Source: a virus. Taken from it: 64,000 bases of DNA. The stretch lies in IMG/VR virus record IMGVR_UViG_3300017770_000005, positions 12,051-76,050 of that record; one strand, 5' to 3'. This document shows, in pieces, positions 1 to 64,000 of this stretch. The position numbers were made by a program, and so were the translations under genes. The notes below the pieces were generated by a model. The model searched no databases, was not told where the DNA came from, and saw nothing but the letters and a program-made list of their open reading frames with translations. Numbering within the stretch: position 1 is the first letter of the stretch; each line of letters opens with the position of its first letter.

Positions 1-427
1 TGATCTGGATAGTGATATCCATGTCATTCAGTTATCATTCATCAATTCATTTTTCTGGACATCATATAAACAAGAATACTTGTGGTTTGAATTTTTAGAT
101 CACCCACAAACATTTGCTGATAATAACTTTGTTGCTATTGGTGGATGGTTTAATCTTGCCAATCATCCAAGAACAACTTCTCTTGGTATTAAATATGAAG
201 CAAACTCACATGGAGTTATGATAGAGAGAGGTGATCCACTCTATCGAGTTCGTTTCTATACTGATAATATGAACGACAAACCAATTCTTAAGAAGAAAAA
301 ATCAACGGATAGTATGTTTGATGCTCTCGAAAATCGAAGAGAAGTTTTATCTGAAGATTCAAAGTTCTTAAAAGAAGTTTTATTTGACAAAAACCTAAGA
401 GGAAAATGCCCTTATCATGACGTTTAA
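1..427 (+). CDS. Hypothetical phage protein, 5'-truncated by the window edge
   Basis: The frame of ORF 80..427 is open back to position 2 (GAT CTG GAT AGT...), so the real start lies upstream of the window. Confidence 0.7.
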   Translation, partial: DLDSDIHVIQLSFINSFFWTSYKQEYLWFEFLDHPQTFADNNFVAIGGWFNLANHPRTTSLGIKYEANSHGVMIERGDPLYRVRFYTDNMNDKPILKKKKSTDSMFDALENRREVLSEDSKFLKEVLFDKNLRGKCPYHDV

Positions 428-1091
428 TCACATTAATCTAGATCTACCAGAACTAACTAGAGAAACTATTGATGGAGTTCGATATTATACAGTACCGAAT
501 CATGATGGTCCATTAAAGTTTGTATCTGCCACATCAGTTACCAGTCACTTTAATCGTGAAATTTTTATAAAGTGGAGAAAAAGAGTTGGTGAAGCAGAAG
601 CTAATAAAGTAACCAAACAATCTACAAGTCGTGGTACTGACATGCACACTCTTGTAGAGAACTTTCTTCACAATAAAGAACTACCTTCTGGTTCTGTTCA
701 ACCACTGTCAGAGTTTCTATATTTGATTGCAAAAGATGATCTTAATAGGATCGATAATATTCATGCTCTTGAAAGGTCCCTATATAGTCAGCAGTTAGGT
801 ATCGCTGGAACCGTCGATTGTATTGCAGAATTTGACGGTGAGTTAGCAATAATTGACTTCAAGACATCTAAGAAACCCAAACCCAGAGCATGGATCGAAA
901 ACTATTTTGTTCAATGTGCGGCATATGCGTGTATGTTGTTTGAATTGACGGGTATTTCAGTCAAGAAATTCGTAATCATCATGTCATGTGAAAGTGGAGA
1001 ATGCGTAGTCTATGAGGAAAGAAACAAATCAAAATATATCAAACTTCTCACTCAATACATTAGAAAGTTTGTCGAAGATAAACTGTCTTGA
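417..1091 (+). CDS. PD-(D/E)XK (Cas4/RecB-like) exonuclease of cyanophages
   Basis: Motifs SxTSV, RGTDMH, E..L, AGTVDCIAE, IIDFKTS, QCAAYA; position upstream of gp33/gp59 as in T4-like cyanophages. Confidence 0.85.
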   Translation: MTFNHINLDLPELTRETIDGVRYYTVPNHDGPLKFVSATSVTSHFNREIFIKWRKRVGEAEANKVTKQSTSRGTDMHTLVENFLHNKELPSGSVQPLSEFLYLIAKDDLNRIDNIHALERSLYSQQLGIAGTVDCIAEFDGELAIIDFKTSKKPKPRAWIENYFVQCAAYACMLFELTGISVKKFVIIMSCESGECVVYEERNKSKYIKLLTQYIRKFVEDKLS

Positions 1092-1116
1092 CCTTTAAAG
1101 TATCTAATGTTATAAT
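1088..1116 (+). promoter_or_regulatory. Sigma70-type promoter
   Basis: TTGACC-17 nt-TATAAT with extended -10 TG, upstream of gp33. Confidence 0.75.
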
Positions 1117-1140
1117 GTTATTATGAATTAATTTTATTAT

Positions 1141-1434
1141 ATGTTATCAATCTTTTCCGATATTATGCCGAAGAAAGAAAACGAAGAGTTAAATAAAGAA
1201 CTAGAAAGTAAATTCTATTCTCAGGTGAAAGTGTCGCAGGATATTGAAGAAATCTATACCAAGAATTCTGATATGAGTTACATTGATAGTGTAATGCATT
1301 TCTGTGAACTCAATAAGATAGATGTTGAATCTATTCCTAAACTAATCTCAAAACCGTTAAAAGAAAAAATTAAATACGAAGCAATGGAACTTAACTTCCT
1401 AAAGAGAACTAGTAGAGCTAAACTCTCAATTTGA
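1141..1434 (+). CDS. gp33: Late promoter transcription co-activator gp33
   Basis: YIDSVMHFCE..IDVESIPKLISKPLKEKIKYEAMELNFLK matches cyanophage gp33; precedes gp59. Confidence 0.9.
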   Translation: MLSIFSDIMPKKENEELNKELESKFYSQVKVSQDIEEIYTKNSDMSYIDSVMHFCELNKIDVESIPKLISKPLKEKIKYEAMELNFLKRTSRAKLSI

Positions 1435-1511
1435 AAATCGATTTTTAGTTCCAAAAAAGGTCGTAAAAAAATCCCCAAAATTTTTTCGCACGAAGGGTTT
1501 TTCAAAATATT

Positions 1512-2108
1512 ATGTTGAAGATGACTCCATTTGATTGTTATAAAACTTATCTTGGTTTAAAGAATCATTTCACAAAAGATTCTTATGATTACCACAAGTA
1601 TTGTGGTAAAACCCGTGCCTCTCTTCAGTCTTTCTACAAGAGGAAAGATAGGTACTGGTTTGAAAAAATTTCTAGACAGAAAGATGATGATGAAGTTAGA
1701 GACTTTTTTGTTTCTAACTTCATTTCTTGTGATGATCCACAGACTCTATGGATTGGTGAGATCATTCGTTCTGGTCAGATGAATTATAATAAGTGGCAGA
1801 AGAGGAATCAATCTTTGTCATATGTTTTTCGAGAAGAAGTTCAAAGTCTCATTGAGAATAAAGACTTTGACTCATTGTTTTCTGTAGAAAAAGGTCATCC
1901 AATTATCTTAAAGAAGCATTTGTGTGGTGATATTTCTATCGAATCTTTGGTAATCTTGGAAAAGATCTTAGGATATAAGAAGCACTTTGATAAGTCTTTG
2001 AAAGATCCAGTATGGGAATTGACCAGTCTACGAATTAAAAAGTATATTCCTTTTCTAAATATCGATGTCTTTAAATACAAAAAAATCTTAAAGGAGATAG
2101 TTTTATGA
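1512..2108 (+). CDS. gp59: Helicase loader gp59
   Basis: YKTYLGLKNHFT..YDYHKYCGK..FYKRKDRYWFEK N-terminus; gp33-gp59-gp32 synteny. Confidence 0.9.
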   Translation: MLKMTPFDCYKTYLGLKNHFTKDSYDYHKYCGKTRASLQSFYKRKDRYWFEKISRQKDDDEVRDFFVSNFISCDDPQTLWIGEIIRSGQMNYNKWQKRNQSLSYVFREEVQSLIENKDFDSLFSVEKGHPIILKKHLCGDISIESLVILEKILGYKKHFDKSLKDPVWELTSLRIKKYIPFLNIDVFKYKKILKEIVL

Positions 2109-2443
2109 CTTTCTTTGAATCTGAACTTGTGAAGAATGAGATGGATGAGATCTCTAAACTACAAGAAAAAGTCTATTCAAATGTGTTTGTCTTTCCAAGT
2201 TTAGATAGAGATGGCAAACTTAAACATATTAGTGATCTTGAGATGCTTATGGAGAAACAAAAGATTCTTTACATGAGACTTGCATTATCAGATGATCCAG
2301 ATGCATTGAATATGAAATTAAAAATTCAAGATTCTGCAACAATGATGGGTCTTCCTGAAGATGTTGACATGAACGCACTCTTTGCTAATATGACTAAGTT
2401 GGTTGGTAATCTCAAAGAGCAATTGCTCAAGGAAATCGATTGA
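2105..2443 (+). CDS. Conserved cyanophage/cyanobacterial hypothetical protein (DUF1825-like)
   Basis: FFESELV...KQKILYMRLALSDDPDA motif; lies between gp59 and gp32. Confidence 0.7.
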   Translation: MTFFESELVKNEMDEISKLQEKVYSNVFVFPSLDRDGKLKHISDLEMLMEKQKILYMRLALSDDPDALNMKLKIQDSATMMGLPEDVDMNALFANMTKLVGNLKEQLLKEID

Positions 2444-2468
2444 CACTAAATAAAATGCCTGCTATAAT
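2440..2468 (+). promoter_or_regulatory. Consensus sigma70 promoter for gp32, with a late-type CTAAATA inside the spacer
   Basis: TTGACA(2440)-17 nt-TATAAT(2463), extended -10 TG; CTAAATA at 2446-2452. Confidence 0.8.
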
Positions 2469-2513
2469 GGCAGAGCACACAAGCCACAATACAAACAAAC
2501 CGAGGTAATCCGA

Positions 2514-3446
2514 ATGTCCTTTTCAAATCTTAAAAAGCAATCATCTCTTGGTTCTCTGACCTCTAAACTGGTCAAAGAAGTAGAAAAAATGAGCACCAAG
2601 AGTGGTGGAGATGATCGTCTCTGGAAACCAGAACTAGATAAGTCTGGTAACGGTTATGCCGTGATCCGATTCTTGCCTGCACCAGATGGAGAAGAACTCC
2701 CATGGGCAAAGATGTACTCCCATGCTTTCCAAGGTCCTGGTGGTTGGTTCATTGAGAACTCACTAACCACAAATGGTGGAAAAGATCCTGTATCAGAGTA
2801 TAATCGTGAACTCTGGAACAGTGGTAATGAAGCAGATAAGGAAACTGTCCGTAAGCAGAAACGCAAACTGTCCTATTATGCTAACATCTATGTTATCAAG
2901 GACTCTGCAAATCCTTCTAACGAAGGTCAAGTCTTCCTGTATAAGTTTGGTAAGAAGATCTTTGATAAGATCATGGAAGCAATGCAACCAGAATTTGAAG
3001 ACGAGCAACCCATCAATCCTTTTGATTTCTGGCAGGGTGCTAACTTCAAACTAAAGATCAAGAAAGTTGCAGGTTACTGGAACTATGATTCTTCTGAGTT
3101 TGATCGTCCTGCTAATCTACTAAATGATGATGATGCACTAGAAGCAGTTTGGAAGAAGGAGTACTCATTAGAGTCTCTAACTGCAGCAGATCAGTTCAAG
3201 ACTTATGATGAACTGAAGACTCGTCTTGACTATGTTCTAGGTAACAAAGGTACTCCTCGTTTCCAAGATCAGGAAACTGTAGAAGAGGAAGCAGACTTCC
3301 GTCGTCAAAACCGTAGTGAAGAAACTTCTTTCACTCCCAAGTTCAATTCTGCTCCAACTCCTGCACCTGAACCTTCTCTTGAAACTACCACAGGAGAAGA
3401 TGATGATGCACTATCATTCTTCCAAAAACTTGCTGAAGAAGATTGA
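2514..3446 (+). CDS. gp32: Single-stranded DNA-binding protein gp32
   Basis: DDRLWKP..DKSGNGYAVIRFLPAP, KRKLSYYANIYV, FKLKIKKVAGYWNYDSS, acidic C-terminal tail ending FFQKLAEED. Confidence 0.97.
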   Translation: MSFSNLKKQSSLGSLTSKLVKEVEKMSTKSGGDDRLWKPELDKSGNGYAVIRFLPAPDGEELPWAKMYSHAFQGPGGWFIENSLTTNGGKDPVSEYNRELWNSGNEADKETVRKQKRKLSYYANIYVIKDSANPSNEGQVFLYKFGKKIFDKIMEAMQPEFEDEQPINPFDFWQGANFKLKIKKVAGYWNYDSSEFDRPANLLNDDDALEAVWKKEYSLESLTAADQFKTYDELKTRLDYVLGNKGTPRFQDQETVEEEADFRRQNRSEETSFTPKFNSAPTPAPEPSLETTTGEDDDALSFFQKLAEED

Positions 3447-3458
3447 GGTTAACTTATG

Positions 3459-3481
3459 AGAGGGTTTGCTTAACCCTCTTA
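3459..3481. terminator. Hairpin between the convergent gp32 and gp53 genes, probably a terminator
   Basis: AGAGGGTT-TGCTT-AACCCTCT stem-loop. Confidence 0.6.
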
Positions 3482-3509
3482 GTTATTGCAGCATATTATA
3501 GTTTAATAT

Positions 3510-4163
3510 TTAAATAGATTCTGTATCTTTAAGGGTTCTGCTGATAAAACCAGTGGAACCCTTTCTATATGACATGATCTCATCCATATCTTCAAATACA
3601 ATATTTAAGTATAATGGTTTTAGTATCTTGATTACTCTTTTTTGTTCTTGAATTCTTTCTTCATATGTGTAATTTGTGACTGGAAAAGAACAATCTTCAA
3701 GAGATACATGTTGACCTAAATCACCATCATAGTATTCAACTTTATGGTTTACATTCACAACAACTTTTGCTGGAAAAACTACTGTACCATTAGAATTTTT
3801 TATTCTCTTAGATTCGTAATGATGAACTTCATATATTGCTTCATAACTTCCATATTTTTCTAGTAGGAAATCATTATATAAATTTGTAGGCATTGGCCAT
3901 TCGTTTTGGATATTTAAAATGTTATTAGTAATTAAAACTACCCAATCTAAATCAGAATCACCATAAACTTTTTCTGCAACATTGTCTGGTCTTTCATCAC
4001 CAACAATAAAATAATCTTCAAAGTAAGTTGTTTGACTTAAAATGTCCTCTCTAAGTTTTGCTCTTCTAAAAATATTTTTAGCATCAACTTTTAATCCAGG
4101 AGAACCTATCTCCAGAAGATTTTGATACTTTATGTTTGGTAGTCTTTTAAAGTAATTTGCCAT
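3510..4163 (-). CDS. gp53: Baseplate wedge subunit gp53
   Basis: YFKRLPN, ERPDNVAEKVYGDSDLDWVVLITNNI..EWP LysM-like motif, VHHYE. Confidence 0.9.
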   Translation of the reverse strand: MANYFKRLPNIKYQNLLEIGSPGLKVDAKNIFRRAKLREDILSQTTYFEDYFIVGDERPDNVAEKVYGDSDLDWVVLITNNILNIQNEWPMPTNLYNDFLLEKYGSYEAIYEVHHYESKRIKNSNGTVVFPAKVVVNVNHKVEYYDGDLGQHVSLEDCSFPVTNYTYEERIQEQKRVIKILKPLYLNIVFEDMDEIMSYRKGSTGFISRTLKDTESI

Positions 4164-4165
4164 GA

Positions 4166-5605
4166 TTAATATCCTATTTGGTCTGTAGGTATGCCTGTAT
4201 AATCATCATAATATAGTGGTTCCATTTCTGTAAATGATAATGACATGGTGTATGCAGTCATCGTTGCTGCAGAATCATTGAAAGTCATATAACTTCCATC
4301 AGGAATATAATTAACGTTTACAGATTTCAAAGCACAAACTTTAGGTCTACCAATTGATGGGTGATTACCATCACCTGATTGCCCACCTCGATGATAAGAA
4401 ATTTTATATACATTTGGTGCGAGTAAGAAAAGATTTGTTGACTCTTTCCTCACTGCCATCGATTGCTTAAACATTCTAATAATTCTTCTGACCATTACTG
4501 CCTCAGCAGAGTTTCTTGGTCGTAATTGATATGAGAAAGAAAAATTTCTCAACTCTGGTTTTTGGAATAGTAAAACCATATTCGGATTTAAAATACCACC
4601 ACTAGTTCTGGAAAGCATATTTGTTGTTTGAGATGCTGCTTGAGCAGCTTGCATCGCAATATATTTCTTTGCTTCTACACTCTTACCAGAAAGAGCAGTT
4701 TTTGCATTAGCTAAAGATTTACCAAGACCTCTACCACCATCAATAATAGCACCATAAGCTGCCTCATATGCAAATGCTTTTAAAGGATTTACTTCATTAT
4801 TTCCCCAACCAACAGCATTACCATCTTCAGCACCACCCGATATAGACAAATAGCACGTTCCTTCTAATTTACCAAGACCTGCAGAATCAAAACCTATTTG
4901 ACCTGCACTTTTAAATGTCTGGGGTTCATATCTATGTGTTGCAAATTTTATATAATCTTGTTCAAGTTTAACCATTTTTTCAGGAAACTGTAACGTACCA
5001 AAATCCCTAGATTGTGATTTGAATGTTATTGGATTCGCAGATTCGTAGGCAGTTTCTTGACTTGTATCTTCATTTGTTTCACCATCAGTATCATCATCGG
5101 AACCAGTGTCATCATCTTCTTCTGAAGTTTCAACCTCTGTGGCAGTTAAAGAGTTTGATTCTATTTCTGTAACAGTTAATGCACTACTAGATATCAGTTT
5201 TTGTTGATCCTCAATCGATAGATTAGCATTTCTTTTTTCTGTACCATTTCTCTGCAAATCATCATTCCCACCATTAGCCATCGCAGAATTTAATTTACTT
5301 TGACTAATATTTTGACCACCAGGAAGATTTTTTGTAGATTGTAGTAATGCTTCTTTGTCTGTAATAGTAATTTGTCCGTTAGATTTGACGGATCCACCTC
5401 TTCCAATTAATGTTTCTGTACCATTAATTGTTGTATAAATTTCATATCCACCATCTTGCTTTACTAGTTGGTCTGCTCCACCATCACTAGAAGTTGGAAA
5501 CCTATAGATTATTGGTATATTAAATTTTTTATTTTGTACTCTAGAACCCTTGCCCACATTAATATCTAGACTCAGAGTATGTTCTTTTTTCTCTTTGTAT
5601 GTCAT
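4166..5605 (-). CDS. gp48: Baseplate tail-tube cap gp48
   Basis: ILNPNMVLLFQKPELRNFSFSYQLRPRNSAEA, CALKSVNVNY.PDG, SLSFTEMEP; adjacent to gp53. Confidence 0.85.
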   Translation of the reverse strand: MTYKEKKEHTLSLDINVGKGSRVQNKKFNIPIIYRFPTSSDGGADQLVKQDGGYEIYTTINGTETLIGRGGSVKSNGQITITDKEALLQSTKNLPGGQNISQSKLNSAMANGGNDDLQRNGTEKRNANLSIEDQQKLISSSALTVTEIESNSLTATEVETSEEDDDTGSDDDTDGETNEDTSQETAYESANPITFKSQSRDFGTLQFPEKMVKLEQDYIKFATHRYEPQTFKSAGQIGFDSAGLGKLEGTCYLSISGGAEDGNAVGWGNNEVNPLKAFAYEAAYGAIIDGGRGLGKSLANAKTALSGKSVEAKKYIAMQAAQAASQTTNMLSRTSGGILNPNMVLLFQKPELRNFSFSYQLRPRNSAEAVMVRRIIRMFKQSMAVRKESTNLFLLAPNVYKISYHRGGQSGDGNHPSIGRPKVCALKSVNVNYIPDGSYMTFNDSAATMTAYTMSLSFTEMEPLYYDDYTGIPTDQIGY

Positions 5606-5622
5606 CTAGTGGATGCTGTTAT

Positions 5623-5970
5623 TCAGCTATTTAGTATTGTTTTTTGATATGGTATTGATTTCATATATTCAATCTCTTCATTATATACCCGATGAACTTT
5701 ACCAATAACTTCTTGCCAAGTATATCGTCTTGGCATACTTAAATGAAAGTTCAACCCAGTGAATCCCCAAGAATGAATAGAAGTGCAGGCAATTAATGGA
5801 TGTTGATCGTAAATAATGTTGGGAGTTTTTGCAAGATAAACAAATGTATAATAATTTCCTGGTTCTGGAATATATTCAGACTCGGTGAATACTTCAAGAA
5901 CTGCAGTCATATAATCATCTGGATCAGAAAAGGTATCGATTAGTGCTCCTAATTCTGCAGTGCGATTCAT
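5623..5970 (-). CDS. gp2-like DNA end protector (short form)
   Basis: PGNYYTFVYLAKTP..YDQHPLI..GFTGLNFH resembles the gp2 core; adjacent to gp4. Confidence 0.6.
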   Translation of the reverse strand: MNRTAELGALIDTFSDPDDYMTAVLEVFTESEYIPEPGNYYTFVYLAKTPNIIYDQHPLIACTSIHSWGFTGLNFHLSMPRRYTWQEVIGKVHRVYNEEIEYMKSIPYQKTILNS

Positions 5971-6416
5971 CTCTTAATGCCAAGTTCGTTTTCTGTTATG
6001 ATTTTAAATTCAAGTAAACGATCAGCACAAAATTCTGATGCTGCTCTCCATTTTGCTTGGTTTACTGCGTATGTTTTTACCTCATACAACCATGATTTAG
6101 TCTTACGTTTTGGTTTTGGGTTAGGTTGTTGTGTTTGTTTATGTGGTTTTACTTCAATTACATACTTTTTAATTTTACCATCTCTTTCACGAACCTTAAC
6201 GAAAAAATCTGGAAAGTATTTGTGAACTCGATTATCAACAGGAGAACGATAGGGTATCCAAAACTCTTCACTACCCCATTCTAAAATACTTTCATTAGTA
6301 TCACACCAATTGCAGAATCTCCTTTCCCACGAACTTCTACAAATTATATTATTTACATCACCCACATACTTTTGAGTGTTTGAAGGTTTAAATCTACTCT
6401 TGATGCTTTTCGACAT
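5967..6416 (-). CDS. gp4: Head completion nuclease gp4
   Basis: KYVGD..IICRSSWE, WGSEE..IPY.SP.D.RVHKYFPDF, IEVKP, VNQAKW. Confidence 0.93.
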   Translation of the reverse strand: MSKSIKSRFKPSNTQKYVGDVNNIICRSSWERRFCNWCDTNESILEWGSEEFWIPYRSPVDNRVHKYFPDFFVKVRERDGKIKKYVIEVKPHKQTQQPNPKPKRKTKSWLYEVKTYAVNQAKWRAASEFCADRLLEFKIITENELGIKR

Positions 6417-6445
6417 CTCTTATACATAGTATAACGAAGTATCTT

Positions 6446-6453
6446 TATTTATA
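6446..6453 (-). promoter_or_regulatory. T4-type late promoter for the gp4-gp2-gp48-gp53 operon
   Basis: Exact TATAAATA on the minus strand, 30 nt upstream of the gp4 start. Confidence 0.75.
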
Positions 6454-6458
6454 GTGTA

Positions 6459-7229
6459 ATGGCAGCCACTGGACCAAAGAAATTTAGTATGGCTGATGTC
6501 AAAGCCAGGATGGGTAACTATGCATCCACTAACTATTATCACGTATATTTTAAAATACCAAGTAAAGCAGAACAATTCGTAAAAGCACAGTATGGAGTCA
6601 ATACATCACAATATCAAAATTTAGTAGAAATTGCTTGTATTGATACTACGTTACCAGGTTCTAGTCTTGTAACTCATGAAATTACAAATGATTATACTGG
6701 AATTACTGAGAGACATGTATATCGTAGACAATTTGACGGTAAAATTGATTTTACGTTTGCCATTGATAGGGAATATACTCTCCTAAGAATGTTTGAAGGA
6801 TGGATGGGATATATTGGTGGTGAAAATGATCCACAAAACTTTTATAATAGGGATCAGATCAACGAAAGTTATAGAGTCCCTTTTACGAATGACTATATGT
6901 GCCAAAATTTATCCATTGTTAAGTATGAAAAGGATAGTTTCTCTCCATCAGGATCTAAAAAATCACTAAAATATACTTTTTTAAATGCGTTTCCGATTGC
7001 TATCACAAGTATTCCAATATCTCAAGGACCAACTGACTTCTTGACAATGACTGTAACTATGGATTATCAAAAGTACTTCACCGAACCTATTCAGGGTAAT
7101 TCCAGTTCTCCTGGTGAAGAAAAACCTAAAGCATCCGATGAAAATGTCGGAGCTGAGACTACTGCAGCAACACCTGGAGCAAACGGTCTCATAGGAGATG
7201 GGTATGATCCATACCAAGGATTTGCCTAA
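6459..7229 (+). CDS. Tail-tube-fold baseplate protein (gp54/gp19-like)
   Basis: C..TTLPGSSL, YRRQFD..IDFTF..D, FEGWM, YTFLNAFPIAITSIP, typical of tube-fold proteins; divergent from gp4. Confidence 0.7.
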   Translation: MAATGPKKFSMADVKARMGNYASTNYYHVYFKIPSKAEQFVKAQYGVNTSQYQNLVEIACIDTTLPGSSLVTHEITNDYTGITERHVYRRQFDGKIDFTFAIDREYTLLRMFEGWMGYIGGENDPQNFYNRDQINESYRVPFTNDYMCQNLSIVKYEKDSFSPSGSKKSLKYTFLNAFPIAITSIPISQGPTDFLTMTVTMDYQKYFTEPIQGNSSSPGEEKPKASDENVGAETTAATPGANGLIGDGYDPYQGFA

Positions 7230-7256
7230 TAAATAAAATTACTGAGTTGAAATACT

Positions 7257-7991
7257 ATGCCATTACCAACAATTGCTACACCAACGTTTGAACTAGAGTT
7301 ACCTTCAACAGGACAAACGATTGAATATAGACCATTCCTAGTTAAAGAAGAAAAGGTTCTCCTATACGCATTGGAGTCTGAAAGTCAGAAACAAATTAGT
7401 AATGCAGTGAAGACTGTTATTAAAAATTGTATCAAAACAAAAGGTATCAAGGTTGAAAAACTTCCAACCTTTGATATTGAATACCTATTCTTGAACATTC
7501 GTGGAAAATCTGTTGGAGAAGATATTGAGGTTAATTTAATTTGTCCCGATGACGGTGAGAGTACTGTCACTGTTCAAATTAATGTTGATGATATTGAAGT
7601 TCATAAGGAAAAAGGTCATGATCAACAGATCAGACTAGATGATACTATTATGCTTGAGATGGCATATCCATCACTAACACAGTTCGTTAAAGATAACTTT
7701 GATTCTGAAACTGAAGCAGATAGATCTTTTGATTTAATTGCAACATGTATTGACAAAGTTTATACTGAAGACGAAGTTTGGGAGGCTGCAAACTGCACTA
7801 AGAAAGAACTTATGGAGTTTGTTGAGCAAATGAATTCAACACAATTTAAAAAGATTGAAGATTTCTTTACCAGTATGCCCAAACTATCCCATACTGTAAA
7901 GATTGTAAATCCAAATACAAAAGTTGAAAGTGAAGTTGTACTTGAGGGTCTAGCATCTTTTTCGCATAGGCATGATCCATATGGATCTTGA
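7257..7991 (+). CDS. gp26: Baseplate hub assembly protein gp26
   Basis: MPLPTIATP.FELELPS, YRPFLVKEEKVLL, FDIEYLFLNIRGKSVGE, CPDD, FFTSMPKL, LEGLASF; the C-terminus is atypical (see findings). Confidence 0.9.
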   Translation: MPLPTIATPTFELELPSTGQTIEYRPFLVKEEKVLLYALESESQKQISNAVKTVIKNCIKTKGIKVEKLPTFDIEYLFLNIRGKSVGEDIEVNLICPDDGESTVTVQINVDDIEVHKEKGHDQQIRLDDTIMLEMAYPSLTQFVKDNFDSETEADRSFDLIATCIDKVYTEDEVWEAANCTKKELMEFVEQMNSTQFKKIEDFFTSMPKLSHTVKIVNPNTKVESEVVLEGLASFSHRHDPYGS

Positions 7992-8151
7992 GAATTATTT
8001 CCGTCTCAATTTTGCCTTGATGCAGTACCATAAATATTCATTAACTGAGATCGAGAATATGATTCCGATCGAACGTGACATCTACGTTATGCTACTTCAA
8101 CAACATCTTGATGAAGAGAAGTTAAAACAGCAGACAGCAAATGGCATCTAG
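7972..8151 (+). CDS. gp51: Baseplate hub assembly catalyst gp51-like (59 aa, absent from the ORF track)
   Basis: Manual translation MIHMDLENYFRLNFALMQYHKYSLTEIENMIPIERDIYVMLLQQHLDEEKLKQQTANGI*, matching the small cyanophage gp51 that follows gp26. Confidence 0.85.
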   Translation: MIHMDLENYFRLNFALMQYHKYSLTEIENMIPIERDIYVMLLQQHLDEEKLKQQTANGI

Positions 8152-10561
8152 GACTAGCACCGATCCACTAGAAATACTCTTAGAGATGGGTGTAGACCTA
8201 GATAATCTCTCTGGTGAGGAAGATTATCTTAGTGCCTTGATGGAGGCGGCAGCAACTATTGAATTCTTGACAAAAGGAAGTGGTGATGAACGTAGTGCTG
8301 CCCTTAGAAAAGAAATTATAGCAGTAAGAAAGAAAAGAAAAGCAGCAGATCCAAAGTTTAAAGCAAAAACTGCAAAAATATCTAAGAGTTCTTTTAAACC
8401 AAAGCAGGCACCTAAACAGAAAGTATTACCTTCAAGTGCTCTTGTTCCGTATCAGAGTCCAGAGAATAAACCTGAGGAAGAGAGTGGAAATAAAAAAACA
8501 AAAAATGAACTTGTAAAGTCTGATAAAAGTGAAAGTATTTTTTCTAGTATTCTGAAGAATATCATTGCAATAAAAGGTCTCATTAAGGAAAGACTTAATG
8601 TAACTAAGAGTATCAGAAATGCTGAGAGAAAGAACCTTCTGAAGCAGAAAAGAAAAGCAAAAGAAGATTTGTTAGAAAAGGATAAGAAAGGAAATGGTTT
8701 CCTCAAAAAATTAAAAGGTGCTTTACCTCGATTAAACATATTTGATGCAATATTTAATTGGATCAAGAATGTAGTTCTAGGTAGAATTCTTATCAAGATC
8801 ATTGATTGGATGTCAGATCCAAAGAATAAGAAAAAACTTGATACTCTTGGTAGGTTCTTAAAAGATTGGTGGCCAGCACTTACTGCTGCATTTGTATTGT
8901 TTGCTACTCCATTGGGTGCTTTTATTAGAACCGTAGTAAGTGGAATGGCAAGACTTACTGCGTTCTTAGTACGAAGAGCAATACCTGCGTTAATAGGTTT
9001 TGCAGCAAAGAATCCACTTGCAGCTGCTGCAGTTGCCACTGCCATCGGTGCTGGTGTTTTAGCATATAGAGCTAAGGATGGCACTGAACAGCAACTAGAA
9101 GAGAAAGGTCTGAGTGATGCTACTCCAAAGGAGCAAGCAGATGAACTATCAAAACCTGGTAGTATTATGGAAACATTTACTAGGGGTCTACTACCTTCTT
9201 TGAATGATAAACGAGAAGGATATTCTGGTGGTGGTATGGCTCGTGGAACTGATACTGTTCCTGCCATGCTCACTCCAGGTGAGTTTGTAATGAGTCGTGG
9301 TGCTGTTGATAAGTTTGGTAGTGGTTTTATGGAATCTATCAATGCTGCTGGTGGTGGTACAAATAAACCAAAAATAATGAGTGGAACCACATATGCATCA
9401 GGTGGTGGTAGTGTTATTGCGTCCGATTCTAAAGTGAGTTATTATGATCCATCTCTTGGTGGAATTAATGCGAGTGGTGCTAAAACTGCTAGTGGTCTAC
9501 CTGCTACTTCTACTGGTGAAGGATATAAACCAGAGGTATTTTCTGCTGCAGCATTTCCACCATTACTAAAACTTCTTCCCAGTGATATGACAGCACCTGC
9601 ACAAGGTTTCCCTGGAGGTAGAACATTAAAAAGTCCATTCCAGGTTGTTGTTACCAAAGGTGATAAAAAGGCAGTTGTGCGTGTCAATGATGTTGGTCCT
9701 GGTGTTGAAGGACACGCAGATAATCATATGCTAGATTTTAGTGTTGCTACTAAAAATTATCTAGGAACAGGAAGTGGTGGATTTGATATTCACATGGCAA
9801 AGAGTAATGCTAAATTGGGACCAATCGATAAAGATAAAAATATTTCCAACTTTACAATCAAGTTTGACGGATTGAAAAATTATGGTGGTTATGTTCTTCC
9901 TAGTCTTGATAGCATTCCCAACTATAGTCAAGAAAAAGAAACTAAGAAAGAGTATAAAGTTGGTGATCTTGTACAAAAGACTACAGGTGGCAAAACTAGA
10001 ATCCTAGTATTCGATGGTCAAGGATGGGCAGATGCTAGAAACCCGAGGGCAGCAACATCTCAAGGAACTGTTACAACTACACTAGGTGGTAGATCTGCAT
10101 CTGAAAGTCGAGCTAATAGTGGTATTATGAGTAGTCTAGAAGGTATAGATTTCTCAGATCTAAGAGGAACTTCTGCTTTTAGTGATATTTTTGCTGGAGC
10201 AAGACAGAGTTTAGGAACAGAAGGACCAACATTTACTCCATATGTAAACTCTTTAAGTGATTCACCAAGTACATCAATTCAAAACAATAATACTACTAAT
10301 ACATTTAAGTCTGATGGTAGACAACAACTCATCCCATTTCCTTTGGAGAGACTTTCTCCAATCGATAACTTAAAACGTCAACCTCTAAATTCAGTTGAAA
10401 CTATAGATCTTGATCCAATTACATCGGCATTTGGACCACCATCTTCAAATCCCACAAACTCACCACATGATCCAGAATTTCCAACAATTTCAGAATCCAA
10501 AGAGTCGGTAATTGTGAGAGAAATGGTTCTTCTAAACACTCTTGGAGGTGATGGAGAATGA
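8141..10561 (+). CDS. Large tail-associated (tape-measure-like) protein with a RlpA/DPBB lytic-transglycosylase-like domain
   Basis: Lys-rich helical N-terminus, hydrophobic helices, GTDTVPAMLTPGEFVM motif; SYY...ATSTGE...SAAA...VVRVNDVGP...LDFS is the RlpA pattern. Confidence 0.7.
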   Translation: MASRTSTDPLEILLEMGVDLDNLSGEEDYLSALMEAAATIEFLTKGSGDERSAALRKEIIAVRKKRKAADPKFKAKTAKISKSSFKPKQAPKQKVLPSSALVPYQSPENKPEEESGNKKTKNELVKSDKSESIFSSILKNIIAIKGLIKERLNVTKSIRNAERKNLLKQKRKAKEDLLEKDKKGNGFLKKLKGALPRLNIFDAIFNWIKNVVLGRILIKIIDWMSDPKNKKKLDTLGRFLKDWWPALTAAFVLFATPLGAFIRTVVSGMARLTAFLVRRAIPALIGFAAKNPLAAAAVATAIGAGVLAYRAKDGTEQQLEEKGLSDATPKEQADELSKPGSIMETFTRGLLPSLNDKREGYSGGGMARGTDTVPAMLTPGEFVMSRGAVDKFGSGFMESINAAGGGTNKPKIMSGTTYASGGGSVIASDSKVSYYDPSLGGINASGAKTASGLPATSTGEGYKPEVFSAAAFPPLLKLLPSDMTAPAQGFPGGRTLKSPFQVVVTKGDKKAVVRVNDVGPGVEGHADNHMLDFSVATKNYLGTGSGGFDIHMAKSNAKLGPIDKDKNISNFTIKFDGLKNYGGYVLPSLDSIPNYSQEKETKKEYKVGDLVQKTTGGKTRILVFDGQGWADARNPRAATSQGTVTTTLGGRSASESRANSGIMSSLEGIDFSDLRGTSAFSDIFAGARQSLGTEGPTFTPYVNSLSDSPSTSIQNNNTTNTFKSDGRQQLIPFPLERLSPIDNLKRQPLNSVETIDLDPITSAFGPPSSNPTNSPHDPEFPTISESKESVIVREMVLLNTLGGDGE

Positions 10562-13500
10562 TTGGATTACTGGGGAGTTCAATTACAAGAGCAGTTGGTG
10601 GTCAACTAGCAAAAGGTGCTGCAAAAAAAGCACTTGGTGGTAAAAATAAAAAACAATCTCAAATTGTAAAAAGTCCAACCCAAGGTCAAGGACAAGGAAA
10701 AGGTGGTGCGATTGCAATAAGACCAAAGTCTGTACTTATACCAGCATCAACTATTCCTGCAAGAAATAATAAAACAGTATCTGGATCATCAAAGTCTGGT
10801 CCAGGAACACTCGAACGTATTGATAAAGAAGTTCTTGAAATTAGAAACTTACTTGGCAAGTCAATAAAAATAGAGAAACAAGATGCAACTACCAAGAAAA
10901 AATTATTTGAAAAAGAATTAAGGCAGTCTAAAGAGAACAAACTAGAAAAAAAATCTAAGATTGGTTCTGGACTTGGTGGACCAGGACTTTCAAAAATTCT
11001 TCCCAGTGGTGGAATTATTGATGCTATTCAAAACTTTATATTCAGTGTTATTGGTGGTAAAATATTAATATTTTTATTTGAAAACAGAGAAGCAGTATTT
11101 AATATTGTAAAAGGTCTTGCTGCTGCCACAGAATTTATCCTAGATCTAGGAGGAAAAATTCTAAATGGAATTATATCTCTAGTTGATGGTGCCTATGATA
11201 TTACCGACGCAATATCAAAAGAGATTGAAGCTGTTGGTGGAGAGGATGCTGGAAAAGAATATGGTAAGTTCACAGAAAAATTCAACAAGTTTGTTAACAT
11301 TGCAATGATCTTGGCAATGTCTGGAGTTCCTCTTGGTGGTATGGGATCTCCTGCAGCAAAACCTGGAGCAAAACCTGGAGTAAAACCTCAAAGTAATCTA
11401 TCACCTGGTGGAAAACCAGGACCAGGATCAAATAAATTTGGTGGTGCAAATAATAAGACTACGGAATATATGAATCGTAACCGCACGGCAAAATATTTTG
11501 AGAGAAAGTATGGTAATAATGCTGCTAGAGAATTTTCTAATGCACATAACAATGCTATAAACTCTGGCATGAAGCCAAAAGACGCATTAGCAGATGCAAA
11601 GAAACGTACAGAAAGGTTGATAAGAAAGAACAAGGGTCGTTTCAAAGTTCAATCTGCAGGACCTGGTTTGAGAGGTGGACCTGGAGGACAAGTAGCATCT
11701 GGAAGAGCAGGTGGTGTTTTTAGAAGAGGACTTAGAAATTCTGGAAGTCGTCTTCAGACCAGAATTATGGGTCGTGGTGCAAGACTTGGTTTGAATAGAA
11801 CAGGAGCAAGACTTGCAAGTAAATTTGCCAGAGTTGGTGCTGGACCTCTAGGTAGAATACCAATTGTTGGTCCACTTATGGTTGGTATTGCTTCCTATAT
11901 GGAAGATGGTAAACTTGATAGAGCATTGTTTAAGGTAGGTGGTTCTGCTATTGGTGGTTTCCTTGGTTCATTTATCCCAATTCCATTCCTAGGAACACTC
12001 CTCGGAACACTTGCTGGTGAATATGTTGGTGACTTATTTTATGAACTACTGCGTGGTGGTGGTGCATCTGCGGTTGGAAAGAGACTGAAAAATGATATTT
12101 TAAAAGTTGTAAATGGAGCTAAATTATTTTCTGAGTGGATGATGAAGGGTATTTCTAATATCCAAAAACAAGATGGACCAGAACTTGATTTATCATGGGT
12201 TCCCTTCTCAGATTTTGGTAAGATAAGACTTGGTGGTTGGGCTACTTTATTAAATCCTTTAGAGTTGAATCTAGTTAAAAAGTTTGATGTTTTAAGAAAA
12301 TCATTCTTCTCAGAATCGAATAATAATCCTGATAGTTCAACAACTTATACTGAAGGTGGAAGTAACGATGGAAGAGGAAATAGTGATGCTGAGGGTGAAG
12401 AAAGTAGGAGTGGTGGTGGTGCAAGACCAACTGTAACTGGTGGTGGTGGTAGACGTTCAATTCCTTCTGGGAATGGAGCAATTACCAAAGTTCCATTTGG
12501 TGATCCAAACTTTAGTCCAGGTACAACTAGAAATAAGTCCACACAAATTTATCTACATTGGACTGGTGGAAATTATAATGATACTAGTGCAAGTTATGGA
12601 TATCATACTATTTTTGCAGGTGACGGCAGTATTCATAGAAATAAAGGATATGATGTTACTGGAATGCATACTGAAGGAAAGAACTCTAATTCAGTAGGAC
12701 TATCACTTGCTGCTATGGGTGGAGAAGGTGTAGATTGGGATAGATTTGGGTCATACCCAGTTACTCAGGAACAATTAAATGCAATGACTGCAGAAGCAGC
12801 AAGACTTGCAATCAAATGGGGGTGGAGTGAAGGTGATATTGATAAGAATATTTGGACTCATGCCGAAGCAGGTTCTGGTTTAGATCCAAGAGGATTGAGT
12901 GGACACCTAGACAAGAATGGAGATGGAGCTCCAGATAATTATGGTCCGAGAATGTGGGGTGGATCTGTAGCAAGATGGGACCTATTGAATGTCACTGAAG
13001 GTGCAGAAATGGGCAGTGGAGGTAGTGTTGCCCGTGACATGGTTAAGAAACATTTTAGAAACTTTAAGCAAGAAGAAACTCAAAGAGGAAAAAGTGATGC
13101 TGAAGGTCTAGAAGCAGCAGCACCATCAGGATCAGGTGATAGAAAGATTCCAAATTCATCTGGACTAGAAAAGTGGCTCAATAATACTGAGAGAGGTAGT
13201 GGAGAAGAATATAATTTGAAAGGAGTTGGAAATTATGTTAGAGGGACAATGTTCGGAGGAGCACCTTATGACAAGTTATTCCTATATCCTGGTGCTAAGG
13301 AATTTAAAGATAAGAATGGACAAGTAAAAGGCATAACAAGAATTAGATCATATCTAGAAAGAAACTATCCAAATTTGTTGTCTGATAAAATTATGGATGA
13401 AAAAGGAAGGACCCAGAAAGGTGCGGGTCTTCCTGGTAATCAAAGTCTTTCCCTTAAAGAAAGGAAAGCTGCTTTAGATGCGAAACAAGAGGTAAAAACA

Positions 13501-13827
13501 ACTACAAAGACTACTACCACAACAACAGAAGATGATTCAAGAGAAAGAAATACAGGTCTAGAAGGTATAGATTTTTCAGATCTAAGAGGATCTTCTGCGT
13601 TTACTGATATTTTTGCTGGGGCAAGAAGTAATTTATCATCAATAGGTCCTTCTTCTACCATTATGAGACCTGAAGAACTAAATAGGGATATTGCTTTACG
13701 TGATCAAGCAAGTTATGAGCAGGATGGTAGTAGAACAATTATAGTAAATCAACCGTATCTAATTGCTACTGGTAATCGTGATGAGCAACAACTAGCAAGT
13801 TCATCTGGAAGTAAATTCTATTCGTAA
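10558..13827 (+). CDS. Large tail-associated (tape-measure-like) protein with an N-acetylmuramoyl-L-alanine amidase (Amidase_2) domain
   Basis: Gly-rich hydrophobic helices (GSAIGGFLGSFIPIPFLGTLLGTLAG); IYLHWTGG, YHTIFAGDGSI, HTEGKNSNSVGLS, QLNAM, WTHAE Zn-amidase motifs. Confidence 0.75.
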   Translation: MIGLLGSSITRAVGGQLAKGAAKKALGGKNKKQSQIVKSPTQGQGQGKGGAIAIRPKSVLIPASTIPARNNKTVSGSSKSGPGTLERIDKEVLEIRNLLGKSIKIEKQDATTKKKLFEKELRQSKENKLEKKSKIGSGLGGPGLSKILPSGGIIDAIQNFIFSVIGGKILIFLFENREAVFNIVKGLAAATEFILDLGGKILNGIISLVDGAYDITDAISKEIEAVGGEDAGKEYGKFTEKFNKFVNIAMILAMSGVPLGGMGSPAAKPGAKPGVKPQSNLSPGGKPGPGSNKFGGANNKTTEYMNRNRTAKYFERKYGNNAAREFSNAHNNAINSGMKPKDALADAKKRTERLIRKNKGRFKVQSAGPGLRGGPGGQVASGRAGGVFRRGLRNSGSRLQTRIMGRGARLGLNRTGARLASKFARVGAGPLGRIPIVGPLMVGIASYMEDGKLDRALFKVGGSAIGGFLGSFIPIPFLGTLLGTLAGEYVGDLFYELLRGGGASAVGKRLKNDILKVVNGAKLFSEWMMKGISNIQKQDGPELDLSWVPFSDFGKIRLGGWATLLNPLELNLVKKFDVLRKSFFSESNNNPDSSTTYTEGGSNDGRGNSDAEGEESRSGGGARPTVTGGGGRRSIPSGNGAITKVPFGDPNFSPGTTRNKSTQIYLHWTGGNYNDTSASYGYHTIFAGDGSIHRNKGYDVTGMHTEGKNSNSVGLSLAAMGGEGVDWDRFGSYPVTQEQLNAMTAEAARLAIKWGWSEGDIDKNIWTHAEAGSGLDPRGLSGHLDKNGDGAPDNYGPRMWGGSVARWDLLNVTEGAEMGSGGSVARDMVKKHFRNFKQEETQRGKSDAEGLEAAAPSGSGDRKIPNSSGLEKWLNNTERGSGEEYNLKGVGNYVRGTMFGGAPYDKLFLYPGAKEFKDKNGQVKGITRIRSYLERNYPNLLSDKIMDEKGRTQKGAGLPGNQSLSLKERKAALDAKQEVKTTTKTTTTTTEDDSRERNTGLEGIDFSDLRGSSAFTDIFAGARSNLSSIGPSSTIMRPEELNRDIALRDQASYEQDGSRTIIVNQPYLIATGNRDEQQLASSSGSKFYS

Positions 13828-15132
13828 ATGACAACAAACAAAGCACTCGAAGTACACAATATAACGAAGTTTAAACTTCATTCAAACTATGGAAAGGATA
13901 TTAGTTTGCTTGGAGAGGGTGCATTTTCTCATGTCTTGATATTTCAAAGCATCTACGACCATTCTGTTCGTGCAACATTTGAAATGTTTGATAGTGGTAT
14001 AAGACAGGAAGAAAAGAAAACTAAATCTATTGAAGAAACAGAGTCATTTAATATAACTGCTGGTGAAAAGGTTGAACTTATACTTGAAGATGAAAGAAAA
14101 CAAAAATTAGAATTTATTGAAGGAAAAGTATTTACAATATCCGAAGTGAAAGCTTCAATGACGAACACTATGAAAGAAAACTTCAAGATTGAAATGTGTC
14201 TGAATGATTTTATAGAGAATGAATTGGAGGAAAATTTTGTTGTTGAAAGATTTGATCAAAAAATAAGTGCTACTGTTAATCAAGTTCTTTCTAAGGTAAC
14301 TGAAAGAACTATATTTATTGATCCAACAGTGACAGAACTACCTATAAAAGGATGCACTGAAAGACCTTTTGATTTTGTTACATCATTATGTTTAAAAGCA
14401 CAACCAGAAAAGTTTCCTGAATCTGCAGGATATCTTCTTTTTGATAATTATAATGGACTACACTTCAGATCCATTGATGTTATGTTTAGTCAAGAACCCA
14501 AGAGGAAAATGATACTAAACGAAACTCCAAGACTTCCTCCAGGATATAGTAATAAAATATTGAATGTAGAATTTAATAACACCATGAATGTTCTTGATAG
14601 TTTAAGATATGGTGCATTACAAAACGACAAGATGAGGACATTAGATCCAAACTATCATACATATGCACAAAACTCTCACAATAGTGATGACCTTTATTTG
14701 GGAGACAATAATCTTAAGGATGTAAAACCAGTAGTTGGAGATCACTTAGAACTTCCAAAAAAATCTAGTAGAGTTATGAATCAAATGCGTGACACTGGTG
14801 TTCATCCACCTGGAAAAGACCTAGAAGAACAACTCCCATTTGCACAAGAACGGGTATTTGATCATGATACGATCCCACAATTAGCAATCAAAAGACATTA
14901 TCAGTCTAGGTTATATACTGTAAATATTAAATTATACGGTGATTTTGGCATTTTCCCTGGTGATGTAGTATATTGCGACTTTCCAGAAATTTCTTCGGAC
15001 CAATCTAAAAAGAATATTTCAAAGAAAAAATCTGGAAAATACTTAGTAGCAGATGTGGCACATTTAATATGTCCAGAAGGTTGTTATACTAAGCTAAATA
15101 TGATCAGAGACTCAATAGTAGAAGAGGAGTAA
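13828..15132 (+). CDS. Baseplate hub / tail protein (gp27-like)
   Basis: GYLLFDNYNGLHFRSID, GDFGIFPGDVV, SGKYLVADVAH hub-type motifs; upstream of gp5. Confidence 0.65.
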   Translation: MTTNKALEVHNITKFKLHSNYGKDISLLGEGAFSHVLIFQSIYDHSVRATFEMFDSGIRQEEKKTKSIEETESFNITAGEKVELILEDERKQKLEFIEGKVFTISEVKASMTNTMKENFKIEMCLNDFIENELEENFVVERFDQKISATVNQVLSKVTERTIFIDPTVTELPIKGCTERPFDFVTSLCLKAQPEKFPESAGYLLFDNYNGLHFRSIDVMFSQEPKRKMILNETPRLPPGYSNKILNVEFNNTMNVLDSLRYGALQNDKMRTLDPNYHTYAQNSHNSDDLYLGDNNLKDVKPVVGDHLELPKKSSRVMNQMRDTGVHPPGKDLEEQLPFAQERVFDHDTIPQLAIKRHYQSRLYTVNIKLYGDFGIFPGDVVYCDFPEISSDQSKKNISKKKSGKYLVADVAHLICPEGCYTKLNMIRDSIVEEE

Positions 15133-15133
15133 A

Positions 15134-15361
15134 ATGGACAGTATCGAGCAACATATTGAAAAGGACAAAGAGATTCTTGATAATCCAATGATCTCACCCA
15201 ATCAACGTCGTCATATTGAAGGTGAGTTGCATGAATTGGAAGACTATGCAGAACATCATAAGAAAGAAATTGAAGAAGGTGATCATCACGATCCCTCTCC
15301 ACTAGAATTATATTGTGACGCAAATCCATCAGAACCAGAATGTCTTGTTTACGAGGACTAA
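15134..15361 (+). CDS. cp12: CP12 Calvin-cycle inhibitor (phage auxiliary metabolic gene)
   Basis: C-terminal DPSPLELYCDANPSEPECLVYED signature. Confidence 0.95.
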   Translation: MDSIEQHIEKDKEILDNPMISPNQRRHIEGELHELEDYAEHHKKEIEEGDHHDPSPLELYCDANPSEPECLVYED

Positions 15362-15368
15362 ATGAACA

Positions 15369-18230
15369 ATGGTTAGAAGAGTAACAAGCCAATACAATAG
15401 AACAGGTGTTGAAAAAAATGTAATGTACTGGTGGACTGGTCAAGTAGTTGATGAGTCTACCTGGCTTGACAATGAACTTACACCAAATCACCCAAAGGGT
15501 GCTGCAAAAGGTCACGGAAAACGATATCGTGTTAGAATATTCAGTAGAGATTCTGAGGTCAAAATTGTCCCAGATCAACAACTGGATATGGCAGATGTCA
15601 TTATCCCTGTAACTGCAGGTTCTGGTCATGGTTGTTATTCTGAGACTGTTGTCTTATCTCAAGGATCCTGGGTTACAGGATGGTTTTGGGATGGTGCTGA
15701 AGGTAGACAACCAGTTATTTTAGGTTCTCTCCCCAATAATCCAGATACGGGACTTTTTGGTGGAGATCCACCAGAAGGATATATTGGTAGAACTGGTCTG
15801 AATGGTCTAACTGGACCAAAACCGATAAAAGAAGAAGATATACTTGCTGGCACTGCAAGTGGAACTGCAATGCCTGCTATCGAATCAAAAAGTGCAGATC
15901 CTAGTGAATTAACCAACGCAGATCCTATACAAACAGCAGATGGGAATGAGGTATCACCAAGAAAAAGAAATATTGAGTGTGAAGGTGGTTCTGGTCCATT
16001 AAAAGGTGTTCAAGGATTTATCCAAAGAGCTCTTGCTACTATCCAAAAACTAAAACTATTCAAATCAACAGCACAGAGCACAATTAACAGTATCTTAGCA
16101 ACTGCATCGAATATTACAAATCAAGTTGCTGGTGCAGTTGCAAGTCTCTTTAAGATGATTGTTGGTAAGATGAGAGGATTTATCCTCAATAAAATCAATG
16201 CTGGTCTTAAAGATGTTGGAGAACTGTTACCACCAAGTTTGAGACAAGCATTTTCTTCTGGTGCTAATAATACGATTGACACACTTGCCTGTGTATTCCA
16301 AAAAATTATGGGTACACTCTTTCAGATGGCAAAGGGTATGTTTGAGGAGTTGGTTGATAGTTATGTTATGGCACCATTATGTGCCGCCGAGAAGATGGTC
16401 GGTGATATGATTGGAAATATTCTGGGTGAAATTACTGATGCTGTAGATGGTGCAATAGGTGCTATTGCTGGATTAGTTGACTCTGGATTTGCTATTGTAG
16501 ACCAAGCATTTTCTGTTCTTGAAATTATTCAAGGTCTCCTTAATTTCTTAAAATGTGATGCTACTCCAGATTGTGAGTATAAAGATCAGTGGAGTTTCTG
16601 GAACGGTTCTAGTCTATCGGCAGATGTGTCTGATGGAATTGCAAATATTATGAAAGATATCTCACAGGGAGTTGATAATGCTCTTGGAGGAGGTGGAGGA
16701 GGTGGTGGAGGTGCTGGAGCAGGATGTAACACTGATCAACTACCTTGTGGTCCTCCAGGTCTTTCTTTCAGTGGTGGAGGTGGATCTGGTCTTGCTGGTA
16801 ATTTGATAATGTCTGCTGGACAAATCATGGGTGTTGATTTCTCCAGTTTTGGTAGTGGATATTCATACACACCAACTCTTAGTGTTACAGATGGTTGTGG
16901 AAATGGTGGTGGTTATAAAATAGAACTTCTTACTAATGATGGAAACAATTCTTCATCAGATACAAGTATAAAAGAAGGAGAGAATATTCAGATTGTTGGT
17001 GCTGTTGTAGTCCAACCTGGTTCGGGTTATCTAGATGAACCAGACGGTTCTACAAATATTAGTAAACCAGAAGAGTCAATTATTAGATATGAAGATGATA
17101 GATGGGAGGTAATGAAACCTGATGATGTAGTTGAGATACCTTATAAAGAAGACGGATATGATAATTGTCCTACTATTGCTATGCCAGTAGATACAGAATC
17201 TCAAGTATTTGATCCAAGTGGAAATGTAATTCAAGTTCTTACTGGTCAAGGACCAACAACTCCACTTCCAATGTGTAATGGTGGAACAATTACAATTCCA
17301 ACTCCTCCAAATGTATTTGAAAACGAGCAAGGTCCTGCAGATTTTACTGGAACTGCACCTGTAGATCCTGAACTCAATTCACCATACGTTAATGTTACGA
17401 CTGGTACTGGAAATTGGGATGGATTTGTTGGTGAAGATGTTAGAAATGATGATAAGGCAATTTGGGATGGTGAAAAATGGAGACTTATAAAAGAACCACG
17501 TGATAATAGACCTAATAGTGGTGGAGAAAAGGCAGATATTATATTAGATGGGGTGTATATTTACAATCCTGGATATAACTATCAACAAGGTGATGTAATT
17601 GTAGTAGAACCAGATACTGGTTTAAAATTAATTCCAACATTTAATGATATTGGTCAATTGACTGATGTTACAATTCAAGATCCTGGGTCAACATTTAGTT
17701 CTTACCCAGAAATTTACATTAAATCAGTGACTGGAATTAATGCTACAATCTTACCAATATTTAAAGTTAGGACTGAAGAAGATCCTGACGCAAATTCAAG
17801 AATTCTTTCTGGAGACAGAATTATTTCTGTTGATGATTGTATTGGTAGATTGATTATAGGTTATGTAAATGGTCAACCATACTATGGACCATTCCATAAG
17901 CATAAAGGAAGGAAGATGGTTGGTGCTGTACATAGTTCCAAACCACATGCATTCATTTACGATACACCAGAAGCAAGTCTGAGAGATCCATATTCAAAAC
18001 TAAAATCAAAGATTTATACTGCAGGACCAACTGTTCCAGTTGAGGAAACAGAAGTTTCTTCGGATGAAAGTGTTATGGTGGAACAATCAACACCCACACC
18101 TGCACCTACACAAACTCCCACAATCATATCAACACCAACACCACCTCCAACAACTAGACCCACACCACCACCATCTAGTGGAGGAAGTTCTGGATATAGT
18201 AGTGGTGGAAGTGGTGGATCAGGGTACTAA
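15369..18230 (+). CDS. gp5: gp5-like baseplate hub/spike protein (N-terminal OB fold)
   Basis: WWTGQVVD, RYRVRIF, GSWVTGWFWDGAEGRQPVILG are gp5/VgrG OB-fold motifs; GSGY repeats; Pro/Thr- and Gly/Ser-rich tail. Confidence 0.8.
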   Translation: MVRRVTSQYNRTGVEKNVMYWWTGQVVDESTWLDNELTPNHPKGAAKGHGKRYRVRIFSRDSEVKIVPDQQLDMADVIIPVTAGSGHGCYSETVVLSQGSWVTGWFWDGAEGRQPVILGSLPNNPDTGLFGGDPPEGYIGRTGLNGLTGPKPIKEEDILAGTASGTAMPAIESKSADPSELTNADPIQTADGNEVSPRKRNIECEGGSGPLKGVQGFIQRALATIQKLKLFKSTAQSTINSILATASNITNQVAGAVASLFKMIVGKMRGFILNKINAGLKDVGELLPPSLRQAFSSGANNTIDTLACVFQKIMGTLFQMAKGMFEELVDSYVMAPLCAAEKMVGDMIGNILGEITDAVDGAIGAIAGLVDSGFAIVDQAFSVLEIIQGLLNFLKCDATPDCEYKDQWSFWNGSSLSADVSDGIANIMKDISQGVDNALGGGGGGGGGAGAGCNTDQLPCGPPGLSFSGGGGSGLAGNLIMSAGQIMGVDFSSFGSGYSYTPTLSVTDGCGNGGGYKIELLTNDGNNSSSDTSIKEGENIQIVGAVVVQPGSGYLDEPDGSTNISKPEESIIRYEDDRWEVMKPDDVVEIPYKEDGYDNCPTIAMPVDTESQVFDPSGNVIQVLTGQGPTTPLPMCNGGTITIPTPPNVFENEQGPADFTGTAPVDPELNSPYVNVTTGTGNWDGFVGEDVRNDDKAIWDGEKWRLIKEPRDNRPNSGGEKADIILDGVYIYNPGYNYQQGDVIVVEPDTGLKLIPTFNDIGQLTDVTIQDPGSTFSSYPEIYIKSVTGINATILPIFKVRTEEDPDANSRILSGDRIISVDDCIGRLIIGYVNGQPYYGPFHKHKGRKMVGAVHSSKPHAFIYDTPEASLRDPYSKLKSKIYTAGPTVPVEETEVSSDESVMVEQSTPTPAPTQTPTIISTPTPPPTTRPTPPPSSGGSSGYSSGGSGGSGY

Positions 18231-18249
18231 ATACAAATAAAAACACAGT

Positions 18250-18840
18250 ATGTCAGAGTCAAAGCAATTAAAACATTTCCAGGTAAGAAAAACTAATCCT
18301 CAGGGTGATTTGTTGCTTGGAACTCAGTGTGCTGACGGTGTAATTACTGGATGTGGATTTGAAGCTTTCCACCCATTACATTATCTGCATATGGATAATG
18401 ATGGAAATAGAGCAGGATGGACTTCTCTAAGAAATCCTGGTGTATTTCAGATAAAATGTGGTGATACTGTAAATGGTAGAGAACCTGGAATTGATATTCA
18501 TTGTCTCAATGGTGATATAAACTTGACAGCAGACAATGGTCGTATTAGACTGGTTGCTAGAGATATCGACATTCTAGCAAATGGTGAAACTACAGGACGT
18601 GGCCATATCAAAATAGAAGCAAACCAAGATATTAAACTTAAAGCCGATGGATCATTTGATCTAAAAGCAGAAGTTGGGTATAGACTTTTTACACCTCATG
18701 TAGGAAAGGTCGTGGCAAATACTGAACTGAAAATAGTATCAAACTTTGTTAAGGGATTGACATGTGCATCTTCAAAACTAATCGGTAAAACAGATCTCTT
18801 GAATGTCGCAGATTTCACAACATTATCATCTTATATTTAA
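18250..18840 (+). CDS. gp5 C-terminal beta-helix-like spike protein
   Basis: NGDINLTADNGRIRLVARDIDILA..GHIKIEANQDIKLKA repeats; late-type CTAAATA just upstream. Confidence 0.6.
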   Translation: MSESKQLKHFQVRKTNPQGDLLLGTQCADGVITGCGFEAFHPLHYLHMDNDGNRAGWTSLRNPGVFQIKCGDTVNGREPGIDIHCLNGDINLTADNGRIRLVARDIDILANGETTGRGHIKIEANQDIKLKADGSFDLKAEVGYRLFTPHVGKVVANTELKIVSNFVKGLTCASSKLIGKTDLLNVADFTTLSSYI

Positions 18841-18846
18841 ATAATT

Positions 18847-19680
18847 ATGGCATGGTCATTCGATGATTTAGTAATCCAACATCAACTCAATGTTGGTGCA
18901 GGTATAGTTCCATTTTTTGGATTAGGAGCTGCAAGAGTTCGTGGTGCCGCATATATTGAAGGACCAATGAATGTTGGCACACCATTTCCTCTATGTTTTG
19001 GTGCAGTTAATATTGGTCCCCTAATCAATCCCGATTCACCACCACCATTTATTCCTGGTGGGTTCTGCTATGGACCACCTGCAAACCCATTCTCGTTAGC
19101 AGTCTTGGGTAGTGTTGGTATTCTGGGTGATCTTAATGTTGCCACCAATGCAGTCGTAGGTGCTAATGTTTTAGCACAAGGCATGGTTATAGGTAGTTGT
19201 GGAAGACATGTTCTTGCACTCAAAAAAGATTTACCATTTGATATGCCTCATCCAAATAAGGATGGATGGAGATTAAGGCATGTTTGTATAGAAGGTCCAG
19301 AGATTGCTGTATATTGTAGAGGAAAGATTCCACCAAATGGTGTTATTGAACTCCCATCTTTTTGGGATGGTCTCGTCAATAAAGAAGATATGTCCATTAA
19401 CCTGACACCATTTGGAACTTGGCAAGAACTATTTGTTCAAGAGATTAGATGGGGAAAGCAAGTTATTGTAAGAAATAATCTTGGTGGACCTATTCGTGGT
19501 GATTATCATATTGTTGCCCGTAGACTAGATGATGATCTTATTGTAGAATATGAGGGTGAATCACATGAAGATTATCCTGGAGGAAACGAAGGATACTCTT
19601 TCAACTTTGAACACAACTATGTTGAAGGATTGATTAAAGACATGGTTAAAGAAAATCTAAACAACATTGAGGAAAAATAA
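18847..19680 (+). CDS. Virion structural protein with a C-terminal FDxPHP...LRHxCxEGPE domain
   Basis: FDMPHPNKDGWRLRHVCIEGPEIAVYCRG; located in the baseplate cluster. Confidence 0.6.
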   Translation: MAWSFDDLVIQHQLNVGAGIVPFFGLGAARVRGAAYIEGPMNVGTPFPLCFGAVNIGPLINPDSPPPFIPGGFCYGPPANPFSLAVLGSVGILGDLNVATNAVVGANVLAQGMVIGSCGRHVLALKKDLPFDMPHPNKDGWRLRHVCIEGPEIAVYCRGKIPPNGVIELPSFWDGLVNKEDMSINLTPFGTWQELFVQEIRWGKQVIVRNNLGGPIRGDYHIVARRLDDDLIVEYEGESHEDYPGGNEGYSFNFEHNYVEGLIKDMVKENLNNIEEK

Positions 19681-20303
19681 TGACATTTACACCAGGAAAT
19701 AGACCACCAGGTCCCGATTGCGCTGATACCGCAGTTTGGGGAGCTCCATCAACTTTAACGCAGTATATTGCAAAGATTAAAGTTGAGGGACAAGATGATT
19801 ATCCAGCAGATGCTTGCCCACCATATTATTATTCAACAGCAACGATTGACAATTTTACAATCACTGCAACGTTGGGTGTTGGTGGTCTTTTGACGGGAAC
19901 ATCTGCAGCATTTTCTGGTTTAGTTTCTGCAGGATCGTTCAGTTCAAACTCGAAAGCATTCAATATTCCACACCCATCACCAAATAAAGATGGTATTAGG
20001 TTGTGGCATGGATGCCTTGAAGGACCAGAATATGGTGTATATGTTCGTGGTAGAGTAACTAATAGAAAAGAAATTAATCTTCCTGCATATTGGAAAGACC
20101 TTGTAGATGTTAGGACAATGACTGTTTCACTAACACCTATTGGTTCCCATCAAAATGTTATTGTAAAAAGACTTGATTCTGAAAAAGTACATCTACAAGC
20201 ACAGGGTGGTATGCCAATTGATTGTTTCTACCACATTTATGGAGAACGTAAGGACATCGATCCACTGGTCATCGAGCAAGAAGAAGTTGACATGGATCCC
20301 TGA
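19680..20303 (+). CDS. Virion structural protein carrying the same domain as the preceding gene
   Basis: FNIPHPSPNKDGIRLWHGCLEGPEYGVYVRG...LPAYWKDLVD...LTPIG. Confidence 0.6.
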   Translation: MTFTPGNRPPGPDCADTAVWGAPSTLTQYIAKIKVEGQDDYPADACPPYYYSTATIDNFTITATLGVGGLLTGTSAAFSGLVSAGSFSSNSKAFNIPHPSPNKDGIRLWHGCLEGPEYGVYVRGRVTNRKEINLPAYWKDLVDVRTMTVSLTPIGSHQNVIVKRLDSEKVHLQAQGGMPIDCFYHIYGERKDIDPLVIEQEEVDMDP

Positions 20304-20315
20304 TCCTGCTATGAT
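20287..20315 (+). promoter_or_regulatory. Sigma70-type promoter upstream of the small ORF/cpeT unit
   Basis: TTGACA-17 nt-TATGAT with extended -10 TG. Confidence 0.7.
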
Positions 20316-20317
20316 AC

Positions 20318-20527
20318 GTGGGTAAACCAGGGAAAACCATGGAAGAATACGTCAATTCAGTACTAATTGATATGAGTACGAGGAAATTCACGTTATTTTC
20401 AAGTTTGGGTAATGAAAAAGTTGTTAATTGCGATAACTATGATGAATTCATGAATGTATTCAAAGTTGTTCGTGACAAAATTGATGAAGATATGATCTTC
20501 TATACAAAACCAAATGTGGCAGCATGA
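20318..20527 (+). CDS. Conserved cyanophage hypothetical protein
   Basis: ORF coupled to cpeT by an ATGA overlap; the start may be the ATG at 20339. Confidence 0.65.
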   Translation: MGKPGKTMEEYVNSVLIDMSTRKFTLFSSLGNEKVVNCDNYDEFMNVFKVVRDKIDEDMIFYTKPNVAA

Positions 20528-20982
20528 TTGAAGAGTTTGTAACAAAATTAACAGGAAAATATAATAATTTAAGTCAAGCACAATCAAGTCCCAGAGATCA
20601 CTCTCATGTTCATATTGAATGGACAAACCTTCGTGAAGGAGGTAGAATGACCATTAAACAATGGTATGATCATGAGGGAGAATCAAGTCCTTATCGTGCT
20701 CGTTGCCATAAGGTCTTGGTAAAAGATGACTCAATCGTTGTTGAAAACTGGGGCACTGATTGGACCCATAGTCCTACATTCGATATGAGGTTTACACTCA
20801 TAGATACATTCTATAAAGGTGAACTAATTTATCCAGATCCAATCATTCGTGAAACAACACTTAAAAGTTTTGTGGAATTTGATGGGTATACCTATCGTAG
20901 TATGGATCAAGGATGGAAAGGTAACAAACTTGATTGGGGTTCATTAACATATTATGAACTCCAAAAGGAAAACGGATTTTAA
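20524..20982 (+). CDS. cpeT: CpeT/CpcT-type phycobiliprotein lyase
   Basis: L.GKYNNLSQAQSSP..HSHV, KQWY...PYR, YRSMDQG...WGS motifs of T-type lyases; compact phage form. Confidence 0.85.
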   Translation: MIEEFVTKLTGKYNNLSQAQSSPRDHSHVHIEWTNLREGGRMTIKQWYDHEGESSPYRARCHKVLVKDDSIVVENWGTDWTHSPTFDMRFTLIDTFYKGELIYPDPIIRETTLKSFVEFDGYTYRSMDQGWKGNKLDWGSLTYYELQKENGF

Positions 20983-21043
20983 ATCAAAAAAATGGGGCAA
21001 AAAAATCCCCACAATTTTTTCATATGAGAGGTTTTTGAAAATT

Positions 21044-21205
21044 ATGCGACCAGAAACAAGAGAGTCAATGGAAATGCTATTTTCGGCAAAATGGAATCTT
21101 CCGAAAGCAGCAAAAAATTGTGGATTGACAGAAAAGGAAATGAAAATAACATTTAATGAATACTGCTTTTTTCACCCACCCACTTGGGAATCATCGGAAG
21201 TGTAG
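21044..21205 (+). CDS. Conserved small cyanophage protein
   Basis: MRPETRESMEMLFSAKWNLPKAAKNCGLTEKEMKITFNEYC; ATG 21044 preferred over the ORF-track start. Confidence 0.7.
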   Translation: MRPETRESMEMLFSAKWNLPKAAKNCGLTEKEMKITFNEYCFFHPPTWESSEV

Positions 21206-21288
21206 CTCAATTGGCAGAGCGAGAAGCTTATACCTTCTGTATGCACCAGATTAGTGCGCGGTTGTGGGTTCGAGTCCCACCACTTCCA
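21196..21288 (+). tRNA. tRNA-Ile(UAU) with a long variable region
   Basis: Acceptor GGAAGTG/CACTTCC+A; D arm GCTC-AATTGGCA-GAGC; anticodon arm AGAAG-CTTATAC-CTTCT; T arm GTGGG-TTCGAGT-CCCAC; 25-nt variable region. Confidence 0.88.
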
Positions 21289-21312
21289 TAAAATTATTAC
21301 TATAATTATATT

Positions 21313-21320
21313 GATAAATA
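21313..21320 (+). promoter_or_regulatory. Late-type promoter (GATAAATA) ahead of the structural block
   Basis: ATAAATA core about 30 nt upstream of 21350; similar cores lie before 7257, 18250, 30995, 38478, 43302, 45496, 53083 and 54931. Confidence 0.6.
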
Positions 21321-21349
21321 GACCTATAGGAATTTAACGCGTTAATACA

Positions 21350-24300
21350 ATGGGTCTTAGTCGTCTGGATAATTTTCTAAAGAGTACTAAAGGTGAGATT
21401 CTTTATGTAGATCCTTCAAGTTTGGATTCTACTGATAGTATCGAAAATAAAGGTAACTCTTTAGCAAGACCATTTAAAACAATCCAAAGAGCACTGCTAG
21501 AGGCATCTCGTTTCTCCTACCAAGCAGGAGAAAATAATGATAGATTTGGTAAAACTACCATTCTACTCTATCCTGGTGAGCACATAGTAGATAATAGACC
21601 AGGATGGATACCAATCCAAGATCAAGTACCAAATACATATAGACTTAGGTCTGGTACAACTTCTGATGATTTTCCACCATTAGATGTAAACAGTAATTTT
21701 GATTTAGATAGTCCTAATAATGCATTATATAAACTTAATAGTGTTCATGGTGGTGTCATCATCCCTAGAGGCACATCATTAGTTGGTCTTGACCTTAGAA
21801 AGACCAAGATTATTCCCAAATATGTTCCAAATCCAGAGAATGATCAGATTGCAAGATCTGCAATTTTCCGTGTAACTGGTGCATGTTATATGTGGCAGTT
21901 CTCCATCTTTGATGGTGATCAGACTGGTACGGTATATAAAGACTATACAACTAACGCATTTGTTCCCAACTTCTCACACCATAAACTAACAGTATTTGAA
22001 TATGCTGATGGTGTAAATCCAGTAACTATCAATGATGACTTCTTAGTCTATACTGATACAAATACTGACCTTGAGATGTATTATCAAAAGGTTGGTTTTG
22101 CATATGGTAAACCATCTGGAAGAGAAGTTTCACCAGACTACCCTTCTGATACTCTAGATATTGAACCAAAGGTTGATGAATATCGTATTGTTGGTTCTAC
22201 TGGTGCTGAAGTAGGAATTACTAGTATTAAGTCTGGTGATGGTGCTCTTGCCACGACAGAGATTACAGTTACATTAGAGAACTCAGTTCCTGGTCTAGAT
22301 GTAAATACCCCAATTCGTATTCAAGGTATTGCTGATCAGGGTTATGATGGTCTGTTTGCTGTATTTGAAGTTCTATCACCAACAGAGGTGAAATATCAAG
22401 TATCTGTCCCACCAAATAATCCACTACCAGCATCAACTTCAGGTGCAACTCTGAATATTTCTGTCGATACTGTTACATCTGCATCACCATACATCTTTAA
22501 CATCTCACTGAGATCCGTTTTTGGTATGTGTGGTCTCCATGCAGATGGATCTAAGGCAACTGGATTCAAGTCCATGGTTCTAGCTCAATTCACGGGAATT
22601 GGACTTCAAAAAGATGATAATGCCTTTGTTAAGTATAATCCAACTACTGGATTATATGAAGGAACTCTTGCTGCAGGAAATGAGAACATTCATACAGATT
22701 CTGATGCTAGATTTAAACCAGAATATGAAAACTTCCATATCAAGTGTAGCAACAATTCACTTCTACAGATTGTTTCTGTCTTCGCAATTGGTTTCAACAA
22801 TCACTTCTTACTAGAGTCTGGTGGTGACGCATCTATCACCAACTCCAACTCTAACTTTGGAGCAAAAGCTCTTGTTTCTAGAGGTTTCAGACCAGATGCC
22901 TTCCCAAGAGACGACATTGGTTATATTTCACATATAGTTGCACCAAAAGAAATTGAGTCTGTTAAGGCAGGTATCGAATTCCTAGGTATTGATGTAGGTG
23001 TTTCTACTGCTGTAGGTATTGCAACAACTAGCAAATTATTCCTATATGAAGAAAATAACTTCGATATTCCACCAGCAACAGTTATTGATGGATATCGTGT
23101 TGGTTCTAATAAAGATGAAGCACTAAAAGTTCTCCTTGCAGAAGGAAACGAAATTACAACTTACCACTCTAAAGTTGTAATGCCTAATACAGAAGGCACT
23201 AGTGATGAAAAGATATCTGAAAAAATTCATAAAGTTAAACAAACTGCTGGTGTAAATGTTATTGTATCAAATACATTTACTCTTGTAGGAAATCATAGTT
23301 TCCTAAATGGAGAAACAGTTAGAATTATTAGTGAAAATGGTGGACTACCTGATGGTGTTGAAGAGGAAAGAGTATATTATGTAATTACTACAGCAATTGC
23401 TCCTAATCCAGCACTTGGAGCAAATCAACTAAAACTTGCTGCAACTCTAAATGATGCAAACAATGATATCCCAATTACTCTCAACAATACTGGTGGTATT
23501 CTCAATATTGTAAGTAGAGTATCTGATAAATCTGCTGGAGATCTTGGGCACCCAGTTCAATGGGATGGATTAAAAAGTCAGTGGTATATTAATGTATCAA
23601 CTGGTAGTACGGGAGCAAGCATTTATAAGCAACTTTATGATAGAGGTGTTGCAGAATTGGGTGAAACGACTCCAAGAACATTTGTACTCAGAAAACCAAC
23701 TGATAGAAACATTGAAGCAAGCATCTATAAGATGCGTTATGTTCTACCAAAAGATTCCCCAACATTGGGTAGACCTCCTGTTGATGGATTTATTATCCAA
23801 GAGTCAAACAACGTTGATGGTGTTTCTAACAGTGAAGTCGAAAAGTATCTAAGTTTTGATAGTCAAACACTATCAAACTCAACCGAGTTTAGAAACTTTA
23901 AGTTTATTGCAGATGCTGAGTGGAGTTCTGTTGATAGTAAAGCAACAATCAGAACAGAAATGCCGCATAATTTGACTGCTGGTTCTGAAGTAGAAATCAC
24001 TAACACATTTAGTGGATTTAATACTACAGGAAGAATAAATTCAGGATTTAATGGTACATTTATTGTAGATAGTATTGTATCAAGAAAAGAATTTAAAGTT
24101 AATATTTTAACAAATCCAGGTGATCTTACAAGTGATACATCCATTCGCAATCAAGATCTTCCAAAAGTTAAGAAGAAAAAGCACGATGGCACATTTGTTG
24201 TATATAAGTCGGACGAAGTTCAACGGTATGTGCAAAATGAGCAGGATGGTGTATATCACCTAACTGTCGTTAACTCATCAAATACACCAAATGTTGCACC

Positions 24301-26911
24301 ATTTACTGGTGTAAAACTATCACAACCTCTTGATAACTTATATCCAGAGTATGATAGAGACAATCCAAACCCTGATCCAGATCCTTCAAGATGTTTTGCT
24401 GTTGCTGATCCTATCGGTAAGGTTGTTATTGATGATCCAGAAAAGAGTATTACTAAAGAAACAATAATCTCTGCTCTAGAAAATCACGGTGTTGGCATTG
24501 CAATTACGGATATTATTTCTGATGATGAACTTCAGGGTTACAGACATACAGTCTTCACTTCCAGTGATCATGGACTAAACAGAGTTGTAGAAGTTGAGAT
24601 TGTTGATCCAGGAACCAGTTATGGATCTGGTATTGGTGTAACCGAAAACCTTTATAACGCAGAACTAATTGGGTATGGTGGATCAATCACTGGTGAAAAA
24701 GCAACTGCAAGAGTTCAGGTATCATCTGCTGGTACACTTGCGAGTATTGAAATTGTTGATGGTGGTTCTGCATATGGTGTAGGAAACACTATGTCTGTTG
24801 TTGGTATTGCCACAACAACGGGACACCTTTCAGGATCTGTAAGAGTAACTAAAGTCTACAGTAACGTCGGTGATTCTATCAGTATTGAAAGAGTTAGTAA
24901 TCTTTATAAAGGATATAATACTACATATCAAATTAATGATATTAGTGTTGGAGAAATTAATAGTTTTGATGTAGTTTCTTCAACTCCTGTGGGTATTGGT
25001 TCTACAATCAGTGGAATTGGTCAATTAAATGCAATAGATGCATTTGCATATCTAAACGGACCAGCATTTAATATCACAGGTGCTAATTTCACTCCAGCGA
25101 CTGGTATTGCTACATTTACTACGGGTCTCAATCCTCATGGATTGCAAGTTAACGATAAGATTTATATTGGTGGTGCAACAGGAAATAGTGAACACTTTAA
25201 TGGTGAATTCTTAATTCGGAGAGTTGATTCTCTCATTGATCTTGTTGTCAACGTTGGAGTTTCAACATTAGCAGCAATTACTCTTGGTGGATCTCCTGCA
25301 CTATATCCAACTACTTTGGGTGCTAAAGGTGGAGAAATTACTAGAGGTGATGAAAGTTTTAGTAGTAGACTTTCAATTCCATATGGTAATCTTTATGGAA
25401 GTCTTGCATTGGCAATGACGAAACTTGATTCTACAATGAATATTACCGATCTAGATGGTTTAGATCTAGATATTGGTGACTTTATTCTTGTCGATAGTGA
25501 AATCATGAGGGTCAAGCAAACTGTGACTGGGAATCCAGTTCAGGTTTATAGAGGTCTCTTAGGAACACAGGCAGATGCACATATTAGTGGATCAGCATTT
25601 AGAAGAATTGATGCAAAACCAGTAGAACTAAGAAGACATTCTATTATTCGTGCTTCTGGTCATACGTTTGAATATCTTGGTTATGGTCCTGGCAACTACT
25701 CTACTGCATTCCCAGATCGTCATGATCGTCAACTAAGTGCATCAGAAGAAGTTCTTTCCCAATCATTCCAAGAAGAAGGTGGATTTGTTGTTTACACTGG
25801 CATGAACAGTGATGGTGACTTCTATATCTCCAATAAGAGAGTCATTACTACCGCAGGTGATGAAGAAGTATTCTCCACACCACGTCCAAGATTTAGGGGT
25901 GAATCTAAGCAGATTCCAGATACTAAACTAGGATTTAATGTTATTAAAGCATCTGAAGTTAATGTCTCCGATGCTGTAAGAGTTGATGGTGGTGATAGTA
26001 AAACTACTATTTCACAGTTTGATGGTCCACTTCTTGTTAATAACAAACTTACCGTTACTTCAAACAAAGGACTAGAATCACCAAGTCTATTCTTACAAGG
26101 TAATGAGACGGTTTCTAGAAAGTATACTGTAGGTGTTACCCAACCAGCATCTTCTGTAGAACTTGTCGGAGAAGGTGCAGGAAACCCAGGTGATATTATC
26201 TTCAACGGCAACCCATTCAGAGGTCAAAATGCTGGTTGGTGCTACACAACTGACAATGATTGGTATCCTTGGGGTGCTATTTCCAATAAAACAGATAGAT
26301 TCGAGATTGGTGGATACTTCATCGGTACATTTACTGGTGATGGTGCTGGTCTCTATGACGTGTCTGATATTTGGCAAATTGATGCTACTGGTATTCACAC
26401 CACTCGTAATGTAGGTTTTGGTTCTACAAATAGTTCCAAACCAGACATTGCCATGTACGTTCAAGGCAATGCAGAAATCAGAGGCACCATGAAGGTGTTT
26501 GAAATCATTGAAAATACTACCCTAGATAATGCTACAGTTATTGGTATTGGTACTACAGTTATTGAAGTTGACTTGGATAGATCTTCTATCTACTACTTCA
26601 CACAAGATGCTGGTGCTAACTGGGCAGTGAACATGAGAGCACGTGCAGGACTCGCATTGACTGAATTCCTAGAAGTTAGTGAGTCTATTACACTTGCTAT
26701 CACTACGAAACAGGGTCCGACACCATACTATAATGATGAAGTTTATATTGATGATATCAGAATGTCTCCAAGATACTATGGTTCATTGGCTATAAATACT
26801 GGAAATGCAAACAGTTTAGATCTATATACATATGTGTTGGTCAGGAAATCTAATACTGGTGATCCAGTAGTTGACTTTGATGTTCTATACTCACAATCTC
26901 AATATCAATAA
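21350..26911 (+). CDS. Large virion structural / tail-fibre-associated protein
   Basis: MGLSRLDNFLKS..GNSLARPFKTIQRAL N-terminus typical of cyanomyovirus structural proteins; beta-rich repeats; 1853 aa. Confidence 0.8.
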   Translation: MGLSRLDNFLKSTKGEILYVDPSSLDSTDSIENKGNSLARPFKTIQRALLEASRFSYQAGENNDRFGKTTILLYPGEHIVDNRPGWIPIQDQVPNTYRLRSGTTSDDFPPLDVNSNFDLDSPNNALYKLNSVHGGVIIPRGTSLVGLDLRKTKIIPKYVPNPENDQIARSAIFRVTGACYMWQFSIFDGDQTGTVYKDYTTNAFVPNFSHHKLTVFEYADGVNPVTINDDFLVYTDTNTDLEMYYQKVGFAYGKPSGREVSPDYPSDTLDIEPKVDEYRIVGSTGAEVGITSIKSGDGALATTEITVTLENSVPGLDVNTPIRIQGIADQGYDGLFAVFEVLSPTEVKYQVSVPPNNPLPASTSGATLNISVDTVTSASPYIFNISLRSVFGMCGLHADGSKATGFKSMVLAQFTGIGLQKDDNAFVKYNPTTGLYEGTLAAGNENIHTDSDARFKPEYENFHIKCSNNSLLQIVSVFAIGFNNHFLLESGGDASITNSNSNFGAKALVSRGFRPDAFPRDDIGYISHIVAPKEIESVKAGIEFLGIDVGVSTAVGIATTSKLFLYEENNFDIPPATVIDGYRVGSNKDEALKVLLAEGNEITTYHSKVVMPNTEGTSDEKISEKIHKVKQTAGVNVIVSNTFTLVGNHSFLNGETVRIISENGGLPDGVEEERVYYVITTAIAPNPALGANQLKLAATLNDANNDIPITLNNTGGILNIVSRVSDKSAGDLGHPVQWDGLKSQWYINVSTGSTGASIYKQLYDRGVAELGETTPRTFVLRKPTDRNIEASIYKMRYVLPKDSPTLGRPPVDGFIIQESNNVDGVSNSEVEKYLSFDSQTLSNSTEFRNFKFIADAEWSSVDSKATIRTEMPHNLTAGSEVEITNTFSGFNTTGRINSGFNGTFIVDSIVSRKEFKVNILTNPGDLTSDTSIRNQDLPKVKKKKHDGTFVVYKSDEVQRYVQNEQDGVYHLTVVNSSNTPNVAPFTGVKLSQPLDNLYPEYDRDNPNPDPDPSRCFAVADPIGKVVIDDPEKSITKETIISALENHGVGIAITDIISDDELQGYRHTVFTSSDHGLNRVVEVEIVDPGTSYGSGIGVTENLYNAELIGYGGSITGEKATARVQVSSAGTLASIEIVDGGSAYGVGNTMSVVGIATTTGHLSGSVRVTKVYSNVGDSISIERVSNLYKGYNTTYQINDISVGEINSFDVVSSTPVGIGSTISGIGQLNAIDAFAYLNGPAFNITGANFTPATGIATFTTGLNPHGLQVNDKIYIGGATGNSEHFNGEFLIRRVDSLIDLVVNVGVSTLAAITLGGSPALYPTTLGAKGGEITRGDESFSSRLSIPYGNLYGSLALAMTKLDSTMNITDLDGLDLDIGDFILVDSEIMRVKQTVTGNPVQVYRGLLGTQADAHISGSAFRRIDAKPVELRRHSIIRASGHTFEYLGYGPGNYSTAFPDRHDRQLSASEEVLSQSFQEEGGFVVYTGMNSDGDFYISNKRVITTAGDEEVFSTPRPRFRGESKQIPDTKLGFNVIKASEVNVSDAVRVDGGDSKTTISQFDGPLLVNNKLTVTSNKGLESPSLFLQGNETVSRKYTVGVTQPASSVELVGEGAGNPGDIIFNGNPFRGQNAGWCYTTDNDWYPWGAISNKTDRFEIGGYFIGTFTGDGAGLYDVSDIWQIDATGIHTTRNVGFGSTNSSKPDIAMYVQGNAEIRGTMKVFEIIENTTLDNATVIGIGTTVIEVDLDRSSIYYFTQDAGANWAVNMRARAGLALTEFLEVSESITLAITTKQGPTPYYNDEVYIDDIRMSPRYYGSLAINTGNANSLDLYTYVLVRKSNTGDPVVDFDVLYSQSQYQ

Positions 26912-26932
26912 TATATTCGGAGGATTATATAA

Positions 26933-29900
26933 ATGCCTTTAATTGGTGCTCAGGGTCCTGGATCTAATATTGCGTGGAGAGGTAATCTGGATGAATATCC
27001 AGATTCATTTAGTTTTGTAGAAATTCTTGAAGTATTTCCAGGAACAGCTGCTACTTGTACTCCACAAGTTATTACAGGTATTAACTATAAAGCACTGGTA
27101 ACAGCAGTTGGTTCTGGTGCTTCAGTAAGAGTTACTCCATATATTGAAGAAACTGATTCTTATGGACCAGTGGGACCATTCCTACCTGGTGATGATGTTA
27201 ACAATAACCCTGTCATCATCAGAAATAAGGATAAAATTGAGATTGAAATACTTACTGAGTCACCACAAGTTGGTGGTAGAGGATCATTTAACAGGACATA
27301 TCCTGCAAATATTACTATTGGTAAAAGAGGTCCAGAAGGTTGGTTTATTAAAACAAGGGATTTGGATGATATTCCAATCCCATTTGATTTTGTAGATCTT
27401 AATAATCTTCAAATTAATACTCTTGTTAATAGTGATGTTGTAACAGTTGATGATATTGATAATACTATTGGTGTAGATATTTTTATTGTTGGTACAGGAC
27501 AACTCCAAGTAAATGGAAATGGAACCTGGACGCAAACCGCAAAGATTTTTGATGGGCAGACTCTACAGTTAAGAAACACCACATCAAATTTTTATTCCAC
27601 TCAAGTAGAAACAGTTGTTCAAATCGGTGTTTTCCAGGCTAATTGGTTAATCCAAACTAGACCAGCAGATACTACAATTGTCGATTTTACGTTTAATGAT
27701 ATCGTTGATGTAGATATTAATACAATACATGAAAGTAATTCAATCACTATCAGTGGTGCAGATAATAATTTAAATGGAAATAATCCATTACCTCTTACTT
27801 TCAGTGGTAATGGTCAGTATAGAATCGTCAGAGGTGGTTCTACAGTACAAGACTATACAGATGTATCACCATCCACTTGTAATAATGGTGATATAATTAC
27901 CCTAAAGCAGACAGCATCTGGTAATTATGTTGCAACAACTAATGCGACATTAACTGTTGCGAATCAGTCAGACACTTATTCTGTAACAACTCGACCAAGA
28001 CCGATTGATACAGTTCCAAATCAATATACTTTTACTGATCAAACTGGTGTACTTAGAAATGAATTGATTTATAGCAACATAATTACCCTATCAGGTATGA
28101 CTGCTTTTGGTGATGAAGGTACTGCTACTATTGGTGGGTTTGATGGAGCACGATATCAAGTTACTAGAAATGGAACAGTAGTAAGAAGTTGGACTAAAAA
28201 CTCATTTGGAGTTCAACTTGGTGATCAAATTCAATTAAGATTGACATCTGCAACAACATCTCAAGGCACTAGAAGTGCAACGTTTACTATTGCTGGTACA
28301 AATACATTTAACGTTATTGGTGGAGTTAGTGGATCTACATCAGATACTTGGAATGTAACATCAAAGGCAAGAGATTGTAGTATCACAAGTTTTAGTCTCA
28401 CAAATATACCAGAATCATCATCTACACTAAATCCTGGTCAGCAGGCAAGTACAAACTTTACAATTGGTGGGGGTTTTGAATTTGATTGTGCAGTTTCTGC
28501 AACTACATCTAATGCCAACTCATTCCTTAGAAAGAGAGGAACTACTCAGCAAGGTACAACATTAAACAATCTTGTTCGTGGAGATATCATCGATGTCTAC
28601 ATGACAACTCCATACTTCTGTAGCACTAGAACTACAACAGTAAGTTTGTCTGCAGCATTTACAACTCCTGGATCAGTTAGGTCTACTACTTGGGTAATAT
28701 CACCAAAGGCACCACCAAAACCAACATTAACATTATCTGCAGATAACCTCAATCCACCGTTTGTCTTCCCAGATGGAGGAAGCACTACAATTAGATATTC
28801 ATACACTCATGTTACAAATAGTTCAGTAACTGCCACTGGTCCTGGTGGATTTAGTGGGTTGAATAGTATTCCAGTTACGACTCTAGGTGCTCAAACAAAG
28901 AGTGGAAGTAGAAATGTATCAGATTTATTGCAAGGACAAAGTACATTTAGGTTAACTGTATCTAATTGTACTGGAAGCACACAAGAATCAATTAATGTTA
29001 TTACTGGAGCTCCACCAAATCCAACATTATTCTTCTGTGTTAATAGAACTGCTGTAAATGGTTGCCCCACTACATTTAACTTAGCTAGAGGTGGTAGTGC
29101 AACTTTGTATTGGTCATCATCCAATGCAATTAAAGTAGAAGCTGTACGTGGATCGGGATTTAGTACAGGAAATAGACAATCTGGAAATGACTCAGTTAAA
29201 CCTTCATCTGACGGTGAAATTTATACTGCAAAGGCAACTGGTGCAGGTGTATCACCACAGACAGTTTCAAAGAGTATTACCTTTAGATTTAAACCATCAG
29301 TAACTCTTACCGTATCTCCAGCAAATGTAATTACTGGTAATAATGTAACTGTTACATGGAGTGCTGTTGATGCTGATAGTGTAACATCTAGTAGTGGACC
29401 AAGTTTTAATAGTATTAGTGCATTATCTGGTAGTCAAACAATCAACATGGGTACTAGAGGTAATTATAATTGGTCAATTAGTGTTAAAGATAATGGAACT
29501 GGTGAAACGGCAACTGCTAGTGACTCAACACGAGTAACTGATGACACAACTATTGATAATTATAGTATGAGTCCATCAAGTGAAACTAACCGAAATCTTG
29601 GTGAAAGAAGAGAATCCGAACCAAGGTTCAGTGCTTCTCCCACAAATTCTGTTCATGGACTATCTCCTGGTGTTTCTGTAACTGCCAGAGTTAGTGGTGG
29701 TGGTGCTACATTCGTCAGTGGAGGAACCACAAAAACTGTATCTAATGGTACTTCTTGTAGTAGTTTAAGAATTAAGATGAATGCATCTGGTTCTTTCAGC
29801 ACCACAAAAACTGCTACAATGAACATTGGTGGAGTTAGTAGAACTTTCTCAGTAAGAACAAAATCTTGTACGGTAGAAAATGGTACTGGAACTGTTGGTG

Positions 29901-30943
29901 GATGTACATTAAGGACCAGAAGATTTATCAACAATCATGGTATTAATATCATGGGGGTTAGAGGTATGGATTCTTGTGCTGGAACCACTGGTGGAAGAAG
30001 AGAACAGAGAACTTCAGGAGTTATAGATAGATTTTCAAATCAAAAGAATTCAACATTTACACTACCTCAAGGAACTTCAAGAGTAGAAGCAAAAGGAGTT
30101 GGTGGTGGTGGTGGAGCTGGATGCGACAGAAACGATAGAGATGAAGGTGCTGGTGGTGGTGGAGGAGGTGGATCCTTCAATGTAGAATGGAACCAAGCAG
30201 AGGGTGGAGATACAGTTACATTCTGGGCTGGTAGAGGTGGTAACGGTAAGAGTGGTGATAATGGTGATGGAGAAAGTGGAGAAAGTTCTTTCATTGAAAT
30301 TAGAGGATCTCGCCAAAGAAGCAGAGCAAATGGTGGCGGTGGTGGAGGAGGTAATGAAAGCGGCGGAGGAGGCGGCGGAGGTGGACAAGGAAATGGTTCC
30401 TCTGGCCGTGGTGGTGGTGGAAGAAGAGGTGATGAAGGTGGACATGGTGGTGGTGCCGCTCGTCTAAATGGTGGGCAATGTTCAAATGGATATGCAGATT
30501 CTGGTTCAAAATCATGTGATCAAGGTGGTCCAGGACAAGGAACAGACCAAAGTGGTGGTTGTGGAGGAAACAATCGTCAAGAAAGAGGAACTGAAGAAGG
30601 TTGGTCTGGAAACACTTATGGTGGTGGTGGATCTGGAGGTGGATGTGGAAATGGTGGTGGCAGAGGTGCAGATGGACTCTGCGTTATTCAATATTATATT
30701 GAATTTTCAAGAGAAAGAAAAGCAGACGTTATAAAAAGGGTTAATAGAGCATATTGGGATGACCAAAATAGACCAGCAACTGTTGGTGAAATTAGAGTTT
30801 GGTATCAAAGATTTAGAGATGACCCCAATAACTATCCCACTTTAGATTCAATGTACAATACTATTAAGAGTAATCTTTCTGGATCAAAGAGTGGTGGAAA
30901 TCCAAGAGACAACTGTGGAAATTCCTATCCAAAATTTACATAA
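26933..30943 (+). CDS. Virion structural protein with tandem Ig-like repeats and a Gly-rich C-terminal domain
   Basis: Repeated D..P..F.F.D units of about 100 aa, T/S-rich beta composition, GGGGGAG...GADG..VI Gly-rich domain. Confidence 0.7.
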   Translation: MPLIGAQGPGSNIAWRGNLDEYPDSFSFVEILEVFPGTAATCTPQVITGINYKALVTAVGSGASVRVTPYIEETDSYGPVGPFLPGDDVNNNPVIIRNKDKIEIEILTESPQVGGRGSFNRTYPANITIGKRGPEGWFIKTRDLDDIPIPFDFVDLNNLQINTLVNSDVVTVDDIDNTIGVDIFIVGTGQLQVNGNGTWTQTAKIFDGQTLQLRNTTSNFYSTQVETVVQIGVFQANWLIQTRPADTTIVDFTFNDIVDVDINTIHESNSITISGADNNLNGNNPLPLTFSGNGQYRIVRGGSTVQDYTDVSPSTCNNGDIITLKQTASGNYVATTNATLTVANQSDTYSVTTRPRPIDTVPNQYTFTDQTGVLRNELIYSNIITLSGMTAFGDEGTATIGGFDGARYQVTRNGTVVRSWTKNSFGVQLGDQIQLRLTSATTSQGTRSATFTIAGTNTFNVIGGVSGSTSDTWNVTSKARDCSITSFSLTNIPESSSTLNPGQQASTNFTIGGGFEFDCAVSATTSNANSFLRKRGTTQQGTTLNNLVRGDIIDVYMTTPYFCSTRTTTVSLSAAFTTPGSVRSTTWVISPKAPPKPTLTLSADNLNPPFVFPDGGSTTIRYSYTHVTNSSVTATGPGGFSGLNSIPVTTLGAQTKSGSRNVSDLLQGQSTFRLTVSNCTGSTQESINVITGAPPNPTLFFCVNRTAVNGCPTTFNLARGGSATLYWSSSNAIKVEAVRGSGFSTGNRQSGNDSVKPSSDGEIYTAKATGAGVSPQTVSKSITFRFKPSVTLTVSPANVITGNNVTVTWSAVDADSVTSSSGPSFNSISALSGSQTINMGTRGNYNWSISVKDNGTGETATASDSTRVTDDTTIDNYSMSPSSETNRNLGERRESEPRFSASPTNSVHGLSPGVSVTARVSGGGATFVSGGTTKTVSNGTSCSSLRIKMNASGSFSTTKTATMNIGGVSRTFSVRTKSCTVENGTGTVGGCTLRTRRFINNHGINIMGVRGMDSCAGTTGGRREQRTSGVIDRFSNQKNSTFTLPQGTSRVEAKGVGGGGGAGCDRNDRDEGAGGGGGGGSFNVEWNQAEGGDTVTFWAGRGGNGKSGDNGDGESGESSFIEIRGSRQRSRANGGGGGGGNESGGGGGGGGQGNGSSGRGGGGRRGDEGGHGGGAARLNGGQCSNGYADSGSKSCDQGGPGQGTDQSGGCGGNNRQERGTEEGWSGNTYGGGGSGGGCGNGGGRGADGLCVIQYYIEFSRERKADVIKRVNRAYWDDQNRPATVGEIRVWYQRFRDDPNNYPTLDSMYNTIKSNLSGSKSGGNPRDNCGNSYPKFT

Positions 30944-30994
30944 ATAGGATTAGTAAAAAATAAATTGGGGGGAGAGTGAACCCCAGGAGAATCG

Positions 30995-33900
30995 ATGGGT
31001 ATTAACAAGAATTTTGTCGTTCGTAACGGTCTTGAAGTTGCGAACACCTTGTTATATGCAAATGATGAAACTAATCGTATTGGTATTAATTCAGGAACAC
31101 CCGAACATGAATTGGATGTTGTTGGTGATACCTCACTAGACGGTAAGATCTTTTCACCAGTATCATTTGGTGGAACTAGTGGTGTAACTGGGCAATATCT
31201 TGCATCAACTGGAGAAAAGTGGAAATGGGAATCATTTCCCAGGTCCAGACATACAGAAATATTTACTCTTACTGCAGGACAAACTAGATTACCTCCCACT
31301 GGAAGTTTCGGAACTTTTATACTTACAGAAACCGAACTAACCAGTGTATTCCTTGATGGTGTAAAACTTACTGACGGTGACTATGTAATTAACCCTGGTG
31401 GTGGATCAATCTCACTATTTGCTCCAGCATTTGGTGGTGAAGAGGTAGAACTTATTGGTCATGGTGCTGTTGCTGTTGGTGCAGGAAATACTGGTATCCT
31501 TGGTATTTCTGTTAGAAAAGCAGGTATTGATAGTGGCACTGCTGGTAGAATTAATATTATTGATTTTGTTGGTCTAGGTGTTACTCTAGATTCACAATCG
31601 GGTTTAGTTACAGCATACATCGACTCTGGTGGTCTAACTGCTGTTATCAATGACCCATCACCAACACTTGGTGGTTTCTTAAACTTAAATAATTATGGTA
31701 TTGCTGGTGTAGGTGTTGTCACCGCAACAGAATTTTATGGTGATGGTGCTAATATCACTGGTATTTCTACTCTTAATATTACTGGATATGGCATTGGATT
31801 GGGTGGAGGTTCCAATGCTGGTGCATCTGGAGTATTTGGTGAGGTAAATGATGACTCTGCTGTTGGTATCTTCACTGACAGTGCTGCAGTTGGTCTTGGC
31901 ACAACAAATCCACGAGTCCAAGTAGAAATTGGAAATAGTCAGGGAGAAGTTGCTGGATTAGGAACTAATCTTTGGGTTAATGGTGATGCAAGAATTACTG
32001 GTATTCTAACTGTTGGTTCATCCAGTATTGCAATTGATGGTGTCAATGATGAGATTAGAATTGGTGCTGGTTTCACACTGTCTGCAGATACAATCACTCA
32101 AACTGCAAACCTACAAATCACTGGTATTGTTACTGCAACTGGATTCGATGGTGACTTAGTTGGTCAACATAAAGTCTTCACTGCAGGTGTATCTAATGAT
32201 GATGATTATGATATTGCACTATTCCTCGATCCAGAGCAAGGTGCTCATACATTCAATAGATTTGATCTAGGAGGAAAACTAAGATATAACCCAAATTCTG
32301 GTCAACTTTCAAACTTAGGTGTTACAAGTACCCGTGGAGTATTAGTTACTGCTGGTGCAACGTTTACTGATGAAGTTCAGTTCCAAGGTAATATTCAACT
32401 TGGAAATAATGATCAAGCAATCTTTGGTGCAGGTAATGACCTAAGAATTTACTTTGATGGTACAAATAGTTACATTCAAGATCAAGGTAGTGGTGGACTT
32501 AATATTGATGCAAGTCCATCGGTTACGATTGGACAGTATGGAACTGCTGCAGAAATGGCATCCTTTAGAGTGGGTGCTGGTGTAAGTCTCTTCCATAATA
32601 ATTCTAAGAAGTTTGAAACTACTTCAGATGGTATTGATGTAACTGGCAAAGTAACTGCAGATGACGACATACAATCAGTTAGTGGTAATCAGACAGCAAC
32701 AATAACAGGTAGTGATGATACCAAAAATGATCCAGAATTAGTTCTGTACACAGATAATACATCTGAATTTAGAGGTTCAAGAGTTGAACTTTTAAACTCT
32801 TCAAATGGAACTCAGTTAGCACATTTAAATAATACATCAAGTGCTGGTGGTGGACAATATTTTGCCATAGAAAAAACTGATAATGCTGGTGTTTTCCAGC
32901 AACAGATGGTAATCTACTCTTATCTAAATGATGAGTGGGTGTTTAAAACTGGTTCTGCGGAAGTTGAAAGTCTCACTATCAATAATGGTCAGGTTGGTAT
33001 TGGAACAACAGTTATTACTGATACTCTAACAGTTGATGGTAATATAAGAGCTACTGGAATTAGTTCTGCATTATCATTCTCTGGATCAGGTATTGGTCTA
33101 ACTGGAATGGTTGATGTTGCAGATGGAACCTATGGTGGTTCTACTGTATCACCACAGATAGAGGTGACTGATGGAAGAATTACTGGCATCACTGCAACTC
33201 TCATCTCTGGAGGAGGTGGAGGAGGCGGTGGTGGAGGCACCGAAGTCATCATTGAAGATAATGATAGTCTTGTAGGTACTGCTGGAACAATTAACTTTGG
33301 TTCTGGAATTTCTGTATCCTCTTCAACTGCTGGTGTTGTTACTGTTACTGCTGCATCTGCAGAGGTCATCAATGACACCACACCACAACTTGGTGGTAAC
33401 TTAGATCTCAATAGCAGAACCATTAACGGAACTGGTAATATTAACATTACTGGTAGTTCACGTTTCAATGGTCCTGCTACTTGCACCAGTGATCTTGATG
33501 TAGATGGTGAGATTAAGGCAGGATCTGGTTGTGTTCCAGATACGGATTTGGGTGCTTACTTAGGATCTAGTACTGAAAGATGGACTGCTGCTTGGATTGA
33601 TAATATCGGTATTGGAACAGGAGCTGGTGCATTAATTGCCTCTCACGTAGGTGATCTTTCTATCAGTTGCAATGAATCTACTGGAATTGTATCAGTATCT
33701 ACAGATATTAATGTTTCTGGTGTTGTCACTGCAACAGCATTCTATGGTGATGGATCAAATCTAACTGGTATTGTTGCTGGTGGTGGAAGTGGAACTGGAT
33801 ACTTCGATAACAACCAATCTAATCCTGGTATACATACAACAGCAGCTCATGTTGGTCTCGGAACTACCAATCCAAGAACACCTCTACAAGTTGAAGAAGT

Positions 33901-34234
33901 CTATGGTGTCTACACAGACTATGGATCATTCACAGCAGTTGCAGGTGTTACAACTATAGGTGATGCTTCTTGGGTGATTGCAACGGATGACTTTAAAACT
34001 GCAGAATATACACTGTACTTCAAATATAATGATAACATCCAATCACAGAAAGTTCTATTGATGAACGATGGGACAACTGCATATTCTCAAGAGTATGCGA
34101 TTATGTATAATAATGACCTTCTAGTTTCGGTAGGTGCTACTGTTAATTCTGGAACTTGTGAATTACAATGGACTCCAGAACCAGGAGTAAGTGGTATAGT
34201 CACATATAGAGTAGTAAGGGAGACAATGCTCTGA
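30995..34234 (+). CDS. Tail fibre protein
   Basis: NKNFVVRNGLEV, RIGINS, VGLGTTNP, VTATxFxGDG and NDxxPxLGGxLxLN fibre repeats. Confidence 0.8.
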   Translation: MGINKNFVVRNGLEVANTLLYANDETNRIGINSGTPEHELDVVGDTSLDGKIFSPVSFGGTSGVTGQYLASTGEKWKWESFPRSRHTEIFTLTAGQTRLPPTGSFGTFILTETELTSVFLDGVKLTDGDYVINPGGGSISLFAPAFGGEEVELIGHGAVAVGAGNTGILGISVRKAGIDSGTAGRINIIDFVGLGVTLDSQSGLVTAYIDSGGLTAVINDPSPTLGGFLNLNNYGIAGVGVVTATEFYGDGANITGISTLNITGYGIGLGGGSNAGASGVFGEVNDDSAVGIFTDSAAVGLGTTNPRVQVEIGNSQGEVAGLGTNLWVNGDARITGILTVGSSSIAIDGVNDEIRIGAGFTLSADTITQTANLQITGIVTATGFDGDLVGQHKVFTAGVSNDDDYDIALFLDPEQGAHTFNRFDLGGKLRYNPNSGQLSNLGVTSTRGVLVTAGATFTDEVQFQGNIQLGNNDQAIFGAGNDLRIYFDGTNSYIQDQGSGGLNIDASPSVTIGQYGTAAEMASFRVGAGVSLFHNNSKKFETTSDGIDVTGKVTADDDIQSVSGNQTATITGSDDTKNDPELVLYTDNTSEFRGSRVELLNSSNGTQLAHLNNTSSAGGGQYFAIEKTDNAGVFQQQMVIYSYLNDEWVFKTGSAEVESLTINNGQVGIGTTVITDTLTVDGNIRATGISSALSFSGSGIGLTGMVDVADGTYGGSTVSPQIEVTDGRITGITATLISGGGGGGGGGGTEVIIEDNDSLVGTAGTINFGSGISVSSSTAGVVTVTAASAEVINDTTPQLGGNLDLNSRTINGTGNINITGSSRFNGPATCTSDLDVDGEIKAGSGCVPDTDLGAYLGSSTERWTAAWIDNIGIGTGAGALIASHVGDLSISCNESTGIVSVSTDINVSGVVTATAFYGDGSNLTGIVAGGGSGTGYFDNNQSNPGIHTTAAHVGLGTTNPRTPLQVEEVYGVYTDYGSFTAVAGVTTIGDASWVIATDDFKTAEYTLYFKYNDNIQSQKVLLMNDGTTAYSQEYAIMYNNDLLVSVGATVNSGTCELQWTPEPGVSGIVTYRVVRETML

Positions 34235-37200
34235 TGCATACAGAAGTACATTCCGAGTCTGGCAGAGTCATTGTCATCAGTGACATAGCAGATAATGAAT
34301 CTCAATCGTTTACAGTTGCAATTAGAGATCCCGCCGATTGGCAGGAAATGCATGACTATATTATAAATGAAAATGATCTTGATGGGATACCAAATAGAAG
34401 AATAGATTGTACTGCTGAAATGCCCTTCTCAACAAAAAGGGCAGTGTATCAGATTTCTGTGGAAGAAGCAGAAGTTTTAAGACAACATCCTAAAGTTGAA
34501 TGGGTTGAAGAGTCTTCTACTTATAATCCAACTTGTCTTGAGCAAAGAAAGTATGATGAGAAATTTGATCGTCATGCTGATAAATTTAGATTTAAAGATA
34601 CTAGCATTAGACATCTAAGAGCTGCTGGTACTCCAGGTTCGGATCTAGATTTTACTCAATGGGGTTTACATCGTCATGGATATAAAAATGATCCTTTTGG
34701 ATCAGAAACAAATGCAACAGCAGATATTAAGTACCAATTTACTGGTAAGAATGTTGACGTTGTAATTATGGATACTGGAATTCGTTGGGATCACCCAGAA
34801 TTCTTAAAACCTGGAGTTACAACTTTTGTTGATAAGAATAGTACAAGAGTTAGAGATATTCTAATCCATGGAGCATCTGAATATGGAATTGATTGGGAAG
34901 CAGAAGGATTGATTCCTGCAGGACAATCCACATATTCAAACTATACTGTAGCAAATGTTTTAGAATCAAGTACGTTTGGAAATCCTGGATCTTGGCACGG
35001 ATCTCATGTTGGAGGAACTGCTGCTGGTAATCAATTTGGTGCAGCATTTGAAGCAAATATTTGGTCTATTGCTTGCGTAGATCGTTCTGATGTTGGTTGG
35101 GCAGAACCATCTGATGGATTTGATTATATTAAAGTATGGCATAAAAATAAACCCATCAATCCAGAAACTGGAAAAAGAAATCCAACTATTGTAAATTGTA
35201 GTTGGGGACACAGGCAATTTATAAGAACTGATCTTTCTTCTGAAGCAACATTTAGAGGAGTATCATATGGTGATGGTGGTGATTTTTACCGCAATGAAGC
35301 ATATGACGCCATTTATTACCTAGACTATACGACTTCCGTATATAAAGGATTTACCACTAGAAGAGTAAGTGGTCAAACCATAATGAATGAACTTCTAGAT
35401 GATCCAGATTGTCAGGGTGTAGTTTTTATATGTTCTGCTGGTAATTCTGACCACAAACAAGATACTATTGGTGGCATTGATTATAACAATCGATTTACTT
35501 CAGGATCACTTTATTATAGTACAGCTGGTTATGATAGTTATTTTCATAGAGGAGGAACTCCAGCAGTTGGTCATGAAGGAGCAGCAGATGCAGTAATTAG
35601 TGTTGCTGCTTTATCAGAATATTATAGTAACAGTCAAGAAACATTAGATAGTTATACAAATAGAGGACCAAGAACTGATATATCTGCTGCTGGTGGTGAG
35701 ATTTTGTCTCCATGGGACGCAGGATATGATGATCCAAGAGATACGTCATTCCATAATAATTACTTACAAGGAACAAGTATGGCAGCACCAAATGTAACTG
35801 GTGTTCTTGCTTTATATTTACAATCAAGACCAGATGCAACAAGAGTTGATGCTAGAAATTGGTTATTTGACCATGGATCTATAGTAGCACCACTAAGAGA
35901 TTCTGAACCAGACTTTACGGATTCTAGTTATTGGGGAAGTAGTACTGCACTGAGAAATACAATTCCAAGAGTTCTTTTCAATCCATTTGCAAATAATGAG
36001 AGAGTTTCAATTGTTCCTGGAGTTGAGCAAATTATCAAAGAAAATCTAGTTATGGAACTGGATGGTGAAAAAGAAGAAATTGTAGATAATATATGGAGAG
36101 ATACAAGTCGTAATGGTTCTAATAATCTCGCAACATTAGATCCTGGTGTTGATTACTTTGGTGATCGTTACTCTTATCAATTTAATGGTAATGCTAAGGC
36201 AAGTATAGCCAATAATAGTGACTTCCAATCTATTGGAGAATTTACTATTGAACTTTGGTATAATCAACATACACACTCACTATCAAATGTATATCCAACA
36301 GTAATTTTTGGATCATGGAATGCTCTTGAAGTTGATGATAATGAGTTTGCAATTTACCAACAACCAGATGGCACATTGACATATGAACTTGCAGGTGGTT
36401 CTGCAAATTCTGGCATCACATCTACACATCAAACAACACCACAACTGAATACTTGGAATCATGTTGTTCTAACAAGAACTAGTAATAAAATTGATTTTTA
36501 TCTGAATAAAGAAAAAACAACATATCAAGGAATTTATTCTCCAAATATTACTTGCACTCTTGAAGCAAGAGTCGGAACAGACAACAGCACTGGAGATTTT
36601 ATTAATAGAGTTACTGGTATTAGTGCTGGATCTGGGTATGAAACAGTACCAACAGTTAATGTTGTGAACCCTGGTGGTGCAACAGGTGCTACCTTTGTTG
36701 CATCATTAAGCACTCAAGGAACTTTTAAAAGATTTGAAGTTACTAGTGGTGGATCTGGATACACATATCCACCTGTTGTAACACTTGGTGGTGGTATGGC
36801 AGATGTTGGTGCTACCGCAGCAATTACTGCTGGTGTTGTTACGTCAATTTCCCTTGATGGTATTGTTTATGATACTACTAATTCCGATGATATCTTTCAG
36901 TTTGGTAGTGGAACTAGTATTGCAAGTAATGGATCTGGTAATGGAGAGCAGGGTGGATTTGACATTGGTGGAACACACTTAAGATTTGGTGATTCTGATG
37001 GTGGTATCCGTGCAGTTGTTGTAAATCCAGTCGATGCCACAGATTTTGATACTATTAGAATCTATGCTATTCGTGGTGATGACTTTAATGGTGGTGAACT
37101 TCCTGAGGGAGATTCTGGTGACGAAAGTCTAAGACTTTCTTATAATATTGGTGCTGGAGTTACTGATTCTTGGACAGATGCTGGTATCATTATTTGGCAT

Positions 37201-38460
37201 GAAGGTCTTGATGGTACTTATGGAAATCCTGGTGGTGATTTGAGAAACTGGGACATTAGTATTCCTGGTATTGCAAGAACAGATAATGTCTACTTTAGAT
37301 TGTATATGCCAAATAATAGTGGAACAATTTATGATAACTATGGTATTTTAAGTGTCTCATTTATTGATGAAGGCACGGAATATACTGATAGTACAGTTAC
37401 ATTAACACCCAATGCACTGGAGTCTAATCCATCGGGCATCACAACAGCAACAGCAAATGTTTGGATCAATAAAAATATAACCGATATTGAACTAACTGAT
37501 GGTGGTTCTGGATATGGTGGAACATATGCATTATCAATGTCAGGTGGAAATCCAACTTCACCAGGATCTGGTCAAGCAGTTGCAGATGGAAATTTATACT
37601 ATGATGGTTATGTTGGTATGGTGAGATACTATAAAGGTAGACCATTCATTCAAGATGAAGTCAATCAACATTATGAAGAGCAAATTGCAAGATTTGATCC
37701 AAGTAAGAAACCATCAATATCTTTTGGAAACTCAGATCCTAGTACCGATGCATCACTTGCTGATATAACTACAACTGGACTTGTAATGCACATTGATGGT
37801 CCAACTAAATTTGATACTGATTTAAGTGGTAATGGCAATGTACCAACTTATTATAGTGATAATCCATATAATGGACTATCATATCTTAATTTTCAAGGAA
37901 CTACCAATACTTCTGGTGGTGGATTACTTAGTGGTGTGAACATATCTGGAGGTTCCTTTGCAATGGAAGCATGGATTTATCTTCTAGGAGATCCTAATTC
38001 TGGCACAAATGGACAGATTGTATCTCAAGATGATGGTGGTAATGATGGGCAGGGATGGCAATGGAGAATAAGTGATGCTCCAGATTATCAACAAGATTTT
38101 GTATATTTTACTTCTTCATCAAGAGGTTCTGCAGTTGATCTCTCAGCAGCACCAACTCCAATTCCTTTAAATAAATGGAGTCACGTTGCAGTTACATATG
38201 ATGGAACTGATATTAGAATGTACTTGAATGGTGTTCAAGATTTTATCCACACACCAGCATCTTCACTTTATGCAAGCAGTACTCAGATAGGAATTGGAAG
38301 ATATGGTGGCACCGCTTTTGCTAGCAGTTATAGATTAAATGCTAGATATGGTGCTGTCCGTCTTTACAATCAGTTCTTAACTGGTGATCAAATCAAATCA
38401 CACTATGATTTACAAAAGTATCGTTTCATCCCTCAATCTCTCACTTTATCATACGAATAA
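34234..38460 (+). CDS. Subtilisin-family (S8) serine protease fused to LamG/ConA-like domains
   Basis: Catalytic triad VVIMDTG / HGSHVGGTAAG / GTSMAAPNVTG, oxyanion SAGN; two LamG domains (FTIELW...WNHVVLTR; FAMEAWIY...WSHVAVTYDG). Confidence 0.88.
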   Translation: MHTEVHSESGRVIVISDIADNESQSFTVAIRDPADWQEMHDYIINENDLDGIPNRRIDCTAEMPFSTKRAVYQISVEEAEVLRQHPKVEWVEESSTYNPTCLEQRKYDEKFDRHADKFRFKDTSIRHLRAAGTPGSDLDFTQWGLHRHGYKNDPFGSETNATADIKYQFTGKNVDVVIMDTGIRWDHPEFLKPGVTTFVDKNSTRVRDILIHGASEYGIDWEAEGLIPAGQSTYSNYTVANVLESSTFGNPGSWHGSHVGGTAAGNQFGAAFEANIWSIACVDRSDVGWAEPSDGFDYIKVWHKNKPINPETGKRNPTIVNCSWGHRQFIRTDLSSEATFRGVSYGDGGDFYRNEAYDAIYYLDYTTSVYKGFTTRRVSGQTIMNELLDDPDCQGVVFICSAGNSDHKQDTIGGIDYNNRFTSGSLYYSTAGYDSYFHRGGTPAVGHEGAADAVISVAALSEYYSNSQETLDSYTNRGPRTDISAAGGEILSPWDAGYDDPRDTSFHNNYLQGTSMAAPNVTGVLALYLQSRPDATRVDARNWLFDHGSIVAPLRDSEPDFTDSSYWGSSTALRNTIPRVLFNPFANNERVSIVPGVEQIIKENLVMELDGEKEEIVDNIWRDTSRNGSNNLATLDPGVDYFGDRYSYQFNGNAKASIANNSDFQSIGEFTIELWYNQHTHSLSNVYPTVIFGSWNALEVDDNEFAIYQQPDGTLTYELAGGSANSGITSTHQTTPQLNTWNHVVLTRTSNKIDFYLNKEKTTYQGIYSPNITCTLEARVGTDNSTGDFINRVTGISAGSGYETVPTVNVVNPGGATGATFVASLSTQGTFKRFEVTSGGSGYTYPPVVTLGGGMADVGATAAITAGVVTSISLDGIVYDTTNSDDIFQFGSGTSIASNGSGNGEQGGFDIGGTHLRFGDSDGGIRAVVVNPVDATDFDTIRIYAIRGDDFNGGELPEGDSGDESLRLSYNIGAGVTDSWTDAGIIIWHEGLDGTYGNPGGDLRNWDISIPGIARTDNVYFRLYMPNNSGTIYDNYGILSVSFIDEGTEYTDSTVTLTPNALESNPSGITTATANVWINKNITDIELTDGGSGYGGTYALSMSGGNPTSPGSGQAVADGNLYYDGYVGMVRYYKGRPFIQDEVNQHYEEQIARFDPSKKPSISFGNSDPSTDASLADITTTGLVMHIDGPTKFDTDLSGNGNVPTYYSDNPYNGLSYLNFQGTTNTSGGGLLSGVNISGGSFAMEAWIYLLGDPNSGTNGQIVSQDDGGNDGQGWQWRISDAPDYQQDFVYFTSSSRGSAVDLSAAPTPIPLNKWSHVAVTYDGTDIRMYLNGVQDFIHTPASSLYASSTQIGIGRYGGTAFASSYRLNARYGAVRLYNQFLTGDQIKSHYDLQKYRFIPQSLTLSYE

Positions 38461-38477
38461 ATAACTAAAAAAGACTT

Positions 38478-41087
38478 ATGGCCAATAAGGATTTTGGTGT
38501 AAAGAAGATAGAACTTATTGGTTCATCTGGCACCCCAAATTTAACTAGTCCAACTAACCTAAACTTAAACGCAAATACTGTTGCGATTAGTACGGATGTC
38601 ACGATCGGAGGTAAAGTTCAATCAGATGTCATTGTTGGTAGTGGATATTCAGTAGGTATTGGTAGTACACAACCACAGCAAGCACTTGATGTTAGTGGAA
38701 CAATTCGTGCTACTGCTTTTGTAACTCCTGATGGTCCCATTGGTGCTGGTGGAGGTGGTGGTGGTGTAACTGGTGTAACAATCAGAGAAGAAGGATCTGT
38801 CGTCGGTGTTGCAAATAGTATTACTGATATTGATTTTGTCAGTAGTAATTTAACAGCAACTGCATCTGGTGCTGATGCCACAATCACATTATCAGATACA
38901 CCATCATTCACTTCAGCAGTAGTAGGATCTGCAGTTAATATTAATTCTACTGGTGTCAATGTTGTTGGTACTGTAACTGCAACATCATTTTCTGGTGATG
39001 GTTCACAACTTACCAACATTGGTGCAGGAACAACTAGTGAATGGACTTTGGGTGCAAATGGTAGTAGTGATTATACATTCACTGGTCCTGGTCTAACTGG
39101 TGCAGAGAATGATCCCACACTCTACTTAGTAAGAGGTCAGTCATATAGATTTACTAATAACATGGGTGCTCACCCATTCAGAATTCAGAGCACTGTAAAC
39201 GGATCTACTGGAAGTCAATATAATGATGGTATCACAAATAATGATGTAAGCAACGGAACTCTAGTATGGGATGTTCAGTTTGATACTCCTGACACTCTAT
39301 ATTATCAGTGTACTGCTCATGGTGGTATGGGTGGTCCAATCTTTATTGTTGGAGAATCACCCAACAAAGAACTTACACAACTTACAGTCACTGGTGTTGC
39401 TACAATTACCAATGGTAGAATTCAATCGGGTGGAGCATCCAACCTAAGATTTGGTAACATTGCTGCTGGATCTGGTAGTGGTAGAAATATTGCAATTGGT
39501 GATCAGGTTCTAGGTTCACTCTCTAGTGGTAACGGTAGAAATATTGGTCTCGGTGAACTTTCACTTAATAATGTAAATTCTGGTGGATATAACATTGGTC
39601 TTGGTATCAAAGCAGGACAATTAATCACAAATGGTCAATATAATGTTGTTATTGGGGGATATGATGGTAACTCTGGTAATCTAGACATCAGAACTCTATC
39701 TAATCGAGTTATTATTGCTGACGGTGAAGGAAATATTAGACAATATATCAACAACTCTGGAAGAACTGGTATCAATACAACAGTTCTCACAGACATGCTA
39801 ACTGTTGGTGGTAGTGTTACTGCCACATCTTACTCTGGTGCTGCTTCTGGACTTACAGGATTGCCTGCTGGGCAACTCACAGGAGCACTACCTGCACTCG
39901 ATGGTTCTGCACTTACTGGTGTATCTGCTGTTGGATCTGGTATTGAAGTCAAGGATAGTGGTTCAGCAGTTGGTGCTGCTGCAACCATTGATTTCTCTAC
40001 TGGTTTAGATGTATCTCCAGTATCTGCTGGTGTTGTCACAATCACAGCATCTATTCCTGGTATCAGCACAACAGGAACTTCTGGTTTTAGTGATATTACT
40101 AGTACTGGTATTGATGTAACTGGACATACTGAGACTGATAGTTTAAGAGTTTCTGGTGTTTCTACATTCGATGATGTAAAAGCAACAAGGGTGTCTACTG
40201 GTGACGGTTTCAGTTCTGGATTGAAGGTTGGTGTAGGTGATGATCTTTCAATATATGAAACTAGTAGTGATGTTGGGATGAGCTATGGTGGTACTGGACT
40301 ACTATTTGTGCGTACTGGTGGAAACTATCAAATTGATAAAAATGGTTCAAAGAGAATTTATGCATACTCTTCTGGTGAAGTAGACCTTTATTATAACAAT
40401 TTCTTAAGACTTCAAACAACAACTAACGGAATTACTGTTTATGGTAATGTAACACTTTCTGGTTCTGGTTCAGAGTTTGTTGGTTCTGGTGCTGGTCTCA
40501 CAAGTATTCCTTCAGGTGAACTTACTGGTTCATTACCTGCTATTGATGGATCTGCACTACTCAACGTTAATGCAACTGGTGATGGTGTTGTTGTTGAAAA
40601 CAGTGGGTCAAACGTTGGTTCAGCAAAGACTATCAACTTTGATACTGGTCTAGATGTTAGTTACGGTTCTGGTATTGCTACTGTTACTGCATCTGGTGGT
40701 TCACTACAAAACAGAACAATAGTTTCTGCATCAACAACATCTATTGCAGACAATGCTGTAGGTCTTGTAACAGTTACTGGATTTAAGTCTTATGCACTGA
40801 TGAAAGTTGGTCTATCTACAGCAGGTTGGATTAGAATATATACTGATAGTGAATCTAGAACTGCTGATTCTAGTAGAAGTGTTGGGGAAGATCCAGCAGC
40901 AGGAAGTGGAGTTATTGCTGAAGTTGTAACGACAGGAATCTCTACTGAACAAAAAATCTCTCCATTCACAATGGGTGGAAACATGAATGATCCAGTTGAT
41001 GCCACGATTTATATGGCAGTCACAAATCTATCTGGAAGCACACAATCAATCAATGCAAATCTAACCATTCTTCAACTAGAGGCATAA
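38478..41087 (+). CDS. Tail fibre protein with a cupredoxin-like domain
   Basis: Fibre repeats (TATSFSGDGS, GQLTGALPALDGSAL in two copies); DPTLYLVRG..AHPF...LYYQCTAHGGM. Confidence 0.75.
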   Translation: MANKDFGVKKIELIGSSGTPNLTSPTNLNLNANTVAISTDVTIGGKVQSDVIVGSGYSVGIGSTQPQQALDVSGTIRATAFVTPDGPIGAGGGGGGVTGVTIREEGSVVGVANSITDIDFVSSNLTATASGADATITLSDTPSFTSAVVGSAVNINSTGVNVVGTVTATSFSGDGSQLTNIGAGTTSEWTLGANGSSDYTFTGPGLTGAENDPTLYLVRGQSYRFTNNMGAHPFRIQSTVNGSTGSQYNDGITNNDVSNGTLVWDVQFDTPDTLYYQCTAHGGMGGPIFIVGESPNKELTQLTVTGVATITNGRIQSGGASNLRFGNIAAGSGSGRNIAIGDQVLGSLSSGNGRNIGLGELSLNNVNSGGYNIGLGIKAGQLITNGQYNVVIGGYDGNSGNLDIRTLSNRVIIADGEGNIRQYINNSGRTGINTTVLTDMLTVGGSVTATSYSGAASGLTGLPAGQLTGALPALDGSALTGVSAVGSGIEVKDSGSAVGAAATIDFSTGLDVSPVSAGVVTITASIPGISTTGTSGFSDITSTGIDVTGHTETDSLRVSGVSTFDDVKATRVSTGDGFSSGLKVGVGDDLSIYETSSDVGMSYGGTGLLFVRTGGNYQIDKNGSKRIYAYSSGEVDLYYNNFLRLQTTTNGITVYGNVTLSGSGSEFVGSGAGLTSIPSGELTGSLPAIDGSALLNVNATGDGVVVENSGSNVGSAKTINFDTGLDVSYGSGIATVTASGGSLQNRTIVSASTTSIADNAVGLVTVTGFKSYALMKVGLSTAGWIRIYTDSESRTADSSRSVGEDPAAGSGVIAEVVTTGISTEQKISPFTMGGNMNDPVDATIYMAVTNLSGSTQSINANLTILQLEA

Positions 41088-41090
41088 TAA

Positions 41091-43043
41091 ATGGCAATTA
41101 CTACAAACACAGTTTCTATTGCAGGAACTTGGACAAAAGTAAATCACTTAGAACAACTTGGTGAAGCTCTTGAGTGGTTAGGTTGGCACAGTATTGCTGG
41201 TTCTGGATCTTCAGAAACGGGTAAAGTTTGTGGACTTCAAACATTTTATGGTGGTGGATCATTACCTAATGCAGATCCCAAACAACCAGAATATCAAGAT
41301 GTATTTCCTATAGCAACAACTGGTATTGGAACTGGAGCATCATTCTTGGTGCAAAGATGTCCACTCGACAACGACAACGGTTCAGGTGTCAGAGTTGTTG
41401 ATGCGATTATGGCTAATCGTCCTGGATACGGATATACTGGTGGAGAAGTTGTAACACTTTCTGCTGAAGATATTGGTGGTTCTTCAAATGGTGCAACAAA
41501 TATTACAATTCCAGTTGTTATTGAATCTGATATAACTGGTGGTAATTCTTATATTTGTACATTTACAGGATCCAGCCCTATGACCATGGAAGCATATGGT
41601 AGAAATGGATTTGTTTCTGGATCATGCACTAACACCTATGTTGAAATTCAAGAAGGTGACACTATAACCTTTGATAATAACACTGGTGCATGGAATATGG
41701 CACTTTGTTGGAGAAATCATCCAATCCAAAATAATTTATTTCATGAATATAGCAACGAAAACAGAGTTTTTAATGCCAATGTATTCAATAACGGAGGAAC
41801 GGGAACATTTACTCCAATCTCTGGTCAAGCAGGAAAGTATTTCTTACGTGAAGATAGCACAGATATTAGAGATATTGTCAATAATGATGTAGGTAATATA
41901 ATTGTAACTGCAGCAACTTCTGGTATTTCTACAGTTGGTTTTGGTACAACAAACAGTTGGTATCATGTTGACTATTCAAATACATCATACCCATGGGCAG
42001 TTTGGAGACAAAGTTTTGACGAGAATAAAAAGTTTGGTGCAACCTATAGATTATTTGGAATTAATAATAACTTCCTTGGCATTACTCAATGGGTTGGTAG
42101 TGGATGGCAACCTTCAACAAGATCGCAATATGTTTATTTCAGTGGTGGTCATGGATATGGTATGAGATTTGCTGGTGCAAATGGATTAGATAATGGTTAC
42201 GGAGGTCATATGTATGAGACATATGCTACATTTGAAAGTGGACTTACTGGAAATAATCTTACTGCCCATACAAATGCAGGTTTATCCCATGGTGGAACTG
42301 CAAACAAAGCCCTTGACTTAAACATTTATAGATCAGGAATTGATACCGATTTTGCAGTATTTTCATATTATGAACCAGATGTATCTGCAACAAGATGGGA
42401 CGGAAGAAGTGTCAATGCATGGTTCTTCCATAACTTCTCACAGAATGTTTGGGATCTAGATGAATGCTTTACATCTGGAACAACTTTTATTAGTCCTGGT
42501 TCACAAGGTGGTGTAAATCCATACATTCGTATCCAAACACAAGTTGGTGGAACTCACCGTGTAGGTTATGATGATAATCCTTCAAGACGTTCTGGTGAAT
42601 TTGGTTATTCATCTCTTGATAATGGTTATGATTTTAATAATTTTATTACTACTGATTACTATTCTGAGATAGTTCCAGCAAGATCTTCTGCTACCATCAA
42701 TCCTGCTGATGAAATGAGAATTTACCATAGATCAACAAATTCTTCATTAAATCAGAAAGATTTGAGTACTGGTTCAGGTGGAACAACAGGACAAGATACC
42801 GTAGGTGTTGATTTTAATCCAGTCATTAAAGGAATTCCAATTAGTGGTAAGATGGTTCCTTGTCCATATTATATTCCAGACGATTTTGTGTTGATTGATT
42901 TCTTCTATGCTTCCGATAACGAATTCATCGACCAGGGAGATACAATTACAATTAGTGGTAGTGAAGTATACACAATAATTGTTGCATCATATTATCAAGG
43001 ATCAGGAACAACAGGTATTGCATTCTGTGCGAGGACAACCTAA
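41091..43043 (+). CDS. Putative virion/receptor-binding protein, copy A
   Basis: Paralogue of 43302..45221 (shared VSIAGTWTK, NRPGYGYTGGE, PYYIPDDFV, QGDTITISGSEVYT, FCAR). Confidence 0.7.
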   Translation: MAITTNTVSIAGTWTKVNHLEQLGEALEWLGWHSIAGSGSSETGKVCGLQTFYGGGSLPNADPKQPEYQDVFPIATTGIGTGASFLVQRCPLDNDNGSGVRVVDAIMANRPGYGYTGGEVVTLSAEDIGGSSNGATNITIPVVIESDITGGNSYICTFTGSSPMTMEAYGRNGFVSGSCTNTYVEIQEGDTITFDNNTGAWNMALCWRNHPIQNNLFHEYSNENRVFNANVFNNGGTGTFTPISGQAGKYFLREDSTDIRDIVNNDVGNIIVTAATSGISTVGFGTTNSWYHVDYSNTSYPWAVWRQSFDENKKFGATYRLFGINNNFLGITQWVGSGWQPSTRSQYVYFSGGHGYGMRFAGANGLDNGYGGHMYETYATFESGLTGNNLTAHTNAGLSHGGTANKALDLNIYRSGIDTDFAVFSYYEPDVSATRWDGRSVNAWFFHNFSQNVWDLDECFTSGTTFISPGSQGGVNPYIRIQTQVGGTHRVGYDDNPSRRSGEFGYSSLDNGYDFNNFITTDYYSEIVPARSSATINPADEMRIYHRSTNSSLNQKDLSTGSGGTTGQDTVGVDFNPVIKGIPISGKMVPCPYYIPDDFVLIDFFYASDNEFIDQGDTITISGSEVYTIIVASYYQGSGTTGIAFCARTT

Positions 43044-43285
43044 TGGCAGACTATTCTTTTTCACATATAACCACACCATCACGAAGTATGTTCGATACTG
43101 TTACCAGATTTACAACTGGTAGCACTATTCGATCGGGAGATAGTCCTTTTTATATTACTACAACTAATGGTGGTATCCAATTAAGAGCATTTGATGTCAC
43201 ACATACATCTGGCACAATAAATGTCTTTAATAGTAGTCAAGATAGACCACCAAATGGTCAGATGTATCCTAGATTTAATAAATAA
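43043..43285 (+). CDS. Small partner protein, copy A
   Basis: TAATG-coupled to the upstream gene; MADYSF...GQMYPR. Confidence 0.7.
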   Translation: MADYSFSHITTPSRSMFDTVTRFTTGSTIRSGDSPFYITTTNGGIQLRAFDVTHTSGTINVFNSSQDRPPNGQMYPRFNK

Positions 43286-43301
43286 CTAAAAATAAAAACC
43301 A

Positions 43302-45221
43302 ATGGCAATATCCACACATACAGTATCTATTGCTGGAACATGGACAAAAGCAGATCTCATCAATCAGTGGGAAGATGCTTTTGAGTGGTTAGAATGGCAT
43401 GGTGATACAAAAACTGGATTAATTATTGGAATCTCTACATTTACTGGTGGAGATTATAGAGAGGGAACTAGTGATGCTGATCATTATGATGTTTTTGCAA
43501 AATCAACATCTGGAATTGGAACTGGTGCATCATTCTCTGTTGATTTAAGTAATGGTGGTATTAACCATGTTCGTGTTAATCGTCCTGGATACGGATACAC
43601 TGGTGGAGAAGAAATTACAATTGATGGGGCAGATATTGATAGAACTTCTGGTGTAGGAGATATTAGTTTTAAGGTTGCAATTGCATCAACTATTACCAAT
43701 GCAGTTTCATATGCAATAACTGCCACTGATTATTTTGTACTTTCTGGAACTGATAGAAATGGTGTAGTATCTGGAAAAGCAACCTCTATTACAATTAAAG
43801 AAGGTGATACTCTAAAGTTTGATAATAATATGAGTAACAGTAGTTATCGTTTAAATATTGTTTGGAATTGTGATGAACAATCTGGTACAAGTGTTGGAAG
43901 TACAAATAGGGTATTTAATGTTTATGGACAAAATGCAATTTATAATACTGGAGAAATGTTCTGGACTCCAGTTTCTGGGCAAGCAGGAACATATTTGGTG
44001 AGAGATGATAATGGTAATGAGGGTATAAGTGGTGTAGGTACAATTACAGTATTGCCCGCAAGTCCTTCAGATGTCACTGCACTTGGATATGGTAGCACAA
44101 CTACATTCTATGCAAAAAATACCACCAATGCATATCCATATGGTGTATTAAGACATGTAATTGCAGAAAACAAAAAGTTTGGTGATACTTATCGTGGATT
44201 TAGTTTTCGTGATACTACTAATATAGTTTTCAGTGTAGGTTCTGCATTTTCTCCACATAAACCTTGGGATTCCGATCACGGATCTTCTGCCAATGGAGGT
44301 TCTCAGTATCCCGAAAGGATGGCAGGAAATTCTTTCTTAGATACTTATCTTCAACCACAAAGTACCCAGGCAAGTTTAACGAATTCTTCTCATTATCAAT
44401 ATACTCAAAATGGATATACTGATGGTACTCGATTTCAAACTGGTGGAAATACAACAGAGCAATTAGATCTAAACATTTATAGATCCAGTTTAGATCCTAA
44501 GTTTGTTGTAATGTCATATAAAGCACCTACAGTATCAAGTACCAAACTTAGAGAAAATACTTTTGATACAATCATCTTCCACAACTTTACAAATGATAAT
44601 TTGTGGGATAATGATGATCTATTCTTAGGTGGGTATACACAAATTATCCCAAGTGCCGATTATACAAATGATAATTTACCATCGTTAGAATTCCGTACTA
44701 GTCTCACTGGTAATCATGACGATGGCAATAATAGATACCCATCTAAGAGAATGGCAGAATTTGGATATGAAGGTATTAAATTGAGTGGCACTGATCCATA
44801 TTATGTACAACAATATTGTAGTTATTATATTCAACCAACAAATAATTCTGCGGGTGGTAGTACACCAATGACTTTTGATCATGGGAGAGTATATTACAGA
44901 AATGCTTCAGATGATCCAGAAAGATCATGGGGTGGTACTTCTCAACAAGAATCTGGCAATCAATACGATAAAATTGGAGCAGGTGCAGATTTCAATGCTG
45001 TAGTCAAAGGTATTCCATTGAACGGAAACCTAATTCCAGTTCCGTATTATATTCCAGATGATTTTGTAATAATTAATTTCCATTATAGTAACCCAAATAC
45101 AAATATTTCTCAAGGTGATACAATCACCATCAGTGGTAGTGAAGTTTATACTGTAATCACTGGTTCTTATAACCAGGATACACACACTAGAGGTATTCTA
45201 TTCTGTGCGAGGTCAACCTAA
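43302..45221 (+). CDS. Putative virion/receptor-binding protein, copy B
   Basis: Paralogue of 41091..43043. Confidence 0.7.
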   Translation: MAISTHTVSIAGTWTKADLINQWEDAFEWLEWHGDTKTGLIIGISTFTGGDYREGTSDADHYDVFAKSTSGIGTGASFSVDLSNGGINHVRVNRPGYGYTGGEEITIDGADIDRTSGVGDISFKVAIASTITNAVSYAITATDYFVLSGTDRNGVVSGKATSITIKEGDTLKFDNNMSNSSYRLNIVWNCDEQSGTSVGSTNRVFNVYGQNAIYNTGEMFWTPVSGQAGTYLVRDDNGNEGISGVGTITVLPASPSDVTALGYGSTTTFYAKNTTNAYPYGVLRHVIAENKKFGDTYRGFSFRDTTNIVFSVGSAFSPHKPWDSDHGSSANGGSQYPERMAGNSFLDTYLQPQSTQASLTNSSHYQYTQNGYTDGTRFQTGGNTTEQLDLNIYRSSLDPKFVVMSYKAPTVSSTKLRENTFDTIIFHNFTNDNLWDNDDLFLGGYTQIIPSADYTNDNLPSLEFRTSLTGNHDDGNNRYPSKRMAEFGYEGIKLSGTDPYYVQQYCSYYIQPTNNSAGGSTPMTFDHGRVYYRNASDDPERSWGGTSQQESGNQYDKIGAGADFNAVVKGIPLNGNLIPVPYYIPDDFVIINFHYSNPNTNISQGDTITISGSEVYTVITGSYNQDTHTRGILFCARST

Positions 45222-45442
45222 TGGCAGACTGGTCTTTTCCATCACTTACTACAGTTAAAGTAGGATTTGTAACAACTACTGTACAGATTGGTAATAATAT
45301 TATTTCAGTAAATCCTGGAATAAGTTATAAAGATAACACCAACTTTGTCTTTACGAACATAAGTCCACAAGTACCTGGATTCTTGACTGGTCGTAGACTT
45401 GGAGTTGGTCAATTATATCCCAGAGGTGTATATAATAAATAG
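45221..45442 (+). CDS. Small partner protein, copy B
   Basis: TAATG-coupled; MADWSF...GQLYPRG. Confidence 0.7.
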   Translation: MADWSFPSLTTVKVGFVTTTVQIGNNIISVNPGISYKDNTNFVFTNISPQVPGFLTGRRLGVGQLYPRGVYNK

Positions 45443-45495
45443 CAGATTATTAAAAACTAAATACTCTTAAGAGATCCACCTAGCTAAAGAAATAG

Positions 45496-48400
45496 ATGAC
45501 TAGAAATAGTAGAGAATTATCTCAATTTGCATCTTTTGTTGAAATTAGAGATGCTAATCAAAACATAGGATTGTCAACATCTTTGGTGATGTTGGGTGGT
45601 GTTGGTATTGGTAGTACGGTCGGTGATTTTTTAGCAGAAAGAGCACTAAGAGATCCTGATGGTGATCCATTAATTAACTTTAATAAATCATTTTTCTTAG
45701 ATGATGTCTTCATTCGTGGAGACTTCAATCTAGATGGTGGAGAAACTTCTATAACTGGTGCTGGCGCCACATTCCCAGCATTGAATGTAACTGGATTAAC
45801 AACAACTAAAAATCTAGTTGTCACGGGTGTTACTACGCTTTCCCGTGACACTGGAATGGGAACGGTTTATATTGGTCAACAATCGGTTCCTGTTGCTGGA
45901 GCACAGGGAGATGATCCAACAAATAGTAACTCTGATATTGGAATTGGAATTACTGGTCCTGGTGGAACAGTTAATGGTTCTGCGGATGGTCCTGGTATAG
46001 CACACGGTTTAGTTGTCATTGATAATGTTGGTGCTGGAGATCCTCAAAAGGATGTAGCACTATATGTTTCAGGTAGGGTTCACTTTAATGGTGGTGATCC
46101 ACTTATTACTGATCCCGCAAATGGTGGTGAAACTGGGTTAGGAACTGAGTTCGTTGTTGTTCCCGAATCACTCTTCTATGACACCATTACTTGCATGGAA
46201 GATATCAATATCGTCCGTGAACCAGGTAATTCAACGAAAGCAAGATTAAGAGTATTTAATGATGAACGTGAGGGTGATTGGGCACAAGCAGGTATTGATA
46301 CAGAGTCAGCATCTGCTGCAATTTTCACCACTGGTGGTTTTGAAGCAAAGAAATTTGGATCAGTAGGTTGGGGATTAAGAGTTCAAGAATATGTTGATGT
46401 TGGTTATGATTTAGGTGGAACTAGTGGATCTGAAGATCATCTCGGTGATGATGTACTCAGTAGATTTTACGGAAATATGAATTTGGAGATGCCAATCCTT
46501 TCGATTGGTATGACACCTGCTTCCCATAAGGCAGCATTTGCTCCATACGGAAAAACTGAGGTTAATACTGATGGTGCAGTATTCTCCCAACTACAACCAA
46601 ATATTGTTAACACTCCAACTGGTGGTATTGGTAGTGATGGTGCTCGTTGGAATAATGTTTTCAGTAACTTCTTAGATGTTGGTCCTTTAGGAACTGACAG
46701 TCAAGCAAATATGGTTAACCTAGACGTTGGTTTGGGTGCAACTATTGGATATCTAAATGTTGCTGGTGTTGGTGGAACCGATGAGAATGAAATTTATCTA
46801 GATGTTGGTCCTGGTAAATCAAGACTATCTAATGTGGATAGTTCTGGATTCTTTAATCATCTTGGTGTTGCAACAATCAATGGATTCTTAAACGTCATCA
46901 GTGATAGTTACAATAATGCGTATGTTGCTACTGCTTTCCAATCAAATAATGTAGATTTATTCAAGCAAGACGAAACTAATAGTACAAATCCCGAGTTTTT
47001 CTATCCAGCAATGGGCAACTCTGGACAGAATCAAACTGATGCTGGTGCTCAACTATTTGTCAACCCAGGATTCTATCTGGATGCATTTGGTACTAGTTTA
47101 TTCGTACATAATAATCTAAATGTTCTTGGTACATCTATTCTTGCGTCAGAAGAAAATCCAGACCTAAGATTTGACCTAATAAACTATGGTGTTACTGAAC
47201 TTAATTTTGCAAGTCAGGCAAGATATATTGATATTGGTGAAGCACAAAGTGCTGTTGGTGGTTTTACAACAATTAGAAGTAATAATACAGAACTTGCCAG
47301 ACTAGTTCTATCACAGAATGAGATTAAAGCAAGTGATCAGCAAGTAAATATCACTCTTGATAGTGCAACATCCACAGCATTTGCTGGTTTTGTTCAAATT
47401 GGTGGTACACACATTAAATGTGATTCCAATGTTATTGACATTGCAGACTCATCACAAAGAGCAGATTTATTCAAACAAGCAGAAGATATTATTGTTGGTT
47501 CTAATGATGTTGGTATCATCACCATTAGGAATAATGTCACAGAACTTACTGGTTTCTTGAGACTTGGTAAGAATGTTATTCAATCATCTGATGAATTTAC
47601 CGCAATTCAAATTGGATTGGGTGCAACATATACTGAAGTCACTGGTGATTTGGTTGTTGGTGGAAAAGATATTCAAGATGGTATTGGTATCACAAACATG
47701 ACCCTAGATGGTGATGTTAAGACTACTTTCTATGGAGACATTGAGGTTCGTGGAAATCAGATTCTAGCATCAGATGGTACAGTCAACATCTTGATGTTTG
47801 ATGCACAAGAAGCAACGAGTTTTACTGGTAACATAAGAGTTGAAGGCAATAACATTTTAGCAGGTACTGGTGATACAAATATCACTATGGTTGCAAATAA
47901 TAATACCATATTTGCTGGACCAATTCAAGTCAATGGTAATGCAATTCGTGCAAGTAATGGTCAAGATAACATCGAAATGGATAGTGATGTTAAGACAACC
48001 GTTTTAGGTGATTTGCAGGTAGGTACAGGCACAATGCGTGCTGGTGATGCAACAATATGTATTAAAATGATTGGTGGTACTGGTGATGTTGGAATTACAA
48101 GTGACTTAACTGCTAATAGTGCATTCTTTAATGGTGATGAAGCAAGACTGAATACATTAGATGTTAACATCAGAGATAATCTACTAACTCTTGGTCTCAT
48201 TGAAGATCCACTTAATCAAGGTCAACTTATTCCTCCTAATGTATCGGTAGGAAATAGTGGTGATGCTGGTATCGTCATGGCACGTTATGACGTTGGACTT
48301 TCAACTCATAAGTATGCTGCTATTTTCTACGATAATTCTCAAGGAAGAATTGCAATCCGCACTGATGTTAATCCAGATCCTGGTACTGGTGAGGTTGGAA

Positions 48401-48582
48401 GAGATCGTTTTGTTGTTGAGCAAGGACTTCCATCAGAATTGGAAGTACAAAATTTATACATTAATCTAAATAGCACTCTTGGAATCACTACTATCTTTGA
48501 AGCACAAGTTTCTGATGATGGTGAATCAGTTGAGGATGTTCTTGCTGTTGTAAATGTTGAGATTGATGCTGGGTTCTTCTAA
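45496..48582 (+). CDS. Tail fibre-like structural protein
   Basis: NSRELSQFAS N-terminus; about 30-aa repeats (G.I.V.GN.I.ASDG..NI.M) at roughly 47300-48070; ends EIDAGFF. Confidence 0.7.
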   Translation: MTRNSRELSQFASFVEIRDANQNIGLSTSLVMLGGVGIGSTVGDFLAERALRDPDGDPLINFNKSFFLDDVFIRGDFNLDGGETSITGAGATFPALNVTGLTTTKNLVVTGVTTLSRDTGMGTVYIGQQSVPVAGAQGDDPTNSNSDIGIGITGPGGTVNGSADGPGIAHGLVVIDNVGAGDPQKDVALYVSGRVHFNGGDPLITDPANGGETGLGTEFVVVPESLFYDTITCMEDINIVREPGNSTKARLRVFNDEREGDWAQAGIDTESASAAIFTTGGFEAKKFGSVGWGLRVQEYVDVGYDLGGTSGSEDHLGDDVLSRFYGNMNLEMPILSIGMTPASHKAAFAPYGKTEVNTDGAVFSQLQPNIVNTPTGGIGSDGARWNNVFSNFLDVGPLGTDSQANMVNLDVGLGATIGYLNVAGVGGTDENEIYLDVGPGKSRLSNVDSSGFFNHLGVATINGFLNVISDSYNNAYVATAFQSNNVDLFKQDETNSTNPEFFYPAMGNSGQNQTDAGAQLFVNPGFYLDAFGTSLFVHNNLNVLGTSILASEENPDLRFDLINYGVTELNFASQARYIDIGEAQSAVGGFTTIRSNNTELARLVLSQNEIKASDQQVNITLDSATSTAFAGFVQIGGTHIKCDSNVIDIADSSQRADLFKQAEDIIVGSNDVGIITIRNNVTELTGFLRLGKNVIQSSDEFTAIQIGLGATYTEVTGDLVVGGKDIQDGIGITNMTLDGDVKTTFYGDIEVRGNQILASDGTVNILMFDAQEATSFTGNIRVEGNNILAGTGDTNITMVANNNTIFAGPIQVNGNAIRASNGQDNIEMDSDVKTTVLGDLQVGTGTMRAGDATICIKMIGGTGDVGITSDLTANSAFFNGDEARLNTLDVNIRDNLLTLGLIEDPLNQGQLIPPNVSVGNSGDAGIVMARYDVGLSTHKYAAIFYDNSQGRIAIRTDVNPDPGTGEVGRDRFVVEQGLPSELEVQNLYINLNSTLGITTIFEAQVSDDGESVEDVLAVVNVEIDAGFF

Positions 48583-48585
48583 CCC

Positions 48586-48614
48586 TTGACAAGATGCCCA
48601 AATGTTGCTACAAT
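48586..48614 (+). promoter_or_regulatory. Sigma70-type promoter
   Basis: TTGACA-17 nt-TACAAT with extended -10 TG. Confidence 0.7.
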
Positions 48615-48699
48615 CTCTCTGTTGAGGTTAGAAAAGATATAGCTCTAAGACTTTAATACTTGTCTATATACTGCTACAATATAACTAAGGATTATTTTC

Positions 48700-48864
48700 A
48701 TGGACCCATCTGAAATTTCTTTAAGTACTCCATCAAAATCTTTTGAATATGAAAAACTTGCTAGAGATATTGATAAAATTGAAGATATTGAAGAACTGAA
48801 AATGACTCTTAAATCTTATGTTAAATTATATTTTAAGCAACAAGAAACAATTAAAATGATCTGA
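48700..48864 (+). CDS. Small helical protein (54 aa, absent from the ORF track), possibly NblA-like
   Basis: MDPSEISLSTPSKSFEYEKLARDIDKIEDIEELKMTLKSYVKLYFKQQETIKMI*; TAAGGA RBS and a promoter upstream. Confidence 0.65.
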   Translation: MDPSEISLSTPSKSFEYEKLARDIDKIEDIEELKMTLKSYVKLYFKQQETIKMI

Positions 48865-48867
48865 TGG

Positions 48868-48924
48868 AGACAGTTTGAGAACCGTCACAAGCACCTTGAC
48901 TTTAGGGTCGGGGTGCTTTATAGT
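48868..48924 (+). promoter_or_regulatory. Palindrome + sigma70 promoter element, copy 1
   Basis: GACAGTT-tgag-AACCGTC, then TTGACT-17 nt-TATAGT. Confidence 0.7.
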
Positions 48925-48947
48925 ATATTCATTGACAGGGACAGCAC

Positions 48948-50195
48948 TTGACCATCACTCTTCGTCCACACCAGCAACGTGCAGTTAATGCTATGTGGGA
49001 CAACAGCAAAGGTCAGGTCATCGTTCCTACGGGTGGTGGCAAGACTATTTGTATGATTGAAGATGTAATGATCAATCTTGATCTTATCAATCTTGGTCAG
49101 ACTTATGTTGTTGTAGCACCTCGCATTCTGCTTGCTGAACAACTTTGTAGTGAGTTTCTTGAACTGATTGATACTAAGAATGTTCATGTAATGCACGTTC
49201 ATAGTGGTGAGACTCAGCATTTCAGCAGCACTAAAGCAGAACAGATTCATATGTTTGCTAATGTTGCTCGGACTTCTGGTGACTCCTGCATTATCTTTAC
49301 TACTTATCATTCTCTTCATCGTGTGATGGAAGCAGATATTGAGGTCAATACTATCTACTTTGATGAAGCACATAACAGTGTTCAACGTAACTTTTTTCCT
49401 CCCACTGAGTTCTTCTCTCACGAAGCAGATCGTTGCTTCTTTTTCACTGCTACTCCTAAGCATTCTATCACGGTAATGAAACCTGGCATGAATGATCCTG
49501 AAGTTTATGGTCAGGTTATTTGTCAGGTTCCTGCTCCAGAACTTATCAATGGTGGTTTCATTATTCCTCCTAAAGTTGTTGTTAATCAACTAGATAATGC
49601 AGATCTCTATCCTGATGTTCCTCTCAGGGATTCTACACACTTAATCAAGACTATTGATGAGACTGGTGCTGATAAGGCATTGATCTGCTCTAAGTCTACA
49701 AAAAACATCATCAATCTAATTGGTCAGTCTGACTTTACTTTCCAACTAGAATTGCGTGGATATTCTTACATGTATATCACAGCAAAAACTGGTGCTATCA
49801 TCGATGGACGTAAAGTCAACCGTGAGGTGTTCTTTGACACTTTGAGTGCATGGGGTCGTGATGATGACAAAAAGTTTGTTGTGCTCCACCACAGCATCCT
49901 CTCAGAAGGTATCAATGTCAGTGGTCTTAATGCTGTAATTTTCATGAGGTCAATGGATTATATTGGCATCAGTCAGACTATCGGTCGTGTGATTCGATTG
50001 CATAAAGATGATGCTGCTGGTCTTCGCAATGGCACTATTGTTCCTGGTAAACTTGATCAGTATACCAAATCTTATGGTCTAGTTTGTATCCCTGCCTTCA
50101 ATAAAGTTGGTATTCAGACTGCACAAAAGATTCAGAATGTTGTTGACATTGTGTTTGAGCAAGGTGATGCTGCTGTTTCTGTAGTTAAGAAGTAA
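48948..50195 (+). CDS. Superfamily 2 (DEAH-box, ResIII-like) helicase
   Basis: LRPHQ, PTGGGKT (Walker A), DEAH, TATP, LSEGIN, QTIGRVIR. Confidence 0.92.
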   Translation: MTITLRPHQQRAVNAMWDNSKGQVIVPTGGGKTICMIEDVMINLDLINLGQTYVVVAPRILLAEQLCSEFLELIDTKNVHVMHVHSGETQHFSSTKAEQIHMFANVARTSGDSCIIFTTYHSLHRVMEADIEVNTIYFDEAHNSVQRNFFPPTEFFSHEADRCFFFTATPKHSITVMKPGMNDPEVYGQVICQVPAPELINGGFIIPPKVVVNQLDNADLYPDVPLRDSTHLIKTIDETGADKALICSKSTKNIINLIGQSDFTFQLELRGYSYMYITAKTGAIIDGRKVNREVFFDTLSAWGRDDDKKFVVLHHSILSEGINVSGLNAVIFMRSMDYIGISQTIGRVIRLHKDDAAGLRNGTIVPGKLDQYTKSYGLVCIPAFNKVGIQTAQKIQNVVDIVFEQGDAAVSVVKK

Positions 50196-50198
50196 TTT

Positions 50199-50423
50199 AT
50201 GAAGTATACATACACTAACTCATCAAAGTTAGAACCTACTTACTATAAACAATTCTGCTCTGATGATGGAAATTTTGTTGTAATTCCAATTGCAGGAAAG
50301 GGTGTTAAATACACCATTATTGCTCAAGGAAAACCAACGGGAAAAATTTATAGAAAATTTGACACAGCAATGAAAGATGTGTTAAAGTTACAAAAAAAGT
50401 ACAAAAAGAAATTCAAAAAGTAA
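50199..50423 (+). CDS. Hypothetical basic protein
   Basis: ORF fits between the helicase and the first oxygenase. Confidence 0.6.
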   Translation: MKYTYTNSSKLEPTYYKQFCSDDGNFVVIPIAGKGVKYTIIAQGKPTGKIYRKFDTAMKDVLKLQKKYKKKFKK

Positions 50424-50428
50424 TTGGT

Positions 50429-51097
50429 ATGTCAAATTTTTCATTATATTGTGATGTTCCAGAAGGGCATAATGAATATCTAATTCCCATGTTTTCTGTC
50501 CCACTTCTGCATCTCAAAGTGGAAGAATGGGATGAAAAGAGAAAAAGTCTTCTCGATATGTATTCAAGAAGAAGACAAGAAAGTGATAAATTTAAGATTG
50601 CCACAGGTTCTAATTCTTCTCTAGATGTGGAAACTGATTATCACCACAATCATGACACTGGAGAGACTTACGATAGAGAAATAACAGATATTCTCAAATC
50701 AGAATTAGAAACTTTTTCAGATACTTTTGAATGTGCTGCTGAAGTATGTACTTCATGGTTTGAAAGAGCAACTAATAGTAAGTTTCATCAGGTTCATAAT
50801 CATGGATCTATGGGATTTAGTGCTGTATTATTCATTCAGTTTAGTCCTGAGTATCATACTCCCACAGTATTTTTGAATCCAAACCTGGCAGATAATGAGG
50901 TTTGTAATTGCGTACCACCAGGAATTAGGGAAGGTTCACTTATATTTTTCCCTTCTTATGTTCTTCATTATACTGCACCGAATGAGAGTGAGAAGGATAG
51001 AATCGTCCTCTCATTTAATATAAATGTAGAATACGAGAGTTTTTCTTTCGCAGATGAAGACGATAGTGATGGTGAATACTTCACAAAAGATGTCTAA
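50429..51097 (+). CDS. 2OG-Fe(II) oxygenase-like protein (TIGR02466-like)
   Basis: SW, HQVHNH, FSAVLF, EGSLIFFPSYVLH..PN....RIVLSFNI. Confidence 0.85.
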   Translation: MSNFSLYCDVPEGHNEYLIPMFSVPLLHLKVEEWDEKRKSLLDMYSRRRQESDKFKIATGSNSSLDVETDYHHNHDTGETYDREITDILKSELETFSDTFECAAEVCTSWFERATNSKFHQVHNHGSMGFSAVLFIQFSPEYHTPTVFLNPNLADNEVCNCVPPGIREGSLIFFPSYVLHYTAPNESEKDRIVLSFNINVEYESFSFADEDDSDGEYFTKDV

Positions 51098-51653
51098 ATC
51101 ATTTATTCTTCGCAATTTTTTATTCAAAGATGATGTAAAAGCACTCAATCAATGGACTCTAGATAATTGTCATCTAGATTTTTTTGAAGATGCCTGCATG
51201 GATCCAGATAATCATGGAACACGATTCACAACTCGATTCCCTAATGAAGAGATAGCACCTAATTTAAACTATCCAAAGTCTGCACATACTGTACGGCAAA
51301 GAATAATCAATTATTTTCATCTAGAAGGTTACAAAAGTCCACCATCCTACAGTCATGGAATTGTAAATGGCATTGGATATGATGGTGGCAGAATAGAGAA
51401 TCATATTGACCCTACATATTATCCAAATACTAAAACAGTTCACTTTAATGCTATTACTCAACAAGCACATAAGGGTGGACATACGATCATTGGTGGTGTA
51501 GAATATACAGATATAAATTCTACAGATCTTTTGATATATCAAGTCTCTGAGATTCACCATGAAGTAACACCAACACAAGGTGATACTGCCAGAATACTAT
51601 GGGTTTTTGGATTTTGTTTAGATGATGAAAAAGTACAGGAGATATTCTTATGA
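51090..51653 (+). CDS. 2OG-Fe(II) oxygenase
   Basis: HID...GG...HHEVTP....RILWVFGF (HxD..H..R). Confidence 0.8.
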   Translation: MSKSFILRNFLFKDDVKALNQWTLDNCHLDFFEDACMDPDNHGTRFTTRFPNEEIAPNLNYPKSAHTVRQRIINYFHLEGYKSPPSYSHGIVNGIGYDGGRIENHIDPTYYPNTKTVHFNAITQQAHKGGHTIIGGVEYTDINSTDLLIYQVSEIHHEVTPTQGDTARILWVFGFCLDDEKVQEIFL

Positions 51654-52387
51654 AAGATTTTGCCAACGATGAATCATTATTTGAAACTAATGATTTTTCT
51701 AATATGAATATCATTGAGTTTTGTGATGGTGATAAGGTTTCCAATTTTTATTGGATGGATAATTTTTATAAAAGACCATACGATGTCTATGAATATCTTT
51801 TATCTGTTGAACCACCATTATGGAAAATGGGAGAAGATTGGGAACTTGGCAGAGGTACACTCAACACAAAAAACTTTGAGGATCGTAGACATATGATGAA
51901 GCATCCTGGTATGTCTTCACTATACAGTAAGATCTCGGGTATTTGTGACCAAGAATCCGCAGATGTGGATGAAATTGTAACTAATTTTTCAAGATTCTCA
52001 CGAATTGATGATAACCCATACGAAACTCATTACTGGTGGCCTCACCATGACGGAGGATACAATGGTATATGTTACTTAAGCACGAATGATGAAATTGGAA
52101 CTAACTTATATAAACCATTGGTAACAGATAATCCAGACTTATTACCTCTAGATGAAAATGATGGTGTTAGAGATGAACATGCAATACCATGGACACCAAA
52201 AAACTTATGGGAAACTGTAGTTAGTTTTCGTTCAAAATTCAATAGATTTGCAATGTTTGAAGGATCATATTATTATCACAGTATGAACTTAACTGGTGAA
52301 CATTATTTTGGTGATCACTATAGTGATGCCGAATACAGAATTAATCAAGTATTTTTTATGATGAATGAAACTGAGGAACAAGATTGA
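51650..52387 (+). CDS. 2OG-Fe(II) oxygenase-like protein (DUF6445-like)
   Basis: MDNFYKRP, PHHD, GICYL, GTNLY, KFNRFAMF..YYHS, RINQVFF. Confidence 0.75.
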   Translation: MKDFANDESLFETNDFSNMNIIEFCDGDKVSNFYWMDNFYKRPYDVYEYLLSVEPPLWKMGEDWELGRGTLNTKNFEDRRHMMKHPGMSSLYSKISGICDQESADVDEIVTNFSRFSRIDDNPYETHYWWPHHDGGYNGICYLSTNDEIGTNLYKPLVTDNPDLLPLDENDGVRDEHAIPWTPKNLWETVVSFRSKFNRFAMFEGSYYYHSMNLTGEHYFGDHYSDAEYRINQVFFMMNETEEQD

Positions 52388-52388
52388 C

Positions 52389-53045
52389 ATGCACAGATTC
52401 AGAGATGAAATTACTCCAAACGATGATAATTTCTTAGAGATACCTATTAGTGACAAGAATCGTGAAGATCTTTTCATTACACCATTGTATACCTTTACTC
52501 TAGACATTGATAACGGACCTCTGATTAGAGAATGTTTAGATTTGCGGGAAAGATTTCCCAATGGAGTAAAAAAATCCAATTTTGGTGAAGGTTGGCAGAG
52601 TCAAGTCTATGAATTGCCCACAATCAAAAGAACAACAACTCCTGCTATTCAAAATTTAGCAAGAAATGCTATCGATCTGACAAATGAAATATTGGAAGAC
52701 TTTGGTGCAACTTATAGAGTAGATGATAATCAAATTGGATGGTGGATGAATATTAACAAGGGAATGGGATATAATGTTCATCACACTCATCCTGGATGTA
52801 CTGTTATTGGACTTTATTATCCAAAAATTCCTAGTGACCTAAATGAACAGGAAGGTAAACTCACTCTAATCAGAACTGATCCATCAAATCATAATGCTGC
52901 GTTTGCTGATGTTGCCAATAATTGTGAATGGGTAATTGAACCTGAGGAAAATGTTTTTTACTTGATGCCATCTACAGTTGCACATTATGTGACACCACAC
53001 TTTAGTGAAGAGGAGAGAATATCTATTGCATTTAATATTGGATAA
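52389..53045 (+). CDS. 2OG-Fe(II) oxygenase-like protein (TIGR02466-like)
   Basis: KSNFGEGWQS, WMNIN..GYNVHHTHP, PSTVAHYVTP....RISIAFN. Confidence 0.85.
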   Translation: MHRFRDEITPNDDNFLEIPISDKNREDLFITPLYTFTLDIDNGPLIRECLDLRERFPNGVKKSNFGEGWQSQVYELPTIKRTTTPAIQNLARNAIDLTNEILEDFGATYRVDDNQIGWWMNINKGMGYNVHHTHPGCTVIGLYYPKIPSDLNEQEGKLTLIRTDPSNHNAAFADVANNCEWVIEPEENVFYLMPSTVAHYVTPHFSEEERISIAFNIG

Positions 53046-53082
53046 ATAATACACGTTATCTGTTGTTAGTAATTGGTATAAT

Positions 53083-53619
53083 ATGTCTATTCTGCAAACG
53101 AGTGGTATTCAATTTGGACTTGATAATACCGTTCTTAATTCTAAATATGGCATTATTCCTCAGAATAGTGTTGCAGTATTTTATCAAGCATCGGCACCTA
53201 GTGGATGGTCTCAAGTAACTACTCATAATAATAAAGCACTTAGAGTTGTATCTGGAACTGGTGGTGGGTTCGGTTCTGGTGGATCTAATGGTCCTGGTGG
53301 ACAACCATTTTCTACTATATTTCCTACATCAACACGTCCAATTAGTGGTACTGTAACTTCTGCTGGTTCAGTAGGAAACACAACATTAACAGTGCAGCAA
53401 ATTCCTGGACATACTCATAATGCAGGTTCTCAGGTTAATGTAAGTCCTGGATCTCCTAGTGTTGGAGGACGTGCCGTAAATACTTCAGCACCAGCAACAT
53501 CTCCAACGGGTGGAGGTAACTCACATACTCACCCATTTGTTGGTGCCTCATCACCTTATAGTGGAAGTATTGACCTTAGAGTTAAATATATTGATGTTAT
53601 CATCTGTCGTTTTAGTTGA
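53083..53619 (+). CDS. Small tail-collar/short-fibre-like protein
   Basis: FYQASAPSGW..ALRVVSGTGGG, TLTVQQIPGHTH, TGGGNSHTHPF, YIDVIIC. Confidence 0.75.
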   Translation: MSILQTSGIQFGLDNTVLNSKYGIIPQNSVAVFYQASAPSGWSQVTTHNNKALRVVSGTGGGFGSGGSNGPGGQPFSTIFPTSTRPISGTVTSAGSVGNTTLTVQQIPGHTHNAGSQVNVSPGSPSVGGRAVNTSAPATSPTGGGNSHTHPFVGASSPYSGSIDLRVKYIDVIICRFS

Positions 53620-53629
53620 GGTATAATAT

Positions 53630-54892
53630 ATGTCTATTTTAAGAGCAGACGGGATCCAGTTCGGGAATGGTACTCAATTAAATACGTTTTACGGTATTGT
53701 TCCACAATCATCTACGATGCTGTTTTATCAATCAGCAGCACCAACTGGGTGGACTAAAGAAACATCAGCAAACGATCAAGCACTTAGAGTTGTAGATGGA
53801 ACGGGTGGAGGATCTTCTGGACAGAATAGTTTCAGCACAACATTTGATGATGGTGGTGCTACTTCAGTTGTAACTTCAACCCTATTGGGTAGTATTGGAC
53901 CAACAACACTAACAACACAACAAATTCCAGCACATACCCATAATACTGGATCAAATCCAAATTCCTATAGATCATCTGGTGGTTCTTCACCATTTAGAAC
54001 AACTAATAGGCAACCACGTGGATATAATATTAGAGCAACAACTAGAACACAAATTAATAATCGTGTTCAGATTAATTTTAGACAACCTAGACAGGTAAGA
54101 CAACCTCGTAACTATAGACAACCACGAAGGCAGAGAGTTCCACTCAGAAACAGACAACCAAGAAACTTTAGAGTAAGATATCCTACACGTTCTAGAAGAC
54201 CATTTAGTTTTAGAGTTCCTGTTCCATTCCGTGTTCCTGTAAGATCACGAAGACCAATATCTCAACGAAATCCTGGTGGAAGATGGAGAAACTCTATTGG
54301 TCAATCTTGGAGAGCAGGTGGAAGAAATAATGATAGAACACCAAGAAGAAGATGGGGTCGGAGAAGAAGAAATGATAGGATTCCAAGAAGAGCAGATAGA
54401 AGACAACCTAGAGTAAGTTGGTGGAGACAGAGAAGACAGTTTAGAAGACCTGTATCTTTTAGACAGAGAAGATCTTTCCGTCAACCTCGTAACTTTAGAC
54501 AACCCAGAAATGCAAGACAGAGGAGATCATTTAGGAGGAGGCAACCAAGATCATTCAGAGTGAGGTATTCATTCAGGCAGAGAAGATCTTTCCGAGTGAA
54601 TATTCCGTTCAGAGTAGCAGTTCCTCAGAGAAATCCTTCATCTTTTAGACAACCAAGAACATATCGTACACCTCAAAGATATCCACAGACTACAAGTGTG
54701 AGGGTAACTCAAAGGGTTCTAACTCCTGGTGGTACTATTAGGAAGAATAATACTCAAGGACCAGCAACAAGATCAACTGGTGGTGGTCAATCACATACTC
54801 ATCCATTTACTGGTAGTGAAGTTACTTTCTCTGCTGCACTATCACCACTTAGAGTTCAATACATTGATGTCATTACTTGCAGTTTAGATTAA
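53630..54892 (+). CDS. Paralogous small fibre-like protein with a ~250-aa arginine-rich insertion
   Basis: N- and C-termini align with 53083..53619; the insert lies between QIPAHTH and GGGQSHTHPF. Confidence 0.8.
   Translation: MSILRADGIQFGNGTQLNTFYGIVPQSSTMLFYQSAAPTGWTKETSANDQALRVVDGTGGGSSGQNSFSTTFDDGGATSVVTSTLLGSIGPTTLTTQQIPAHTHNTGSNPNSYRSSGGSSPFRTTNRQPRGYNIRATTRTQINNRVQINFRQPRQVRQPRNYRQPRRQRVPLRNRQPRNFRVRYPTRSRRPFSFRVPVPFRVPVRSRRPISQRNPGGRWRNSIGQSWRAGGRNNDRTPRRRWGRRRRNDRIPRRADRRQPRVSWWRQRRQFRRPVSFRQRRSFRQPRNFRQPRNARQRRSFRRRQPRSFRVRYSFRQRRSFRVNIPFRVAVPQRNPSSFRQPRTYRTPQRYPQTTSVRVTQRVLTPGGTIRKNNTQGPATRSTGGGQSHTHPFTGSEVTFSAALSPLRVQYIDVITCSLD
53996..54742 (+). repeat. Arg-rich degenerate peptide repeats (RQPRxx / RQRRSF)
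   Basis: 10 RQPR and 4 RQRR units by manual count; AGACAACC-type DNA repeats. Confidence 0.85.
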
Positions 54893-54930
54893 CATCGTGC
54901 TATAATAAATAATACACTGAATCCCTTGTT

Positions 54931-55317
54931 ATGGCAAAACAGACTGGTAAATGGTGTCCACTAATTCGTAAGGATTGTGTAGAACATAAATGTGCATGGT
55001 ATACGCATATTGCGGGTGTAGATCCTAATACTGGAAATCCAGTAGATCATTGGTCTTGTGCCATTCAATGGATGCCAATGCTAATGATTGAAAATAGTCA
55101 GCAACAACGTTCTACAAGTTCTGCTGTTGAGTCTTTCCGTAATGAAATGACTAAAGCACACGAAACTAATCAGAATATGTTGGATGCTGTCGGTAACATG
55201 TATCTTGATATGTGTGAAGATCAGGGTGTCAATGTTTCTGAATACATTGAACAGATTGATGGCATAGATAATGAAGAAGAAAACTTACTACCCGAATCCG
55301 AAGAGGAGAAAAAATGA
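54931..55317 (+). CDS. Cys-containing conserved phage protein that accompanies small-fibre cassettes
   Basis: CPLIRKDC...CAW...CAIQWMPMLMIENSQQQRST..AVESFRNEM; acidic C-terminal tail. Confidence 0.7.
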   Translation: MAKQTGKWCPLIRKDCVEHKCAWYTHIAGVDPNTGNPVDHWSCAIQWMPMLMIENSQQQRSTSSAVESFRNEMTKAHETNQNMLDAVGNMYLDMCEDQGVNVSEYIEQIDGIDNEEENLLPESEEEKK

Positions 55318-56648
55318 AAATTTCTATTATCCCAGAAGATAAAAAAATTATCGTAGATGGTAAAACCGTGGATCTTGAGGATAATGCACCTTGGGATTTT
55401 GATGATGAACCCATCCATGCAATTCAGTGGAAGGATGATAGAGGTGAATTGGAATATGAAGATATTATTGGTGAAGAACCAGCACCAAATAAAATTTTTG
55501 GTGTAGATGAATTTGATACTATTGTTCAACCATATCTAGATTACTTTAATACATTTTTGGATTCATACGAGAAATCAGAACTTGAGTCTGCATTACAAGA
55601 AGAGCAAAATATTGCTGATCAGATTGAAGAATTGAATATTGATAAACTTGAGAAAGAAGCACAACTTGTTATCATTGAAGACCTCAAGAGACAGAATAGA
55701 GAACTTCGTGATGAGAGAGAAGATTTGTATGAGGAAAAGAGTAAGTCAGATCAAGCAGCAGTATATGACAAGCAAGTTGCTTTAATTGAACTCGAACGTG
55801 AAAAAGCAGCACGTGAATCTGAAAAGGCAGGTTTAGAATCACAGAAAGCAGATGAGTTTTTTGAGAAGAAGTCTTTAGAACTTGCTAAAAAGTATGATGA
55901 ACTCTTTCATGATTTTGAAAAGGAAAAAGATGCTTTTGTAGAAGAAAGGAAAGAGTATCAAGAATTGCTGCAAATGGAACGTGATAAGATTGAGAGGGAA
56001 GATGATCTTTCTATGAAGCAACTTGCTCTCGAAGATAAAGAACGTGAAACAAGAGAGGAAATGATTGCCAAGGTTAGGTTGATCGAAGAAGAACAACTTG
56101 ACATTGCTAAGGCAGAACTTGAATTGCAGAAACAGGCAGTTGATATTATCCGTTTGGAGAATCTTGAAGTTCAAGAACAAATCAATGCTGCTAGAGATGT
56201 AATTAAAGTAAATCTTGAAAAGCAGGAAGATGAGTTTGAGAGGAGAAAGGATCAAGAACTAGAAATTATCATGAGATCTCATGAAGATCTAATGAATAAA
56301 ATGTCTCAGGAAGAGGCATTTGATGAACTAGATGATGCTGTAGAACGTGAATTTGATAAAGCAGAAGTTGAGTATAAAGAATTTCAAAGAGAAAAACTCA
56401 AGCAATCTAATAGCAGTATTCATGCTGCTGGTCAAGAGAAAATCATTAGAGATAGTATTGAACGTGAAGAAATTCAGGGTGGTGCTGACAAATCTATCGA
56501 AGATATCCTAACACTTATGGACGGTATTGACCCAGAAGAACTTTATACTGTACTAACTGATGATGAGAGAGGAGAAAATTCTTTCCCTGTAGATAAGGCA
56601 GTTAAGTGGTTTGCTGCCCTAAAAGAAGTTCTAGATAAAAATGATTGA
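55314..56648 (+). CDS. Fibre-chaperone-like N-terminal domain with a long acidic coiled coil
   Basis: ISIIPEDKKIIVDG...IHAIQW...GELEY N-terminal domain; about 350 aa of E/K/D/L heptad-like sequence. Confidence 0.65.
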   Translation: MKISIIPEDKKIIVDGKTVDLEDNAPWDFDDEPIHAIQWKDDRGELEYEDIIGEEPAPNKIFGVDEFDTIVQPYLDYFNTFLDSYEKSELESALQEEQNIADQIEELNIDKLEKEAQLVIIEDLKRQNRELRDEREDLYEEKSKSDQAAVYDKQVALIELEREKAARESEKAGLESQKADEFFEKKSLELAKKYDELFHDFEKEKDAFVEERKEYQELLQMERDKIEREDDLSMKQLALEDKERETREEMIAKVRLIEEEQLDIAKAELELQKQAVDIIRLENLEVQEQINAARDVIKVNLEKQEDEFERRKDQELEIIMRSHEDLMNKMSQEEAFDELDDAVEREFDKAEVEYKEFQREKLKQSNSSIHAAGQEKIIRDSIEREEIQGGADKSIEDILTLMDGIDPEELYTVLTDDERGENSFPVDKAVKWFAALKEVLDKND

Positions 56649-56657
56649 TATATTGAA

Positions 56658-58055
56658 ATGAATAATGAATTGTTGAAGAACAACTATATCGTTGTTCCTA
56701 ATTTTATCGATCCAGATCATGCCTCACGATTAGAAAAAGAGTTCTTTGTTACTGATGAAATCTTTGATTTTAGTGGTGATGAACAGGCACCAAACTCATC
56801 AGCAGTATATGATTATCTCCCAGCATTAGAACTTCTGGCAAACAAAACTTCGGAAGTTTCTAAACTAATTGGTGAAACTGTTCTCCCAACTTATGTTTAT
56901 TCTAGAATATATCGAAACGGAAGTATTCTTCATAGACACACTGATCGTCCTGGATGTGAAATATCATTAACATTGCACTTAGGTAGTGATAAACCTTGGG
57001 CAATTTGGATTGAAACACCAGAAGGAAAGAATAGATCAGTTAACTTGAATCCTGGTGATGCTATGCTATACTTGGGATGTATTGCTCCACATTGGAGAGA
57101 TCAATTTGAGGGTGAAGAGTACACTCAATTTTTCTTACATTATGTAAGAAGTCGTGGTATGTGTAGTCCTGCATACTTTGATAAAAACAAATTTAGAGAC
57201 ATTGACACTGAAGACTTATTACGGGAGTACAAACAAATGGGAAAGTTTACTAATGTAAATGAGATGACAATACTTCCAAAGAAGTATAGAGAAAAACAAG
57301 AAAGAAACGATGATAATAAGGTTGAATTTATACTAGATTCTAATAACGATACTGATACTTTCTTTGACTTTGACGATGTAGTCATTGCTAATGATAAGTA
57401 TAAAAAGTTCTTGACTAAAAAAGATACTCCAGAATTGATTAATGAACCTAAGGTAGAGAATAAAGCAAAACCATCGGGCAAATTGTCATCTAAACCTATT
57501 GCTGATTTTGTATGGCATGGTCAAGAAGTTGTTGATCCTGAACTATGTGATAAAATCCTAGATGAGTATGCAAATACAAACTATTGGGAAGCAACATTAA
57601 CTGGAAGTGGTCATGATCCAGATGCACGAAGGTGTGAACAAATTTGTATTTCTGAGCAATCAATCATTGCTGAAGATAATTCTGACACTAGGAAACAGTT
57701 AGATGATCAAATGTTTGAGGTTGTTCAAAACTTGATCGGACTTTATCAAGAAGCACATCCAGAGTTTGAACTAGAGATTCAAGAGGATAGTGGTTATGAA
57801 CTGCTCAAATATGAAGAGGGTGACTTTTATATTGAGCATACAGATTCGTTCAAAGAACAACCTAGAGCATTAACAGTGATTGTGTCAATGAATAATGCAT
57901 ATGAAGGTGGAGAAGTTGCTTTATTCAATCGTGAACTAGTATATAAACTTGATGTTGGTGATGTAATTATGTTCCCATCTAATTTTATGTACCCACATGA
58001 AATTATGCCAGTTACTCAAGGAACAAGATTCTCTATCATTACTTGGGTTGTATGA
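56658..58055 (+). CDS. Two-domain 2OG-Fe(II) oxygenase (prolyl-4-hydroxylase-like)
   Basis: Domain 1: HTDRPGCEIS...HWR...QFFLHY; domain 2: HTD...YEGGE...MFPSNFMYPHEI.PV..GTRFSIITW. Confidence 0.88.
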   Translation: MNNELLKNNYIVVPNFIDPDHASRLEKEFFVTDEIFDFSGDEQAPNSSAVYDYLPALELLANKTSEVSKLIGETVLPTYVYSRIYRNGSILHRHTDRPGCEISLTLHLGSDKPWAIWIETPEGKNRSVNLNPGDAMLYLGCIAPHWRDQFEGEEYTQFFLHYVRSRGMCSPAYFDKNKFRDIDTEDLLREYKQMGKFTNVNEMTILPKKYREKQERNDDNKVEFILDSNNDTDTFFDFDDVVIANDKYKKFLTKKDTPELINEPKVENKAKPSGKLSSKPIADFVWHGQEVVDPELCDKILDEYANTNYWEATLTGSGHDPDARRCEQICISEQSIIAEDNSDTRKQLDDQMFEVVQNLIGLYQEAHPEFELEIQEDSGYELLKYEEGDFYIEHTDSFKEQPRALTVIVSMNNAYEGGEVALFNRELVYKLDVGDVIMFPSNFMYPHEIMPVTQGTRFSIITWVV

Positions 58056-58702
58056 AACATAATGATTTTATTGGTCATTATGAAAATGTAATGGATGTTG
58101 ATGCTTGTGATGCTGTAATTTCACTCTTCGATTCCAATTGGCAACATCCTGATGATCCAAATAACAAATTAAGAACTGGTCAGGGAAATACTGAAACTGA
58201 AAGAGGTCATTTAAATAGGCACGACTATCAGTGGTATCTGGATCCTAGTCCATCATTTGATCTTATTGTCAGAACTGTGGAGTATTGTTGGGAACAGTAT
58301 AAACAAACTTTTTGGGTTTCTAATTATGTTCATATCAACTTTGATGAGGTAAAACTTCAAAAGACTTTTCCCAGAGGTGGATTTCATGACTGGCATTGTG
58401 AGATTACTGATTTGGGAGCAGTTGACAGATGTGTTGCTTGGATGTTATATTTGAATGACATTCCCGAAGGTGAGGGTGAAACAGAGTTCCTTTGGCAAGG
58501 TCGTAGAGTACAACCAAAAGCAGGGACGATGTTAATTTGGCCCGCATTTTACACACATGTTCATCGTGGAAACACTGTATATTCAAAGAGTAAATACATT
58601 GCAACAGGTTGGGGAAACTATTTTTGTAATGATAGTCAACTGGAAGATTATTTTGAACATGACGACAATCTAAAACTATTCACAGACAGGAAACGAGACT
58701 AA
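58052..58702 (+). CDS. 2OG-Fe(II) oxygenase (P4H-like)
   Basis: GGFHDWHCE, WMLYLND, GETEFL, IWPAFYTHVHRGN, KYIATGW. Confidence 0.9.
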   Translation: MKHNDFIGHYENVMDVDACDAVISLFDSNWQHPDDPNNKLRTGQGNTETERGHLNRHDYQWYLDPSPSFDLIVRTVEYCWEQYKQTFWVSNYVHINFDEVKLQKTFPRGGFHDWHCEITDLGAVDRCVAWMLYLNDIPEGEGETEFLWQGRRVQPKAGTMLIWPAFYTHVHRGNTVYSKSKYIATGWGNYFCNDSQLEDYFEHDDNLKLFTDRKRD

Positions 58703-58911
58703 TGGCACTATCTGACCAAGTAAAAGTAGAAATAGATTCTGCTCAAACACATCTTCGTGAAGCATTGGCATTTGCTGCAAGAAATGAGAAACCGTTTTTT
58801 GTTAAAGCATTGGGTGAAATGATTCATGCTTTAGATACTCTATCATCAGCAGATGATTTTATGGATACTATGCAGGAATTGTTGGAAAAGAATGATGAAT
58901 TACCAGATTAA
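58702..58911 (+). CDS. Conserved cyanophage hypothetical protein
   Basis: MALSDQV...LREALAFAARNEKP; TAATG coupling. Confidence 0.7.
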   Translation: MALSDQVKVEIDSAQTHLREALAFAARNEKPFFVKALGEMIHALDTLSSADDFMDTMQELLEKNDELPD

Positions 58912-59488
58912 AACTGAACCTTTCTCTCATGTTATCATTGAAGAAACATTTGATGAAGAACAATATGATATGATTTGGAGAGAACTTGATTTTCTTTTGA
59001 ATAAGTTCAAGGATCCTGAAGGATACATGGCAGCAAAAGATGATGATGGAAACTATCTAACAACAGCAAAAGGTTTATCATTAGATGCAGTGTATAATAA
59101 TGAATATAGAAATATTTCTGACATCTTAACTATTTGTCAGAAGATTTTTTTCAATGATGATAAGTTTTTTGATGATTTAGTGGAAAAGGATGATTATTGG
59201 ACGACATATAAAAGGTCTAGTGAAGATTGGACTAAAATCAGAAGATATTTTCCTGGAGATGGATATGACCCACACGCAGATACTTGGGTGAATGTGTTAG
59301 TAACCACAACACTTTGTCATAAGGAAGATGAGGGAGGAAATTTATATTTCCCAAGATATGATTATGAAATTCAAACGAGTAATAATAAGACTGTAATTTT
59401 TCCTGGTTGGGTTGAACATTCTGTCACAGATGTGTTGGAGAATGACAGATATGCTATCACAAAGTTTATACACTGTGCCAGTAAGTGA
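58892..59488 (+). CDS. 2OG-Fe(II) oxygenase (P4H-like)
   Basis: Y.PHAD, GGNLYFP, VIFPGWVEHSV, RYAITKF. Confidence 0.88.
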   Translation: MMNYQIKTEPFSHVIIEETFDEEQYDMIWRELDFLLNKFKDPEGYMAAKDDDGNYLTTAKGLSLDAVYNNEYRNISDILTICQKIFFNDDKFFDDLVEKDDYWTTYKRSSEDWTKIRRYFPGDGYDPHADTWVNVLVTTTLCHKEDEGGNLYFPRYDYEIQTSNNKTVIFPGWVEHSVTDVLENDRYAITKFIHCASK

Positions 59489-59532
59489 ACTGTCCACTAG
59501 GTCTTGACTTTGCCTGTGAGATACCGTATATT
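59475..59532 (+). promoter_or_regulatory. Palindrome + sigma70 promoter element, copy 2
   Basis: GTGCCAGT-aagtg-AACTGTCCAC, then TTGACT-17 nt-TATATT. Confidence 0.75.
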
Positions 59533-59554
59533 GTATATGTTCTGAAGAAACCAG

Positions 59555-59950
59555 ATGACCACCACACCAGTGAACAAGGAATTTTCTGATTTTTGTGCTC
59601 AACAGGATGCACGTAACACCATTCAACTGAATATCACTAAGTTTTGCCTCATTTTATGTGATTCACTGACTCAAACTGCTCCAAAAAATGGTAACAACAT
59701 AGGTTTCTATCTTGACTCCATGGGTCGTAAGTATCATAAGATCTTCATGACTAAAAATGGTAAGCAGGACTCAATTCATGCCTTCATTGATAAGAAGACT
59801 GGTGAAATGTATAAACCAGCATCAATCAAGGCACCTGCAAAAGGTGTACGTTTCAATCTATTAGTCATGCAAGAACGTGAGTTTGTGTTAGATAGTTGCG
59901 AATGGACTGGTGGTTATCTTTATCGCAACGCATATTATCAAGGTGCTTAA
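59555..59950 (+). CDS. Conserved early phage protein
   Basis: GRKYHKI...SIHAFIDKKTGEMYKPASIKAPAKGVRFNL...WTGGYLY, a widespread phage family. Confidence 0.75.
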   Translation: MTTTPVNKEFSDFCAQQDARNTIQLNITKFCLILCDSLTQTAPKNGNNIGFYLDSMGRKYHKIFMTKNGKQDSIHAFIDKKTGEMYKPASIKAPAKGVRFNLLVMQEREFVLDSCEWTGGYLYRNAYYQGA

Positions 59951-60172
59951 ATGAAAACTCCAGATAAGGTTAAGAAAGATTACGAAACGTGGTTTACGGA
60001 CACATTCTGTGAATTATGTGAGTATGATGATGGTGCAGAGGTTTTTGAACACTGCATCAATCATGCTATCGCAGATCTTTCTTCATGGCATCTCAGAGAA
60101 TTACAAGTTCTGAGTAAAATGCACTCTGTCACAGAAAAAACTTTTTCTCAACAAAACAATGCACCTGATTGA
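59951..60172 (+). CDS. Hypothetical protein
   Basis: ORF directly follows the upstream gene. Confidence 0.6.
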   Translation: MKTPDKVKKDYETWFTDTFCELCEYDDGAEVFEHCINHAIADLSSWHLRELQVLSKMHSVTEKTFSQQNNAPD

Positions 60173-60710
60173 CTCTCTCGAAACAAAAACTGACTGGGGA
60201 AAGATCTTCGGTATTGTAGATTCTCTCTACAGTGACAAAGGATTCACCTCCAATGCTGATAACTTTGCGCGAGCAACTGCTGTAGAGAAAGGAATTTCAA
60301 AGTTTTCAGATCTTAAACGTGTTGATCAAACTGGTTATGATTTTCTCTTCGGTGATGAGAAAGTAGAACTGAAGATGGGTAAGAATTTATTCTATAAACG
60401 TAAAGATGTCAATGCTACAAAGAAGTTCAAAGTCAAATCTTTCCTGAGTGAGACTAAAACTGTAGAAGATTTCAAGCAAATAAAAACATTTGACTACATG
60501 ATGGTGATGGATCTTACAGCACGTCGTGTGGTGATTGTTGAAGATGAGAAAGCAAGATCACTCTATCAGGATGGTGCTGACGGTGCCATGATTGAACTGA
60601 AGTTGGGTGACTATTATGAGTGTGATTTGGGTGAGTATGATGTTACTCAACCACCATCATATCTGTCTGATGCTATCAACAAAGCAATCGAGGGTTATCT
60701 TGACTTCTAA
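60159..60710 (+). CDS. Hypothetical protein, possible PD-(D/E)XK nuclease fold
   Basis: E...GYDF....VELK motif spacing. Confidence 0.5.
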   Translation: MHLIDSLETKTDWGKIFGIVDSLYSDKGFTSNADNFARATAVEKGISKFSDLKRVDQTGYDFLFGDEKVELKMGKNLFYKRKDVNATKKFKVKSFLSETKTVEDFKQIKTFDYMMVMDLTARRVVIVEDEKARSLYQDGADGAMIELKLGDYYECDLGEYDVTQPPSYLSDAINKAIEGYLDF

Positions 60711-60795
60711 GGAAAAACTTGTATTCATAAGTTCATTCTTCATCATGATGAATTGGGGAACACGATTAACTTATTCTCTGCTGAGTGGTTTTTGA
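60700..60795 (+). CDS. Small hydrophobic peptide (31 aa, TTG start)
   Basis: GAGGG RBS, then TTG-TSKEKLVFISSFFIMMNWGTRLTYSLLSGF*. Confidence 0.45.
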   Translation: MTSKEKLVFISSFFIMMNWGTRLTYSLLSGF

Positions 60796-60797
60796 GT

Positions 60798-60868
60798 GTG
60801 CCAGTTGGTTGAAGTGTCCACCATTGCCCCCATTGGCACCAAAATCGTGTATTATTAAAGAGTGAAAG
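60798..60868 (+). promoter_or_regulatory. Palindrome + promoter element, copy 3
   Basis: GTGCCAGTTGGTTGAAGTGTCCAC ... TCGTGTATTATTAAAGAGT. Confidence 0.75.
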
Positions 60869-60876
60869 AAACAACC

Positions 60877-61761
60877 ATGCAAAACAAGCACCAAGAGCAT
60901 CCCGAAGATACCATTCTGACTGGTGATCTGTCTGCCATTGATCTACTCTACAATTTCACACATGCAAGTGTGAAGATGGATGGTATTGCTATTGTTTGGG
61001 GCAAAGATCCTGCCACTGGTACATTTTTCGTTGGCAACAAAGCAGTTTTCAACAAGAAAAAGATCCGTATTGCACACTCTTCTGAAGAGATTGACTTCTT
61101 TTATGATGGTGAGATGGCAGAGATTCTTCATCTTGCTTATCAATTTCTTCCTCGCACTGATAGAATCTTTCAGGGTGACTTTCTTGGTTGGGGTGCTGAA
61201 CGTATCTTCACTCAGAATACTATCTCTTACGAATTTCCTGAGTATGTGACACAAAAGTTTATTGTTGCACCTCATACAGAATACTTTGCAGAGGATGATC
61301 TTCGCAATGCTGTAGCATCTCCACTTAAAGAACATTTTGTTGACAATCAAAAGGTTAAGTGGGTTCAACCTTGTGTCGATTGGATGCGAGGACCAGAAAC
61401 ACCACAAATTGATGTCAGTGAGGTTAAGTTTCTGGATCAACGTACAGCAGATTGTTGTAAGAAAATCATCAATGCTTTCATTCGAGAACAGAAAGCATTG
61501 ACGCATGAATTGCTGACGTTGGTGTTTGATTGTCCTAAACTTGCAAGTCTTTATCTCACTGTCATTGAGATGAAAGAGGATCTGATGGATAGTTTCAAGA
61601 TCACAAACTGCCCCAAGTCTTTCATTGGGTCTCTGCAAATCAAGCAGGAAGGTTTCACTATTGCCGATGAAGATGGGACAGTGATTAAACTTGTGGATCG
61701 TGAGATTTTTTCGATGTTCAACTTTAACATGCCAAAACGGTGGGAGACACCTGGACGATGA
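60877..61761 (+). CDS. Conserved cyanophage protein (DUF6267-like, nucleotidyltransferase/ligase-like motifs)
   Basis: NKHQEHPED, SVKMDG..IVWG, FFVGNKAVFNKKK, FQGDF, EGF, KLVDR..FS..NF. Confidence 0.65.
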   Translation: MQNKHQEHPEDTILTGDLSAIDLLYNFTHASVKMDGIAIVWGKDPATGTFFVGNKAVFNKKKIRIAHSSEEIDFFYDGEMAEILHLAYQFLPRTDRIFQGDFLGWGAERIFTQNTISYEFPEYVTQKFIVAPHTEYFAEDDLRNAVASPLKEHFVDNQKVKWVQPCVDWMRGPETPQIDVSEVKFLDQRTADCCKKIINAFIREQKALTHELLTLVFDCPKLASLYLTVIEMKEDLMDSFKITNCPKSFIGSLQIKQEGFTIADEDGTVIKLVDREIFSMFNFNMPKRWETPGR

Positions 61762-61825
61762 AACAAGTGGCACACAGACCCTTGTAGATGCCTCTCAGTC
61801 GTGTATTATTAAAGAGTCAAAGGAA
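61753..61825 (+). promoter_or_regulatory. Palindrome (degenerate) + promoter element, copy 4
   Basis: GGACGAT-gaaac-AAGTGGCAC ... TCGTGTATTATTAAAGAGTCAAAGGAA. Confidence 0.7.
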
Positions 61826-61832
61826 AGCAACC

Positions 61833-62018
61833 ATGATCCTCTCACAAGCATCAAATCTTCAAACCCGTCAACGTGTCTGGATTGGTCGTAAATCTGATTC
61901 AGGTCCACAAATTGGATATGGTGATCAACCAACACAACTCGAAACTGAATGGATTGCTGGTGTTTATGCTGAGAAGTATGAAGCAGAGGCAAAAGCAAAG
62001 ATCCCATGTTTTGAGTGA
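61833..62018 (+). CDS. Hypothetical early protein
   Basis: AAGGA RBS and the repeated promoter upstream. Confidence 0.6.
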   Translation: MILSQASNLQTRQRVWIGRKSDSGPQIGYGDQPTQLETEWIAGVYAEKYEAEAKAKIPCFE

Positions 62019-62040
62019 TTCACTTACATACTAAATTACA

Positions 62041-62343
62041 ATGTGTTATCCTTCTATGTCAACTATGGACCCCAATTTAAGGACTTATTCTGAGCAACGT
62101 CGTGAACGTCTGAATGTTGCTATCTTTGACTATCTTTCAGACGAAGAAACAGGAATGGAAGAACTATTTGATGATATTATTGCAGAAGTTCGTGATAGTC
62201 ATGAATACTTTGCAAGATATGAGAGAAAGTGTTCAGATCTTCTTGATAAATTGCATGGTCTTCGAGTGGCAGATGATGCAGATTGGGAAGATTTTTGGAA
62301 CGGAGATCATTCGGATGAAGAAGTCCAGTCGGATGATTGCTGA
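62041..62343 (+). CDS. Hypothetical acidic protein
   Basis: YSEQRRERL..AIFDYLSDE motif; start uncertain. Confidence 0.65.
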   Translation: MCYPSMSTMDPNLRTYSEQRRERLNVAIFDYLSDEETGMEELFDDIIAEVRDSHEYFARYERKCSDLLDKLHGLRVADDADWEDFWNGDHSDEEVQSDDC

Positions 62344-62729
62344 TGGAAAATCTCTTCAAACTTGCAACTGAGGTCGCAGAATCATCACCTTCAAGGAAAA
62401 AGGTTGGTGCTATTCTACTTAAAAAGAATCGTGTTCTTGTTTGTGCAACTAATAATGAGAAGAAAACTCATCCAATTCAAGCACATTGGGCACGAAAAGT
62501 AGGACGACCACAAAAAATTTATCTTCATGCAGAATTATCTGCTCTAGTTAAATCTAAAGAAGATGGAGATAAAATCATTGTTGCACGTTTGGGAGGTCAC
62601 AAACAAAATGAACTTAGAATGGCAAAACCTTGTCCTATTTGTGAAGCATACCTGAGAGAATGTGGCATCAAAGATGTTTACTACTCTGTCACTAATAACA
62701 AATGGTCTTATGAACATTGGGAGGACTAA
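62337..62729 (+). CDS. Cytidine/deoxycytidylate deaminase-family Zn protein
   Basis: KVGAILL, HAE, KPCPIC, GIKDVYYS. Confidence 0.88.
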   Translation: MLMENLFKLATEVAESSPSRKKVGAILLKKNRVLVCATNNEKKTHPIQAHWARKVGRPQKIYLHAELSALVKSKEDGDKIIVARLGGHKQNELRMAKPCPICEAYLRECGIKDVYYSVTNNKWSYEHWED

Positions 62730-63056
62730 TTGATGGCAACTTGGAAAGCAGATCTATTTGTCAACTCAAGAGTTGGTCAAATTTCAACAACAGTTGAGGC
62801 AGCATCTTTTCGTGGTGCAGAAGAACAAATCTATGCAAGGCATGGTGATGTTCAACAAATCTGCAATTTGAGAGAAGTATCAGGTGGAGGTTCTTCACTC
62901 TCAGACATAGGAGATATGGGTGGTTGGTTTGTACTTGGTTGCATAGTATTTGCCACATGGTTGATGATGGAGTTCTGGTGGATTATTGTACCTATCGGAG
63001 CAATTTGTGCTTTAGGTTGGATTGCGGACAAAACTAAACACTGGTGGGATAAGTAA
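62730..63056 (+). CDS. Hypothetical membrane protein
   Basis: GGAGG RBS; hydrophobic Trp-rich C-terminal helices. Confidence 0.65.
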   Translation: MMATWKADLFVNSRVGQISTTVEAASFRGAEEQIYARHGDVQQICNLREVSGGGSSLSDIGDMGGWFVLGCIVFATWLMMEFWWIIVPIGAICALGWIADKTKHWWDK

Positions 63057-63161
63057 ATTGATTTTTTCATAGTTCTGTTGTTGGGGATGACCTGATGCCC
63101 ATTTCAGATTAAAATATGGAAAAAACAGTTTATATCATCGTGAGATCCCTTGCCCTGACTG

Positions 63162-63236
63162 GTGGACAGTTGGTTGAAGTGTCCACTATCGGTTGATCTG
63201 GGTCAGTTTTCGTGTATTATTAAAGAGTCAAAGGAA
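63162..63236 (+). promoter_or_regulatory. Palindrome + promoter element, copy 5
   Basis: GTGGACAGTTGGTTGAAGTGTCCAC ... TCGTGTATTATTAAAGAGTCAAAGGAA. Confidence 0.78.
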
Positions 63237-63244
63237 TTCAACCC

Positions 63245-63508
63245 ATGCGAGACTTCATCTGTGCTTACTTTGGCAGAGGTTCTGATGGCAAAGACTGGAC
63301 GATCACTGCGAGAGGTTTCGAGAACACTCAAGAGGCAGAAAAGCATGGTCTCTATATGATGCCAATGCCAGGATGTTTCGGGTTTGCTGTTATCGCAGAA
63401 AACGATCTTCAAGAGGGTTGGCAACTACGACTCGAAAGGTCTATGTTATCACCAAACAACAAAGTTGTTCAGGACGATCTCAACAACTACAAAATTGTTT
63501 CCTACTGA
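63245..63508 (+). CDS. Hypothetical early protein
   Basis: AAGGA RBS directly behind the repeated promoter. Confidence 0.65.
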   Translation: MRDFICAYFGRGSDGKDWTITARGFENTQEAEKHGLYMMPMPGCFGFAVIAENDLQEGWQLRLERSMLSPNNKVVQDDLNNYKIVSY

Positions 63509-63834
63509 TGTTATTCACCTCAGGCAAATCTCAACACACTCACCTCACACAAAGTGTGTTTGAGTTCTTTACAACCAAATATCAGATTGATAGTGACGTT
63601 GAGGTTTATCACACTGACCTAAGTGATGATAATGCCTTTGGATTCACTGAGGTTAATGGTGATGAGCAATTTGTTCAGATTCACAATGATCTGAATGAAA
63701 AGGATTACATCACCACATTGCTGCACGAATTAGTTCACGTTGTTCAGAACGAAAGTGGACAATTTGATGATGAAGAGAGAGAAAATGAAGCATATTCTTT
63801 AGAATCTATTCTTTTCAACCAATTCACTAACTAA
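63508..63834 (+). CDS. Small zincin-like metallopeptidase (HExxH)
   Basis: TTLLHELVHVVQ...ENEAY; ATG 63508 coupled by TGATG. Confidence 0.7.
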   Translation: MLFTSGKSQHTHLTQSVFEFFTTKYQIDSDVEVYHTDLSDDNAFGFTEVNGDEQFVQIHNDLNEKDYITTLLHELVHVVQNESGQFDDEERENEAYSLESILFNQFTN

Positions 63835-63836
63835 AC

Positions 63837-64000
63837 ATGTTTAAAACCACTTTGGACCTTTTCACATTCAACCAGAGCAATGATCATGATGAAATGATTG
63901 ATGCTATGGCAGAGACTTACTTCAAAGCAATGACAACTTGTGCAGCAGATAACCGCAATTTTGATGCAATTGCTTGCTATCAGGAGTGGGTTGTTGATGG
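63837..64000 (+). CDS. Hypothetical protein, 3'-truncated
   Basis: MFKTTLDLFTFNQSNDHDEMIDAMAETYFKAM..., open to the window end. Confidence 0.55.
   Translation, partial: MFKTTLDLFTFNQSNDHDEMIDAMAETYFKAMTTCAADNRNFDAIACYQEWVVD

Follow-up and report, generated by a model that had tools for sequence, protein, structure and literature searches.

The locus consists of a fibre gene cassette on the + strand of a 64-kb window, by which we mean the whole stretch of DNA that was analysed, and all of the cassette features described below lie on that strand. Its central member, here called the needle gene (53630..54892), encodes 420 aa plus a stop and is preceded by a small paralogue (53083..53619; 178 aa), which carries a fibre-tip domain and is the first of a conserved tandem pair. 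A BLASTP comparison bore out the preliminary description of this DNA, according to which the two reading frames match at both ends: aa 1-111 of the needle protein align with aa 1-119 of the small paralogue (52% identity, E 1e-26), and aa 371-417 align with aa 130-175 (57% identity, E 1e-14). The loop between the two HxH motifs comprises 284 aa in the needle protein as compared with 35 aa in the small paralogue, and an exact count gave the same expansion that had been reported earlier, 249 aa (53996-54742). The count also reproduced the composition that had been given for this insert (80 Arg, no Lys, no Glu and three Asp); additionally, it contains no His, 27 Pro, 25 Gln and five Trp, and its Arg share is 32%. 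The net charge of the needle protein is ~+75 per chain.

The N-terminal half of the base (tip) domain occupies aa 1-122 (53630..53995) and contains the first HxH motif (H102 and H104; nt 53933-53941). It is followed by the outgoing arm of a predicted hexapeptide-repeat hairpin (aa 123-238; 53996..54343), by the predicted needle tip RRRWGRRRR (aa 239-247; 54344..54370), which is the Trp/Arg-rich centre noticed previously and has its turn at W242-G243, and by the return arm with its junction to the base (aa 248-371; 54371..54742). The base domain is completed at the C-terminus by aa 372-420 (54743..54889), in which the second HxH motif (H389 and H391; nt 54794-54802) lies and which close with the motif YIDVI-C. 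Only one reading frame is open in the insert region, where AGA accounts for 55 of the 80 Arg codons. The duplicated block that had been noticed in the insert was found again, and the DNA repeats of the insert, with identities of 60-88% and spacings that are multiples of 3 nt, often 18, are old and degenerate.

Two genes lie upstream of the tandem pair. The first (51650..52387) had no Pfam or NCBIfam match and is an 'oxygenase' only according to the record of Synechococcus phage S-SCSM1; the second (52365..53045) encodes a 2OG-Fe(II) oxygenase (PF13759). Every needle locus has homologues of both at this position, and short-pair loci have none there. On the 3' side of the fibre genes, in needle and short-pair loci, a conserved gene of 128 aa (54931..55317) is present; here it is followed by the gene of an acidic helical protein (55314..56648; 444 aa, net charge -65). 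The cassette ends, again in loci of both kinds, with a 465-aa 2OG-Fe(II) oxygenase gene (56658..58055) that has PF13640 in its C-terminal part. Searches of PHROGs, Pfam and NCBIfam returned nothing for the 128-aa and 444-aa genes. The T4 late-promoter consensus TATAAATA was not enriched in the window and was absent near these genes, and a scan for sigma-70 promoters was at best equal to shuffled sequences.

The cassette is conserved across all needle loci, in which the acidic helical protein always has its enlarged form, and the length class and net charge of this protein follow those of the needle protein. Independent contrasts between the two, which were computed without one near-identical locus (zero-length branch), gave r = -0.72 for charge, with a sign test of 11:5 that was not significant, and r = 0.74 for length, a correlation that is driven by one deep split. 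The acidity is not specific to the needle, since short fibres that are neutral also have acidic companions, with net charges of -24 to -65. A survey of 78 viral loci gave no lone fibre-tip copy in an intact cassette; two or three tandem paralogues were present instead. Moreover, proteins of ~580 aa exist that have three domain copies in one chain.

Fibre-tip family and conservation of the insert

The insert had been placed between the two HxH motifs of a gp12/gp37-type tip domain, and this placement agrees with the motif conservation, the profile matches and the published HHpred results. H102, H104, H389 and H391 of the needle protein are invariant in 65 long forms, and in the short forms (n = 51) the same holds for H110, H148 and H150, with H112 conserved in at least 90%. 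The family profile matched the Photorhabdus Pvc13 fibre (PDB 9qgo; E 1.6e-11) and the tip of gp60 from Pseudomonas phage Pa223 (PDB 9nxk; E 1e-7), each of which has three identical chains. Judged from these sequence matches, the needle base belongs to the gp10/gp12/gp37-type HxH fibre-tip family, in which the tip is a homotrimer with a metal held by six His residues. For the S-SCSM1 orthologues, the published HHpred values were 99.2-99.3% for gp12, 99.5% for gp37 and 98.9% for gp10 (PMC9602691). The curated models failed because the clade is too diverged: no Pfam family at E up to 1 and no NCBIfam family matched either fibre protein, and the only PHROGs match was a weak one to a 'tail protein' (phrog_5795, E 0.001).

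Misassembly had been named as a possible source of the insert and can be excluded, since the same architecture was found in ORF245 of S-SCSM1 and in more than 20 IMG/VR loci, and a 6.8-kb contig of run X5, a near-identical run that is possibly this DNA's own source, covers the whole stretch with 2 differences. Homologues with an Arg-biased insert at the same position, the search for which in viromes had been proposed in the preliminary description, proved to be common: more than 80 metagenomic homologues with identities down to 31% have this architecture, and the family has more than 80 cluster representatives in marine viromes, in runs from many studies. In the phage collection that was searched with tblastn, the full architecture was found in S-SCSM1 only, which is no count of cultured carriers because the low-complexity filter of BLAST probably masks the insert. 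Metatranscriptome libraries of three studies contain identical contigs over parts of both fibre genes, which may also stem from DNA carry-over; the stretches that they leave uncovered carry no information. Loop length is bimodal across the family, with either 20-100 aa or 275-380 aa, and a length of 282-284 aa is held down to ~41% identity. The tree of base domains was weakly resolved, both for a single origin of the needle and for a single duplication of the pair.

The preference for Arg over Lys is as strict as had been claimed. In the other long ORFs of the window K/(K+R) is 0.53, and the probability of finding no Lys among 80 basic insert residues is therefore ~3e-27. At the Arg columns of the needle protein, 26 close relatives have 1979 Arg and not a single Lys, and all 84 long-loop homologues have a net charge of +35 to +93 and almost no Lys. 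The dN/dS of the insert is 0.31 at a dS of 0.59, the same as in the flanks, which upholds the earlier suggestion that selection rather than drift maintains it.

Fold of the insert

The insert is built of a hexapeptide repeat, R-Q/V-P-R/x-x-F/Y, the period of which is 6 across the family; the period-6 autocorrelation of Arg, Pro and aromatic residues lies 4-7 SD above that of 5000 shuffles. AF2 predicted long paired strands in both arms of the needle protein (E139-157 and E163-197 in the outgoing arm, E290-324 and E330-348 in the return arm; pLDDT 78-85) and again in a 31%-identical homologue with 15% Arg (pLDDT 66-76). Confidence was low in the central 60-70 residues of both modelled homologues, and in the needle protein it fell below pLDDT 50 in the distal third of the hairpin (aa 206-280). 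The same arrangement can be read from the family alignment. Its indels are confined to positions 188-292, in the distal half, and are balanced between the arms, for instance with +28 near 198 and +28 at 292. The coevolution analysis (MI-APC) showed an antiparallel diagonal at i+j=485, ~5 SD above the other diagonals, and no signal for parallel strands. The midpoint of this register, 242.5, falls on the W242-G243 turn inside RRRWGRRRR. AF2 and coevolution are not independent evidence because both models were built for the most part on the alignment from which the coevolution signal comes. The coupling of R:R was also highest at register 485 (phi 0.53 vs 0.16-0.46 elsewhere), a modest excess that adds little beyond MI-APC because the values of all registers are raised when Arg content shifts across a whole clade.

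The hairpin has two faces of sharply different composition. The odd face has 45% Arg, 19% Pro and 3% hydrophobic residues and forms 23 cross-strand R:R pairs in this register, whereas the even face has 45% hydrophobic residues, 23% Gln and no Pro; hexad-shifted registers (+/-6, +/-12) have a composition similar to that of i+j=485. Arg and Gly density is maximal at the insert centre in all clades, the Arg peak being 0.53 in the near, 0.31 in the mid and 0.43 in the far clade, so the most cationic part lies at the geometric centre of the insert, which corresponds to the predicted needle tip. Taken together, the insert is most likely one very long two-armed beta-hairpin with a poly-Arg tip. A three-copy model of aa 96-396 scored 0.00 with an uncertain partner fold, an outcome that speaks neither for a trimer nor against it. 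Against the PDB, Foldseek returned only non-significant long beta-hairpins (E of at least 0.3) from the phi29 tail knob, lysenin and aerolysin pores, and a wide search with VIA-align gave nothing at Z of at least 2. The Phage_fiber repeat of Pfam (PF03335) was considered and rejected, as its ESM Atlas resemblance to the insert (0.82) was below the counting level and a Pfam hmmscan gave no match. A comparable arginine hairpin element is not described in the literature that was searched.

Comparison with known fibres and putative role of the needle

The long-tail-fibre tip of T4, gp37, consists of a collar, a needle and a head (PMC12609058, PMC11705849), and its chain runs out and doubles back to form a six-stranded needle (PMC12609058). 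Read from sequence and models, the needle protein resembles it in being an HxH-bearing fibre tip, in the antiparallel pairing of outgoing and returning strands, as AF2, the indels and coevolution suggest, and in a distal end that is the putative point of contact. However, the gp37 needle is zipped by seven HxH-Fe sites, whereas the present one has no His between aa 105 and 388; its core-facing positions are taken by F, Y, V, I and Q instead of HxH-iron sites, and its repeat sets Arg/Pro against aromatic/Gln with period 6. Its arms of ~120 residues are presumably considerably longer than those of the gp37 needle. Moreover, where gp37 has a separate globular head, the tip here is a poly-Arg turn, and only ~20 residues precede the tip domain, in place of the long upstream shaft. 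The C-terminal heads of T4 gp12 and gp10, Pvc13 (9QGO) and Pa223 gp60 (9NXK) have a homologous base domain with HxH pairs in common, but they have tens of residues between the His motifs, as opposed to 284 aa.

The closest known relative is the orthologue in S-SCSM1, ORF245, which has 421 aa and 80% nucleotide identity, lies in the same cassette with ORF244, ORF246 and ORF247 as neighbours, and shares at least 76% of the Arg positions one-to-one. In the published gene table it is named by its gp12 match alone ('short tail fiber protein'), and the word 'arginine' is absent from the main text of that paper (PMC9602691). In GenBank, ORF244, the orthologue of the small paralogue, is annotated as a tail fibre and flagged 'virion protein', while ORF245 does not have this flag. 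The absence of the flag weighs little either way because trypsin, if used, would leave very short insert peptides; the available part of the methods leaves the protease unnamed (PMC9602691).

The explanation that we favour, and to which we give somewhat better than an even chance, is that of an HxH fibre-tip protein with an Arg-laddered hairpin needle, which would serve as a cationic host contact and may have escort or modifying partners. On this view, a T4-like cyanomyovirus with S-SCSM1 among its relatives would carry a small fibre-tip protein in its virion, and in this protein ~40 hexapeptide repeats would replace the distal loop of the tip domain. The repeats would form one antiparallel beta-hairpin with arms of ~120 residues, which would measure ~35-40 nm if fully extended. 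The Pro-free face of aromatic, aliphatic and Gln residues would be buried, for which a trimeric needle of six strands like that of gp37 offers the simplest way, and the opposite face of Arg, Pro, Asn and Ser would present its cross-strand Arg:Arg pairs as a continuous guanidinium ladder that ends in the poly-Arg cluster of the turn. The putative job of this needle is probably to grip the negatively charged host surface, and it may thus make the first, largely electrostatic contact with anionic surface polymers of the picocyanobacterial host. Two genes downstream lies the gene of the enlarged acidic helical protein, which could be a charge-matched escort or folding helper. In T4, the folding of the trimeric fibre proteins gp12, gp34 and gp37 is assisted by gp57A, a small chaperone that is acidic and helical and is not part of the virion. 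The likeness is by analogy only: the cassette protein has 5-6 times the length of gp57A, its N-terminal ~85 aa form a conserved domain, and its charge changes along with that of the needle. The needle-specific upstream pair, of which one member is a confirmed 2OG oxygenase, may modify the needle.

Other explanations have to be weighed against this one. The preliminary description saw in the insert a protamine-like or cell-penetrating-peptide-like polycation, which as a disordered fibre-tip element would act by charge alone. Its extreme Arg content and scarcity of acidic residues stand (32% Arg, no Lys or Glu, a family that is always net positive), and the low model confidence in the central 60-70 residues and the lack of a structural match in the PDB would suit disorder. 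Disorder is not supported, however, as the insert has the look of a hexapeptide repeat with a regular order: strict period 6, a length kept within 2 residues down to ~41% identity with bimodal loop lengths, indels matched on both arms, coevolution specific to one register, a Pro-free face that is 45% hydrophobic and arms at pLDDT ~80 leave a disordered tip improbable. We consider it still less probable that the polycation binds nucleic acid, polyphosphate or another internal polyanion as a DNA-condensing or ejected internal protein, in place of a contact with the host surface. Arg-rich arms bind the genome in many small viruses, and a net charge of ~+75 per chain would fit such a role, but the base domain belongs to an external fibre-tip family, the S-SCSM1 orthologue of the small paralogue is a virion protein annotated as a tail fibre, and the Arg density follows a rod and is highest at its distal end, unlike that of internal histone-like proteins. 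It is hardly credible that the gene is an artefact, be it of assembly or of reading frame, or a functionless low-complexity expansion in decay. The sequence is indeed repeat- and purine-rich and has a Ser-rich antisense ORF opposite, but a cultured phage and many independent contigs have the same gene, its single open frame evolves under the constraint given above, frequent frameshifts or neutral dN/dS were not seen in its relatives, and identical contigs are present in metatranscriptome libraries, subject to the same possibility of DNA carry-over.

More weight is due to the idea that the tandem paralogues form a heterotrimer with one or two hairpins per tip, the Arg face of which is covered or stabilised by the acidic protein, although it, too, seems unlikely. 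The lack of lone copies in intact cassettes, the ~580-aa chains, which suggest that three unlike copies can build one tip, and the way in which the acidic protein follows the needle in length class and charge all speak for it. However, the solved relatives 9qgo and 9nxk are homotrimers, the hydrophobic hairpin face needs burial, which is most simply achieved in a homotrimer, and S-SCSM1 ORF247, the orthologue of the acidic protein, has no virion-protein flag. A bolder version of the favoured explanation is a three-part device of a metal-free Arg-laddered needle, a matched acidic escort and tailoring genes, and we regard it as rather doubtful. Here, cross-strand Arg:Arg stacking together with bound anions would take the place that the His-Fe zipper has in gp37, the escort would be matched to the needle in both charge and length, the upstream pair would tailor the needle, e.g., by hydroxylation of Arg, Pro or Asn, and the poly-Arg/Trp tip would start the infection by inserting into the LPS layer or disrupting it locally.

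Little is known of how marine cyanophages bind to their hosts, a step that influences which viruses infect the main primary producers of the ocean. If the Arg-laddered hairpin needle is correct, it would represent a building principle in which a long thin fibre is made of ~40 hexapeptide repeats, has its guanidinium ladder on the outside and is free of metal sites. Guanidinium groups are capable of like-charge pairing, against which the tolerance of the needle for Arg only can be compared. Cyanomyovirus genomes encode many orphan 2OG oxygenases, for some of which the needle is a candidate substrate; together with the acidic protein, it is also a candidate for a fibre paired with a charge-matched helper. 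As a natural rigid polycationic nanorod, it could be of practical use as a scaffold.

The arginine-rich insert and its conservation

The ORF of the needle gene P0001 (53630..54892, + strand, 420 aa) adjoins that of its small paralogue P0002 (53083..53619, + strand, 178 aa). BLASTP matched residues 1-111 of P0001 with 1-119 of P0002 (52% identity, E 1e-26) and residues 371-417 with 130-175 (57% identity, E 1e-14), with no alignment between these N- and C-terminal matches. On translation, the insert (53996-54742, aa 123-371) comprises 249 residues, including 80 Arg, 27 Pro, 25 Gln, 17 Asn, 17 Val, 16 Ser, 15 Phe, 5 Trp and 3 Asp but no Lys, Glu or His, and the end matches, span and residue counts of the preliminary description were all borne out. 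The five other frames across it were closed or encoded unrelated low-complexity peptides. Since K/(K+R) is 0.53 in the other long ORFs of the window, the probability of finding no Lys among 80 basic residues is about 3e-27. The autocorrelation of Arg, Pro and aromatic residues at period 6 was 4-7 SD above that of 5000 shuffles of the insert. AGA accounts for 55 of the 80 Arg codons; a Ser-rich minus-strand ORF of 85 aa inside the insert (54245-54502) is a by-product rather than a gene candidate, because AGA-rich codons read TCT on the opposite strand. The starts of both fibre genes (53067-53085 and 53619-53632) have the leader GGTATAATAT(AT)G in common, which we read as a trace of duplication. 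The small fibre gene is preceded, at a distance of about 35 nt, by GATAAATA (53041-53048), a match to NATAAATA, which we take to be the late-promoter form of cyanomyoviruses.

The window belongs to a 76-kb IMG/VR viral contig. Among cultured phages, Synechococcus phage S-SCSM1 (Kyanoviridae) is the closest to it, with 80% nucleotide identity over 52900-55400. ORF245 of this phage (421 aa) has the architecture of P0001 and shares 78 of 85 Arg position by position; between the two genes, dN/dS (Nei-Gojobori) was 0.31 in the insert (dS 0.59) and 0.32 and 0.47 in the flanks. More than 60 full-length homologues (411-527 aa, identity down to 31%) emerged from a word-indexed search, and near-identical DNA was found in sequencing runs of many studies; a 6.8-kb contig of run X5, possibly the window's own source, covers the whole region with two differences. 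The S-SCSM1 orthologue, the dN/dS, the homologues and the recurrence of the insert in contigs of other runs exclude both drift and the misassembly about which the preliminary description had cautioned. Metatranscriptome-library contigs from three studies matched parts of both genes, including 54003-54503 within the insert, with DNA carry-over being possible. In a contig of run X16, a 454 cDNA library, the two strands are joined at 54720/54856, which is most likely a library chimera or a hairpin artefact in a repeat-rich stretch.

The selection that had been proposed for the insert is also seen in its Arg columns, which in 26 close relatives contained 1979 Arg and no Lys, even though a single transition would turn most AGA codons into AAA; the substitutes were Asn, Gln, Ser, Val and Thr. 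This strictness fits a structural role of guanidinium pairs across the strands and of cation-pi contacts, the pairing of like-charged Arg being established chemistry, and it also fits binding of phosphate, sulfate or carboxylate in a bidentate manner.

Organisation of the insert

Of the earlier interpretation, a selected, Arg-specific polycation located distally on an HxH fibre tip was upheld, while its protamine-like nature was not. Homologues with an Arg-biased insert at the same position, as had been anticipated, were found: all 84 long loops are cationic (net +35 to +93), with Lys almost absent, few acidic residues and an Arg content of 12 to 30%, highest in the window's clade. In 237 members of the family, the length of the loop that separates the two His motifs is bimodal, with 20-100 or 275-380 aa and none intermediate, and in the long class it stays at 282-284 aa in members with as little as about 41% identity. 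The repeat unit R-Q/V-P-R/x-x-F/Y places Arg, Pro and aromatics every six residues across the family. In the AlphaFold2 model of P0001, which used 65 homologues, the arms pair as very long strands (E139-157 and E163-197 with E290-324 and E330-348) with a pLDDT of 78-85, falling below 50 in the centre (214-273); the base domain scored lower than the arms, presumably because it needs its oligomer. A homologue that is 31% identical and has only 15% Arg, P0070, was modelled in a like manner, with E127-210 paired with E359-444 (pLDDT 66-76). The indels of the family all map to positions 188-292, with a balance between the two arms, as in the P0070 clade, which has +28 near 198 and +28 at 292 (198+292 ~490).

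Coevolution was analysed as APC-corrected mutual information over 99 sequences (Neff 55). It peaked on the antiparallel diagonal i+j=485 (mean 0.119 vs 0.011 +/- 0.022 for all diagonals), followed by the same-parity diagonals 487, 489 and 491, and no parallel offset stood out. The top pairs were 139-346, 173-312, 185-300 and 167-318, and the midpoint of the register is W242-G243 in RRRWGRRRR. When the insert was laid out in this register, its odd and even positions formed two faces: the odd one has 45% Arg, 19% Pro, 3% hydrophobic residues and 1% Gln (cross-strand pairs 23 R:R and 17 P:S/N), and the even one 10% Arg, 0% Pro, 45% hydrophobic residues and 23% Gln (cross-strand pairs F:Q and F:V). 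Paired Arg columns such as 167/318, 173/312 and 183/302 tend toward joint gain or loss, although clade-wide Arg shifts raise other registers too. Arg density is maximal at the exact insert centre in all three clades (0.53, 0.31 and 0.43), with a Gly peak alongside, and the densest 12-mer (7-8 Arg) has a relative position of 0.48. The bimodal loop length, period of six, modelled strands, indel balance, coevolution and asymmetry of the faces led us to reject a free, protamine-like polycation; instead, the insert appears to fold in an ordered manner into a very long, amphipathic beta-hairpin that bears an arginine ladder on its outside and has poly-Arg at its tip. Its arms of about 120 residues would reach approximately 35-40 nm if fully extended, the distal third not being confidently modelled.

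The chain of T4 gp37 doubles back to form a needle of six strands, with HxH-Fe sites zipping up its core (PMC12609058, PMC11705849). The insert of P0001 shares this out-and-back topology but lacks the HxH metal motif, there being no His between its two basal motifs, and its inward-facing positions are aromatic, aliphatic or Gln. It would resemble the gp37 needle in its working while differing in its chemistry. No description of an arginine-rich cyanophage tail-fibre needle was found in the literature searched.

The base domain and virion proteins

An exhaustive HMMER search matched the small paralogue to 3221 representative clusters. The tip domain of about 150 aa is mostly the C-terminal end of longer fibre proteins and carries the motifs FYQ..AP.GW, ALRVV.G.GGG, TLT..Q.P.H.H, GGG..H.H and YIDVI.C; the four His of the two HxH motifs are invariant in 65 long forms, and in 51 short forms three of them are invariant and the fourth (H112) is at least 90% conserved. 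Neither fibre protein was detected by the curated models of Pfam, NCBIfam and PHROG. A profile built from 51 short forms matched two solved trimeric fibres, Photorhabdus Pvc13 (9QGO, E 1.6e-11), the C-terminal region of which its authors related to short-tail-fibre host-binding domains, and Pseudomonas phage Pa223 gp60 (9NXK, E 1e-7), the tip of which resembles gp37. The authors of S-SCSM1 obtained 99% HHpred probability to T4 gp12, gp37 and gp10 for ORF244 and ORF245 (PMC9602691). We assign the base to the gp10/gp12/gp37 tip family. In a tree of base domains, those of the needle genes evolve faster than the first-gene paralogues of the same phages (end branches 0.15-0.8 vs 0.04-0.2).

GenBank flags the small-paralogue orthologue of S-SCSM1, ORF244, as a virion protein, but not ORF245 or the acidic ORF247. 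The S-SCSM1 report gives 45 virion proteins by mass spectrometry; if the digestion was by trypsin, the insert would have been reduced to very short fragments and the few other peptides are long, so that the absence of ORF245 would be uninformative. In the related phage S-SCSM2R, three short paralogues are annotated as baseplate proteins, and its virion proteome includes ORF269, a 2OG oxygenase with the annotation prolyl 3,4-dihydroxylase (PMC12801897), which provides a lead for such oxygenases acting on structural proteins.

The needle gene cassette

In 78 IMG/VR loci, the tip-domain genes lie in tandem, as two or three genes of about 175 aa; no lone copy occurred where the cassette was intact, and the long insert was always in the downstream gene. 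All of the needle loci have the order of a homologue of 51650..52387 (no family match), a 2OG oxygenase (52365..53045, PF13759), the small fibre gene and the needle gene, followed by a 128-aa gene (54931..55317), an acidic helical protein (55314..56648) and a large 2OG oxygenase (56658..58055). In short-pair loci, the 128-aa gene and the large oxygenase are retained, together with an acidic protein that has only 144-352 aa. The two upstream genes (51650-53045) have homologues in every needle locus and are missing in every short-pair locus with enough upstream sequence, a co-occurrence that is perfect but phylogenetically confounded (L001-L034, L061, L062). They could possibly be tailoring enzymes.

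The net charges of the needle and the acidic protein mirror each other (+87/-72, +75/-65 in the window, +45/-47 and +37/-38), with a Spearman correlation of -0.81 over 20 needle loci. Independent contrasts on a tree of neighbouring genes gave r = -0.72 for charge (17 contrasts, p ~7e-4), with a non-significant sign test of 11:5, and r = 0.74 for length, dominated by one deep split. The acidic proteins of all cassette loci have a common N-terminal domain of about 85 aa (IIP.D..I.VDG ... IHAIQW ... GE.E) and occur in short (144-178 aa), middle (258-352 aa) and long (431-493 aa) versions. In the proteins from needle loci, this domain is joined by E/K/R-rich helix of about 280 residues and by a conserved segment at the C-terminus, FPV[DE]K..WF..LK, which only the long versions have. 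Because acidic proteins also accompany neutral short fibres, their acidity is older than the needle. It is possible that the acidic protein is a charge-matched escort or folding helper for the needle, a role comparable to that of T4 gp57A, a fibre folding helper.

Six loci (L038, L042, L044, L057, L063, L065) have three tandem tip-domain genes, not two, and three tip-domain copies lie in one polypeptide in P0089, in P0097 and in some 20 other representatives of about 580 aa. Both arrangements suggest that a single tip can be assembled from three unlike copies, as a pseudo-trimer or heterotrimer, which would bear on the number of needles per tip.

Follow-up and report, generated by a model that had tools for sequence, protein, structure and literature searches.

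Two genes downstream of an arginine-rich phage fibre lies a gene for a long acidic protein, and the question raised by this arrangement is whether the acidic protein serves the fibre and, if so, whether its acidity evolved to neutralise the fibre's charge, as the initial annotation had proposed. The window, a 64,000-nucleotide stretch of viral DNA, is a fragment of a T4-like cyanophage whose nearest isolate is Synechococcus phage S-SCSM1. Four genes follow one another on the plus strand in the order HxH fibre A (178 aa, net charge +5; 53083..53619), fibre B with an Arg-rich insert (420 aa; 53630..54892), a 4-Cys protein (128 aa, net -13; 54931..55317) and the acidic protein (444 aa; 55314..56648), and this layout is kept in S-SCSM1 and in 28 further metagenomic loci. 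The sequence motifs quoted in the initial annotation are all present at their positions, and the acidic gene is, as it said, the second gene 3' of the Arg fibre, separated from it by the Cys gene alone. The genes for fibre B, the Cys protein and the acidic protein are all under purifying selection in these frames (dN/dS 0.06-0.42), and the ATG of the acidic gene overlaps the stop codon of the Cys gene (ATGA), an arrangement that amounts to translational coupling. The net charge of the Arg fibre in the window is +75, versus -78 for the Cys and acidic proteins combined.

The arginine-rich fibre and the 4-Cys protein

Fibre B contains 85 arginines, 2 lysines and 12 acidic residues (pI 12), and shares homologous N- and C-terminal parts with paralogue A, whose HxH head domain is without the insert. 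The Arg-rich insert itself (residues 105-383; 53942..54778, plus strand) separates the head domain's two HxH motifs and is bounded by the HTH and GGGxSHxH motifs, such that the inter-HxH loop is 279 residues long and 29% Arg. The four histidines concerned, H102/H104 and H389/H391, stand in conserved blocks and are invariant in the Arg fibre, which is kept in 28 loci. Across the Arg clade the insert measures 270-376 aa, its arginines recur with a period of 3 (z 5.1), and a low-confidence AlphaFold2 model folds it as a beta hairpin in which residues 127-169 are paired with residues 316-360. That the Arg-rich frame is an artefact can be rejected, as the frame is continuous with the homologous N- and C-terminal domains, the insert has a dN/dS of 0.24-0.42 that is similar to that of the flanking domains, and the insert is still Arg-rich at 34% identity.

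The affiliation of the small fibres is evident from several comparisons. Their profile matches PDB entry 9qgo_A, a 'Tail fiber protein' (E 2e-8), and they match the C-terminal 156 aa of the T7-type fibre of Roseobacter phage CRP-361 (hhalign 99.8%, E 7e-30); the authors of the S-SCSM1 genome likewise found the small fibres to be gp12/gp37-like by HHpred (PMC9602691 supplement). Both HxH motifs and the blocks surrounding them align with those of solved HxH tips (PDB 9qgo_A and 9nxk_A, of the T4 gp12/gp37 type), but the inter-HxH loop of 9qgo is only about 45 residues long, as compared to the 279 of fibre B. Against PHROG, the Arg fibre gave two weak matches, to phrog_5795 ('tail protein', E 0.001) and phrog_13014, whereas fibre A had no significant Pfam or PHROG match, and no paper on arginine-rich cyanophage fibres came up in a literature search.

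In the case of the Cys protein, 66-67 of 67 loci retain C9, C16, C21 and C43, which fall in a conserved core of residues 1-72 that is followed by a clade-specific tail. The acidity of this tail, pointed out in the initial annotation, is real, with 10 acidic residues among the last 30-odd. The protein has no significant Pfam or PHROG match, and is 53% identical to gp40 of CRP-361, a T7-like phage (E 6e-32).

The N-domain family and the fibre cassette

The acidic protein (131 Asp and Glu, 66 Lys and Arg, net -65, pI 4.4) has a three-part architecture, consisting of an N-terminal beta domain of about 70 aa, a helical rod of about 300 aa and a small C-terminal domain. The N-terminal domain is delimited at residues 1-95 (55314..55598, plus strand) by invariant columns and predicted strands, with AlphaFold2 placing the beta fold itself at residues 1-62. 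The rod (residues 84-388; 55563..56477, plus strand) is modelled as a single helix over residues 84-329, at a pLDDT of about 90, followed by helices at 335-366 and 370-388. The C-terminal helical domain (residues 395-444; 56496..56645, plus strand) has invariant columns and the motif DPE..Y..LT....FPV.KA..WF..LK, and links the two branches of the Arg clade (hhalign 96%, E 4e-9). The possibility that this domain is shared with sister or short forms of the protein was rejected (hhalign probability below 3%).

The description of the rod as strongly acidic and helical is apt only in part, for it is helical and net acidic but is a mixed E/K/D/R helix rather than a polyanion, with 90 acidic versus 52 basic residues (net -39) over residues 96-390. 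It has no Pro and 4 Gly, and its hydrophobic content of 27% exceeds what is typical of single alpha-helix domains. In tests for a coiled coil, the AlphaFold2 model provides the long uninterrupted helix, and the Fourier power at a period of 3.5 is not above that of shuffled sequences (p 0.36), with local a/d occupancies of 0.25-0.75.

Searches with the acidic protein returned little beyond its own family. The whole protein has no Pfam match at E≤0.01 and no significant PHROG match; the N- and C-terminal domains alone have no Pfam match at E≤1 and no significant PHROG match, and an alignment of the N-domain has no significant match to either. A family-profile search of PDB sequences (E≤1) yielded only keratin-type coiled-coil noise, Foldseek found nothing in the PDB at E≤0.001, a wide fold search with VIA-align found only generic long helices such as tropomyosin (Z≤9.4), and the ESM Atlas gave no usable match. 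Foldseek against BFVD retrieved only uncharacterised phage proteins that share the N-domain.

The N-domain itself is widespread, and its profile collects 2361 clusters in which the domain always begins at residue 1. The family has a median length of about 133 aa within a range of 73 to 493 aa and a highly variable middle region, and a net negative charge is seen in 98% of the 150 best relatives. The statement that this domain is typically a short, stand-alone protein beside small fibres is borne out by the family survey: the N-domain and 4-Cys genes lie directly 3' of fibre genes with a C-terminal HxH head domain, and the order fibre, Cys protein, N-domain protein is found in about 150 loci. 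The cassette extends from T7-like roseophages to T4-like cyanophages. For instance, CRP-361 encodes in succession its T7-type fibre, the Cys homologue gp40 and the N-domain protein gp41. The complete genome of S-SCSM1 contains one N-domain gene only.

Some members of the family carry a recognisable chaperone domain. CRP-361 gp41 has PF16778 (Phage_tail_APC; E 3.3e-20) and is annotated 'tail assembly chaperone', and a second relative, L041, has both PF16778 (E 2.6e-16) and phrog_4912 ('tail fiber assembly'). The window protein gives no PF16778 match of its own, though it is related to both by tblastn with its N-domain (49% identity to L041 over residues 1-50, E 1e-8; 35% identity to gp41 over residues 1-74, E 2e-4), and a single N-domain profile unites all three. 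The PF16778/phrog_4912 proteins, which functionally resemble helpers of the lambda Tfa, Mu U and T4 gp38 type, thus share with the window protein a homologous N-terminal domain and a position directly after an HxH-tip fibre gene with a Cys-protein neighbour, but in place of PF16778 the window protein has the rod of about 300 residues and the new C-terminal domain, and at 444 aa is three to four times the usual length. Because of the position after HxH fibre genes and the Phage_tail_APC domain in some members, the N-domain protein is most likely a fibre-assembly or accessory factor, and its place in a chaperone-like, fibre-linked family, as first suggested, is supported by these sequence comparisons.

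Pairing, ancestry and charge

The long helical form of the partner occurs only, and always, with Arg-insert fibres. All 28 complete Arg-insert loci have a long helical partner of 431-493 aa, whereas in loci lacking the insert the partner never exceeds 349 aa and none combines a helical rod with the C-terminal domain. Our preferred explanation, to which we assign a probability of about one half, is that the window ORF is a long, clade-specific form of a widespread fibre accessory protein, with the net-acidic rod as a possible escort. The chief alternative is that there is no specific relationship at all, in that a generic cassette factor with a variable middle, which across the family may be short, D/E-rich or helical, happened to acquire its helical form in the same ancestor in which the Arg insert was fixed, with the charges thereafter tracking each other through lineage-wide compositional drift. 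This alternative is doubtful, but much of the evidence bears on it.

The Arg-insert loci form one monophyletic clade (SH-aLRT 99), and so their joint possession of insert and rod amounts to one evolutionary event, as it would if the two had been fixed together by chance. The sister clade encodes two plain fibres (3-5 Arg, net charge about 0) with no polycation nearby, and its partners, at 258-349 aa, are nonetheless strongly acidic (net -34 to -65). By sequence comparison, acidity is therefore an ancestral, family-wide trait older than the Arg insert, and did not evolve to neutralise it. The proposal that the acidity arose to neutralise the insert fails on these acidic sister-clade partners beside neutral fibres. 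What stands of the proposed co-evolution is that the long rod is always paired with the insert; its single origin and the acidity of the whole family weigh against the remainder. On the other hand, chance fixation has to contend with the lack of a single exception in 28 loci, down to 26-38% identity, and with the appearance of a new conserved C-terminal domain in the same clade.

The evidence from charge is similarly divided. The net charges of fibre B, the Cys protein and the acidic protein sum to -4.5 ± 8.8 over 26 loci, whereas single proteins have an SD of 14-17, and the summed-charge SD of 8.8 compares with 22 expected for independent charges, which argues against unrelated proteins. Within the clade, phylogenetic contrasts of charge give an r of -0.54 to -0.63 (r -0.59, p 0.002), but sign tests on the covariation are weak (15 versus 9). 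Moreover, 3 of 10 neighbouring control genes give a contrast r of -0.47 to -0.53, and since these genes nearly match the contrast r, charge tracking is not specific to the acidic protein, as would be the case under drift; in most subsets the acidic protein nevertheless falls at the outer end of the values given by the controls. In early-branching, AT-richer loci, charge is lower in all proteins examined, again in keeping with drift, but GC drift alone was rejected as the cause, as the partial r stays at -0.62 when flank GC is controlled. The further expectation that rod length should track insert length was not upheld, as a single deep split accounts for the contrast r of 0.70 and the sign test stands at 11 versus 9.

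Possible roles of the acidic protein

According to the preferred reading, of a clade-specific accessory protein, the N-domain protein would help to assemble or escort the two small fibres and would itself have no structural place in the virion. In one marine cyanophage lineage, three novelties appear together: the Arg insert in the inter-HxH loop of fibre paralogue B, the replacement of the partner's acidic tail by a helical rod of about 300 residues, and the new C-terminal helical domain. The N-domain may dock on the fibre head or on the Cys protein, with the rod and C-terminal domain lying along the Arg insert, a geometry that we put forward tentatively and at somewhat less than even odds. 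Such packing would keep the insert soluble and off nucleic acids until the trimer is built, and the inherited acidity may have allowed the polycation to arise. We think it rather improbable that the Arg insert (about +75 per chain) forms a stoichiometric, charge-matched polyelectrolyte complex with the rod and Cys tail (about -78), which would make the whole an escort system devoted to a polycationic receptor-binding needle and derived from an ordinary fibre-chaperone cassette. To our knowledge, no escort system of this kind has been described for any phage fibre.

A quite unlikely alternative gives the acidic protein a permanent structural place: as a coiled-coil core or sheath of the Arg insert, it would remain in the virion and make a charge-neutral composite fibre, much as adhesins or whisker proteins stay on fibres. 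That the charges of the three products balance at nearly 1:1 and that rod length is conserved (proteins of 431-449 aa in the core clade) would fit such a composite, as would a late-promoter-like motif 5' of the Cys-acidic gene pair. The motif, ATAAATAATAC, has two exact copies in the window, one 41 nt 5' of the first small-fibre gene (53042..53052, plus strand), where an (N)ATAAATA box is kept in related loci, and one 5' of the Cys gene; a promoter role is putative for both. However, no significant global heptad signal was detected in the rod, relatives in the family have chaperone-type domains, and the S-SCSM1 data point the other way. In that phage 45 virion proteins were detected (PMC9602691). 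In GenBank, ORF244 is flagged 'virion protein' and ORF245-247 are not; the orthologue of the neighbouring 178-aa fibre A carries the flag, but according to the annotation notes that of the acidic protein (445 aa) does not. Rich in K, R and E, the latter should be easily detected after trypsin, whereas for the Arg fibre a missing flag tells nothing, as trypsin would cut it into very small pieces. Together with the cassette, the chaperone-domain relatives and the acidity of the family, the unflagged orthologue is what leads us to favour an escort over a virion part.

Least probable by far is a role apart from the fibre, for instance as a nucleic-acid mimic or host-takeover factor expressed from a sigma-70-type promoter and only incidentally located here, for although the protein is highly acidic, as known DNA mimics are, and a putative extended -10 box, TGCTATAAT (54898..54915, plus strand), overlaps the second ATAAATAATAC 16-25 nt 5' of the Cys gene, with TGnTATAMT-like boxes at this position in distant loci too and TGCTAYAAT occurring 8 times versus 1.7 expected, the gene keeps strict synteny with fibre genes of the HxH-tip type in myoviruses and podoviruses alike, its relatives have chaperone domains, and the promoter assignment is pattern-based, with sigma-70 and terminator scans giving matches no more frequent than in shuffles and an exact TATAAATA not found in the region.

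Known systems offer partial parallels. T4 gp57A is a small, acidic, alpha-helical and oligomer-prone chaperone for the trimerisation of gp12, gp34 and gp37, which are HxH-type fibres. By general description the acidic protein resembles it in being acidic, alpha-helical and, presumably, oligomer-prone, but gp57A has about 80 residues, is without a beta N-domain and is encoded away from its client fibres, whereas the acidic protein is long, has such a domain and lies next to the fibres. T4 fibritin (wac), with its N-terminal anchor, long trimeric coiled coil and small C-terminal domain, is alike in three-part architecture, comparable length and location near fibre genes, but it is a virion protein, which the S-SCSM1 orthologue is not flagged to be, no clear heptad signal was seen in the rod, and fibritin was not among the PDB sequence matches at E≤1 or in the fold searches with the acidic protein. 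Among acidic partners that shield basic clients from nucleic acids are the nucleoplasmin-type histone chaperones and prothymosin-alpha with histone H1. These escorts usually act through disordered D/E tracts, and the analogy, drawn from the rough charge balance of +75 versus -78, is mechanistic only, with no homology, a mixed-charge helix here and a binding that is only proposed.

The pairing within the fibre cassette is thus real and conserved, and the interpretation first given to it is partly supported; given the ancestral acidity and the unspecific charge tracking, the neutraliser story should not be taken as established. The portable three-gene cassette of HxH tip, 4-Cys and N-domain proteins is common to T7-like and T4-like marine phages. 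Most genomes leave its two small partners without annotation, and giving them names would help to assign fibres and host range in thousands of phage contigs. The S-SCSM1 clade represents the extreme: here the fibre tip has some 80 arginines, and the partner beside it always has the helical form of 300 residues. Should the two proteins bind, they would provide a natural model for the way in which cells or viruses cope with a strongly polycationic structural protein, as well as a handle for expressing polycationic fibres.

The locus and its transcription

The window derives from a T4-like cyanophage fragment of 76 kb that is about 33% complete, and the feature consists of four genes in the same direction (53083-56648). 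These encode a small fibre of 178 aa (53083-53619, net charge +5), a 420-aa paralogue with a 279-residue Arg-rich insert (the Arg fibre; 53630-54892, 85 Arg, net +75), a 128-aa protein with four cysteines and an acidic tail (the Cys protein; 54931-55317, net -13), and a 444-aa acidic protein (55314-56648; 131 D+E, 66 K+R, net -65), whose gene start overlaps the stop of the preceding Cys gene. All motifs quoted in the initial annotation are found at the locus. The nearest named relative, Synechococcus phage S-SCSM1 (Kyanoviridae), shares 77.5% nucleotide identity across 53000-57000, with identical gene order. Against five relatives, dN/dS is 0.06-0.42 in all parts of the feature (0.24-0.42 in the Arg insert, 0.16-0.35 in the helical region of the acidic protein), indicating that these frames are genuinely coding and under constraint.

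Exact ATAAATAATAC is found only twice in the window, at 53042-53052, 41 nt upstream of the first fibre gene, and within 54898-54915, 26 nt upstream of the Cys gene. The second copy is overlapped by an extended -10 box, TGCTATAAT, of a type enriched in the window (8 versus 1.7 expected, 7 on the plus strand), and similar -10-like boxes lie upstream of the Cys gene in distant loci. The motif and box ahead of the Cys gene suggest that the Cys-acidic gene pair may have its own promoter and be transcribed apart from the fibres, judging from sequence pattern.

A portable fibre cassette

The N-terminal domain (N-domain) of the acidic protein matches 2361 clusters (50% identity level, E<=1e-3), beginning at residue 1 or at most a few residues further on in all matches listed. 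Its description as usually a short stand-alone protein was right, as the median length among the best 150 of the 2361 clusters is 133 aa; 98% of these 150 carry a net negative charge, and 14 have lengths of 420-491 aa. Some family members match Pfam Phage_tail_APC and phrog_4912 'tail fiber assembly'. In about 150 loci, the N-domain gene adjoins a Cys-protein homologue and a fibre gene with a small-fibre-like C-terminus. This arrangement is seen most clearly in the T7-like Roseobacter phage CRP-361 (locus L243, OR420750.1, 435-3938), where the last 156 residues of the T7-type tail fibre match the small-fibre profile (99.8%, E 7e-30), followed downstream by a Cys-protein homologue (53% identity, E 6e-32) and then by an N-domain protein with PF16778 (E 3e-20) that is annotated 'tail assembly chaperone'. 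The Cys protein, which is everywhere unannotated and matches no Pfam or PHROGs family, has, across 67 loci, four invariant cysteines and an IENSQQQR..T...VESFRNE block that is almost invariant. The adjoining genes in about 150 loci, the CRP-361 arrangement, the small-fibre matches and the conservation of the Cys protein thus establish the HxH fibre tip, Cys protein and N-domain protein as a portable three-gene cassette.

The cassette is common to a T7-like podovirus (CRP-361) and T4-like cyanophages (53083-56648 in the window), and the complete S-SCSM1 genome has one N-domain gene only. One group of loci (L029-L040, L128-L149) has an inverted order, in which an N-domain gene of 91-97 aa precedes the Cys gene and is followed on its other side by no fibre gene, the fibre gene lying opposite, such that the trio is retained and the order is not. 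Some acidic family members (L202:1774-2589; proteins P0078 and P0084) end in a short, strongly basic, K/R-rich tail (PKRKRTRKPK-like, for instance), opposite in charge to the remainder of the protein.

Architecture of the acidic protein and the Arg insert

End-to-end alignment of 47 homologous clusters (440-470 aa, identity down to 37%) divides the acidic protein into three modules: a highly conserved N-domain (residues about 1-95), a middle conserved in length and poorly in sequence, and a conserved C-terminal block (residues about 395-444). An AlphaFold2 model built with this alignment (mean pLDDT 77) places six short strands at residues 1-62, a single continuous helix at 84-329 (pLDDT about 90), and two more helices up to 388, with a small helical C-domain after them. 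The rod has zero proline, 27% hydrophobic and 48% charged residues, and its global heptad periodicity is not above that of shuffles; on this basis it is described as a long helical rod, probably a coiled coil. Sequence and fold searches with the acidic protein returned generic long helices only.

The small fibres, assigned to T4 gp10, gp12 and gp37 with HHpred by the S-SCSM1 authors (PMC9602691), match the solved tail-fibre protein 9qgo_A (E 2e-8). The Arg insert lies between the invariant HxH motifs H102/H104 and H389/H391, where 9qgo has a loop of about 45 residues as opposed to 279 in the window. It is alignable throughout the clade of Arg-insert loci (the Arg clade), with an RRRGGRRRR-like tip at its centre. 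Within the insert (53942-54778), arginine shows a periodicity of 3 (z 5.1) and none of 2, in hexapeptide-like FRQPRN units. The AlphaFold2 monomer of the Arg fibre is poor (pLDDT 45); residues 127-169 pair with 316-360 in a long, low-confidence hairpin, consistent with an out-and-back projection. In an early-branching clade (L028, L033, L108), the insert is richer in Q/N/P with fewer Arg, and longer (359-376 residues, measured in L033 and L108). One metagenome contig (L103:805-2100) carries the Arg fibre as two separate ORFs (297 and 118 aa), for which either a frameshift or misassembly of the repetitive insert is the probable cause.

Association of rod and insert, and the role of the acidic protein

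The initial annotation proposed that the acidic extension co-evolved with the Arg insert. Wherever a locus is complete and its fibre has an Arg insert (44-96 Arg), it does encode a homologue of the acidic protein (partner) of 431-493 aa, while the longest partner in insert-free loci is 349 aa and none has a helical rod and C-domain. In a tree built from conserved parts only, however, all 28 Arg-insert loci group together in a single clade (SH-aLRT 99), and the association therefore counts as one event. The C-domain is common to the Arg clade (96%, E 4e-9) and not detectable outside it, making rod, C-domain and insert three novelties of the same lineage.

Strongly acidic partners without an Arg insert, the case named in the initial annotation as refuting the proposal, are found in the sister clade. 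Its 13 loci each encode two plain fibres (182-211 aa, 3-5 Arg, net about 0) beside partners of 258-349 aa with net charges of -34 to -65, D/E-rich instead of helical E/K, with no polycationic ORF within 4 kb; strong acidity thus exists without the insert. Examples, with net charges of -46 to -65, are L196:5483-6433, L199:2904-3953, L200:5497-6279, L221:5545-6345 and L228:5492-6376, and the conserved motifs are LFDD..D and DLS.L[ED]SEF.LE[LM]LFE[ED].

Among 26 unique loci inside the Arg clade, Arg fibre charge (+32 to +87) correlates with the combined charge of the acidic and Cys proteins (raw r -0.85; phylogenetic contrasts r -0.59, p 0.002; partial r -0.62 after control for flank GC), and the three charges sum to -4.5 +/- 8.8. 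For ten neighbouring control genes the contrast r against Arg fibre charge spans +0.27 to -0.53, and since three of the ten (including a 2OG-oxygenase fusion) reach -0.47 to -0.53, the acidic-protein signal is at the edge of the control range and not clearly beyond it. These three neighbours are 465-aa and 222-aa 2OG-Fe(II) oxygenase-like proteins and a 245-aa protein (56658-58055; 50429-52387); their co-variation may stem from drift in composition or from a functional tie with the fibre. The correlation between partner length and insert length (r 0.70) is carried by one deep split.

We favour, at a probability of about 0.7, a putative role of the acidic protein as the cassette's factor for fibre assembly or escort, with docking via its N-domain. 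More tentatively, the net-acidic rod and C-domain that accompany the insert in the Arg clade would keep it soluble until trimerisation. That rod and insert have no specific relationship, as the single event and the control genes would allow, is rather unlikely beside their constant pairing and the near-zero summed charge. Less probable still is a stable structural complex within the virion. The S-SCSM1 record flags the 178-aa fibre as 'virion protein' and leaves the Arg fibre, Cys protein and acidic protein without the flag, 45 virion proteins having been detected by tryptic mass spectrometry (PMC9602691); the missing flag is uninformative for the Arg fibre, and speaks modestly against the 445-aa protein, rich in K/R/E, being a major component of the virion. 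A non-fibre role is very improbable for a protein that is tied by family to already known tail-assembly chaperones.

Acidity was inherited, and in the escort reading may have permitted evolution of the polycation. When S-SCSM1 was published, no BLAST hit was given for its orthologue, ORF247 (PMC9602691), and a search on arginine-rich cyanophage fibres found no literature on a long helical variant beside an Arg-rich tip. Compared with its chaperone relatives, the window protein is unusual in being 3-4 times the normal length, in its helical rod and new C-domain, and in that this form is invariably found beside an Arg-rich fibre tip.
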